From Ignavibacteria bacterium (GTDB lineage Bacteria; Bacteroidota; Ignavibacteria; UBA10030), in NCBI GenBank assembly GCA_016873755.1, contig VGWB01000003.1, positions 1-46,023 on the forward strand: a stretch of DNA of 46,023 nt, given 5' to 3'. The stretch's first letter is position 1; every line of letters begins with the position of its first letter. The position numbers were made by a program, and so were the translations under genes. The notes beneath the pieces are model-generated. The model saw nothing but the letters and a program-made list of their open reading frames with translations. It did not search any database and was not told where the DNA came from. Positions 1 to 46,023 of this stretch are shown in pieces.

Positions 1-95
1 GGCGTGTTTCACGTCGGCGTAACAGGTCTGGCACGACGGTGGATGAAGCAACCGATAAGTGATGCATGATCCATTGAGTTGGGAAGACAAGACCT

Positions 96-794
96 ATGGT
101 GGCAATAAGGAGGAACGAAGACATTGGCACATTAGCGATTGACGAAGAGGGTTCAATCGCTGCTTTGCGAGACCTCTTCTCGGATCTCGATCGCCTCGGG
201 GCGATCCGCGCAAATCAAATCGCCGCGGCAATTGACACGATCGCTCCCAGGCCCGGGGCCATGGTCTACATGATGGCTCGGCCCTTGGCTAATCCTCGCG
301 GCGACCTTCAGCCAGTGGTGTTCTCAGCTCTTGATGTGAACACTCATCTCCAGGTCGCACAGTTGTATTTGACTCTGACCTTTGCGTCGGCCGTTGACTT
401 CCTGGAGTTCGCGCGGGAGAAGTACCCGTTTCCGATCGCTCACGTTCGGACCCCAGCGGAGGAGCCTTTCTCCAATTCCGCGAGCAACGGACGAGCTCTT
501 GAGTTTGGCCGCCTCGCCGAAGAGCGGGGCATACATCACACAGCGATGAAAGATCCTTCGAACGAGCAGCTCTTCATACTGCTCTCTAGACTGACTTTTG
601 GCGGGTTACTCGCAGGAAGCGTCAATTTCCATTCGGAACGCGTCCTCGTTCGAGACCTGATGAATTTTCTCTTCTTTCATAACAACCATCGATCGATTCC
701 CTCACTCGCCGGGAAGACGCCTCTTCAGAAACTGAAAACAACAGGGTGCCATCACCTGCGCGCCTTCGATCCGTTCGCTTGGCTGACGCGATAG
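96..794 (+). CDS. Integrase-core (rve/IS481-like) domain protein, catalytic DDE residues apparently lost
   Basis: Segments PGAMVYMM / FSALDVNTHLQ / AVDFLE..YPFPIAHVRTP / FHNNHRSIPSLAGKTP match the IS481-type layout (PG..V..D, TAIDD.SR, FPF.I..VQTDNG, YN..RPH.SL.GKTP) but without the acidic residues; no N-terminal HTH recognised. Confidence 0.6.
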   Translation: MVAIRRNEDIGTLAIDEEGSIAALRDLFSDLDRLGAIRANQIAAAIDTIAPRPGAMVYMMARPLANPRGDLQPVVFSALDVNTHLQVAQLYLTLTFASAVDFLEFAREKYPFPIAHVRTPAEEPFSNSASNGRALEFGRLAEERGIHHTAMKDPSNEQLFILLSRLTFGGLLAGSVNFHSERVLVRDLMNFLFFHNNHRSIPSLAGKTPLQKLKTTGCHHLRAFDPFAWLTR

Positions 795-853
795 AAATCC
801 CCGCGCGCTCCCCGGTGGTGCCGCCGAGATCCGATCGAGCCGAGAATTTCTGC

Positions 854-882
854 TTGATTTTCAACGACTTATCACGTATCTT
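854..882 (+). promoter_or_regulatory. Putative sigma70-type promoter for the tRNA
   Basis: TTGATT (854-859)-N17-TATCTT (877-882), about 60 nt upstream of the tRNA. Confidence 0.5.
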
Positions 883-942
883 TTTGATGCGCGGGAACTC
901 TGCGCAAGCATATTGACCCTGAGATGGTCAATTTTTGTTTTT

Positions 943-1016
943 GGCGGGGTAGCTCAGTTGGTTAGAGCGTCGGAATCATAATCCGCAGGTCGTGGGTTCG
1001 AATCCCTCCCCCGCTA
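943..1016 (+). tRNA. tRNA with CAU anticodon, most likely elongator tRNA-Met
   Basis: Cloverleaf: acceptor GGCGGGG/CCCCGCT with discriminator A, D-arm AGCTCAGTTGGTTAGAGC, anticodon loop ATCATAA, T-loop TTCGAAT. CCA not encoded. Lacks initiator features (C1:A72 mismatch, GGG/CCC anticodon stem). Confidence 0.92.
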
Positions 1017-1055
1017 CGACCAGGCGCGGGTCAGTTCAACACGCACCTCGTGAAG

Positions 1056-1167
1056 AGGTCGTGGGTTCTCAGCCTCACCCGAAGGCTGATGAGCCTTCGG
1101 CTCAAAAGGCTGATCCGCCTCCCCAAAGGGGTCCTTCGGACCGGCGGAGAATCCCTCCCCCGCTACG
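1056..1167 (+). repeat. Duplicated tRNA 3' half (32 nt) split by an 80-nt multi-hairpin insert
   Basis: 1056-1068 equals 987-999 (AGGTCGTGGGTTC) and 1149-1167 equals 1000-1018 (GAATCCCTCCCCCGCTACG); insert 1069-1148 consists of short palindromes. Confidence 0.9.
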
Positions 1168-1234
1168 CTCACTGCGCAAGAATTCTTGGTCCTGAGCCGA
1201 TCGGGATCAAGATTTCTTGTATGGACAGCAGTCA

Positions 1235-2632
1235 ATGACTTCAACTCCTCACTCTTTGCTCTCTCGGTTCACGGACTACATCCAGTCTGCATCCCTGCTC
1301 AAGAAGGGCGATCGAGTCCTGGTCGCGGTCAGCGGAGGGGTCGACTCGATGGTCCTGCTCAGGCTCTTCCTCGACGTTCAGGACGAATGGGATCTCAGGC
1401 TCGGGGTCGTCCATGTGAATCATCAGCTGCGCGGAAGAGAATCGGATGATGATGAGGAGTTCGTTCGAACGGCGGCCGACGTGCACCGACTCCCCCTTTA
1501 CGTCAAGCGGGTGGAGGCTCTCGCGTTCGCGCACGCATCTCATCTCTCAAAGCAACAAGCTGCGCGTCAGCTGCGATATGAGTTTTTTGAGACGGCTCGG
1601 AAGCAGGCTGGCATGACCAGCGTCGCAACGGCCCATCAGGCCGACGACAATGCCGAGACGGTGTTGCTCAACGTGCTTCGCGGCACCGGCGTTCGAGGTC
1701 TGGCCGGGATCCCGTCACGTTGGGAAAGCGGGTCAATTATCCGTCCCTTGCTCTTTGCCAGGAGGGATGAGATCGAGAAGTACGCCCGAAAGAACGACAT
1801 CACATTCCGGACAGATTCATCCAACGAATCGATGGAGTATCGGCGCAATTTCCTCCGCAAGGCGGTCATGCCTGTGCTGAGCGCCGAAGTCCATCCCGAT
1901 ATCGTCGGGTCTCTGAATCGACTTGCATCTCTTATGCGTCAACTCGAGAAGAGAATCGCCATGCAGGTTGAAGCGCGTTGGGATAAGATCGTGCATGTCG
2001 ATGAACAAGAAAGGATGACGCTGGGCGTTGCCCCCCTCCTTTCCGTGCCTCTCTTCCTGCAGGAGGAGATCATACTGCGTTGCCTCCGGACCCTCTGCCG
2101 GAACGTTGAGGCTGACAACGTTCACGCGATCCTCGACCTTTGTTCACATCCCACGGGTCATTCTGTTCGTCTGTCTCGATCCGTGGCCGCATATCGTGAT
2201 CGTGACCGCCTCGTGTTCGTCCAGGCAAAGGCTCCGGACCTTCCCCACCAACACGTGAACCTTGGTGGGCGATATACATTTGAGCGATTTCATTTATCCC
2301 TCACCGGTCCCCTTCCAATTCCCGACGCTTACGGCAACGACCGAAAGACGGAATACGTTGATGCCGATCGGCTCGGCGCCAACCTTGTCGTCCGCTCATG
2401 GAAGGAGGGTGACTGGTTCGTTCCACTTGGCATGAGAACGAAGAAAAAACTCAGCGATTTTTTCACCGATGAGAAAGTGCCGCTTTTCGAGAAGAGGACA
2501 ATCCCCATCCTGGAGTCCGAAGGAGAGATTGTATGGATTTGCGGCAAGCGGTTGGACGACCGTTTCAAGGTAACTAGCCGGACACGATCGGTGGTCAGAC
2601 TCGAATTCACCCCTCTACCAACAGTTCATTAG
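1235..2632 (+). CDS. tilS: tRNA(Ile)-lysidine synthase
   Basis: PP-loop VAVSGGVDS, ATAHQADDNAET, IIRPLL, C-terminal TilS_C region; tilS-hpt-ftsH synteny; ATG at 1235 chosen over TTG at 1217. Confidence 0.95.
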   Translation: MTSTPHSLLSRFTDYIQSASLLKKGDRVLVAVSGGVDSMVLLRLFLDVQDEWDLRLGVVHVNHQLRGRESDDDEEFVRTAADVHRLPLYVKRVEALAFAHASHLSKQQAARQLRYEFFETARKQAGMTSVATAHQADDNAETVLLNVLRGTGVRGLAGIPSRWESGSIIRPLLFARRDEIEKYARKNDITFRTDSSNESMEYRRNFLRKAVMPVLSAEVHPDIVGSLNRLASLMRQLEKRIAMQVEARWDKIVHVDEQERMTLGVAPLLSVPLFLQEEIILRCLRTLCRNVEADNVHAILDLCSHPTGHSVRLSRSVAAYRDRDRLVFVQAKAPDLPHQHVNLGGRYTFERFHLSLTGPLPIPDAYGNDRKTEYVDADRLGANLVVRSWKEGDWFVPLGMRTKKKLSDFFTDEKVPLFEKRTIPILESEGEIVWICGKRLDDRFKVTSRTRSVVRLEFTPLPTVH

Positions 2633-2648
2633 CGACTTCACCATCTCT

Positions 2649-3221
2649 ATGCCCGACGAGATCATCATCAACAACGATCGGTTCACATTGTATCTGAGCG
2701 AAGAGGAAATCCAGAACAAGGTGAAAGACCTGGCTGCACAGATCAATCGCGACTACCAGAACAAAGTCCCGATATTCATCGGCATCCTGAACGGCTCGTT
2801 CATCTTCTTTGCCGACCTTATTCGTCAAGTCACGGTCGATTGTGAGGTCGACTTCCTGAAGCTCTCAAGCTACGGGGACGCAAAGATCTCATCGGGACAG
2901 GTAAGGCTGCTCAAGGATCTCAATTGCCAGGTGCGGGGAAGAGATATCATCGTGGTGGAAGACATCATTGATTCTGGCCTTTCGATAGACTTCATGAAGC
3001 GGCTTATCACAAAGGAGAACCCCGCGTCGTTTCGCGTTGTTACATTGTTGCTAAAGAAGACTGTCGCAAGACTTGACTTTCCCATTGACTATGTCGGATT
3101 CGAAATTCCCCCTGAATTTGTGATCGGTTACGGCTTGGACTATGCGCAAAAAGTTCGTAATTTACGCTCGATCTTCAGGCTCGCCCCGCGAGAATCGGGC
3201 GCATCATCGGAAAAGGATTGA
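2649..3221 (+). CDS. hpt: Hypoxanthine phosphoribosyltransferase
   Basis: ILNGSFIFFADL, PRPP-binding IIVVEDIIDSGLS, FVIGYGLDY. Confidence 0.95.
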   Translation: MPDEIIINNDRFTLYLSEEEIQNKVKDLAAQINRDYQNKVPIFIGILNGSFIFFADLIRQVTVDCEVDFLKLSSYGDAKISSGQVRLLKDLNCQVRGRDIIVVEDIIDSGLSIDFMKRLITKENPASFRVVTLLLKKTVARLDFPIDYVGFEIPPEFVIGYGLDYAQKVRNLRSIFRLAPRESGASSEKD

Positions 3222-3276
3222 GGAACTCTCGTGCGAGTCCTGGGGAGGGGGGGGTGAGTTTGAAGGAGTGATACGT

Positions 3277-5382
3277 ATGAACCCAACTTGGAAACATGAC
3301 GATTCGCCGGACGAGCGGCAGCGCGACGGAGGTCAAAAACGGCGCGGGGCACCACCCCGTCCACCCCGTAAAAACCAGAAACAACTTCGGGAGGACGAGT
3401 TCAATTGGAACAAAGTGGGGCGGATGATTGCCGGTTGGCTCGGAATCCTGCTCGCCGTTTATCTGATCATGCTGGCATTCAAGAGCAGCGAAGAAACTGA
3501 GTACGAGATCAGTTTCACGACATATCAGACGTTACTGAATGATGGGGAGATCGCCGAAGCGCTGATCAAGAAATCGGACTTCAATAACTACGACTTCCAC
3601 GGGAAGCTCACAGGTCCAATGGAGGTTGTGACAGCCAAGGGGACGAAGCAGCCCAATGCCACACGAATCATGCTGACGCTCCCTTACTCGAATCTCAACG
3701 AAGAGGTCATCGGCCTCTGGAACAAAAAGGGGCTGAAGTTCAACGTTGTGAAAGAAGACAGCACCTGGATGAGCGTCCTGGTTTCGACGCTTCCGTGGAT
3801 TCTGCTGATCGGTATCTGGCTCATCATCTTTCGCCGCATGCAGGCTGGCGCCGGCGGCACCAAGGGTCTCTTCTCGTTTGGCAAGAGCCGGGCAAAGTTG
3901 CTGACGGAGGGGATGACAAAGGTAACCTTTCAAGACGTCGCGGGTGCGGACGAGGCGAAAGTCGAGTTGCAGGAAGTCATCGAATTCCTTCGGGAGCCTT
4001 CGAAGTTCCAGAAGCTCGGGGGCAAAATCCCCCGCGGCGTCTTGCTGTTGGGGCCTCCGGGAACAGGCAAGACGCTCCTCGCTCGAGCGGTGGCAGGCGA
4101 GGCAGGTGTCCCCTTCTTCTCGATCAGCGGCGCGGACTTCGTGGAGATGTTCGTCGGTGTCGGCGCAAGCCGCGTGCGCGACCTGTTTGATCAAGGGAAG
4201 AGAAGTGCTCCATGCATCATTTTCATCGATGAGATCGACGCCGTCGGACGCTTGCGGGGCGCGGGACTCGGCGGCGGGCATGACGAGCGTGAGCAAACCC
4301 TCAACCAGCTGCTGGTTGAGATGGACGGATTCGAGCAAAACAGCGGCGTCATCATTATCGCCGCCACCAACCGACCGGATGTTCTCGATCCCGCGCTGCT
4401 TCGACCCGGACGTTTTGACCGCCAGGTCGTCGTTGACCGGCCGGACGTGAAAGGTCGGGAAGGCATCTTCCGCGTCCACACCAAGAGCATCCCTCTGGGC
4501 GAGGACGTGAAGCTCGATGTGCTCGCCAAGGGAACCCCGGGCCTTGCGGGCGCTGACATCGCCAACCTTGTCAACGAAGCTGCACTCCTTGCTGCACGGC
4601 AAAACAGCAAAGTGGTCTCGATGCAGCATTTCGAAGAGGCGAAGGACAAAGTGATGATGGGGATGGAACGGAAGTCACTCATCATTTCCGACCGTGAGAA
4701 GAGGATCACCGCTTACCACGAGGCCGGCCACGTGCTGGTGGCAAAACACCTACCCGATGCCGACCCCGTGCATAAGGTGACGATTATTCCTCGGGGTCGC
4801 GCGCTTGGTGTGACAACCTACCTGCCGATTGACGAGAAACATACTTACTCAAGAGATTACCTCGAGGCGATGATCACCTACGCCCTCGGAGGCCGCGCGG
4901 CGGAGAAACTCATCTTCGATCAGCTCACGACTGGCGCCGGGAACGATATTGAGCGTGCGACAGAGATCGCACGAAAAATGGTGTGCGAGTGGGGTATGAG
5001 CGACAAGCTGGGTCCCCTGGCGTACGGGACAAGAGAGGAGGAGCTGTTCCTCGGACGCGAGATTACACGCTCCAGGAACTTCAGCGAGCACACGGCTATC
5101 GCGATCGACCAGGAAGTGCGAAGGATCGTCACGAGCGCTATGAAGCGAGCCGACAAGATCCTCCATGACAACCTCGATGTTCTGCATCGCCTCTCGAACG
5201 CTCTCCTGGAGCGCGAAATCCTTGACTCCGAGGAGATAGAGAAGATTGTGCGCGGCGAGGAGCTCCCACCGGTCGATAAACGGAAGAACGGTCAGCCCGA
5301 AGGCGCTGATACCGGCCCATCGACCGCGCCCTCAGCTTCGGCGGAACGTTCGGACAGCGGCAAGCCCAAGAAAGCGGTATGA
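3277..5382 (+). CDS. ftsH: ATP-dependent zinc metalloprotease FtsH
   Basis: Two TM helices, Walker A GPPGTGKT, Walker [17 protein letters not shown] zinc motif; AAGGAG precedes ATG at 3277. Confidence 0.97.
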
Positions 5383-6092
5383 GCAATACGCCTCTTGATG
5401 CAGTCCAGACTCGGGCTCCGGCTCCGCCGGAGTCCGAGTTTCTTCATGCTCAGGCCACGATCGACTACAAACACGAGATCGTTCGCAAATCGATCCATCT
5501 CTGCTCCCTCTCCATCCCCGGTGTCTACTATTTCATCTCCAAGGAGCTCGCCCTCTCCATCATTATCCCGATAACGGCCGCATTTCTCATAGTAGATCTT
5601 GCCCGGTACTATCACCGGCCGACCCGGGAGTGGTTCTATCGGACGTTTGGCTGGCTGCTGAGGAAGCATGAGTCAGACGAAGTGCAGAAGCGGCTGACCG
5701 GAGCGACGAACATCCTCATCTCGGGCATCCTCTGCATCCTCATCTTCCCGAAGATCATTATCGTAAACGCCTTCGCCGTTCTGATCCTCTCCGACATCAC
5801 GGCAGCATTGGTGGGCAGACGCTTCGGAAGGAGGAGGTTCCTGCGGAAGTCTCTTGAAGGCGCAATCGGATTCTTTGTTGCGGGTGTGCTTGTGATCTTG
5901 CTCGCGCCAAAGGTAGAAGGCCTGCCGACGGAGTATGTCGTTGGAATTGTCGGAGTCGCCCTGGGCGCGGTTGTCGAGTCCGTCTCCGTCAAGCTGGATG
6001 ACAACATCTCCGTGCCCCTCAGCATCGGCTTTCTGATGTGGCTCCTCTACTCACTCTTCCTCCCCGGCATCGATCTCTACAAGATCGTCTGA
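5379..6092 (+). CDS. Diacylglycerol/polyprenol (dolichol/phytol) kinase family membrane protein
   Basis: EIVRKSIHL, SDITAALVGRRFG, KSLEG and DDN motifs of the CTP-dependent SEC59/DGK1/VTE5 family; ATGA overlap with ftsH stop. Confidence 0.8.
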   Translation: MSNTPLDAVQTRAPAPPESEFLHAQATIDYKHEIVRKSIHLCSLSIPGVYYFISKELALSIIIPITAAFLIVDLARYYHRPTREWFYRTFGWLLRKHESDEVQKRLTGATNILISGILCILIFPKIIIVNAFAVLILSDITAALVGRRFGRRRFLRKSLEGAIGFFVAGVLVILLAPKVEGLPTEYVVGIVGVALGAVVESVSVKLDDNISVPLSIGFLMWLLYSLFLPGIDLYKIV

Positions 6093-6333
6093 CCATTCTG
6101 CCAACCACATACGCTTGGTCCAGGAGAGCTCATTAGGGTCATCTCGTCGCCGACGAGAAGCGACCAGGGCTGCAGAGTGCAGCGTCCACGTTCGGGTCTG
6201 GCATTTGCTCTTTGGTGGATAGGCTGTGGTAATGTACACAACCGCGGTCAGCCAATCCAAGCATCGGGCTGCCGTGTAGCATACTTCTAATGACGTGTTA
6301 CCTCCTGAGCAGAAGGTAGCACGCCTTTTATCC

Positions 6334-6371
6334 TTGACTTACATCTTACAAAAGTGTATATTCAGGTAAGA
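6334..6371 (+). promoter_or_regulatory. Promoter and probable autoregulatory operator of the TA operon
   Basis: TTGACT (6334-6339)-N17-TATATT (6357-6362); inverted repeat TCTTAC (6344-6349)/GTAAGA (6366-6371) straddles the -10. Confidence 0.6.
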
Positions 6372-6383
6372 AAGGAGTCTCCC

Positions 6384-6614
6384 ATGGAAACATCGGTTGT
6401 CACGGTCAAAGGGCAAATTGTTGTTCCTGCCAAAATCCGAAGGGCGTTTGGGATCAAGAAAGGCACCAAGATCGCCTTCATCGAACAGAACGGGAAGCTC
6501 ATTATCCAACCTCTCGACAAGAACTACTTTGAGAGTCTGGCCGGCATCCTCGGGAAAAATGGCGATATGCTGAAAGGCTTGATGGAGGACAAGAAGCGAG
6601 AGCGTGAATTATGA
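6384..6614 (+). CDS. AbrB/MazE/SpoVT-family antitoxin
   Basis: VTVKGQIVVPAKIRRAFGIKKG swapped-hairpin motif; AAGGAG before ATG 6384; ATGA overlap with the toxin gene. Confidence 0.88.
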   Translation: METSVVTVKGQIVVPAKIRRAFGIKKGTKIAFIEQNGKLIIQPLDKNYFESLAGILGKNGDMLKGLMEDKKREREL

Positions 6615-7009
6615 AAGCGACCGTTCTTGACAGCTATGCGGTAATCTCGTATTTGCAGCAGCAGGAAGGATACGAAACTGTCGCGAAGATCTTTGAAGAG
6701 TGTATTGCTAAAGATCGTGAAGTCTTTCTCTGCATTGTGAACTGGGGTGAGGTTATTTATCAGGCGTTGCGGCGGGGTGGGGAAAATCGCGCGAGACTAG
6801 CTGAGGATACGATGAGAGCGCTGCCGATCCATCTTGTGGAAGCCAACAAGGATCTGACGTCCCAGGCGGCTCGCTTCAAAGCGACGAACCGAATGAGTTA
6901 CGCGGATTGCTTTGCAGCAGCTCTTGCTGCCAAGAAGAAGTGTGAGCTTGTTACGGGAGATAGAGAGTTTAAGCAGGTGGAGAAAGTCATAAAGGTTCGA
7001 TGGATTTGA
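6611..7009 (+). CDS. vapC: VapC-family PIN-domain toxin
   Basis: VLDSYA, NWGEV, MSYADCFAAALA, LVTGDREF acidic PIN motifs. Confidence 0.9.
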   Translation: MKATVLDSYAVISYLQQQEGYETVAKIFEECIAKDREVFLCIVNWGEVIYQALRRGGENRARLAEDTMRALPIHLVEANKDLTSQAARFKATNRMSYADCFAAALAAKKKCELVTGDREFKQVEKVIKVRWI

Positions 7010-7380
7010 CTCGTTGACGCGGTGTGAACTACGCGGTCTCAACTATCCTGGCATCCTCCCCATCGGCACAGCCCACAGTTTCTCTCCGAGCTGAGCAGAC
7101 TGGCTACCGTCGCATGCCAATTCTGCGTCTTGTCATGGGTGTATAGGATGGGCCGGCAAAATGACGCCCTGCCTATCAAATCTTGACAAGCACAGGCAAC
7201 CGGTTTTGTTTCAATGGCTTATCCACGCAGGCAAGGCGCCGAAAAGGGAGAGTTTCAGACGCTTAAGCCTCAGCTCAATCGCATCGGAGGGCACAACAAA
7301 CTGGGCAAGGGGAATGAAAGAAGGGAAACGCGTCCGTAAAACGAAGTGATCAGAGCAATTCCGCGAGGGAAGCTGAGCCG

Positions 7381-7923
7381 TTACCACCTCACGCTGACGA
7401 TCTGAGGTGTGCCTGATCTCCCACCATACCTAACGTAGCCCTTCTTTCGTCCATAAGCGACGAGGTCGATGAGCACTTGCACATCATCCTTGCAGTAACG
7501 GATAATCTCATCGATGCGTCCCTCCTTCCACCACTGAAGGGACATCATCCCATCGGCAGTCTTGCCCACCCCAAGCGTTGCCTGTGCGAGGGAATCGAGC
7601 CGCAGGCGATGTCCGAGACTCCGTTTCAGGTCGGTTAGAATGTCGAATGATTTCTTCCGGATGAGGCCAACATCGCCGTAGTAGCTCAGCACTCTGGAAT
7701 CAAACCCGTCTCCGTTGAAGCTCACGACCCGATTGAATTCACCCAGGTATGAGATGAATTGCGGCATCGACGGCTCATCCCACACGCGAAATCCATCCGA
7801 CTCATACCAGGAAACCGCAACGGCTACCTTCATCAGGTGGACATTTCCCCATCCACCGACTTCTTCGGCGGAGTGCTGCGTCTCGACGTCGTAATAGACT
7901 TCCCGGATTGATGGAGGATCCAT
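7381..7923 (-). CDS. Ribonuclease H-like (DEDD-type exonuclease) domain protein
   Basis: YYDVETQ, VSFNGDGFD, LDSLAQATLG, RYCKDDV motifs (RNase_H_2/YprB-like). Confidence 0.75.
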   Translation of the reverse strand: MDPPSIREVYYDVETQHSAEEVGGWGNVHLMKVAVAVSWYESDGFRVWDEPSMPQFISYLGEFNRVVSFNGDGFDSRVLSYYGDVGLIRKKSFDILTDLKRSLGHRLRLDSLAQATLGVGKTADGMMSLQWWKEGRIDEIIRYCKDDVQVLIDLVAYGRKKGYVRYGGRSGTPQIVSVRW

Positions 7924-7947
7924 TCCCTGCCTTTGAGATGTATCTTC

Positions 7948-9621
7948 TCAGACTTTGTCGAGAACAACCTCGCGCTCAGGCGGAACGGCATGTTCCTTCC
8001 GTCGAAACCGTCGATAGACCTCAACGGCGATCACGACGCCGAGGACGATGAGGATTACGGCGATGACGGAAAGGATGATATTGCCGCTCGGCAGATATTG
8101 CCAGAAGAGTTGGTAGACGAGCGCCCCCAGCGTCGTCGTCAGCATGAAAACAGCAGGAATTATCGTGAACTTCGTGGCCCTCTTATAACCAAAGAAATAC
8201 GCGCTCACCACGAGAAGCGAGAGCGCGCCGATCAGTTGGTTCGCGGCGCCAAAGGCCGGCCAGAGGACCCTCCAGCTATTGCCCGCGGTAATGACATAGG
8301 CCAACACCAGCCCGATCGCCGTCGCGACGAAGATGTTCCGGAAGAACGGGATTCGTTGTCCAACCGACTCCGTGACGATATAGCGTGTCAGGCGGGCACA
8401 AGTGTCGAGTGTCGTGAGAATGAAGGCGTTCAACATCAAGATGCCGAAGGCAATTCCGTACTGGAGGGGAATGCCGAGGCTTTCCAGGCCTCTGCCGATC
8501 GCCGTACCAAACGTGATGTTCGCCCCTTTTTCTGCCAGCAATGTGCCGAAAACGAATCCCGATAGTTCCGACGCGGGGGCCTTTTCCCAGAACAACACGC
8601 TCGAAATCAACAAGACCACGATCATTGCGAGAGCCCCCTCAGTAAGCATGCCGCCGAACGCTACCATTCTGCCTTCGGATTCCCGTCGTAGTTGCTTTGC
8701 GGAGGTGCCGCTTGCGACAACGGAGTGGAATCCCGAGATCGCACCGCACGCCACCGTGATGAAAAGAATCGGCCAGAGTGGGCCCTGTTTGCTGCTCGCG
8801 GTGATGAATGCAGGCCCCGTGATCTCGGGCCGCATGACGAGCAAGGAGGTGAAAGCGAGCACAAGACCAATGATGAGAATATACATCGACAGGTAGTCTC
8901 TCGGCTGAAGCAAGAACCACACCGGGATAACCGACGCGGCAAACGAGTAGATGAGGGCAGAGATGAGCCAGAAGTCGAAACTTGCCCGGATCGGAACAAG
9001 ATCACCGAGGATGATGAGGCCGAACATCAGTCCGATTCCAATGATCGTGCCGATCCACACATTGAAATTCCTGCGATAAACCGCAAACCCGAACAACATC
9101 GCAAGGACGATGAGACCGACCGTCGGAATCACGATCTCCGGTTTCTCTGCGAGGGTCTGTGCAGTCAGGACGGCAAACACGGCGATGACGAGAACGAGCG
9201 CGAGCCAGAGGAAAACGGAAAAAATCCATCGTGCCACGTTCGACACATGCGTCTGCGCGAGGTTTGCGACGGAGATGCCCCGACTGCGGACTGAGGTCAT
9301 GAGGGACGTATAATCGTGCACAGCGCCGATGAACACTGACCCCAGAAAGATCCAGAGCAGAGCCGGCAGCCACCCGAACAACGAGTAAGCCAGGATCGGT
9401 CCGACGATGGGGCCGGCGCCGGCAATCGAGGAAAAGTGATGTCCAAACAGCAGAGCCGGTTGCGACGGGACAAAATCCACATTATCTCGCTGGGCATTCG
9501 CCGGCGTGGGGCGATTATTGTCCGGCTGAATAATCTTGCGATCGATGAAGCCGCCGTACCAACGGTACATCACAATGAACCACACCGCTCCAAGGATACC
9601 TACCAGGGCCGCGTTCAACAT
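7948..9621 (-). CDS. cstA: Carbon starvation protein A family transporter
   Basis: LFGHHFSSIAGAGPIVGP, GAVHDY, LLQPRDY, ACGAISGFHS; GGAGG before ATG 9621. Confidence 0.92.
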   Translation of the reverse strand: MLNAALVGILGAVWFIVMYRWYGGFIDRKIIQPDNNRPTPANAQRDNVDFVPSQPALLFGHHFSSIAGAGPIVGPILAYSLFGWLPALLWIFLGSVFIGAVHDYTSLMTSVRSRGISVANLAQTHVSNVARWIFSVFLWLALVLVIAVFAVLTAQTLAEKPEIVIPTVGLIVLAMLFGFAVYRRNFNVWIGTIIGIGLMFGLIILGDLVPIRASFDFWLISALIYSFAASVIPVWFLLQPRDYLSMYILIIGLVLAFTSLLVMRPEITGPAFITASSKQGPLWPILFITVACGAISGFHSVVASGTSAKQLRRESEGRMVAFGGMLTEGALAMIVVLLISSVLFWEKAPASELSGFVFGTLLAEKGANITFGTAIGRGLESLGIPLQYGIAFGILMLNAFILTTLDTCARLTRYIVTESVGQRIPFFRNIFVATAIGLVLAYVITAGNSWRVLWPAFGAANQLIGALSLLVVSAYFFGYKRATKFTIIPAVFMLTTTLGALVYQLFWQYLPSGNIILSVIAVILIVLGVVIAVEVYRRFRRKEHAVPPEREVVLDKV

Positions 9622-9698
9622 ACCAGAGTCCTCCACATCATGTCATCGTTTCCGACAGAAGGAAGAAGTGCCAAGAAATGCAAGCGGAGGCCGAGACC

Positions 9699-10247
9699 TC
9701 ACGGCTGGGCGATATCCTCAGAACGCAGAAGGGTGACGCCCGCGTTCCTCATCTCCTCCAGCGCCTTTGGTCCGTCGTCAGGCTTCACATTGACGGCTGC
9801 TACAGCGTCAGTCACAACAAAGGTCCTGAAACCCTTACGAAAGGCATCCAGAGCCGAGGCCCGAACGCAGTAGTCAGTCGCAAGCCCGGCGACATACAGC
9901 TCGGTGACGTTTTTGGAATTGAGATATTCTCCCAAGTCATCGCTCGTCGCTTCGTAGGCCGAGTATCCGTCATCGGCGCCTCCGGTTCCCTTCAGAAACA
10001 CCTTCTGGATGGCATCGCTTTTCAGTTGAGGATGGAACTCCGCCCCAGGTGTTTCCTGCACGCAGTGAACAGGCCATTTCTGAAAGTGGACACTCTGAGG
10101 GGGATGCCAATCCTTTGAAGCAACGATGATGTCAAACTGATCCATCAAGCGGTTGATAACTGGAACAACCTTGTCGCCGTCTGGAACCGCCAAGGCGCCC
10201 CCCGGACAGAAATCGTTCTGGACGTCGACAATGAGCAGTGCTTTCAT
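9699..10247 (-). CDS. pncA: Nicotinamidase/pyrazinamidase
   Basis: IVDVQNDFCPGGAL, DWHP, WPVHC, GLATDYCV; adjacent to pncB. Confidence 0.93.
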   Translation of the reverse strand: MKALLIVDVQNDFCPGGALAVPDGDKVVPVINRLMDQFDIIVASKDWHPPQSVHFQKWPVHCVQETPGAEFHPQLKSDAIQKVFLKGTGGADDGYSAYEATSDDLGEYLNSKNVTELYVAGLATDYCVRASALDAFRKGFRTFVVTDAVAAVNVKPDDGPKALEEMRNAGVTLLRSEDIAQP

Positions 10248-10267
10248 ATCCTGATTCTCCAGTCACA

Positions 10268-11680
10268 TCATTTCTGGTGAAACTCGTCCACGAGCTTCGT
10301 TCGGAGGTGCATAAGTTGCTCGGTGATCCCAACCTTGTAAATATGGGGGTTCTCAAATCTCTTGTGTTCTGCGGCGAGCCGCGACAAGCGCTCCTTTGCA
10401 TACTCCGCACTCTGCTGTGCCGAGCTGCGGACGAGCACCTTCCCTTCCTTCATCACCGTCTTCATGAGCGGTTCCGAAGAATAGCGCTGCAGAGCGCTGC
10501 GCTGCTCAGCAAAATAAGGATGGAAGATGATTTCCGGTACCGACTCCTCCTCCAATGCGACCGCATCCGCATAGAAAAGGCCTTGATCGTCTGTGAAGCG
10601 GTAGATTTTCTTGACCCCCGGAAGGGTTAGCTTTGTGTAGTTCTCCGAGAATTTCAGCCGAGGGATATTGTCGGACATGCTGAGCTTGTACACGCCGTCA
10701 AGCGCCGCCGAAGTCTGCCCGGTGATCAACCTCGTCCCGACACCGAATACATCAATCGGCGCCCCCTGGTCCTCCAGTAGACTCCGGATGACATACTCAT
10801 CAAGCTGGTTCGATACAGCGATCTTGACGTACGATAGGCCCGCCTGATCAAGCATCTGCCGGGCATGCTTGCTCAAATATGCGAGATCGCCGCTGTCCAA
10901 CCGGATCGCGATCAGACGATTGCCCGACTGTTCGAGCTCTTTCGCAACCGTTATCGCATTCGGGACGCCGCTCCTGAGGGTATTGTAGGTGTCCACGAGG
11001 AGGACGGATCTGTCTGGATAGATCTCGGCGTACTTCCTGAACGCGGCCAGTTCGTCACCATAGCTCTGGATCCACGAATGCGCCTGTGTTCCCGAGACCG
11101 GGAACCCGCTATGGAAAGCCGAGTAGACATTGGAGGTAGCGTCTACACCGCCGATGATAGCCGCCTTGCTGCCATGGATCCCTCCGAGTCCCTGTGCCCG
11201 GCGGAGACCAAAATCAACAACGCGCCTCCCTCCAGCCGCCATCTTGATACGCGAAGCCTTCGTGGCAATGAGCGACTCAAAGTTGAGAAAATTGAGAAGT
11301 ACCGTCTCGACGATCTGTGATTGGATGAGCGTACCCTCTACACGAAGGACCGGCTCCAGCGGAAAGACCACTTCTCCCTCCCGGGCGGACGTGATCGTTC
11401 CCCGGAACGTGAACGATCTCAAGTATTCAAGAAACGCGTCCCGGAATCCCAGACTCTTCAGATATTCAAGTGTGTCACCTCCGAACTGGAGATTCTCGAT
11501 GATCTCCAGAACATCCGTGAGACCCGCGAAGATCACATAGCCGCCGTTGAACGGATTCTCGCGGAAGAAGTAGTCAAAGCAGCTCACCGTGTCGGCGCGG
11601 CCGGAGAGAAAATAGCCCTGGGCCATCGTCAGTTGATAGTAGTCAGTGTAGATCCCGCCGTGGTGATCGAGAAGATTCAT
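10268..11680 (-). CDS. pncB: Nicotinate phosphoribosyltransferase
   Basis: TDYYQLTM, DFGLRRAQG, GTQAHSW, LVDTY, IRLDSGDL. Confidence 0.95.
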   Translation of the reverse strand: MNLLDHHGGIYTDYYQLTMAQGYFLSGRADTVSCFDYFFRENPFNGGYVIFAGLTDVLEIIENLQFGGDTLEYLKSLGFRDAFLEYLRSFTFRGTITSAREGEVVFPLEPVLRVEGTLIQSQIVETVLLNFLNFESLIATKASRIKMAAGGRRVVDFGLRRAQGLGGIHGSKAAIIGGVDATSNVYSAFHSGFPVSGTQAHSWIQSYGDELAAFRKYAEIYPDRSVLLVDTYNTLRSGVPNAITVAKELEQSGNRLIAIRLDSGDLAYLSKHARQMLDQAGLSYVKIAVSNQLDEYVIRSLLEDQGAPIDVFGVGTRLITGQTSAALDGVYKLSMSDNIPRLKFSENYTKLTLPGVKKIYRFTDDQGLFYADAVALEEESVPEIIFHPYFAEQRSALQRYSSEPLMKTVMKEGKVLVRSSAQQSAEYAKERLSRLAAEHKRFENPHIYKVGITEQLMHLRTKLVDEFHQK

Positions 11681-11710
11681 AAGAAATTCAACCTACTATC
11701 CTTTCCTCTC

Positions 11711-12061
11711 CTAGAACGCATTGCGGATCAGGCGAATATCCGTTTCTCCGCTGGTGAACGTGACAGCAACGACATCAAACCTGCACGACTGATCTTCGAT
11801 CCCTCTTTCAAAGAGATAGCCTTCGGCAACTCTCCTGATCTGTTCTTCCTTCTGAGGGGTGACTGCATCTTCGGGAGGGCCGAACGCGTCCGATCTGCGT
11901 GCCTTGACTTCGATGAAGACGAGCTCATCGCCATCACTGGCAATCAGATCGATCTCTCCCCGGTCGAACCGGTAGTTGCGCTCCACGATCCGATATCCCA
12001 GTCCTTCCAGATATCGGGCCGCTAAATCTTCCCCACGCAGTCCTTGTTCTTTTCGGTTCAC
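11711..12061 (-). CDS. yraN: YraN family putative endonuclease (UPF0102)
   Basis: GEDLAARYL..GY.I.ERNYR..GEIDLIA..FIEVK..RFDV; typical position after rnhB. Confidence 0.9.
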   Translation of the reverse strand: MNRKEQGLRGEDLAARYLEGLGYRIVERNYRFDRGEIDLIASDGDELVFIEVKARRSDAFGPPEDAVTPQKEEQIRRVAEGYLFERGIEDQSCRFDVVAVTFTSGETDIRLIRNAF

Positions 12062-12711
12062 GGGCGAGCGTCCGTTGTCGAGCTGCCTGGTTCGACTCTC
12101 TGCGTGTGGAAGCTCCTTCGGTGGATTTCACACAAGCCATGCTGCTGTATTGCGTGGAAATGCCGCTTCGTCCCGTACCCCTTATGCCTGTCAAATCCAT
12201 ACACAGGGAACAGCTCGTGGAACTCCCTCATTAGATCGTCACGGGTCACTTTCGCGATGATCGATGCCGCTGCGATCGTGAAGGATCGTGAGTCACCGTG
12301 CACGATGTTTACATACCGGAGCCTGTCGTGGGTGAAACTGTTTCCGTCTGCCAGGATGATCTGCGGCTCAAGACGGAGCCTCTCAATCGCTTTCCGCATA
12401 GCAAGGATGGAAGCCTGAAAGATGTTGATGCTATCGATGACCTCGTGACTCACAATGCCCACACCGACGCCGAGGGCTTGTTCATAGATGGTGTGAAAGA
12501 GAACCTCCCGCTTCTTCGCGCTCAGCCTCTTGGAATCATCAACGCCTTCGATGAGCTTGCCCCTGGGGAAAACAACCGCCGCAGCGACAACGGGACCCGC
12601 AAGCGGTCCGCGACCTGCCTCATCCACGCCGGCGATGAGATCGATGCCTTGATCCCAATACTCTTGCTCGAAATCCAGAGTGGGATGGTGCCTGAGTGTC
12701 CTGATACCCAT
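12058..12711 (-). CDS. rnhB: Ribonuclease HII
   Basis: GVDEAGRGPLAGPVVAAAV, DSK, IAAASIIAKVTRD, HKGYGT. Confidence 0.97.
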   Translation of the reverse strand: MGIRTLRHHPTLDFEQEYWDQGIDLIAGVDEAGRGPLAGPVVAAAVVFPRGKLIEGVDDSKRLSAKKREVLFHTIYEQALGVGVGIVSHEVIDSINIFQASILAMRKAIERLRLEPQIILADGNSFTHDRLRYVNIVHGDSRSFTIAAASIIAKVTRDDLMREFHELFPVYGFDRHKGYGTKRHFHAIQQHGLCEIHRRSFHTQRVEPGSSTTDARP

Positions 12712-12728
12712 AACAAGGAAGAGCTCCG

Positions 12729-13568
12729 CTACGATCCCACGTAGATCGCCACAAGGCCCACGATCATGGTTAGCTTTAAAATACGACTTAGGTTATTCAA
12801 ATTCGAGGCAGTCCTGTCTTTCCACATCGAGATTACAACGTACACCAGAGCGATGTTCACGAGGGAGACGATGGCAAGGTATTCCACGGAATAGGCCCCG
12901 CTGGAATACGGCAGAAACGTAGCCGAAATGAGCAAAACGATGGTCAATGATGCCAGTATCAAACCCGGTTTTGCACCATACTTCACCGGCAGAGTCTGAG
13001 CGTTCTGCCTGGCGTCCCCTTCGATATCCTCCACATCTTTGACGAACTCACGGGCAACATTGATGAGAAAGGCGAACAACGCCGGAAAGAACGACCGCTC
13101 CAGATTTCCCACGGTCAGGGCACCGTACACAAATGCAAGCGCGGTGACAAGTCCGACGAGCAGATTCCCGAGGAGCACAGTGCGCTTGAAGACCCTGCTG
13201 TAGAAGTAGAGTGACAAGATCGAAAACAATGCAATTGCCAACGTCCCTGCCCCAAGCGACGCGCCCAGGACAAGGCCGACGGAGGATGTAGCTCCCCACA
13301 ATCGCCACGCCCCTCGTGGCGTTGCGGCTCCGCTCGGCAAGGGCCGTGCTGGCCTGTTGACCCTGTCAATTTCCAGATCGAAGTAGTCGTTGATTGCGTA
13401 GCCACCACCGGCAATGAGTGCGCCAGAGAGTGAGGCAAGGAGCACCATGAGCCAATCGGAGGGACGCGCACCGGCGAGAACTGCCGCGGCGGCTATCGTC
13501 AGAAACACGATGCCGATATTAAAGGGGCGCAGGAGTTTCAAGTAGCCGACGGTCGAGCTAGAATTCAC
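12729..13568 (-). CDS. UbiA-family prenyltransferase, DGGGP-synthase-like
   Basis: NDYFDLEIDRVNRPARPLPSG and REFVKDVEDIEGD aspartate-rich motifs typical of the DGGGP synthase subfamily; multiple TM helices. Confidence 0.8.
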   Translation of the reverse strand: MNSSSTVGYLKLLRPFNIGIVFLTIAAAAVLAGARPSDWLMVLLASLSGALIAGGGYAINDYFDLEIDRVNRPARPLPSGAATPRGAWRLWGATSSVGLVLGASLGAGTLAIALFSILSLYFYSRVFKRTVLLGNLLVGLVTALAFVYGALTVGNLERSFFPALFAFLINVAREFVKDVEDIEGDARQNAQTLPVKYGAKPGLILASLTIVLLISATFLPYSSGAYSVEYLAIVSLVNIALVYVVISMWKDRTASNLNNLSRILKLTMIVGLVAIYVGS

Positions 13569-15378
13569 TGACGAGTCTCACGTGTAATTTTGCCGTGCTG
13601 AATGTATCACCTTGTCCGAACGCGACGCTGACGCCGATCAAACCCAGCGGTGAGTCCAACCGTACACCGACACCATACCCGAGTCTGGTGAATTCGCTCT
13701 GAGCCAGTCCCAGCACCTGCTGATCGGGAGAGAAAACATATCCTGCGTCGAGAAATCCAAAGAGATATGAGCGTCGCCCGACGAGCAAGCGATACTCGAT
13801 GCTGGACCACGCAAGCCGCGACCCGAGGAACTGCGCCTCGCGATAGCCACGCAATGTCGATGCCCCGCCAAGCCGGTAGAGGTCACTCATTTCTACCGTC
13901 TTGCTTCGAACGTCACGCGCATATATCGATGCGGCTAGAACCTGGCGGCCAAAGATCGACAGGAAATGCTCGAAATCAAAACTGAGCCGCTGGGTCGTGC
14001 TGCGAGTGTCCCCTCCGGGCAGAACCGGCCTTGTTATGTCCTTGACGCCGGTGTAATATTCTGTCCGATAGCGGAATCCGCTGGTTGGAGTCTCAGGATC
14101 ATTCCGGGAATCGTACGAAATCGACACTCCGAAGTTTCTGGTCCGGCTCTCGTTCATCACCCTGGCACCGTAGCCCTCACTCGGAAAGACATTCGACTGG
14201 GAGAATGAGATTCCGACAGTCCAGTCGTGCAGCAGCATGACGTCAGCGTTGATGGAATATCGGCGCAGTACATACGTTGAATCCTGCTTTCGCTGAAAGA
14301 ACGCTCCCTCAGCCTCCACAGGGAAGCCCGCCACCCAGGGTTCCCGATAGTGCAGTTCGACCTCCTGGGTGCTCTGGTTCTCGCGATACCAGCGTGCGGA
14401 CAGCTTTCTTGCCGTGCCCAACAGATTGCGGAACTCCACGTTGAGAAGGCCCATCAGATATCCGTCGATACCGGAGCCGGCTGGAGGAACGTAGCCGACA
14501 ATGCCATCGAAACGATTGGGATGGCCCTCCTGCACCTTGATGAGCAAGCCGGTGGAACCGTCCGGATTGATGAAGACTTCGGGCAACGAAACCGAGGAAA
14601 ACAGCTGCAGCCGGTCGAGATTTCGTTTGATCCTTTCCTGTTCGTCTCCCTGCAGGATCTCGCCATTGGTGATTCTCATCTCCCTGAGGATCACATCCGT
14701 TTTCGTGGTGGTGTTCCCCTCGACGAGCACTGATCCGAGTCGCGCGAGACTGCCCTCGGAGACGGAGAGTTCCACCGCTGCTTGTATGCGGTCATCGCGC
14801 TCCTCGAACGAGATATCCACGATCTCAATCCTCGCAAATGGATGACCGCTTCGTTCATACAGCTTGAGGAGGGTCTGAATATCCCGCTCCAGGACCGGAG
14901 GATGAAAAGGGGCCCCTGTCCGCGTCTCCATTGAAGCCACAAGCTGGCTTTCGTGCAGCGCTCTCACGCCGCTGACCTGCAACAAAGAGACATACGCCGG
15001 CTTCCCCTCGCTGACCCAGATCGAAAGGTCGGATGCATCGCCCACCTCCGACTGAACAACTGCGACTGAATCAATCCGAGCAAAGACATAGCCTTCGCTT
15101 ACATATCGAGCAACGATACGCTCCAGGTCCCCTGCGACGAATGGTCCCCCCTCTCGGCTCTCCATCCACGACTTTATCTCTGCAGCCGAGAACGCCCGGT
15201 TTCCCACAAAAGATATCGAGTTCAGGACTCGGTGGTCCTGGGACAAAGCAGGTGTCATCGCCAGGAGAGCAACGACGAACTGCAGCACGTAGAAATGCGA
15301 AAAGCCAGGCGAAGATTCCCCCGCTCTGGCTTTTCTGTCTTGTGTCTTCAACGTCACACTCAGCGGACTCGTCCCCAA
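13558..15378 (-). CDS. BamA/TamA (Omp85) family outer-membrane protein with POTRA domains
   Basis: POTRA-like repeats (FVGNRAFS, VEGNTTTKTDVILRE), LRGY barrel motif, SPLG, C-terminal Phe; start uncertain. Confidence 0.85.
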   Translation of the reverse strand: MGTSPLSVTLKTQDRKARAGESSPGFSHFYVLQFVVALLAMTPALSQDHRVLNSISFVGNRAFSAAEIKSWMESREGGPFVAGDLERIVARYVSEGYVFARIDSVAVVQSEVGDASDLSIWVSEGKPAYVSLLQVSGVRALHESQLVASMETRTGAPFHPPVLERDIQTLLKLYERSGHPFARIEIVDISFEERDDRIQAAVELSVSEGSLARLGSVLVEGNTTTKTDVILREMRITNGEILQGDEQERIKRNLDRLQLFSSVSLPEVFINPDGSTGLLIKVQEGHPNRFDGIVGYVPPAGSGIDGYLMGLLNVEFRNLLGTARKLSARWYRENQSTQEVELHYREPWVAGFPVEAEGAFFQRKQDSTYVLRRYSINADVMLLHDWTVGISFSQSNVFPSEGYGARVMNESRTRNFGVSISYDSRNDPETPTSGFRYRTEYYTGVKDITRPVLPGGDTRSTTQRLSFDFEHFLSIFGRQVLAASIYARDVRSKTVEMSDLYRLGGASTLRGYREAQFLGSRLAWSSIEYRLLVGRRSYLFGFLDAGYVFSPDQQVLGLAQSEFTRLGYGVGVRLDSPLGLIGVSVAFGQGDTFSTAKLHVRLVSEF

Positions 15379-16667
15379 AGGTCGGTCGTCGGATACCGTA
15401 ATCGATAGTCGCCAAAACCCGACTCGTCAACGAAGATGAACTGGCGGTTCAACTGATAGTAGTACCAGATTTCGTAAGGCTTCGAATTGAGCTCGAAAGG
15501 GTGGCGCTCGATATTCTCCGGGGGCCCGAAACGGATGAAGACCATCCCCATATCCGTCCTCCACCCTTCGACGTAGCTCTTGAAGTTCTGATTCGCGTAT
15601 TCAACCCGTGCATAGTACTCCTCCATCAGCTCATTGCGCGGCGTTTGCGGATCGGGATCCCGCTTTGACCAGAACTCCAGGAAGCGCTTGCGCCGTTCTG
15701 TATCATCAGCCTCCTCGCGGATATATGAAAGCTCGGATTCGCGGGCGATGTAGATCAACTGATCGATCGCTTTGTCCAAGTCGAGGATAGCGACGGGAAG
15801 ATCGATAGAGCGAACCGTGAAGGTCCGTGAGGTGGTTGCCTTCAGACCTCTGTGTGCTTCCGCAGCGTCCCCTGCCGGAACAGCATCAACTGTCAGGAAG
15901 TACGACCCCATCGGCAGGTTCAGGTCATCAACCTTCAGAAACACCTGGCTCCTCTTGCCGGTCACCGCTTCGGGCTCATTACGCTTGAACACTTCTGATT
16001 TCTTGAGATTGAGGATCTTCCACGTGATGTCGAGGGTATCGATCGCCGGAGGAGCATAGGCCTCGAAGAACACGAAGAACCCGTCCGAGATTCGATTGAC
16101 ATTTCCCGAGATGATCGGCACGATAGTCTTCCGTTCCCCGTCCGTTGTAAGGCGGCTGACGAGCATGATATCGCTCAGACTCAGGGGATCTTTCGCGAAG
16201 TCGGTAACCATCAAGGATCGCCGTATCTGCGCGCTCTTCTGTGACTCCTGGTCGCGAACCCGCACCGTGATCTGGTATGTGCCAGGATCAACATCGAGGC
16301 TGCGCTGAGTAAGATTGTACACCCTGTTGGAGGTTGTTTGACTGAAGTCGGCCACGCGGACTTCGACGCTCCACAGGCGTTCGTGAACAAGCTGCTGAGC
16401 CGTCGTGTATATGCTGAGGGTTACCTCATAGCGAGCGACGTAATAGTCCCCCTCCTTGAGGAAGCGGATCTCCTCATGAGACACCTGAACGTATGCCTCG
16501 ATTCGCGACTTCTGCGGCTGATTGGAGGCGTACGCGATGGCATCGAAATGGAAAGTCGGGCCGGCATCCGCCCGTGATTGCCCCATCTCAACCTGCGCGT
16601 GGACAGCTCCCCAGCCTGCAACGAGCCCCGCAAGAACTGCCGATCTTAACACCGATATGGCTTTCAT
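15360..16667 (-). CDS. GWxTD domain-containing exported protein
   Basis: Signal peptide; FWSKRDPDP..NE..EEYYARVEYAN..GWRTDMG..FGPP..YEIWYY. Confidence 0.85.
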   Translation of the reverse strand: MKAISVLRSAVLAGLVAGWGAVHAQVEMGQSRADAGPTFHFDAIAYASNQPQKSRIEAYVQVSHEEIRFLKEGDYYVARYEVTLSIYTTAQQLVHERLWSVEVRVADFSQTTSNRVYNLTQRSLDVDPGTYQITVRVRDQESQKSAQIRRSLMVTDFAKDPLSLSDIMLVSRLTTDGERKTIVPIISGNVNRISDGFFVFFEAYAPPAIDTLDITWKILNLKKSEVFKRNEPEAVTGKRSQVFLKVDDLNLPMGSYFLTVDAVPAGDAAEAHRGLKATTSRTFTVRSIDLPVAILDLDKAIDQLIYIARESELSYIREEADDTERRKRFLEFWSKRDPDPQTPRNELMEEYYARVEYANQNFKSYVEGWRTDMGMVFIRFGPPENIERHPFELNSKPYEIWYYYQLNRQFIFVDESGFGDYRLRYPTTDLWGRVR

Positions 16668-16684
16668 ACTCTGTTTTCCTTCCC

Positions 16685-18019
16685 TCAAGGTGAGAGGCTT
16701 CCTCCCTCAATCTCCCCGAATAAATCATACTCTGTTGCATCCACGACGCGGACTGAGGCAATACTTCCTTCCGACAATCCGTTGCTTGAAGTGACATATA
16801 CTTCCTGGTCAATCTCGGGGGCGTCCCACTCCGTTCGTCCGACGAGAAAATCTCCCTCTCGACGATCGAAGAGCACGTTGACCGTGCTGCCAATCAGCGA
16901 CTGGTTACGTTCCAGCGATATCCCTTGCTGAAGCTGCATGATCCCGTCCCGTCGCGCCTCCTTCACCTCTTTGGGAATCGGATCTCCGAGATCATACGCT
17001 GCCGTTCCGTCTTCTTGCGAGTACGTGAATACCCCCAGCCTGTGGAATTTCATCTGACTCACAAAATCGCAGAGGATCTCGTAGTCCCTCTCCGTCTCGT
17101 TCGGGTAACCTACAATGAGCGTGGTGCGGAGAGCGATGTCGGGCAATTTCTCTCGGATGCTCTGAATCAGTTCTCTCGTCGCACGGCGCGTGACGCCCCG
17201 CCGCATCGACCTCAGCACGTCATCCGATGCGTGTTGCACAGGAATATCGAGATACCGACAGAGCTTCGGCGATTCGCAGTAGACATTCAAGATACCCATC
17301 GGGAATTTCGCCGGGAACGCGTACATCAGCCGGATCCATTCGATGCCCCCGATTGTCGTCACTCTCCGCAGCAGCGTCTCCAAACGACGTTCACCGTAGC
17401 GGTCGACCCCGTAGTACGTCGTGTCCTGACCGATAAGAATCAGCTCCTTCACGCCTTTGTCGGCCAGACGCTGTGCCTCCCCAACGACTTCCTCAAGCGG
17501 TCTCGTCCGGTGGGTTCCGCGCATCAGGGGGATCGCACAGAACGAACACGGGTGATCGCAGCCCTCAGAGATCTTCAGGTACGCAGAATGAGACGGAGTC
17601 GAGAGCACCCTCTCCCCCAGGAGCTCCTGCCTGAAGTCCACGCCCAATTCGGCCACGACCTCCCTGAGGTGGTGAGACCCGTAATAGGCATCGACGTCGG
17701 GGATCTCCTGCGCCAGCTGCTCTGCATACCGCTCGGAAAGGCATCCCATCACCACCACTTTCTTGAGCCTTCCGATATTCTTTCGCTGAACGGCCTCCAC
17801 GATCGCGTCGACGGATTCCTGTTTGGCCGCTTCGATGAATCCGCACGTGTTGACGACAGCGATCTCCGCGTCTTCCACGTCCTCGACAAGCCGGGCCCCG
17901 TTCCCTCCCAGCTGCCCGAGCAAGAGTTCGGTGTCGACGACGTTCTTCGAGCAACCCAGAGTTATGACGCTGATACCGGGCCCACGTTTCCTCTTCATTC
18001 CATCCACGATCGTTCTCAC
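16685..18019 (-). CDS. rimO: Ribosomal protein S12 methylthiotransferase
   Basis: LGCSKNVVD, NTCGFIE, radical SAM CDHPCSFC, C-terminal TRAM with APEID. Confidence 0.95.
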   Translation of the reverse strand: MRTIVDGMKRKRGPGISVITLGCSKNVVDTELLLGQLGGNGARLVEDVEDAEIAVVNTCGFIEAAKQESVDAIVEAVQRKNIGRLKKVVVMGCLSERYAEQLAQEIPDVDAYYGSHHLREVVAELGVDFRQELLGERVLSTPSHSAYLKISEGCDHPCSFCAIPLMRGTHRTRPLEEVVGEAQRLADKGVKELILIGQDTTYYGVDRYGERRLETLLRRVTTIGGIEWIRLMYAFPAKFPMGILNVYCESPKLCRYLDIPVQHASDDVLRSMRRGVTRRATRELIQSIREKLPDIALRTTLIVGYPNETERDYEILCDFVSQMKFHRLGVFTYSQEDGTAAYDLGDPIPKEVKEARRDGIMQLQQGISLERNQSLIGSTVNVLFDRREGDFLVGRTEWDAPEIDQEVYVTSSNGLSEGSIASVRVVDATEYDLFGEIEGGSLSP

Positions 18020-18969
18020 GATAACACAACAAAATCTATATAAAGATACACAATGGGCGCCACAAAAACCAGACTATCGAAGCGATCGAGGACGCCGCCG
18101 TGCCCGGGTATGATCGAAGAGGAGTCCTTTACTCCGGCATCGCGCTTGAATCGCGACTCTACCAAGTCACCCAACTGACCGAAGATCCCGACGACAGCGC
18201 CGAGGACCAGAGCGTTCGTCAGAGAGAGATAGTCCAGCACGAGTGCACGCGCCGCGATCATGGTGAGGATCGCAAAGACGAAGCCTGCGATAGCACCCTC
18301 CCACGATTTCTTCGGACTCACGCGCTCGAAAAGCCGGTGCCGCCCGATGGAGAGACCGACGAAGTAGGCAGCGGTATCGCAAACCCAAATGGTAGCGAGG
18401 ATCGAAACGACCGTGTACCCACCCCATCGGGTAATGGCGTGGAGTTGACCTTGGTCGGCGAAACTCGTGGGAAAGAATTTGTGGACTGGAAAACCGTAGG
18501 GAAAGAGCTCGCGCGTCGAGATCAGTGTGCCGTAGAAAAGCGAAATGAAGACCACACCGAGAACCGTTGTCCCGAGGTTCAGTGTGGGAGATCCCTTCTG
18601 GCGAAACAGTTCGATTAAGAGCGCAATAAGGATGAAGAGGAGCAAGACCACGAGCAGGAACTGCAATTGGGAGAACATCGAGAGCTGTATCCCCCTGCCC
18701 TCAAAATAGCTGAATATGTCCACCTGAAGGCGTTCATAGACGAACGCTCCGTTCACCACGAAGCCGGCGAGGATGCCGGCGGTTTTCAGCGGGAAGGCAC
18801 CTTTCTTCTCCGCGAGCTTGTAGAACTCGTGGAGGGATAGACCCGAGAGGAGCGCGACAAAAGCGAAGAAGAGATATCCTCCCTCCATCGTGATCCAGAT
18901 GATGGAAGGTATAGCCACAGCAGCCACGGCAATTCGGGTCGGCAGACCTCCGAAACGCGATGTTGTCAA
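18016..18969 (-). CDS. cdsA: Phosphatidate cytidylyltransferase
   Basis: DTAAYFVG, SPKKSWEG, GDLVESRFKRDAGVKDS..IPGHGGVLDRFDS. Confidence 0.93.
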   Translation of the reverse strand: MTTSRFGGLPTRIAVAAVAIPSIIWITMEGGYLFFAFVALLSGLSLHEFYKLAEKKGAFPLKTAGILAGFVVNGAFVYERLQVDIFSYFEGRGIQLSMFSQLQFLLVVLLLFILIALLIELFRQKGSPTLNLGTTVLGVVFISLFYGTLISTRELFPYGFPVHKFFPTSFADQGQLHAITRWGGYTVVSILATIWVCDTAAYFVGLSIGRHRLFERVSPKKSWEGAIAGFVFAILTMIAARALVLDYLSLTNALVLGAVVGIFGQLGDLVESRFKRDAGVKDSSSIIPGHGGVLDRFDSLVFVAPIVYLYIDFVVLS

Positions 18970-19056
18970 GCTTTTTTTCCTCGCTCAATGAGATGATGGC
19001 TGTTCACATCGTTGCCTGGTTCGAGGCGGTTGGCTGGAACGGTATTCGCAGTCTGT

Positions 19057-19995
19057 TCACTCCTCACCTCCTGCCTGGACGCTGCTGGTAACGCGCAGGT
19101 ACGACGAAAATGATACGGTGAACAGAGCAAGAAACAGGAACAGCTGCGCAAGAATCATCGGCATGTTGATGTCGGATCCTTCCGTCGCTCCCAGCACCAT
19201 CTGATCATCCATCCGGAAGTATGCCACGACTACCGCGAGGACGTTGTTCAGGAAGTGGACGGTCATTGCCAGGACGATGCTCTTCGAACGCATTCGCAGG
19301 TAGCCGAAATACCATCCGAGGATCATCAGCGGTATGATGGCGAAGGGATTGAAGTGAAATGCGCCAAAGATGATCCCTGTGATCAAAGCTGCCCGAGCAG
19401 GAGTAATGACGCGTTCGAAACTGCTCTGGATCAGCCCGCGAAAGAGCAACTCTTCAATGACAGCCGGGGCAACAGCAACAACCAAAATTACAAAGAGGAG
19501 CTCAGGCACCGTCTGGGATGACACCAGCGTTTTGAACATCTCCTGAATCATCTCTTTGAGCGGCTCCACCAGCCTTTGGATGTCCTCCGGCAAAGGGATG
19601 CGATCCTGAAAGAAGAGGTAGATCTGGAAAACCTCTTGGAGGAAGATCAGGCCGAGGGAAGCGAATATGGTCTCGCCGACCCGGGGCATGCGCCATGGGA
19701 ATACCGCCGACGCCTTCCTGCTCAGCAGACGGGCGAAGAGGAGGGTGGGGAGAAGAATGAAAAGCGTCTGGCCGACGATGGTCAGTGTTCTGTGCTGCAT
19801 CACATTCTCAGGCGTGACCCTCGTGCCGATCAAGAAGAAAGTCAGCGTGCCGCCGACGACCTGGTAGAGAAGGAATATGAGGAAGAGACAGATCAGGGCA
19901 AACGCCGCCGGCGAGATGTTGTATCGCTGGAGGAAAGAAGGCTCTTGCTGCGGCAACGGCCTCCCATCCGGCGTGCGGTCGACGTGTTCGGTCAT
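19057..19995 (-). CDS. CPBP (type II CAAX) family intramembrane protease
   Basis: IEELLFRG, FGAFH, HFLNN motifs; polytopic membrane protein. Confidence 0.88.
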   Translation of the reverse strand: MTEHVDRTPDGRPLPQQEPSFLQRYNISPAAFALICLFLIFLLYQVVGGTLTFFLIGTRVTPENVMQHRTLTIVGQTLFILLPTLLFARLLSRKASAVFPWRMPRVGETIFASLGLIFLQEVFQIYLFFQDRIPLPEDIQRLVEPLKEMIQEMFKTLVSSQTVPELLFVILVVAVAPAVIEELLFRGLIQSSFERVITPARAALITGIIFGAFHFNPFAIIPLMILGWYFGYLRMRSKSIVLAMTVHFLNNVLAVVVAYFRMDDQMVLGATEGSDINMPMILAQLFLFLALFTVSFSSYLRVTSSVQAGGEE

Positions 19996-20958
19996 CTACG
20001 AGACCTTGGGCAATTGAGATTTGATCATCGCGGCCAGGAGGGGCACCATGATTTCGTGATGCCCTGTGAAGGAGTACCCGCGGCCGTGCCGCTGGGTGGG
20101 GCGCTCAACCACGTTCACACAAGGCCGGTACTGACGGATCATATCGAAGTCTGCCGTGCTGAAACCTCTCGCAGGGTAGCCCAGGTTCCGCGCAACGGTG
20201 AGTGCCTTGAGAAACACCTCCGGGAGAATCACTGCTGATCCGATGTTCAGCACGACGCCGCCATTCCTCAGATCTTTCACGGAGTTGGCAAGAATCTTGA
20301 AATCCCGAAACGTCATCTCGCCGGTCGCTGCGCCATCCATCGTCGGCTGCTGATGGACGGTGTCCGTCCCTATTGCAGCGTGCACGGTCACGGGAACGGC
20401 GTATGCATAGCATGTTGCCAGAACACTCAACGATCGATAGGGGCCCTTCAGCGCGTGGATCTTCTTGGCCAGCGCCTCACCGTACCCGTCCTTCGACTCG
20501 CCGAACGCCTCGACGAGCGCCTTGTTGATGAAATCTCCCGTTTCCTTCGACATCCCGAACTTCCCATCCAGGATGTTCGCGGCCACATCCTCCGACGTCT
20601 TTCCCCACATCGCTGTTTCGACGTCGTGGATGGCGGCCGCGCTGTTCATCGCGACGTGCGTCACGATCTTGCGCCTGACGAGATCGTTCATGACCGGTGA
20701 CAGGCCAACCTTGATAACGTGTCCCCCCATCATTACGATGACCGGCTTTCGCTGCTTTCGTGCACGAACGATGTCGCGGACGAGATCGCGGAGTTCCTGT
20801 GCTGCCAAGATTCGTGGAAGCGAGTCCAGGAACTGGCTCACGCGTGCTTTCCGTGGATCAACCAGCCGGGCGAAATCATCTGGCGTCACTTTGCTGGCCC
20901 GACTGCGGATGGATATCGTCTTGACGCCGACCAGGGGAAGTTGCTTGTAGCGAGACAT
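19996..20958 (-). CDS. Conserved hypothetical protein, possibly deoxyhypusine-synthase-like fold
   Basis: GGHVIKVGLSP, AAIHDVE, PVTVHAAIGTD, GSAVILPEVFLKAL, GHHEIMVPLL; family recalled from motifs, not verified; ATG 20958 follows the upstream stop at 20966. Confidence 0.55.
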   Translation of the reverse strand: MSRYKQLPLVGVKTISIRSRASKVTPDDFARLVDPRKARVSQFLDSLPRILAAQELRDLVRDIVRARKQRKPVIVMMGGHVIKVGLSPVMNDLVRRKIVTHVAMNSAAAIHDVETAMWGKTSEDVAANILDGKFGMSKETGDFINKALVEAFGESKDGYGEALAKKIHALKGPYRSLSVLATCYAYAVPVTVHAAIGTDTVHQQPTMDGAATGEMTFRDFKILANSVKDLRNGGVVLNIGSAVILPEVFLKALTVARNLGYPARGFSTADFDMIRQYRPCVNVVERPTQRHGRGYSFTGHHEIMVPLLAAMIKSQLPKVS

Positions 20959-20965
20959 GATCAGC

Positions 20966-21802
20966 CTATTTGACTTTTGCGTTGATGTGTCCAAAAACTC
21001 CGGAATACTCCCGCAGTTCCGCATCTATGGAGCCGATGATGACCTTCGTGCTCACCTTGACCGGGATCTTGCGCTCGTCATCGGTAAGCCAGATCAAGAC
21101 TCGCCCCTCGCTCTTGAACAATCCTCCCTCCTTGATCAACGGCTCAACGATGATGCAGTCGAAGGTCCCCGCGTCAACCTCGACCCGCTGGCGTCCGAGA
21201 AACTTGACGGCAAGCGTGTAGGTCGTGTCTTTGTAGAAATTCTGGAGCATGATCTTCTCCCCGGGACGCGAGGAAGTGTAGTCGAGAGTCCGGACGTAAT
21301 AAAACGCAGAGACGACGTCGTGGACATATGGGGGTATGGGATACTGTTTCCCCTCAGCATAGGCGATGTTATTCACCTGGTCGAAAACAGCGCTGAAGTC
21401 GCGTTTGTACCTCCCTTCCCTCACCTTCTGTACAAACTTCCAGGGGAAGACTCCGCTGACATCTAAGTAGGTCTCGTACCGGTCTTCAACCCTGTAAATC
21501 CAGGAAAACGTCGGCGTTGAGTTGACCGTGAACACCACCTCGTAGCACGGTCGCCCGAACAAGGTGTCTGTCCTCGGAATACTCATGACGGCCTCCCCAG
21601 CAACAAAGAAGCCGTATCCTACGTCGAAGACGAGCCGCTCGCCCACTGCAAACGCCGATTGGGGCTTGAAGCGCAAGTAGACATCCGTTTGGTACGAGGA
21701 ATTCCTCGCTTGCAGCGCCTTCGTCGCGAGAGAATCCTGCGCCGAAAGGAGAGCGCCACCGATCGTGACTTCAGCTAGCCAAAAAGCGAGAACGCGTCTC
21801 AT
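20966..21802 (-). CDS. DUF3108-like exported protein
   Basis: Signal-like N-terminus, GERLVFDVGYG, FGxE-type beta region, IWLTDDERKIPVK. Confidence 0.7.
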   Translation of the reverse strand: MRRVLAFWLAEVTIGGALLSAQDSLATKALQARNSSYQTDVYLRFKPQSAFAVGERLVFDVGYGFFVAGEAVMSIPRTDTLFGRPCYEVVFTVNSTPTFSWIYRVEDRYETYLDVSGVFPWKFVQKVREGRYKRDFSAVFDQVNNIAYAEGKQYPIPPYVHDVVSAFYYVRTLDYTSSRPGEKIMLQNFYKDTTYTLAVKFLGRQRVEVDAGTFDCIIVEPLIKEGGLFKSEGRVLIWLTDDERKIPVKVSTKVIIGSIDAELREYSGVFGHINAKVK

Positions 21803-21806
21803 AGCT

Positions 21807-22865
21807 TCAGATTTGCCCGATGCTCTTTCTTTGCGATTCGACCAGACTACCCGCGGCACGTCGCACTTCCTCAACCGTTATCTGATCCATACAGTCGTTT
21901 CCCTGGCAAGGTCCTCCTTTACAACGAGGACATGCCGCACTATCGGCGGTAAAGACCACTCTCTTGGTCGTTAGCGGCCCCCAGCGTCGGGGACCGCATT
22001 CGCGTATCGGCGGATAGAAACCGATCACCGGAGTCCCGACGGCGGCGGCGATGTGCAAAGGCCCTGTTGAGTTCGAAACGAAGAGATCAGCCGAGCGAAG
22101 GAATCCGGCGAGCGCCTTCAACGAGAGTTTACCGACAAGCGGAATCGCCTTCCTCCCTGAAAGCTCGACGACCAGGTGAACAAGAGATTCCTCGTTCGCG
22201 GCGCCCGTCACCACAACGCGGAAACCGTCATCCGTGAGCGCTGTGGCCAGTTTTCCGAAGTTCTGCGGGCTCCAATCCCTGGCCGAGCCACCACTCCCCG
22301 GATGCAGGACCGCTACCGGGCCGCCAACATCCAGGCCGAGCCCGCTCCATACGACCCGGGCGGATTCTTCGTCCTTCAAACTAATTGGCAGCACCGGGCA
22401 AGGGACACTCGATGAGTTGCAGCCAACCGCTTTGAGCAACGATAGGTTGTACTCTGCCTCGTGCTTCTCCGCCGTCTTTCGATGCTCGAAAACCCTCGTA
22501 TTGAAAAGGAACGAATACCAGCGGTATCCCGTTCCGACCCGAACCGGGATGCCGGCAAGAAACAACAAAACTGCGACCCGGAGTGTGGGGTGGGCCACAA
22601 CGGCCAGATCGAATTTGAGGGATCGGAGTTCAGAAAGGAATGAGAAAAAAGGCTTCGGCTCACCATTTTGATCAGAGACGATCGTCTCGTCCAAGCCGAT
22701 GAATCCCCCGGCAAGCTCCCGTGTGTAGCTTCGAAGGAGCATCGTGATTCTTGCAGCCGGAAACGTCGATCGCAGGATGGTCACCATCGGAAGTGAAAGA
22801 ACCACGTCACCGATCCTGTCGGTACGTACCACGAGCACGTTGTGGAATCGATCTTCTTTCACCAC
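21807..22865 (-). CDS. Glycosyltransferase family 9 (LPS heptosyltransferase-like)
   Basis: RTDRIGDVVL, HPGSG, FVSNSTGPLHIAAAVGTP. Confidence 0.9.
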   Translation of the reverse strand: MVKEDRFHNVLVVRTDRIGDVVLSLPMVTILRSTFPAARITMLLRSYTRELAGGFIGLDETIVSDQNGEPKPFFSFLSELRSLKFDLAVVAHPTLRVAVLLFLAGIPVRVGTGYRWYSFLFNTRVFEHRKTAEKHEAEYNLSLLKAVGCNSSSVPCPVLPISLKDEESARVVWSGLGLDVGGPVAVLHPGSGGSARDWSPQNFGKLATALTDDGFRVVVTGAANEESLVHLVVELSGRKAIPLVGKLSLKALAGFLRSADLFVSNSTGPLHIAAAVGTPVIGFYPPIRECGPRRWGPLTTKRVVFTADSAACPRCKGGPCQGNDCMDQITVEEVRRAAGSLVESQRKSIGQI

Positions 22866-22977
22866 GGTGAGCGCGTTAGCCGACAGTCAATATACGGCAA
22901 GGTGTGGTGAGGCGCAAGAAACGTGGCGGTCGATCGGTAGGAAGAGCATGGGAACTCTCTGTTTCTTGAACGAAGGT

Positions 22978-24144
22978 TCACGATATGAAGACCTTCGCCA
23001 CTTCCAACAAGAGCGACGGTCGATTCCAGAGAGCTGTGCGGAAAATGCCTCCGACGGTTCTTTTCTCTTCAGGGAGCTTGCGCGCTTCGTCACAGAGCTT
23101 GTTCAGTGTCTCGTCGCTGAATTCGTAGATCGCCTCTTTGATGCAGTAGAACACCTCGTGACGCCAACCGAGTCGCTTGTGCCAACGCGCTTCGTATTCT
23201 CTGAGAAATGTCAGATCGTTCCGCCGGATCGCCTCGGCGGCCACTTGCCCTGCCAGCATTCCCCCGATCATCCCGCTGATGATGCCGCCTCCTGACACCG
23301 GATTGACTTGATGAGCCGCATCGCCAACCAGGATGACGTTGTTCTTCACGATCTCATCGCATGTCGTGGCACATGGGACACCGCCTGCAATCCTTGTGAG
23401 GACAGCAGCGTTTGGATATCGTTTTTCGATGAAATCTTCCAGGTATCGCACCGGAGCTCGCTCTTTCGCGGTCTCCACGCTGATACCAATACCGACATTG
23501 GCGGTGTTTCTTCCTTTGGGAAACACCCACAAATATCCGCCGGGGGCAACCTTCTCGCCGAAGTAGAAGTCGAGGATACCATCCTCCACGCTCACACCGG
23601 ACAACGTCACCTGTGCGCAGCTCTCCATGTCGTGGATGTGGCACGTGGTGTCGATCCCTGCCCATTTCCCAACCCGGCTCTCCACGCCGTCCGCCCCCAC
23701 AACAACCTTGGAGCGGATCTCCACCTTCTGGTCCTTTATGAGAGCACGCACACCCTCGATCTTCCCGTTCACCTTGAGGAGATCATACACATAGGCCTTC
23801 GTCACAAGTTCTGCACCTTCCTGCACAGCCAGCTTTGCCAGCTCATAGTCGAAGATGCGTCTCTCGAGGATGTACCCGATTCCGTCGAGTCGCGGTACAA
23901 TTGAATTCCCATTGGGCACAACGATTCGGAACTTGCTGACGGTAGCGGCGATCCACTTCGGGTCGGGTTCGATAAACTGAGCCACACCTTCGTGACTGAC
24001 CGCTTCCGCGCACCGAACCGGGTATCCGACATCGCGATCTTTTTCCAGAACCATCACTGACGCACCATCCGCTGCCGCATACCTCGCCGCCGTGGAGCCA
24101 GCCGGCCCTGCGCCTACCACAATGACGTCGTACAAGTCTTTCAT
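22978..24144 (-). CDS. Geranylgeranyl reductase family FAD protein (DGGGPL-reductase-like)
   Basis: YDVIVVGAGPAGS, PVRCAEA, APGGYLWVFPKG (PxxYxWxFP), GDAAHQVNPVSGGGI. Confidence 0.85.
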   Translation of the reverse strand: MKDLYDVIVVGAGPAGSTAARYAAADGASVMVLEKDRDVGYPVRCAEAVSHEGVAQFIEPDPKWIAATVSKFRIVVPNGNSIVPRLDGIGYILERRIFDYELAKLAVQEGAELVTKAYVYDLLKVNGKIEGVRALIKDQKVEIRSKVVVGADGVESRVGKWAGIDTTCHIHDMESCAQVTLSGVSVEDGILDFYFGEKVAPGGYLWVFPKGRNTANVGIGISVETAKERAPVRYLEDFIEKRYPNAAVLTRIAGGVPCATTCDEIVKNNVILVGDAAHQVNPVSGGGIISGMIGGMLAGQVAAEAIRRNDLTFLREYEARWHKRLGWRHEVFYCIKEAIYEFSDETLNKLCDEARKLPEEKRTVGGIFRTALWNRPSLLLEVAKVFIS

Positions 24145-24152
24145 ATCCCAAA

Positions 24153-24386
24153 TCAGAATGACGGTGGATGATCCTGTGGAAGCGACAGGACTCTGGGGAG
24201 ATGTTCGATGCCTTCACGATGAAACTCGATGACCTCCCACGGGCAGGCCCAGACGCACTTCCGGCAATTGGTGCATCGCTCGTCGATGATGCGGATTTCC
24301 GCCTCCAGCAGCTCGATGGCATCCTCGGGGCAAACGCCGACACAGCACCCGCAAAAATCGCATTTTCCCGGGACGATGTAGATCAT
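24153..24386 (-). CDS. 2x[4Fe-4S] ferredoxin
   Basis: CDFCGCCVGVCP and CTNCRKCVWACP; start at ATG 24386, or 24452. Confidence 0.9.
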   Translation of the reverse strand: MIYIVPGKCDFCGCCVGVCPEDAIELLEAEIRIIDERCTNCRKCVWACPWEVIEFHREGIEHLPRVLSLPQDHPPSF

Positions 24387-24457
24387 CAATGGCGTGGTAC
24401 GTTTCACAGGACGACTCGGGTTTCCCTCTTCCTTATCGTTTTGAAAAGTCATTTGAC

Positions 24458-24547
24458 GTCATTCCGGCGAAAGCCGGAATCCAGAACACAGTGGAGTCCC
24501 AAGTCCTTGAAAGATTTTGGCTGCCGACGTGCAGGACCGGCATAATG
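24458..24547. repeat. REP-like palindromic element with one intact and one decayed arm
   Basis: GTCATTCCGGCGAAAGCCGGAATCCAG at 24458-24484; degenerate partner TTGGCTGCCG..CCGGCATAATG near 24517-24547. Confidence 0.7.
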
Positions 24548-24596
24548 CCTTTTTCGCCTTCTCCGATCCGTCACGAATCTGATCCGTATGCGTGAT

Positions 24597-26459
24597 TCAC
24601 GCGGGCTCATCGGCCCGGTCCGCCTGAAGCTGATGAATGCGTGACACCAAGTCTTGGATCTCAAGATTCAATTGCAGTGCTTCCGGGGTACCGGACCTTA
24701 CATCTTTTTGCATACGATGTTTTCGCTCGAACTCTCTCTTCAGACTGGCAAGCTGTATTGCTTTGAGTGCACTCTCCGCGATCTCTCTTGGGTTAGCCGG
24801 GGAGAGCTCCTTCTCCTGCTGCATTCTGGATCCGAGCACGTGGCGCTCGAGAATGGCTTCGGTCAAGATCTCTCTGAGCTCAGCATCTTGAATCTGCAAG
24901 AGCAGGTCGTTGACGTCCACTGATCCGGTTTCTTCGAATCTTCTCTGTCCAATCTCAATGAGTTTCCTAACCCGCCCGTCAGCTAAGTCATTCGCGTGAA
25001 CGTTCGAAAGAATGAAGCTGATCAAATCTCTCTGGTTCTCCAGTAACGACATCAGTATCTCCCTCTCGGGTTGAGGTATTTCAACGCGACCTGCCGGCAC
25101 AGTGTCGCCTTTCTGTTCGGGCATGTGCTGGATCAATGGCGCATCCGCTCGCACCCTGCTCGTCCCAGTCCCCACCCATTTCTCCAATTCTCCGTAAAGC
25201 TCAGACTCGTAGATATCGTATTTGTTTGAAAGTTCCTTGATGTAGAATGTCCTTTTTAGCCCATCCTTCATCTTCGCGATCGACTGTACGATGGACCGAA
25301 CCGCCTGTGCCTTACCCTCGGGAGTCGAGAATGCGCCGGAGCGCCGAAATTGTCTGGCCTTGAACTCCATGAACGAGATCGCTTGCTCAGAGAGCTTCAA
25401 GAACTCCTTTCCGCCGAACTTGCGAACAAACGAGTCCGGGTCTTCGCCTTCGGGAAGCTCGACGATAGCCACATCGAGATCCTGCGCCAGCGCGACATCG
25501 AGGCCGCGCAGCGTGGCGTTTGAGCCCGCAGAATCGGCGTCATAGACCAGCGTCAGCTTCTTGCAGTACCGGCTGATGAGCTGAACATGTTCTTCCGTCA
25601 ACGCTGTCCCGCTTGACGCAACCACGTTTCGTATCCCCGCCTGATATAACGAAATCAGGTCCGCATAGCCTTCGACCATGAGAGCGGTTTCTTCGGAACG
25701 AATGGCATCTTTAGCGTGAAACAGCCCGAAGAGGATCCGGCTCTTGTTGTAAATGAGAGTCTCCGGCGAGTTGATGTACTTGCCGAGCGGGTCATCCTCC
25801 CTCAGCTTCCGCGCACCGAAGCCTACGACACGCCCCGAAGCTGAGAAGATTGGAAACATTGCCCGGCCCCGGAAGTAGTCATAGTCCGATCCGTCCTCCC
25901 GCGTCCGGATCAACCCCGCCTTGAACAGGTCCTCGCGGGCAATGCCTTCTTCCCTGGCCCGCCCCAGCAGCCCGTCCCAGGCATTCAACGAGTACCCCAG
26001 CCCGAAGGTCCGGATCGTCTCGTCCGAAAACCCGCGATCGTGGAAGTACTCGAGAGCGCCCCTCCCCTCGTCTGTTTTGGCAAGGTTGTTATAAAAGAAA
26101 AGGCCGGCGAATCGGCAGGCGCTGTAGAGGCTCTCGATCTCGCTCTGCTGTTGTTGGTCAGCATCGGTGTAGGAGATCGTGATACCCGCCCGTTCGGCAA
26201 GCGATCGTACTGCTTCGGTGAAGGAGACCTTCTCAAATTCCATCACAAAGGTAAAGACGTTCCCACCTTTGGCACAGCCGAAGCAGTGATACACCTGTTT
26301 TTCAGGGCTCACCGTGAATGATGGGGTCTTTTCCTGGTGGAAGGGGCACAGACCGACGAAATTCTTCCCCCTTTTCTTCAGCCGCACGTGCTGCGCAATG
26401 ACGTCAATGATGTCGTTGGAGGAGCGAATTTCTTCAATCTTTTCGGGCGGGATTCGCAT
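24597..26459 (-). CDS. dnaG: DNA primase
   Basis: Zinc finger CPFHQEKTPSF..CFGC, KYINSPET, TOPRIM VEGYAD and YDADSAG. Confidence 0.97.
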   Translation of the reverse strand: MRIPPEKIEEIRSSNDIIDVIAQHVRLKKRGKNFVGLCPFHQEKTPSFTVSPEKQVYHCFGCAKGGNVFTFVMEFEKVSFTEAVRSLAERAGITISYTDADQQQQSEIESLYSACRFAGLFFYNNLAKTDEGRGALEYFHDRGFSDETIRTFGLGYSLNAWDGLLGRAREEGIAREDLFKAGLIRTREDGSDYDYFRGRAMFPIFSASGRVVGFGARKLREDDPLGKYINSPETLIYNKSRILFGLFHAKDAIRSEETALMVEGYADLISLYQAGIRNVVASSGTALTEEHVQLISRYCKKLTLVYDADSAGSNATLRGLDVALAQDLDVAIVELPEGEDPDSFVRKFGGKEFLKLSEQAISFMEFKARQFRRSGAFSTPEGKAQAVRSIVQSIAKMKDGLKRTFYIKELSNKYDIYESELYGELEKWVGTGTSRVRADAPLIQHMPEQKGDTVPAGRVEIPQPEREILMSLLENQRDLISFILSNVHANDLADGRVRKLIEIGQRRFEETGSVDVNDLLLQIQDAELREILTEAILERHVLGSRMQQEKELSPANPREIAESALKAIQLASLKREFERKHRMQKDVRSGTPEALQLNLEIQDLVSRIHQLQADRADEPA

Positions 26460-26468
26460 ATCGGGCTC

Positions 26469-26497
26469 AATGTAGAGAAATATGGAGGGACAAGCAA
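26469..26497 (-). promoter_or_regulatory. Putative dnaG promoter (near-leaderless)
   Basis: Minus strand TTGCTT-N17-TACATT ending 9 nt before the ATG. Confidence 0.45.
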
Positions 26498-26538
26498 CAA
26501 CACCAGGGGAGGTCAGACATTCTTATCTGACCAGAAAG

Positions 26539-26697
26539 GACCAAAAGTCATTCTGAACGGAGCCCTGCCTGCTGGCAGGCAGGGAAGCGGAGTTGAGCCA
26601 TAGGCTCATGAGCCTCCGGCTCAGAAGAATCTGGTTTTTTGAATCAGATTCTTCGTCCCGCTTGGGAAGCAGTGGGACTCAGAATGACTTTTTGGTC
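26539..26697. repeat. Composite REP/MITE-like element with two nested hairpin insertions
   Basis: Outer inverted repeats GACCAAAAGTCATTCTGA / TCAGAATGACTTTTTGGTC, inner GAAGAATCTG / CAGATTCTTC; inserts at 26564-26583 and 26594-26623. Confidence 0.85.
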
Positions 26698-26723
26698 AGT
26701 CTCACATCAGTGCCCACCAATTG

Positions 26724-26757
26724 AAAACCCTCCTGGTCAATGAGAACAGGAGGGTTT
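26724..26757 (-). terminator. Probable intrinsic terminator of groESL
   Basis: 11-bp stem AAACCCTCCTG / CAGGAGGGTTT about 45 nt after the groEL stop; short U tract on the minus strand. Confidence 0.6.
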
Positions 26758-26800
26758 CGAATTGCAGTCGCTCTCCGTAAGTAAGAAGAGATAGCAGCGA

Positions 26801-28441
<1,641 letters not shown>

Positions 28442-28461
28442 TTATCTCCTTTCGTCAAATG

Positions 28462-28755
28462 TTACTTTTTCGGCATGATGGCGAAGATGTCGCTCTCGCG
28501 CATGATGAGGAGTTCCTCACCGTCGATCGTGACCTCGGTTCCGGAGTACTTGCCGTAGAGCACGCGGTCGCCAACTTTTACTTCCATCGGAATGAGCTTT
28601 CCGTCGTCGGACACCCTTCCCGGTCCGGCAGCGACGACCTCCCCCCATACCGGCTTTTCTTTGGCCGTGTCGGGTACGATGATTCCCCCTTTGGTTTTCT
28701 CTTCGGCCTGCGATGGCTTCACGACAACGCGATCAGCCAATGGCTTGAGAGTCAT
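28462..28755 (-). CDS. groS: Co-chaperonin GroES
   Basis: [30 protein letters not shown]; AAGGAGG ribosome-binding site. Confidence 0.99.
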
Positions 28756-28814
28756 AGAAGTAACCTCCTTTGTAAGGTTTTATGGTTAAAGAACTTATGG
28801 TAGGACTTGGCTTC

Positions 28815-28841
28815 TTAGCACTCTGTTGGATTGAGTGCTAA
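28815..28841. promoter_or_regulatory. CIRCE operator (HrcA binding site)
   Basis: Perfect TTAGCACTC-N9-GAGTGCTAA upstream of groES. Confidence 0.97.
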
Positions 28842-28842
28842 T

Positions 28843-28871
28843 AATATAAGGGAAAAACGGATTGCTGTCAA
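28843..28871 (-). promoter_or_regulatory. groESL sigma70-type promoter
   Basis: Minus strand TTGACA-N17-TATATT immediately upstream of the CIRCE. Confidence 0.85.
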
Positions 28872-28911
28872 GAGGGGTCAGGCCAGGTAGAAGTCCAACC
28901 TCTGCACGGAA

Positions 28912-28957
28912 AACCTTCCGAAGGTTCTGTCCGTAGCTCCCTGACCTTCGGAAGATT
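28912..28957. repeat. REP doublet (ACCTTCSGAAGGT family) downstream of rsmI
   Basis: AACCTTCCGAAGGTT 28912-28926 and GACCTTCGGAAGATT 28943-28957. Confidence 0.8.
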
Positions 28958-28989
28958 CAACAAAGAGAAGTCGTCGGACCTCCTACCTG

Positions 28990-30252
28990 CTAGGGGCTTT
29001 TCTGGCCCGCGATGATCAGCACATACTCGCCCCTGGGGGGCTTTCTGGAGAGCTCATTGAGAACGGACGTGACGGGTCCCCTCACGATCTCCTCGAATTT
29101 CTTGGTCAGCTCCCGGGCTACCACGACATGCCGGTCGCCCCAGTAGCTCTGGATCTCAGCCAGTGTCTTGAGAACTCTATGGGGGGATTCGTAGAGGATG
29201 ATCGTCCTCGTCTCGGAACGAAGGGTTTCGAGCTTCGTCTTCCTCCCCTTCTTTTGGGGGAGGAATCCCTCGAAAACGAAGCGATCCGTCGGCAGCCCGC
29301 TGACGACCAAAGCCGAGATGAACGCCGCCGCGCCCGGGATAGGGACAATCGGGATCGAGTGAGAAAGCGCTTCACGTACCAGGTAGAAGGCGGGATCCGA
29401 GATTCCCGGTGTGCCCGCGTCAGAAACCACCGCGATGGACTGCCCCGTCAGGAGTTTCTGGAGCAGCTCAGGCGCGCGCCGCCGCTCATTGTAGCTGTGG
29501 TAGCTCACCATCGGCTTGGTGATACCGTAGTGATCGAGAAGAATCTTCGTTTTGCGTGTGTCCTCGGCTGCGATGAGGTCGACGGAAGAGAGAACCCGCA
29601 CAGCGCGGTAGGTGATATCCTCCAGGTTGCCGATGGGGGTGGCAACGAGATACAAACGACTTTCGGAAGGTCTCGAAGGATCAGCTTGATCCTTCCGAAG
29701 GTTCTCTCTGCTCAGACCTTCGGAAGGCTCTTCAACCCCGTGTGCCAGGGCGAATTGCCGATAATCCTCTCCATCTTTGAAAAAGGTGTTTCTCAGGGTC
29801 AAATCCGTGATCGCAGGTTCTCGTAGCCCACACCAGACGGAGAAATCCGAGAACTCCCAAGCCTCGGGTCTTTCAACCAGATGGGCATTGACGGGATTCA
29901 TGTGGATGTAGCGTATCAGCTGCAATGCGTATTCGTCCGAATGAACACGTTTTGCTTTTGACCTCGCCTCGAAAAGAGTTCCCGAATGCTTCCGCTGGAG
30001 ATTCGCGGCCTGAACAAAAGCGTTGAATACGGTCTGCAAGAACTTCGAGATTGAGCCCTGACGTTCTTGCCTCAACACGAGGTGATAATGGTTCGGCAGG
30101 AAGCAGTAAGCCACTACCCTGACTCCGAGACGAGGGGCGTGCTTTCGGAACAGACTCACAAGGTAGGTGTAATTTGCTGGAGAGAAGAATATCGGGGCCT
30201 TGTGCGCACCACGATTGTATACGTGGTAGTATTCCTCGTCCGCAAATCTCAT
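28990..30252 (-). CDS. rsmI: Fusion of a REP-associated tyrosine transposase (HUH/Y1, about aa 1-170) and 16S rRNA C1402 2'-O-methyltransferase RsmI (aa 199-420)
   Basis: N-terminal YYHVYNRG, YCFLPNHYHL (HUH), YIHMNPV (catalytic Tyr), WEFS; C-terminal LYLVATPIGNLEDIT, AAEDTR, SDAGTPGISDP, YESPHR, ARELTKKFEE, RGE; no stop codon between the domains. Confidence 0.9.
   Translation of the reverse strand: MRFADEEYYHVYNRGAHKAPIFFSPANYTYLVSLFRKHAPRLGVRVVAYCFLPNHYHLVLRQERQGSISKFLQTVFNAFVQAANLQRKHSGTLFEARSKAKRVHSDEYALQLIRYIHMNPVNAHLVERPEAWEFSDFSVWCGLREPAITDLTLRNTFFKDGEDYRQFALAHGVEEPSEGLSRENLRKDQADPSRPSESRLYLVATPIGNLEDITYRAVRVLSSVDLIAAEDTRKTKILLDHYGITKPMVSYHSYNERRRAPELLQKLLTGQSIAVVSDAGTPGISDPAFYLVREALSHSIPIVPIPGAAAFISALVVSGLPTDRFVFEGFLPQKKGRKTKLETLRSETRTIILYESPHRVLKTLAEIQSYWGDRHVVVARELTKKFEEIVRGPVTSVLNELSRKPPRGEYVLIIAGQKSP
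29658..29729. repeat. REP cluster encoding the RAYT-RsmI linker
   Basis: GACTTTCGGAAGGTC 29658-29672, hairpin GAAGGATCA-GCT-TGATCCTTC 29675-29695, TCCTTCCGAAGGTT 29690-29703, GACCTTCGGAAGGCT 29715-29729. Confidence 0.8.
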
Positions 30253-30268
30253 TAGATCTGGCCTTGAT

Positions 30269-30283
30269 AACCTTCAGAAGGTC
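30269..30283. repeat. Single REP copy upstream of the RAYT start
   Basis: AACCTTCAGAAGGTC between the nadE stop and the RAYT ATG. Confidence 0.75.
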
Positions 30284-30286
30284 ATG

Positions 30287-31168
30287 CTAGGTCCCCCAAT
30301 CACGCAGATAGCGGAAATCGACATCAATTGTTCGGTTGGAAACCTTCGCAATGAGCGGCAACCGGCGCTTGAATTGGCTCTTGCGGATGAGCCCCTTCAC
30401 TTTGTCAATAAGCTCCTGCTCGAATCCGAGCGAGACGAGCTCTTGATCGGTCCGGCGCTCGTCAACCAAATGGTAAAGCAGCGAATCAAGGCGGGCGTAC
30501 ACAAGGCCCAACTCGCCTTCATCTGACTGCCCTTCCCAGAGATCTGCGGTAGGTGTCTTCTCGACGATGGACTGCGGCACACCGAGTGCCCGCGCCAGCT
30601 GCCATACCTGCGTTTTGTAAAGGTCACCCAGCGGATTGATCGCGGAAGCCGTGTCGCCGTAGAGCGTCCCGTACCCGACCAACAGTTCCGTCTTGTTGCT
30701 CGTACCGATGACGAGCGCCTGCTCGCGCGCTGAGATGTCGTACAACACAATCATTCTCACGCGCGCCATCACGTTCCCGCGCCGCACGCGATCCGTCACC
30801 TTCCACCGGTCACAATAGGCGTCGACCATCGGGGAGATGTCCACAAGCTCGGACCGTATGCCGAGTCGGTCGATCACCACCTGGGCATCTTTAACGCTTT
30901 GGGGGCTGCTGGTTTTGTAGGGTAGGATAACGCCGAGCGTATTTTCTTTTCCGAGCGCTTCCGAGGCGAGGCAAGCACTTACTGCAGAATCAACGCCCCC
31001 GGAGACACCTACTACGCCCTTCTGAAAACCTGCGCTTTGCGTCTCGTCTCGCACGAACCCGACGAGCAGCTCCTTCACGAGGTCCATATTGAGCTCGAGA
31101 CCCCCGTTTGGATCTTTCGGCACCGATTCCACGTTAGCTCCTGATGCGTTACCGGAATGCGAAATCAC
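30287..31168 (-). CDS. nadE: NH3-dependent NAD+ synthetase
   Basis: GVSGGVDS, GNVMARVRM, GTSNKTE..GYGTLYGD, LYKTQV, PTADLWEGQSDE; start uncertain. Confidence 0.95.
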   Translation of the reverse strand: MISHSGNASGANVESVPKDPNGGLELNMDLVKELLVGFVRDETQSAGFQKGVVGVSGGVDSAVSACLASEALGKENTLGVILPYKTSSPQSVKDAQVVIDRLGIRSELVDISPMVDAYCDRWKVTDRVRRGNVMARVRMIVLYDISAREQALVIGTSNKTELLVGYGTLYGDTASAINPLGDLYKTQVWQLARALGVPQSIVEKTPTADLWEGQSDEGELGLVYARLDSLLYHLVDERRTDQELVSLGFEQELIDKVKGLIRKSQFKRRLPLIAKVSNRTIDVDFRYLRDWGT

Positions 31169-31290
31169 TAATTTTCAACCAAGTTTCCCCGGCGCTATAT
31201 CGCCCGCACACCGCGATCGTACGGTCATCCTTGCTCGCCCCGACGAAGCCCACGTACGGCAGCACCCGGCCTGATGCAGAGCGACCGTTG

Positions 31291-32730
31291 CTAGTCCCCC
31301 CGGCTGATGTCCATCAAGGCGGCCCGGATAATCCGGATTCCTTCATCGACTTCACCCGTGGTCAGATTCAGCGGAGGGCGGAAACGAATCGAACGGTCAC
31401 CGCACCCGATCAGAATCAGGCCCTCATCGTACGCTTTGGTCCGCAACTGGTCCCTGCTCTGTGCCGAATCCAGATCGACGGAGCAGAGCAATCCCCGACC
31501 GCGTGCATTGAGAACCAGACCCGGAAATTCCTGTTGGATCAGTTCGAGATTATGCAGCAGGTAGGCTCCGACCTTGCGGGCGTTCTCGGAAAGCTTCTCC
31601 TCCTCGATGATTTCGAGAATCCTCTGAAACCTGACCATATCCACCAGATTCCCGCCGAATGTCGAATTGATCCTGCTCGGCTTGTGGAACACATTCTCCA
31701 GCACATCATCGATTCGATTGCTGCACATGAAGCCGCAAACCTGGGTCTTCTTGCCGAACGCCATCAGGTCCGGTTTCACGAAATGCTCGTGCGCCCATAT
31801 CTTTCCTGTTATCCCGATACCCGTCTGGACTTCATCGAAGACGAGAAGGATGTCGCTCTCGTCGCAGACGCTCCGCAGCTCGACGAAGAACTCCTTTCGG
31901 AAGTGGTTATCGCCCCCCTCGCACTGGATAGGCTCGATAATCAGAGCCGCAATGTCGTCGGGATTGTTTATGATCGCTTGCTTGACCTGTTGAAGAGCGA
32001 CGGCTTCTTCCTTCCGCACGAGGGCAAGATTCTCATTGTTCAAGGGGAATCGGATCGCCGGATTGTGGATACGGGGCCACCGGAATTTCGGGTAGTAGTT
32101 CGTTTTTGCCGGATCCGTGTTCGTCAGCGACAGGGTGTAGCCGCTCCTCCCGTGAAATGCATGGCGGAAATGGATTACCTGACGTCCGCGTTCCTCCGTG
32201 TATCCCTTGATGAAGTTCTTTCGGACCTTCCAGTCGAACGCCGTCTTCAGGGCATTCTCCACCGCCAGCGCGCCCCCGTCGATGAAAAACATGTACGGCA
32301 GATAGTCCGGCCTCGCGATGCGCGCAAAGGTCTCCACGAACTCCGCCATTTCAACGGTGTACGCATCCGAGCTAGACGGCTTATTGACCGCCACCGAGCC
32401 GAGCTTTTCGAGAAAGGCTGGCGAAGTCATCTTCGGGTGGTTCAGTCCAACCGACCCTGAAGCATAAAACGTAAAGAAATCCAGATAGCGTTTGTTGTAC
32501 CGCGAATCGAAGAGATAGGCGCCCTGACTTCTTCTCAGATCGACAACGAGGTCAAATCCGTCCACCAGCATGTGTTTCGAGAGCGATGCGTGGACTTCCG
32601 TGGGGAGAATCCTGACCGGATTCCTTGTCGTGGGCTTGTTGACCGCTCGGGCCATTTCATTCTTGGTCGAACCGTCTTTCGCGGCAGCAGGGACTATTCG
32701 TCCTACACTTGTTCCAGCTATGTCACGCAT
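31291..32730 (-). CDS. lat: L-lysine 6-transaminase (class III PLP aminotransferase)
   Basis: HMLVDGFDLVVDL, GALAVENALKTAFDWK, AFHGRSGYTLSLTNT, DEVQTG, FGKKTQVCG, SRINSTFGG; start may be 32655. Confidence 0.88.
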   Translation of the reverse strand: MRDIAGTSVGRIVPAAAKDGSTKNEMARAVNKPTTRNPVRILPTEVHASLSKHMLVDGFDLVVDLRRSQGAYLFDSRYNKRYLDFFTFYASGSVGLNHPKMTSPAFLEKLGSVAVNKPSSSDAYTVEMAEFVETFARIARPDYLPYMFFIDGGALAVENALKTAFDWKVRKNFIKGYTEERGRQVIHFRHAFHGRSGYTLSLTNTDPAKTNYYPKFRWPRIHNPAIRFPLNNENLALVRKEEAVALQQVKQAIINNPDDIAALIIEPIQCEGGDNHFRKEFFVELRSVCDESDILLVFDEVQTGIGITGKIWAHEHFVKPDLMAFGKKTQVCGFMCSNRIDDVLENVFHKPSRINSTFGGNLVDMVRFQRILEIIEEEKLSENARKVGAYLLHNLELIQQEFPGLVLNARGRGLLCSVDLDSAQSRDQLRTKAYDEGLILIGCGDRSIRFRPPLNLTTGEVDEGIRIIRAALMDISRGD

Positions 32731-32854
32731 ATGTCACCAGAGAGTTTTCCTGTGATGTGAGAGATGTCCTTTAACCGTGCGGATTTTTCCCTCCACATCA
32801 GAAGAACTCCTGGTGTTCATAGAAGGAGATAATGTAGTGACGCCCGGCCATATC

Positions 32855-34348
32855 TTACCTGTCAACGCTATCGATCTGCGCGCGCTGGAGCGTGCCGCTG
32901 TAATCTACATACACCGTCTTCCATTCCGTGAAGAAATCGTAGACCGTCCAGCCCCCCTCGCGATGGCCGTTGCCCGTTTCCTTCACTCCACCGAAGGGCA
33001 TATGCGCTTCGGCGCCGATGGTTGGACTATTGATGTACGTGATTCCTGCCTCGATATCGCGAATTGCGCGATACGCGTTGTTGATGTCCTGCGTGTAGAT
33101 CGACGACGAGAGGCCGTACGTCGTGTCATTGCAGATGTCAATCGCCTCCTCGAAGGACTTTGCTTTGATGACGGACAATACCGGACCGAAGATCTCCTCA
33201 CGTGCAACACGCATCGTGCGAGTTACATCGCCAAGCACGGTGGGCTCGTAGAACCATCCTTTCGATAACCCGTCGCCAGTGGCGTCTTTGCCGCCCGCAA
33301 GCAGCTTTGCCCCTTCAGCCTGCCCAATCTTCACATATTCATCCACGATTTGCCGCTGTTTCTCGTTTACGCATGGACCGACATCCGAGCCACTCTTGAG
33401 TCCGTCGCCTAGCCGGAGCTTCTTCGTGGCGCTGACGACCATCGACGTGAACTTGTCATACACGCTTTCGTGGATAATGAGCCTGCTGGTCGCCGTGCAG
33501 CGTTGTCCCGTCGTGCCGAACGCTCCCCACAGCACACCCTCGAGCGCCAAATCAAAGTCAGCGTCGTCCATAACGATTTGAGCATTCTTTCCCCCAAGCT
33601 CGAGGGAGACACGCTTCAGGGATCGGCTGGCGATTTCGGAGATTTTCTTTCCAACACTGGTCGAGCCGGTGAAGCTGACCAGGTCGACCTCGGGATGTTC
33701 AACCAAGGCAATACCAACCTCGGTGCCTCCACCATGGACAATATTGATGACCCCGGGCGGGATCCCCGCCTCGAGCAGAATCTCCACAAGCGTTGTTGCC
33801 GTCGCCGGCGTATCGGAAGCAGGCTTGAACACCACGGTATTCCCGCAGAGCAGCGCCGGAAATATCTTCCACGTCGGAATGGCCATGGGGAAATTCCACG
33901 GCGTGATGATTGCAGCTACGCCGATCGGTACACGAATGGCCATGTTGAACTTGCTCGGCAGTTCAGAAGGGACGGTGTGGCCGAATAGTCTTCGCCCCTC
34001 CGAAGATGCGTAATACGCGGTGTCGATGCCCTCCTGGACATCACCTCGCGTCTCCAGGAGAACCTTGCCCATCTCGCGCGTCATCTGCTGCGCGACCTCC
34101 TCCTTTCGCGAGGTCAGAAGGTCCCCCACCTTTCGCATGATATCACCCCTCCTGGGTGCAGGCACGAGGCGCCACGTATCAAAAGCCTTCCTCGCGGCTT
34201 TGACGGCCTCCTCCACATCCTCCTTGCTGGAGAGCGGAAAAGTCCCGACAAGCTCATCCCAGTTCGCCGGGTTTCGGTTTTCAAATGTTCTTCCTGATTT
34301 CGCATCAACCCATTTGCCGTTGATGTAGTTCTGGAACTTCTTTGCCAT
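32855..34348 (-). CDS. Aldehyde dehydrogenase (candidate piperideine-6-carboxylate/aminoadipate-semialdehyde dehydrogenase by context)
   Basis: PWNFP, FTGST, LELGGKN, GQRCTA, EEIFGP; next to lat; GAGGTG before ATG 34348. Confidence 0.88.
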   Translation of the reverse strand: MAKKFQNYINGKWVDAKSGRTFENRNPANWDELVGTFPLSSKEDVEEAVKAARKAFDTWRLVPAPRRGDIMRKVGDLLTSRKEEVAQQMTREMGKVLLETRGDVQEGIDTAYYASSEGRRLFGHTVPSELPSKFNMAIRVPIGVAAIITPWNFPMAIPTWKIFPALLCGNTVVFKPASDTPATATTLVEILLEAGIPPGVINIVHGGGTEVGIALVEHPEVDLVSFTGSTSVGKKISEIASRSLKRVSLELGGKNAQIVMDDADFDLALEGVLWGAFGTTGQRCTATSRLIIHESVYDKFTSMVVSATKKLRLGDGLKSGSDVGPCVNEKQRQIVDEYVKIGQAEGAKLLAGGKDATGDGLSKGWFYEPTVLGDVTRTMRVAREEIFGPVLSVIKAKSFEEAIDICNDTTYGLSSSIYTQDINNAYRAIRDIEAGITYINSPTIGAEAHMPFGGVKETGNGHREGGWTVYDFFTEWKTVYVDYSGTLQRAQIDSVDR

Positions 34349-34367
34349 GGGGCACCTCGCGTTTAGT

Positions 34368-35663
34368 TCAGTCCAGTCCGACTTGATGAAAAATGTAATC
34401 AATGTGTTTCAAGCTTCGTTTCGGGTCAAAGAGTTCGTCGAGATCAGCCTTGGACAGGAGCCGGGTGACATCCTCTCGTTTCGCCAACAACACCTTGAAA
34501 TCCGTCCTCTCCTGCCAGACCTTCATCGCTTCTTCCTGCACGACCCGATAGGCATCCTCGCGCTTCATTCCTTTCTTTGTCAGAGCCAGAAGCACATCCT
34601 GAGAAAAGATCAGGCCGCCCGTTCGGTTGATGTTCTCGAGCATGTGGTCAGGATAGACAAGCAGCTGTTCAACGATCTTGGTGAACTCGCCAAGCATGTA
34701 GTCCATAAGGATGCAGCTGTCGGGTATGATCACCCTTTCGACCGATGAGTGGGTGATGTCCCGTTCATGCCACAGCGCAACGTTTTCCATTGCCGCAAGG
34801 GCGTTTCCCCGGAGTACGCGCGAGAGTCCGGCGACGCGCTCACACGTTATGGGATTGCGTTTGTGCGGCATCGCCGACGAGCCCTTCTGACCTTTCGAGA
34901 AATACTCTTCGACCTCAAGAACTTCGGTTTTCTGCAGATGACGGATCTCCGTGGAGAACTTCTCAAGAGAACAGGCGCACACGGCGAGCGTGTTCATAAA
35001 CTCTGCATGGCGGTCCCGCTGAAGGACCTGCGTGGAAATCGGCGCAGGCTTCAGTCCGAGCTTTTGGCAGACGAAACGCTCGACTGAGGGGTCCAGATGA
35101 GCGTAGGTCCCGACGGCACCGGAAATCTGGCCTACAGCAACGGTTTCCAGGGCATTCGCGAGGCGCTTGATATTGCGGCCGGTCTCGGCGTGCCAGAGAG
35201 CAAATTTCAGCCCGAGCGTGACCGGTTCAGCGTGAATCCCGTGGGTGCGGCCGATCATCGGCGTATGCTTGAATTCCTTGGCCCGTTTGGCAAGGACGAC
35301 CAGCAACGCCTCGTGGTCCTTCAGGAGCAGCTCGGCAGATTGTTTCATCTGGATTGCCAGGGCGGTGTCGAGCACATCGGAAGAAGTCATGCCGAGATGG
35401 ATGAACCGCGATTCCGGCCCGACATGCTCCCCGACGTTCGTCAGAAACGCGATCACGTCATGCTTAACCTCGCTCTCAATTTCCAGGATACGATTGACAT
35501 CGAACTTCGCCTTGGACCGGATGACGTCGACAGCCTCGCGCGGGATGACGCCAAGCTGTGCCTGGGCCTCGCACGCGAGGAGCTCTATCTCAAGCCAGAT
35601 GCGGAATTTGTTCTCGTCTTCCCATATGCTGCCCATCTCGGGGCGTGTGTATCGAGCAATCAT
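34368..35663 (-). CDS. purB: Adenylosuccinate lyase
   Basis: [37 protein letters not shown]. Confidence 0.97.
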
Positions 35664-35679
35664 AACGGATCCGTGCATT

Positions 35680-36900
35680 CTAAGGCGATTTCTGTTCGAG
35701 CTTAAGCTCGATATCAAGCAATTTGCGTTCGCGGTAGACCTTCAGCTTCAACACATCGCCGGGATTCGCATCGCTCAGAATGGCAAACAGCTCCTCTTCC
35801 GAATTGACCTTGTCCCCGTCTATTTCCAGAATGATGTCCCCCACTTTCATGCCGGCTCGTTCGGCAGGACTCTTCGAATAGATATCGCTCACAATCACTC
35901 CTCGCACCTCGGACAGTCCAAAGTAGCGCGCGATGCGCGCGTCCACCTGCTGCGATTCAAAGCCGGTCCAGATATCCCGCACCACCTTGCCACGTTTCCG
36001 GAGCTCAGCGACGACCTTTTTCACCTTGTTGACAGGAATCGCGAAGCCATATCCAACGAAGGCCTGGCTCACTCCCCCCGTAAAGATTATCGTGTTGATG
36101 CCGACGACTTCCCCCCTGCTGTTGACCAGCGGTCCTCCGCTGTTGCCCTGATTGATAGCGGCGTCAGTCTCGATCATATCGCGGTAAACCGAGTTGCCCT
36201 GACGACCGAGGTTCATTCCAACCGAGCTAATGACGCCCACGGTGACCGTCGGCTTATCATTGATCTCAAAGAGACCGAACGGGTTCCCGAGCGCAATCGC
36301 CCACTCACCAATGATGACATCATCCGATCGACCGAGGATCGCGTATGGAAGATCCTTGCCATCGACCTTCAGCAAGGCGATATCGGTAAGCGCATCGGAT
36401 CCGACCAACTCAGCTTTCATCCGGTCGCCGCCGACGAACGTCACTGTGATTTCAGAGGCGTTCCCTGCAACGTGGTAGTTCGTGACGATGTAACCGTCGG
36501 ACGAGATGACAACCCCGGATCCAAGGTTCCTTACCTGGTAGCGCTGAGGCCCGACGAACTGGCGCCAGAAATCGTCCCCAAAAAAGCGCCGGAACATCGG
36601 GTCAACCTGGATAAGGCCCGGCTGCTCCCGGATTTCTGTCACATTGATGCCCACCGTGGCGGGACTCACTTTCGCCACGGCCCGCGTGATCGCATTCTGC
36701 CGCGACTCGGTGATCTGATCCTGCGAAGGCCTATCCGGCACATTCACAGACGACGGGAGAGCACTTTCAAACGAGACATGCTGGCTTTCTCCCGCGGTCG
36801 CAGCCGCTGAGGGGCGTATGCTGTAACCGACTCCAAAGCCCAGAGCCAGCGGAATCAGCACAATCAACAGAAATGCTACCGGGTGCCTTTTCATGTCCAT
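35680..36900 (-). CDS. HtrA/DegP-family serine protease with one PDZ domain
   Basis: GSGVVIS..TNYHV, DIALLK, TDAAINQGNSGGPL, C-terminal PDZ, N-terminal TM/signal. Confidence 0.93.
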   Translation of the reverse strand: MDMKRHPVAFLLIVLIPLALGFGVGYSIRPSAAATAGESQHVSFESALPSSVNVPDRPSQDQITESRQNAITRAVAKVSPATVGINVTEIREQPGLIQVDPMFRRFFGDDFWRQFVGPQRYQVRNLGSGVVISSDGYIVTNYHVAGNASEITVTFVGGDRMKAELVGSDALTDIALLKVDGKDLPYAILGRSDDVIIGEWAIALGNPFGLFEINDKPTVTVGVISSVGMNLGRQGNSVYRDMIETDAAINQGNSGGPLVNSRGEVVGINTIIFTGGVSQAFVGYGFAIPVNKVKKVVAELRKRGKVVRDIWTGFESQQVDARIARYFGLSEVRGVIVSDIYSKSPAERAGMKVGDIILEIDGDKVNSEEELFAILSDANPGDVLKLKVYRERKLLDIELKLEQKSP

Positions 36901-36933
36901 CCCAGAGGAAGAATTTGTGGGTCCAACCGCACA

Positions 36934-37554
36934 CTATCCGGTCTTTGACTGCTTCCAAACCGCACTCACGACATCGTAGTGAGCAAGCAAGAGCAAGATG
37001 CTCAAAATGCATACAAAGAAAAGGAACATCCCCGATTCCGTTTGAACTGCGATGAATGTATCCACCCAGCTCCAGGGGATGATCCAGAGAATGGCCGGCG
37101 TGAGGAAAATGGAGATAAGGTTCGATGTGAGGATATCTCTGCGGAGCAATCTCCCAACCAACCACACCGTGCACCAGACAATTGCATAACTGAATCCCAG
37201 CAGTAACAGCCCTCCGGCAGTCGTAGAGAGGCCTCGCCCACCCTTGAACCGCAGCCAAATCGGATAGTTGTGTCCGGCAATGGCCCCGAAAAGGGCAACT
37301 GCCTGGCTGGAGAACTCACCCGAGAACGCCTGGCCGACTCCATACACCGCCACGAAGCCCTTGAGCGCATCCAGAATCCCCACGAGCACGCCGGTGGCTT
37401 TCGAGCCCGTCACCGAATAGGCGTTGAAACCGCCGCCCTTTCCACTCCCTTCCCTAAGTACATCAACATGATGTTTCTTCTTCACAACCAGATAGCCTGC
37501 CGGGATCGACCCGATCAGATATCCGACAAGAAAAACCGCAAGAAGGTTGAGCAT
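36934..37554 (-). CDS. Divergent PlsY-family (glycerol-3-phosphate acyltransferase-like) protein
   Basis: YLIGSIP, LDALKG, GHNYPIWLRFKGGRG; motifs 1 and 3 altered. Confidence 0.75.
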   Translation of the reverse strand: MLNLLAVFLVGYLIGSIPAGYLVVKKKHHVDVLREGSGKGGGFNAYSVTGSKATGVLVGILDALKGFVAVYGVGQAFSGEFSSQAVALFGAIAGHNYPIWLRFKGGRGLSTTAGGLLLLGFSYAIVWCTVWLVGRLLRRDILTSNLISIFLTPAILWIIPWSWVDTFIAVQTESGMFLFFVCILSILLLLAHYDVVSAVWKQSKTG

Positions 37555-37676
37555 ATGCTGGCGCCAAATTATCGATTTTCCGGCACAAGTCGCAGGTAGA
37601 AATTACTGAAAAGGCCCACCAGAATCAAGGCAAGGGAGCCTTGAAGAAGTCGACTTCCTTGAATCCGTGACGAGAC

Positions 37677-37707
37677 AAAAAAGGGCAGCACCGATTTGGC
37701 TGCCCTT
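37677..37707 (-). terminator. Intrinsic terminator after gpsA
   Basis: Stem AAGGGCAGC / GCTGCCCTT with a U-run on the minus strand. Confidence 0.8.
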
Positions 37708-37742
37708 CATCTTGTTCGAGCGAATGAGAAAACTCGGCGACT

Positions 37743-38738
37743 CTATTCCCCCTTGGCATCCCTTGTCATGAGGTCTTGGGTTGCTATGTACGGATCCTTT
37801 GCTTCAAACAGCACCTGATAGACTTCCGTCATGATCGGTAGCTCAATATCATGCTTCTTTTCAATTTCTCGCACGGACTTCGCGGTGGCAACTCCTTCCG
37901 CGACCATGACCATCTCCTTCAAAACATCCTGTAGTTTCCTGCCCTTGCCAACCTGCTCACCGACGTATCGATTGCGGCTGTGACGGCTCATGCACGTCAC
38001 GATGAGATCTCCGACCCCCGACAGTCCTGCAAACGTTCGGGGTTGTGCACCAAGCTTCACTCCCAGGCGGGTTATCTCATAGATGCCCCGCGTCATGATG
38101 GCGGCCTTGGTGTTGTCGCCAAATCCGGCCCCATCACTGATCCCGGCAGCGATAGCGATGACATTCTTCAGTGCGCCACCCAACTCGACTCCTCGGATAT
38201 CCTCGTTCACGTACACTCTGAAATATCGTGTCATGAACGCCTCCTGGACGGTCTTTGCGGTCTTCTCCTTGAACGACGCTGCTACAATTGCGGTCGGGAT
38301 CTGTCGTGAGACCTCCTCCGAGTGACTCGGTCCCGAGAGGATCGCAAGGTTTTCCTTCCTCTCGCGCTCGAGTACATCCAGCAGCACCTCGGACATCGTC
38401 ATAAGCGTCGTGTTCTCGATACCCTTGGCGACATTGCAGACAATGGTCTTCTCGAGATCGAGGTGAGCGATTCTCGTGATGACAGGGCGAAGATACTGAG
38501 ACGGGACAGCTGCGACGATCATCGCCCGACCTTCGCATGCCGCCTCGATGTCGGCGACGATTCTTAGAGATGGCGGAAGAGGAATACCCGGAAGAAATTC
38601 GGGATTTTCATGGCGCTCCCGCATCAGCTCCGCTTGTTCCGGCTTGTACGTCCACAGGCTCACGTCGTGACCATTGCCGAGCAGAACCAATGCGAGGGTC
38701 GTTCCCCAACTTCCTGCGCCAAGAACGGTAACCTTCAT
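37743..38738 (-). CDS. gpsA: NAD(P)H-dependent glycerol-3-phosphate dehydrogenase
   Basis: GAGSWGT, KGIE, SGPSH, GGALKNVIAI, GLSGVGDLIVTC.SRHSRNR. Confidence 0.97.
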   Translation of the reverse strand: MKVTVLGAGSWGTTLALVLLGNGHDVSLWTYKPEQAELMRERHENPEFLPGIPLPPSLRIVADIEAACEGRAMIVAAVPSQYLRPVITRIAHLDLEKTIVCNVAKGIENTTLMTMSEVLLDVLERERKENLAILSGPSHSEEVSRQIPTAIVAASFKEKTAKTVQEAFMTRYFRVYVNEDIRGVELGGALKNVIAIAAGISDGAGFGDNTKAAIMTRGIYEITRLGVKLGAQPRTFAGLSGVGDLIVTCMSRHSRNRYVGEQVGKGRKLQDVLKEMVMVAEGVATAKSVREIEKKHDIELPIMTEVYQVLFEAKDPYIATQDLMTRDAKGE

Positions 38739-38831
38739 GGAACCACGCGAATATCTCTCAGGGTAGATGGTGCCTCCTGGACCATTCGTTGTTCGCTACG
38801 GAACGGTCCAGCGGGGCGAGCCGAAACCTAT

Positions 38832-39527
38832 TCACTGGGAGAGCTTGCCGGAGCCGTGCAGCTTTTCCCGAGAAAGTGCGGTGATCTTCTTCTCGGTCCC
38901 CTCGATCAAGCGCTTGATATTCTGGCGGTGAGAGTACACCAACAGCACAACGACAGAAAGGCTGAACACAATAAGTGTCTTGTAACTGTGAATTTCGTCG
39001 CCGATGATATTGTGACGCACGAAGAGTGAGAGAGGGAACGCAACGGCGGCGGAGATCGAACTCAGAGATACGGTCTTGTACGCCCAGAAGACGATCAGAA
39101 ACACGCCGACCGAGATCGCGAATTCCGTCGGTGCAATACCGATCAGTACACCTGCGCCCGTCGCAATGCCCTTCCCGCCTTTGAAACCGGCAAACATGGT
39201 CCAGATGTGACCGACGATCGCAGCCCCGCCACAGATCATTTGAATGATGGTGAAATCGTCGAACGGCGTCCTGTTGTAAAAGGGAAGTGTAGGATCCCAG
39301 AACAGCCGTGCGAACAGAACAGTGGCGACCACGGCTTTGCCGACATCAACGATCGTCACCAAAAGGCCGGATTTCCATCCCAGAACGCGGAACACGTTCG
39401 TCCCGCCTGCATTGCCGCTCCCCTTAGTCCGGATGTCAAATCCGTGGACCCACTTCGAGAGCATAATGCTGGTCGGAATCGACCCGATGATGTAGCTGAG
39501 AAGCACAACAATCGCGAGGTTAAGCAT
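38832..39527 (-). CDS. plsY: Acyl-phosphate glycerol-3-phosphate acyltransferase
   Basis: Canonical motifs GSGNAGGTNVFR, FKGGKGIAT, HRQNIKRLIEGTE. Confidence 0.95.
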   Translation of the reverse strand: MLNLAIVVLLSYIIGSIPTSIMLSKWVHGFDIRTKGSGNAGGTNVFRVLGWKSGLLVTIVDVGKAVVATVLFARLFWDPTLPFYNRTPFDDFTIIQMICGGAAIVGHIWTMFAGFKGGKGIATGAGVLIGIAPTEFAISVGVFLIVFWAYKTVSLSSISAAVAFPLSLFVRHNIIGDEIHSYKTLIVFSLSVVVLLVYSHRQNIKRLIEGTEKKITALSREKLHGSGKLSQ

Positions 39528-39570
39528 TCAGTACAGCCCTCTGGTGATGGTCGATCCGAATTTGTAAGTC

Positions 39571-39599
39571 AAGATACATCTTCCACCATTGAGAAGCAA
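39571..39599 (-). promoter_or_regulatory. Putative plsY-gpsA promoter
   Basis: Minus strand TTGCTT-N17-TATCTT in the ispD-plsY gap. Confidence 0.5.
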
Positions 39600-39626
39600 T
39601 ACGCAGTTACCTTCACCCCGGAACAA

Positions 39627-40361
39627 TCAGAGCAGCCCCCTGGTTCTCCACCGTTCCAGAATCAGCTTGCCCAGCTCCAGATCCTCGGGTGTGGTGATTT
39701 TGATATTGTCATACGACCCTTCGACGATTCGCGCCTTGACCCCAAGGCGCTCGACCAGTGCGGTTTCGTCAGTGGAGTAGAATCTGTCTCTTCGTGCTCT
39801 TTCGAAAGCCTTCAGCAGAAGAGAAGCCTTGAAGGCTTGTGGTGTCTGAATGAGCCAGAGCGCGTTGCGGTCCAGAGTCTGGTCGAAGAACTCCCCACCA
39901 GCCGACCGCCGGATGGTATCCTTCGGTTGAACAGCGAGCACTGCCGCGTTGTACACCTTGCAGGCCCTGACGAGTTGGGAAACCCTCTTCGAATCGACGA
40001 ACGGCCTCACGCCATCGTGCACAAGGACGATGTCTGACTGTCGAAGTGGCAGTCGCTTCAGCACGTTATAGACCGAGTCCTGACGCCTCTCGCCCCCCAC
40101 CGTAATCTTGCTGACTTTGTGAATCCGATATCGGGAGACAAGGGTTTCCATCTCGGCGATGGACTGCTCGGGGACCGCGATCGCGATCTCGTCCACATCA
40201 GGGCAATGCTCGAACCGTTGGAGCGTGTGCACCAGGATGGGCCGATCTCGCAGTTCAAGGAACTGCTTCTTCACGGATCCCCCGAGTCTCTTGCCGGCAC
40301 CCGCCGCTGGGACGATAACGACGACTTTTGGTCGATTTCGTGGCATAGTTGCAGAGATCAC
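39627..40361 (-). CDS. ispD: 2-C-methyl-D-erythritol 4-phosphate cytidylyltransferase
   Basis: PAAGAGKRLG..KQF, GGERRQDSV, VHDGVRP, QTPQAF, NIKITTPEDL. Confidence 0.95.
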   Translation of the reverse strand: MISATMPRNRPKVVVIVPAAGAGKRLGGSVKKQFLELRDRPILVHTLQRFEHCPDVDEIAIAVPEQSIAEMETLVSRYRIHKVSKITVGGERRQDSVYNVLKRLPLRQSDIVLVHDGVRPFVDSKRVSQLVRACKVYNAAVLAVQPKDTIRRSAGGEFFDQTLDRNALWLIQTPQAFKASLLLKAFERARRDRFYSTDETALVERLGVKARIVEGSYDNIKITTPEDLELGKLILERWRTRGLL

Positions 40362-40409
40362 AGGCCGTACCTCCCGCGCGTGGGCAACCTGGCGCAGGAG
40401 AGCCCGCGC

Positions 40410-41447
40410 TCACATAATGAGCATCGCGTCACCGTAGCTGTAAAACCGATATCTTTCCTTGATCCCGCGCTTGTAAGCCCGCAAGATGAACTCGTGACCT
40501 GCAAACGCGCTGACCAGCATCAGGAGCGTTGATTCAGGGAGATGGAAATTGGTGATAAGCCGGTCCACGATCTTGAAATCGTACGGCGGAAAAATGAACT
40601 TGTCCGTCCAACCTTTCGACGACTTAAGATGGCCATCCGACGTCACGCTGGACTCCAGAGCACGGGCCGTGCTTGTTCCAACGACGACCACGTTATGTTT
40701 CGTGTCGATCGACTTGTTGATGATCTGGGCCGCCTCGGGGGAGATCTCATAGTATTCGGAGTCCATCTTGTGCTTGGTCAGGTCCTCCACCTCCACCGGC
40801 CGGAACGAACCGAGCCCTACGTGGAGCAACACCGGCACGGTCTTGACCCCCTTGCTCTCGATCTTCCTCAAGAGCTGTTTGGTGAAATGCAGACCGGCCG
40901 TCGGTGCGGCGACCGCCCCCAACACGCGCGCGTAGACCGTTTGGTATGCTTCCTTGTCCTTCTCCGTTGCGTCGCGCTTGATGTAGTACGGCAGAGGTGT
41001 GATCCCGATGCGCTCGATGATTTTGAAAAAGTCACCCTTGTGATTGAAACGAACCGTCCGTCCGCGGGAGGTCGTGTTATCGATCACTTCGCACCACAAC
41101 TTCCCGTTGTCGAAGAAGATCTTGTTGCCGATGCGGACCTTGCGGGCGGGGTCGACGATGACATCCCAGATGTTCTCCTCCGCGTTCAGCTCGCGCAGGA
41201 GGAAGACCTCGATCTTGGCATTCGTCTTCTCTTTCTTACCGAACAGACGTGCCTGAAACACCTTCGTTTCATTGACGACCAGGCAGTCCCCCTTGGCGAG
41301 GTAGTCGACAATGTCGTAGAACCGGTGGTCTTCAATCGACTCGTCTGCACGGTTGAGTACCATCAAGTGCGAGTGATCACGCGGCTTGGCAGGATACTTT
41401 GCCACCAGGTTTCGCGGCAAAGGGTATTTGAAATCAGAGAGCTTCAT
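40410..41447 (-). CDS. queA: S-adenosylmethionine:tRNA ribosyltransferase-isomerase
   Basis: MKLSDF, YQTVYA, AAPTAGLHF, TNFHLPESTL, YRFYSYGDAMLI. Confidence 0.97.
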   Translation of the reverse strand: MKLSDFKYPLPRNLVAKYPAKPRDHSHLMVLNRADESIEDHRFYDIVDYLAKGDCLVVNETKVFQARLFGKKEKTNAKIEVFLLRELNAEENIWDVIVDPARKVRIGNKIFFDNGKLWCEVIDNTTSRGRTVRFNHKGDFFKIIERIGITPLPYYIKRDATEKDKEAYQTVYARVLGAVAAPTAGLHFTKQLLRKIESKGVKTVPVLLHVGLGSFRPVEVEDLTKHKMDSEYYEISPEAAQIINKSIDTKHNVVVVGTSTARALESSVTSDGHLKSSKGWTDKFIFPPYDFKIVDRLITNFHLPESTLLMLVSAFAGHEFILRAYKRGIKERYRFYSYGDAMLIM

Positions 41448-41545
41448 CTCTCTCTACCTCTCGTGTGTGGTAAGATGGCACTGACTCGACCTTTGTATCT
41501 TCCTGTTCCTCGGGTCTCCATGCGTCGACCGACGACGGCTGGCAA

Positions 41546-44326
41546 CTACCGTCGGCGTTTGCGTGCCCCCCTTCCTATCCGTGCTCGAGCTCGCCCCCGA
41601 GCTGTGGGCCTATCGTTGAGCAGAGACGCTCGCGCAGCCGCTAGTCGCGCGATCGGAACGCGGAACGGCGAGCAGCTGACGTAGTTCAGCCCGATGATGT
41701 GGCAGAACTCGATGCTTGAAGGATCGCCCCCGTGCTCACCGCAAATACCCAGCTTGATGTCCGGTCGCTTGTCCCTGCCTCGCTCGACAGCCATCTTCAT
41801 CAGCGCACCAACACCGGTCCGGTCGATCACTTCAAACGGGTCTTTCGCATAGATTTCCTTTTCGACGTACGGGAGGAGGAACCGACCTGCGTCGTCACGA
41901 CTGACCCCAAGCGTTGTTTGAGTGAGGTCGTTCGTACCGAAACTGAAGAACTCAGCGACCTCGGCAATTTCATCCGCCGTAATGGCACCCCGGGGAATTT
42001 CAATCATCGTCCCCACCAGATAGGGGAATCTCACGCCCTGCTCCCTGATCACTTCCTCGGCCGTCCGACGCACGATCTGCGCCTGATGATGGAGCTCCTT
42101 GACGTGGCCCACGAGCGGAATCATCACTTCCGGCTCGACTGGGATGCCGCGTTTCTTGACCTCGGCAGCAGCCTCGAAGATTGCCCGCGCCTGCATCTCG
42201 GTGATCTCGGGATAGATGATGCCCAGACGGCACCCGCGGAAGCCGAGCATCGGGTTGAACTCATGCAGCGAATCGACGCGCTGCTTGACCTTCTCGTACG
42301 GAACCCCCATCTGCTGCGCAAGCTCACGCTGTGCAGCCTCCTCGTGAGGGACGAATTCGTGCAACGGGGGGTCGATCGTGCGAATTGTCACCGGCCGACC
42401 GTCCATGACTTCGAAAATGCCTGCAAAGTCCTGGCGCTGCAGGGGCAGGAGCTTTGAGAGAGCGGCCTTCCGATCTGCGACGGTGTCTGCCAGGATCATT
42501 TCACGCATCGGCCCGATCTTTCCCTCGCCGAAGAACATATGCTCCGTGCGGCACAAACCGATCCCCTGAGCGCCAAACGCGACGGCGTTTGCCGATTGAT
42601 CCGGCTGATCTGCATTTGTCCGTATCTTCAAGCGCCGATATTTATCGGCCCACTTCATGATCTTCTCAAATTCTTGATACACCGGGGCGTCCTTCGGGTC
42701 CATCGTCTTTTCGATGAGAACCTGCAAGACTTCGGATGGCCTTGTGTCGATCTTTCCGTTGATGACTTCACCCGTAGTGCCGTCGATGGAAATCCAGTCG
42801 CCCTCGTTGATCACCTGCCCACTCACCTTCATCGTGTGAGTCGAATAATCGACTTCAAGCGTACTGCAGCCGGCGACGCACACCTTCCCCATTTGGCGGG
42901 CGACCAGAGCCGCGTGGGAGGTCATGCCGCCGCGGGCCGTGAGGATTCCTTCCGCGGCATCCATCCCTTTGATATCCTCTGGAGAGGTCTCAATTCGTGT
43001 CAAGATCACGGACTCGCCCCGCTTGGCCCACTCCTCGGCGTCATGCGCGTTGAAAACGACCCGTCCGGTTGCAGCGCCGGGGCCGGCGTTGAGCCCCTTT
43101 GCCAGCAGCCGTCCCGCCCTGACAGCCGACTCTTTCTCCTTTGCATCAAAAACGGGACGTAGCAGTTGATTGAGCTGGTCGGGGTGAATCCTGCGCAGCG
43201 CCTCCCGGTCGGTAATCAGCTTCTGCTGCACCATATCAACGGCGATCCTGATCTCTGCAAATGCTGTCCGCTTGCCAACGCGGCACTGCAGCATGTAGAG
43301 CTTGCCCTGCTGTATGGTAAACTCGATATCCATCATCTCCCGATAGTGTTTCTCCAGCACCTTCCTGAACTTGTCAAGCTCAGCATAGATCTTCGGATTC
43401 TGCTGCTTCATCTGAGAGATCGGGAGCGGCGTCCGGATGCCGGCGACGACATCTTCACCCTGGGCATTCATCAGGTATTCACCGTAGAAGACATTCTCAC
43501 CGGTCGCCGGGTCGCGTGTGAATCCGACGCCTGTTCCGGAGTCTTCACCCATGTTCCCGAACACCATCGTCTGAATGTTGACCGCCGTGCCCCACCATTC
43601 GGGAATATCATACAGCTTGCGGTAGGCAATTGCCCGCTCGTTCATCCATGAGCCAAACACTGCCCCGATCGCACCCCAGAGTTGATCCATCGGATCCTCC
43701 GGGAAATCCCTGCCAGTCTTTTCCTTCACCGCCTTTTTGAACCGCTCGATGAGATCTTTCAGATCGTCGGCCCCAAGCTCGGTGTCAAGATGCACCCCTT
43801 TTTCCCTCTTCTTCTGCTCGATAATCGCCTCGAACGGATCGATGTCGTCCTTGTGGACCGGCTTCAGCCCCAGCACGACATCCCCGTACATCTGAACAAA
43901 GCGGCGATACGAATCGAAGACAAAGCGCTCATTGCCGGTTCTCTCGACGAGACCTTGCACGGTTTGATTGTTCAGGCCGAGGTTCAGCACGGTATCCATC
44001 ATTCCGGGCATCGAAGCGCGCGCACCGGACCGCACGGAAACAAGCAAGGGATTGGCTGGATCACCAAGCTTTGCGCCCATGGCTTTCTCCACTTTCGCAA
44101 GCGCCGCCTCTACTTCTTTCCTCAGTGTCTTCGGGTAGGTGTTCCCGTGCTTGTAAAAGTAAGTGCAGACTTCTGTCGAGATCGTGAATCCGGGAGGAAC
44201 GGGCAAACCGATGTTGGTCATCTCCGCGAGATTCGCTCCCTTGCCGCCGAGCAAGCCCTTCATCTCGGCAGTGCCTTCAGCCTTACCGCTTCCAAAGAAA
44301 TAGACGTACTTGGCTCTGTTCGCCAT
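41546..44326 (-). CDS. ppdK: Pyruvate, phosphate dikinase
   Basis: [32 protein letters not shown] phospho-His, [23 protein letters not shown]. Confidence 0.98.
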
Positions 44327-44353
44327 GGTCGACTTCTCTCTTTCTGGTGATCA

Positions 44354-45082
44354 CTATGAAATGATAGATGTGGATGGTGACTTCTGATTCTTTGAATACT
44401 GAATTTCCTTGAAGAAGTGCTTGACAACATTCTTCGACGCCGGGCTCTCGAACTCCTTCATTCGCTCCGGGTGCCATTGCACCAACAGGAGGAACGGCAT
44501 CCGATCCTTGAGGATCCATTCCGCCGCCTCGATGACTCCGTTCGGAGACATCGCACTCATCATCAGCCCGTTACCAAGCCCGCTGACAGCCTGATGGTGA
44601 GAAGAGTTCACGCTCAGCTCGCTGGCTCCCGTGACTGCGTTGAGCATCGACTGCGCCGCTATCTGCACGGTATGCTCGCTGTCGTGCCCTTCTCTGCTGC
44701 TGTGGTTCTCATAATCCGAAGAAGGAAGGTCCACGATGAGCGAGCCGCCCAGGAAGACGTTCATGACCTGCATGCCGCGGCAGATACCCAGAATGGGAAG
44801 ATCGCTGTCAAGAGCACGCTCGATGAGATCGAATTCGAACTCATCCCGCTGTTCATCGACTCCGCGCGCACGAGGGAGAGCGTCAGGCATACCGTAGTAT
44901 CCAGGATGAACATCTCCCCCGCCGGTGAGCAGCAGTGCGTCAACGGCCTTGATCTGACCCGCATTCCGGTCACGATATGAGAGCACGACGATCTCCACAG
45001 ACGGATCGAGCCGATGAAGCCAGCTTGCGTAAAGACCGGATTTCCGGCCTGTTTCCATCGTGTCCGTTATGCCGACCCGCAT
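44354..45082 (-). CDS. Peptidase C26 / gamma-glutamyl-GABA hydrolase-like glutamine amidotransferase
   Basis: LTGGGDVHP, LGICRGMQ, VNSSHHQAV, VQWHPE. Confidence 0.88.
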   Translation of the reverse strand: MRVGITDTMETGRKSGLYASWLHRLDPSVEIVVLSYRDRNAGQIKAVDALLLTGGGDVHPGYYGMPDALPRARGVDEQRDEFEFDLIERALDSDLPILGICRGMQVMNVFLGGSLIVDLPSSDYENHSSREGHDSEHTVQIAAQSMLNAVTGASELSVNSSHHQAVSGLGNGLMMSAMSPNGVIEAAEWILKDRMPFLLLVQWHPERMKEFESPASKNVVKHFFKEIQYSKNQKSPSTSIIS

Positions 45083-45111
45083 GATCGTGCTGACCCTTCC
45101 TCTCGAAAGCC

Positions 45112-46023
45112 CTAGATCCTTGCCAGCGCTGCCGTGAGATGCTGTTCCCCTGCAATGACCTCGTGCTCGATCTCAACGTAGAAAAGCGGCGCTCGTTCCG
45201 TCAATTCCCGCGCGCCCAACCCGGATCCCTTCAGCCGTACGATATCCTTCTCTGTCGTTACCAGGTAGTCAGCCCCGGTGTGTTGAAAGGTTGTCTCGAC
45301 TTCCTTCAAATCGTTCACGCTGAAGCGATGATGATCTGGAAAACGGAAATGCTTCACGACTTCAAGTTGCAGCGATCTCATTGTTTCCTCGAATCCTTCC
45401 GGGATTCCGATCCCCGAGAACGCGACGACGCGCTTTCCATCCAGGCTCTTCAGGTCGACACTGAATCCGGAGACCGCCTTCTTGAACGCACGGACACGCA
45501 CACGCACGCCAATAGCCGGCTTGCGAAACTGAGCGTGCAAGGGCCCCTCCAAGGAGACCCAGTGTTCTCTATTGGCCACGTGGGAAACGACAAGGAGATC
45601 GGCGCGCCGCAGCGCTCCCAATGACTCCCGCCGGTTTCCAGCCGGAAGCAGCCAATCACGAGAGAACACTTCGTCGGCGGAAACGAGAGCGACGTCGAGG
45701 TCACGCTTCAGGTACCGGTGCTGGAATCCGTCATCCAGAACGATGATATCGACATCGAAATGCTCCCTCGCATACTGAGCACCTCGCACCCGAAGCTCAT
45801 CGACGACAACCACGACGCCGGGCAGCTTTTCAGACATCTGTGCCGGCTCGTCTCCCGTGGCATCAGCCTCGGCACACTTGACTTCCCCGTTGCTGACGAC
45901 AACGGTCCCCGTGCTCTTGCGCCGATAGCCCCGGCTCACGATTGCCACCTTCCGGCCGCGCTGTGTCAACCGCCTCACGAGCAACTCCACGAACGGCGTC
46001 TTGCCGACCCCGCCGACGGAGAT
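45112..46023 (-). CDS. lpxK: Tetraacyldisaccharide 4'-kinase (5' end beyond the window)
   Basis: SVGGVGKTP at the window edge, SRGY, GDEP, LDDGFQH, LPAGNRRE, FPDHH, TTEKD. Confidence 0.93.
   Translation of the reverse strand: MSVGGVGKTPFVELLVRRLTQRGRKVAIVSRGYRRKSTGTVVVSNGEVKCAEADATGDEPAQMSEKLPGVVVVVDELRVRGAQYAREHFDVDIIVLDDGFQHRYLKRDLDVALVSADEVFSRDWLLPAGNRRESLGALRRADLLVVSHVANREHWVSLEGPLHAQFRKPAIGVRVRVRAFKKAVSGFSVDLKSLDGKRVVAFSGIGIPEGFEETMRSLQLEVVKHFRFPDHHRFSVNDLKEVETTFQHTGADYLVTTEKDIVRLKGSGLGARELTERAPLFYVEIEHEVIAGEQHLTAALARI

Follow-up and report, generated by a model that had tools for sequence, protein, structure and literature searches.

A REP-associated transposase joined in frame to RsmI by translated REP repeats in an Ignavibacteria bacterium

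The DNA analysed here (the window) is a stretch of 46,023 nucleotides of an Ignavibacteria bacterium. Its list of open reading frames contains a 420-aa ORF on the minus strand (28990..30252, ATG start). This ORF carries a REP-associated HUH transposase (RAYT) domain, a linker and an RsmI domain in one protein. We consider it a genuine and long-maintained RAYT::RsmI fusion derived from a REPtron. The RAYT would still work, the RsmI would still methylate, and the loss of the frame would cost the RsmI. We hold this reading with moderate confidence. Literature searches found no published description of a RAYT-RsmI fusion.

Domains of the fusion protein

The RAYT-type HUH/Y1 domain occupies residues 1-170 (29743..30252, minus strand). 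Its HUH pair consists of H55 and H57 in the motif NHYH (residues 54-57 of the 420-aa protein), and the catalytic-type Tyr115 lies in RYIHMNP. It is followed by a linker of about 30 amino acids (residues 171-199; 29656..29742, minus strand) with three translated REP units (PSEG / NLRK / PSES). The RsmI domain starts with LYLVATPIGN and comprises residues 200-420 plus the stop (28990..29655, minus strand). Between the RAYT domain and LYLVATPIGN, the sole in-frame ATG, GTG or TTG is the TTG at 29655-29653 (Leu200). The preliminary description had given the coordinates of the 420-aa ORF, its motifs, the REP before LYLVATPIG and the TTG at 29655. The ORF, profile and codon readings agree with all of these.

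In the RsmI half, Pfam TP_methylase (PF00590) matches residues 199-396 with 114.5 bits (cut-off 27.8). The NCBIfam RsmI equivalog TIGR00096 matches residues 200-418 with 261.1 bits (cut-off 167.9). In the RAYT half, Pfam Y1_Tnp (PF01797, residues 8-116) reaches 22.6 bits, just below its cut-off of 23. Likewise, NCBIfam REP_Tyr_transpos (NF047646, residues 6-135) gives 62.5 bits, below the cut-off of 80. A stand-alone relative in the genome G084 also stays below the NF047646 cut-off, with 64.4 bits. Since stand-alone relatives score below the cut-off too, the whole clade seems to lie outside the curated model, and the copy in the window is not a degraded one.

Identity of the RAYT half

The sequence and profile comparisons with the PDB were weak. 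The RAYT half gave 0 matches at E<=1 in the sequence search and E 0.093 to 4er8 in the profile search. The fold search settled its identity. The AF2 model of the RAYT domain has a pLDDT of 96.1, and its first Foldseek match is 4er8_A, TnpA-REP (E 1.1e-7, TM 0.68/0.73). The IS200/IS608/ISDra2 transposases come next, with TMq 0.47-0.50.

According to the parts of the sources used here (PDB 4er8; PMC3479197, PMC8266576), TnpA-REP of E. coli is monomeric and stand-alone, and its C-terminal tail keeps it auto-inhibited. The RAYT half shares with it the HUH motif and the Tyr in a Y---NP context, and HMMER pairs Tyr115 with the YIYINP Tyr of 4er8. On the other hand, the sequence identity is 18%, the score is below the NCBIfam cut-off, and the REP hairpin is short and without a GTAG foot. 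In the fusion, the RAYT end that corresponds to the tail of the E. coli enzyme runs into the REP-encoded linker and RsmI.

The passages available from Quentin et al. 2018 (PMC6006769) describe class 2 TnpA-Y1 proteins with subclass-specific extra domains. They also report REPs in frame inside tnpA-REP and other genes, and atypical REPs without the usual foot in some subclasses. The RAYT half resembles class 2 TnpA-Y1, as those passages present it, in the NHYH, WE and YIHxNP motifs and in the 60-residue distance from HUH to Tyr. It differs in its partner, which is a whole housekeeping enzyme and not a small tail domain.

The motifs NHYH and RYIH[MTLS]NP are present in 9/9 fusions. More precisely, the 7-row alignment A2 (P0003 and L029 left out) shows no variation at H55, H57, Y115, N119 and P120, and H55/H57 are invariant across 102 relatives. 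The clade of the fused RAYT has one intact and one frameshifted copy in the window's genome, and some relatives have 3-5 copies. The frameshifted paralog, on the contig C31, has no nearby REP cores. As judged from the genes, this genome appears to have no intact RAYT of the clade other than the RAYT half of the fusion. Cleavage of the cognate REP by this half is an extrapolation from the enzymes of E. coli, Stenotrophomonas and Marinomonas.

REP palindromes in the linker and the genome

We searched the window for the REP core CCTTCSGAAGG, allowing one mismatch. Seven cores were found, while 100 shuffles gave 1.18 on average and none of them (0/100) reached seven. Six of the seven are around or inside the fusion ORF. 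The upstream core (CCTTCAGAAGG, 1 mismatch; 30271..30281) is in the spacer of 34 nt that separates the nadE stop from the fusion ATG. The linker contains two exact cores, at 29717..29727 and, in the opposite orientation, at 29691..29701. A third one, with 1 mismatch (29660..29670), is 5 nt upstream of the TTG. Directly after the fusion stop codon there is a degenerate compound REPIN (28887..28982), with an inverted REP doublet (28914/28945) within an outer palindrome of the type AGAAGTC..GACTTCT. The REP hairpin AACCTTCCGAAGGTT is the putative cognate of the RAYT half.

The linker of the RAYT::RsmI fusion is a translated row of the RAYT's own REP hairpins. In 9/9 fusions, linkers of 25-66 aa are all composed of PSEG/NLRK units, and all are in frame. 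The AF2 model has low confidence over about residues 171-200, which correspond to the linker (pLDDT 44-70).

The genome of the window has 57 exact REP cores, compared with <=9 for each of 9 control palindromes of the same composition. At <=1 mismatch there are 194 cores, and 26 inverted doublets are present. The exact-core count ranks third among 86 family genomes. With REP cores flanking the RAYT half and further copies dispersed in the genome, the arrangement is that of a REPtron. As in the E. coli REPtron, the fusion gene is flanked by dispersed palindrome copies, partly as inverted doublets. The same core also flanks stand-alone RAYT relatives in the genomes G037, G061, G084 and G080.

The REP is a short hairpin of 6-7 bp. 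Outside AA-core-T, it has no conserved position. We found no GT[AG]G foot in a constant place, and GT[AG]G occurs within 20 nt of 14/57 cores (background, 9%). The median of exact cores is 12 in 40 genomes with a RAYT match at E<=1e-30 and 6 in 46 genomes without one. Three family genomes without a RAYT match still have 30-40 exact cores. So, among these 86 related and non-independent family genomes, REP abundance tracks RAYT presence only loosely.

Reality and distribution of the fusion

The genome is a MAG of 376 contigs, and REPs, being repeats, may mislead assemblers. An assembly chimera, a sequencing frameshift or a gene-calling artefact could thus imitate a fusion, but the chance of it is negligible. 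Logan contigs of the runs X2, X3 and X5 each cover 28900-30330 in one piece, and that of X4 covers 29078-30330. The four runs are all 2018 lake-water samples, possibly from one campaign. Their assemblies, independent of the window's, show a single difference from it (C>T at 29446) and zero indels, and the linker is identical base for base. Looking in the linker for a stop, a frameshift or a chimera, as the preliminary description had advised, we found none. Other data sources contain eight more fusions, of which one has full synteny. The agreement of the four runs and these eight additional fusions rule out an assembly artefact. Together with the core search, they bear out the proposal of a genuine fusion with catalytic motifs and a REP-derived linker.

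Seven of the additional fusions are full-length clusters in protein databases (413-458 aa, 66-77% identity). The other, the metagenome locus L029, encodes a 419-aa fusion in the order aminotransferase-nadE-REP doublet-fusion-groES-groEL, as in the window. Its full REP doublet is at the spacer position that matches the upstream REP core of the window. Including the window's own, there are 8 fusion clusters among 5.8 billion proteins. The architecture is thus not already common in databases, a point that would have spoken against the preliminary proposal.

When only the RAYT half was the query, the longer proteins were 8 of 233 candidates, namely the 7 other fusions and the window's own protein. 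The 101 stand-alone relatives of similar length were all <=58% identical, and every protein found at >=61% was fused. No broken or stand-alone member of the fused RAYT lineage was among these 101 matches. Scans of metagenome and genome contigs with the RAYT half gave, besides L029, only RAYTs that are <=59% identical.

Age and maintenance of the fusion

All 9 fused RAYT halves group in a single clade (SH-aLRT 91). Their identity to the RAYT half of the window is 55-79%. We compared the window and L029, the DNA pair, with the Nei-Gojobori and LWL85 methods. No dN/dS estimate results, because dS is saturated (third-position identity 0.35). The RAYT halves of this pair retain 55% amino-acid identity, with dN values of 0.359 for the RAYT half and 0.235 for the RsmI half. 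RAYT identity averages 0.71 across 36 fusion pairs, and RsmI identity 0.79.

The insertion site is marked by the gene nadE (30287..31168, minus strand), which is conserved upstream and stands directly before rsmI in 24/26 loci of relatives. Downstream, the conserved neighbour is groES (28462..28755, minus strand), which has a promoter-like site of its own and a CIRCE operator. In G083, the nadE-rsmI gap is empty. At this place, G084 and G080 each have a separate RAYT from a different lineage, G074 has only REPs, and G073 has a small gene that is unrelated. From these gene orders, the gap appears to be a recurrently occupied REP hot spot.

The fused RAYT lineage is monophyletic and old, and the fusion maintained rather than freshly landed. 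We base this on the RAYT identity, kept despite saturated synonymous sites, and on the states of the site in relatives. The preliminary description had proposed that a cassette landed at the rsmI start. It was not a one-off event of this kind: the lineage is old and monophyletic, with nine members, and the gap is occupied recurrently.

The fusion seems to be confined to one small lineage of uncultured freshwater Ignavibacteria-like bacteria. The other 85 species representatives of the family (85/85) are without it. The unfused RsmI of G084 and the RsmI half of the fused P0005 share 97.7% identity. These two observations suggest that the fusion is dispensable or reversible. In the RAYT and RsmI trees, the groupings of fused forms match, yet one unfused genome nests among them; the RsmI tree is a quick tree with unresolved deep nodes.

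Translation of RsmI

We propose that a REPtron, a RAYT gene flanked by REP hairpins, once occupied the nadE-rsmI gap. One lineage would then have lost both the stop codon of RAYT and the start of rsmI. As a result, the 3' REP array would now encode a flexible linker that varies in length, and RsmI would be the C-terminal half of a RAYT::RsmI protein of about 47 kDa.

Alternatively, RsmI could be made mostly alone, by internal initiation in the linker at the TTG 29655. RAYT would then be a read-through or minor product, and the two functions in effect separate. The in-frame TTG coincides with the first codon of the RsmI domain. The linker RNA folds with -42.6 kcal/mol (z -2.8; 2/200 shuffles as stable) and, being more stable than shuffles, could slow upstream ribosomes. 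In unfused relatives, the rsmI start lies only 4-25 codons ahead of this LYLVATPIGN motif. However, only a weak purine run (GAAAG) precedes the TTG, without a Shine-Dalgarno-like sequence, unlike groES in the window, with its AAGGAGG. In L029, the linker has no in-frame ATG, GTG or TTG, and the equivalent of Leu200 is CTT. With such a linker, RsmI would arise in L029 only as a fusion. Were the frame irrelevant, one would expect out-of-frame or stop-containing RAYTs of the fused lineage, and the 101 similar-length matches include none. The linker also stays in frame in all nine fusions in spite of its variable length. We judge internal initiation unlikely. The low GC3 of RAYT was considered as a sign of separate translation and discarded: RAYT also has a lower GC3 than rsmI in the unfused G084 and G080.

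The RsmI half and its paralog

RsmI is the 16S rRNA C1402 2'-O-methyltransferase, as stated in the parts of PMC12407886 and PMC5053481 used here. The RsmI half resembles it in the score above the TIGR00096 cut-off, the TP_methylase fold and the N-terminal TPIGN motif, and methylation activity is predicted. It differs from E. coli RsmI in the 199 N-terminal residues of RAYT and linker, the lack of its own start codon and the lack of the C-terminal HTH domain. The TIGR00096 match covers profile positions 2-223 of 275, and the Pfam search gave no match to PF23016 (C-terminal HTH) in the fusion. The unfused RsmIs of the family (231-263 aa) are likewise without this domain.

In E. coli, the RsmI C-terminal domain is essential for 30S recognition, according to the same part of PMC12407886. 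The RAYT half could have given up its action on DNA repeats and now serve RsmI as an N-terminal module, with a hairpin-binding or other structural role such as help in finding rRNA. The missing C-terminal domain and a RAYT half that evolves just slightly faster than RsmI are consistent with this. Nevertheless, the invariant HUH and Tyr of the nine fusions would be needless for a purely structural role. Unfused family members manage without a RAYT domain, and the REPtron layout is retained, with REPs on both sides. A Y1 domain on RsmH, which modifies C1402 as well, would be a precedent but was not confirmed: the open frames of RsmH reached at most 369 aa in the 100 genomes with a match, out of 101 sampled from the phylum of a Lentisphaeria-labelled MAG, and 320 aa in the genome of the window. 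Such a co-option is improbable.

In the reading that we favour, the RAYT half would remain a REP-binding and REP-cutting HUH enzyme that serves the roughly 200 REP cores of the genome, and the RsmI half would still methylate 16S rRNA. The fusion would persist because a nonsense or frameshift mutation in RAYT or the linker also abolishes this RsmI. RAYT would gain a steady, low expression at housekeeping level. The hostage logic may be weak, because a second RsmI-like gene (C12:20573-21244; 208.5 bits) passes the TIGR00096 cut-off. In fact, every genome of the family has a second gene that passes this equivalog cut-off. The statement that RsmI production depends on translating the transposase stays plausible, supported by L029 and its linker without a start, and is weakened by this family-wide second gene.

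RsmI is an obligate dimer. A fusion would thus carry two RAYT heads, suited to REPINs. The tether to a 30S-binding enzyme might also replace the inhibitory tail and tie REP processing to ribosome biogenesis or growth state. We regard this functional coupling as unlikely. The preliminary description had also raised a nuclease tethered to 30S subunits and a path towards domestication, both of them conjectures.

Relation to known systems

The domestication of RAYTs and translated REPs are already known kinds, and the RAYT::RsmI fusion is a variant of them. The host role of RAYTs and their persistence as single-copy, vertically inherited genes are an open question in the parts of the literature cited (PMC5581495, PMC3337134, PMC6006769). 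In the present protein, the target repeats of a RAYT with intact catalytic motifs form the seam between this RAYT and a conserved enzyme of ribosome modification. It would be a natural case in which the loss of the RAYT reading frame is penalised via a host gene. It also illustrates clearly how REP arrays of 2-6 units, always in frame, can provide a protein with an evolvable linker. Moreover, RAYT::RsmI lends itself to expression and to assays of both activities.

We also searched for other N-terminal fusions of RsmI. None of the best 150 representatives matched both halves. In P0309, about 180 extra N-terminal residues could have hidden a Y1 domain, and this was ruled out (hhalign probability 0.1%). 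GIY-YIG::RsmI (P0320) is similar to the fusion in having a small nuclease-type domain on the RsmI N-terminus, and methyltransferase::RsmI (P0283) is another N-terminal fusion. The partners in P0320 and P0283 are unrelated to RAYT. Finally, JGI names label RAYT::RsmI proteins merely as RsmI, which hides the transposase half.

The fusion gene and its two domains

The RAYT::RsmI fusion is a 420-aa ORF on the reverse strand, read from an ATG at 30252 to a stop codon at 28990-28992. The preliminary description had seen one ORF that joins a RAYT/Y1 domain with its catalytic motifs to RsmI, a REP palindrome before LYLVATPIG and a TTG at 29655. The domain, motif and codon checks found every particular correct. 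One open frame encodes two well-folded domains on a REP-encoded tether, and both halves are conserved. The full-length model gives pLDDT values of 92-99 for the RAYT domain, 44-70 for the linker and 61-97 for the RsmI domain.

The RAYT half scores below the cut-offs of curated models. Pfam Y1_Tnp matches residues 8-116 with 22.6 bits, just under the cut-off of 23, and the NCBIfam model for REP-associated tyrosine transposases matches residues 6-135 (62.5 bits against a cut-off of 80). Its stand-alone relatives likewise stay under the curated cut-offs. The HUH motif (NHYH) and the tyrosine motif (RYIHMNP) are both present, and the two are invariant in all nine fusions known here. An AlphaFold model of this half, made from 102 relatives, reaches a pLDDT of 96.1. 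Among solved structures, E. coli TnpA-REP in complex with a REP hairpin matches the model best (4er8_A, E 1.1e-7, TM 0.68/0.73); the IS200, IS608 and ISDra2 transposases rank after it with lower TM. At the sequence level, phmmer found no match to solved structures at E<=1, and a profile search reached 4er8 with an E-value of 0.093. The profile alignment pairs Tyr115 of the RAYT half with the tyrosine of YIYINP in 4er8. This tyrosine of 4er8 is the residue changed in the catalytic Y115F control (PMC3479197, PMC8266576). The half also fits class 2 (the 'Y---NP' class), as outlined by Quentin et al. (PMC6006769), in its NHYH, WE and YIHxNP motifs and its 60-residue HUH-to-Tyr spacing.

A second RAYT of the same clade lies elsewhere in the genome (G000:C31:7248-7749; locus L121, 2150-2776). 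Sequence comparison shows a frameshift after about 24 codons. It is 52-53% identical, has no exact REP core within about 2 kb and is probably a decaying copy. So, within its clade, the fused half is the one RAYT that this genome has intact.

Over residues 199-418 the fusion scores 114.5 bits for TP_methylase and 261.1 bits for the RsmI equivalog TIGR00096, whose cut-off is 167.9. The RsmI half is short. The profile match stops at position 223 of 275, and the C-terminal HTH domain RsmI_C (PF23016) has no match in the fusion. The unfused RsmIs of the family (P0009-P0120) are short too (231-263 aa) and lack PF23016. In E. coli RsmI this domain is essential, according to a 2025 cryo-EM study (PMC12407886).

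Authenticity and distribution of the fusion

The window belongs to a 376-contig MAG (96.9% complete), and an assembly error therefore needed excluding. Logan contigs from four other lake-water runs, which may be one campaign and are then not fully independent, cover the region; three span 28900-30330 unbroken and the fourth 29078-30330. Their sole mismatch is C>T at 29446, with no insertions or deletions.

The stronger support comes from protein databases. Seven further full-length fusions (P0002-P0008) came out of a search of 5.8 billion proteins. They are 413-458 aa long and 66-77% identical, and their 31 member sequences stem from ENA, JGI and Logan. All rank above every unfused RsmI. With the window's own protein this makes eight. 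Scanning JGI metagenome contigs with RAYT halves gave a ninth, more distant fusion of 419 aa (L029). It is 55-56% identical to the window's fusion in the RAYT half and 71% in the RsmI half, and it shares the window's gene order, which runs aminotransferase, nadE, REP doublet, fusion, groES and groEL. No match spans both halves among 85 other species-representative genomes of the family, where all RsmI matches begin at query residue 166 or later.

RAYTs are already described as Y1 enzymes that are domesticated, low in copy number and flanked by REPs. Some TnpA-Y1 subclasses are known to carry extra tail domains, and REPs in frame within genes are also described (PMC6006769). Quentin et al. dropped a small number of proteins that were longer than expected, taking them for gene fusions or annotation errors, and the word 'methyltransferase' is absent from their main text (PMC6006769). 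In the main texts of the openly searchable literature we found no description of RsmI joined to a RAYT or Y1 domain. The JGI annotation of three fusion proteins names RsmI only. The fusion is real, rare and apparently undescribed. An N-terminal partner of RsmI is not confined to it, a GIY-YIG nuclease domain being one such; the databases hold GIY-YIG nuclease::RsmI, class-I methyltransferase::RsmI and RsmI::NUDIX (P0320, P0283, P0288).

The REP repeat and the linker

The core CCTTCSGAAGG, with at most one mismatch, occurs seven times in the window against 1.18 expected, and none of 100 shuffles reaches seven. Six of these cores are at the fusion gene: the spacer from the nadE stop to the ATG has one, the linker has three, and the stretch just past the fusion's stop has two. 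The whole genome has 57 exact cores, against at most nine for each of nine same-composition control palindromes. This is the third highest number among 86 family genomes. With one mismatch allowed there are 194, including 26 inverted doublets with a spacing of 29-34 nt. The unit is AA-CCTTCCGAAGG-T(T), with a 6-7-bp stem and a 3-nt loop. Some doublets sit inside a compound element of about 100 nt, with an outer AGAAGTCSGACTTCT palindrome on each side (e.g. C147:8346-8447 and C65:13325-13426). By its sequence, this is a predicted two-tier hairpin element. The cores have no GT[AG]G foot in a constant place, and the REP is therefore atypical.

The same core accompanies stand-alone RAYT relatives. 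In G037 there are doublets on both sides, and in G061 three copies upstream and four downstream. The RAYT of G084 has a doublet upstream and that of G080 one copy on each side. Since these include other genera, the RAYT-REP association is real and family-wide. REP abundance is only loosely linked to RAYT presence: the 40 genomes with a RAYT match (E<=1e-30) have a median of 12 exact cores and the 46 without have a median of 6, these genomes being related and hence not independent data points. Three family genomes without such a match still carry 30-40 exact cores.

The linker is a chain of PSEG-like and NLRK-like units in 9/9 fusions, with a length of 25-66 aa. Such units result when the REP palindrome is translated in two of its three frames, and all three frames are free of stops. 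In the window and L029, the only fusions with DNA, the linkers keep exact 11-nt cores despite the saturated synonymous sites around them.

The preliminary description also held that RsmI depends on translating the transposase. Between the two domains of the window, the only in-frame ATG, GTG or TTG is the TTG at 29655-29653, the codon for the leucine that opens LYLVATPIGN. It is a possible start for a separate RsmI. L029 has no in-frame canonical alternative start for RsmI, which favors the dependence. However, the claim is softened by a second RsmI-like gene (about 224 aa, about 45% identical; G000:C12:20573-21244, locus L122). It passes the TIGR00096 cut-off with 208.5 bits, and a comparable match of about 45% identity recurs across the family genomes, so the RsmI copy in the fusion may be dispensable.

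History of the nadE-rsmI site

nadE is directly upstream of rsmI in 24 of the 26 loci examined. The gap between their matches is 27-182 nt when empty and 669-742 nt with a RAYT. In G083, of the same genus, the site is empty and rsmI has its own start; the preliminary description had proposed looking for such an empty site. In G084 (same genus) and G080 (another genus), a RAYT ORF that ends in a stop of its own precedes an rsmI that starts from its own ATG, so the two genes are separate. G074 has REP cores and no RAYT, and G073 has an unrelated ORF of about 187 aa in the gap (L116, about 770-1333). Small genes in general seem able to land in this gap. In G081 (L113, G081:C36), rsmI is split over two frames (RsmI-half residues 4-104 and 93-223) with a REP core just upstream; the split reflects a frameshift or else an error of assembly.

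We made two phylogenetic trees. The RAYT tree (quick ML, 95 sequences) omits the frameshifted C31 copy and any HSP shorter than some 140 query residues. It unites the nine fused halves in one clade (SH-aLRT 91) and the RAYTs of G084 and G080 in another (support 95). The RsmI tree (146 rows, quick search, frameshifted G081 omitted) places the fused forms in three groups that agree with the RAYT tree, with unfused genes nested among them. The clearest case is the RsmI half of fused P0005, 97.7% identical to the RsmI of unfused G084, whose RAYT (L013) is only about 52% identical to the RAYT half of the window. The last REP-derived unit before GTLYLV is alike in P0005 and G084, a hint that recombination within the REP array exchanged the cassette.

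The cassette had been proposed to have landed at the rsmI start. The single fused clade and the site states in relatives point to a lineage trait that is old and maintained and sits at a REP hot spot, and not to a fresh insertion. We read these sequences as a single old fusion that would have been followed, in some lines, by loss or by a swap of the cassette by way of the REP arrays on its flanks.

Maintenance and proposed working

Third-position identity between the window and L029 is 0.35. It means that dS is saturated, and no dN/dS value is obtainable. The RAYT halves still share 55% amino-acid identity (dN 0.359) and the RsmI halves 71% (dN 0.235). Averaged over all 36 pairs among the nine fusions, identity reaches 0.71 in the RAYT half and 0.79 in the RsmI half.

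The RAYT half alone was also used as query, to offset the bias of a fusion-based search. Matching proteins longer than 300 aa were only the eight fusions (8/233 candidates), and all 101 of 94-300 aa were at most 58% identical. Thus, every protein found to be at least 61% identical to the RAYT half is fused (7/7). This search turned up no member of the fused lineage that stands alone, is truncated or has a broken frame. Among the best 150 of an exhaustive HMMER search of 1.84 billion representatives, none matches both halves. For distant RAYT relatives with at least 900 nt downstream, rsmI is next in 1/43 metagenome loci (L029 itself) and in 1/73 genome loci (G080, in another frame).

RsmI would then be made as the C-terminal domain of the fusion. 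The RAYT half is probably still catalytic, since its HUH and Tyr motifs are invariant, no other RAYT of its clade is intact in the genome, and exact cores are so numerous there. The arrangement is also expected to be stable, because any mutation that breaks the frame of the RAYT half or linker would cost the cell this RsmI as well.

TnpA-REP is a monomer auto-inhibited by its C-terminal tail, and removal of the tail raises activity (PMC3479197, PMC8266576). RsmI acts on the 30S subunit as a dimer (PMC12407886). Unlike the tail-ended TnpA-REP, the fused RAYT has as its C-terminal end the exact start of a tether to a dimeric enzyme. We speculate that this tether might alter RAYT regulation or stoichiometry.

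Control of groES

Downstream of the fusion, groES is preceded by a strong sigma-70-like promoter (TTGACA-17-TATATT, 11/12) at 28871-28843 on the reverse strand. Just downstream of this promoter-like site, at 28815-28841, is a perfect CIRCE operator, TTAGCACTC-N9-GAGTGCTAA. With its own promoter and CIRCE, groES-groEL has heat-shock-type control of its own, so its expression is not just a matter of co-transcription with the fusion.
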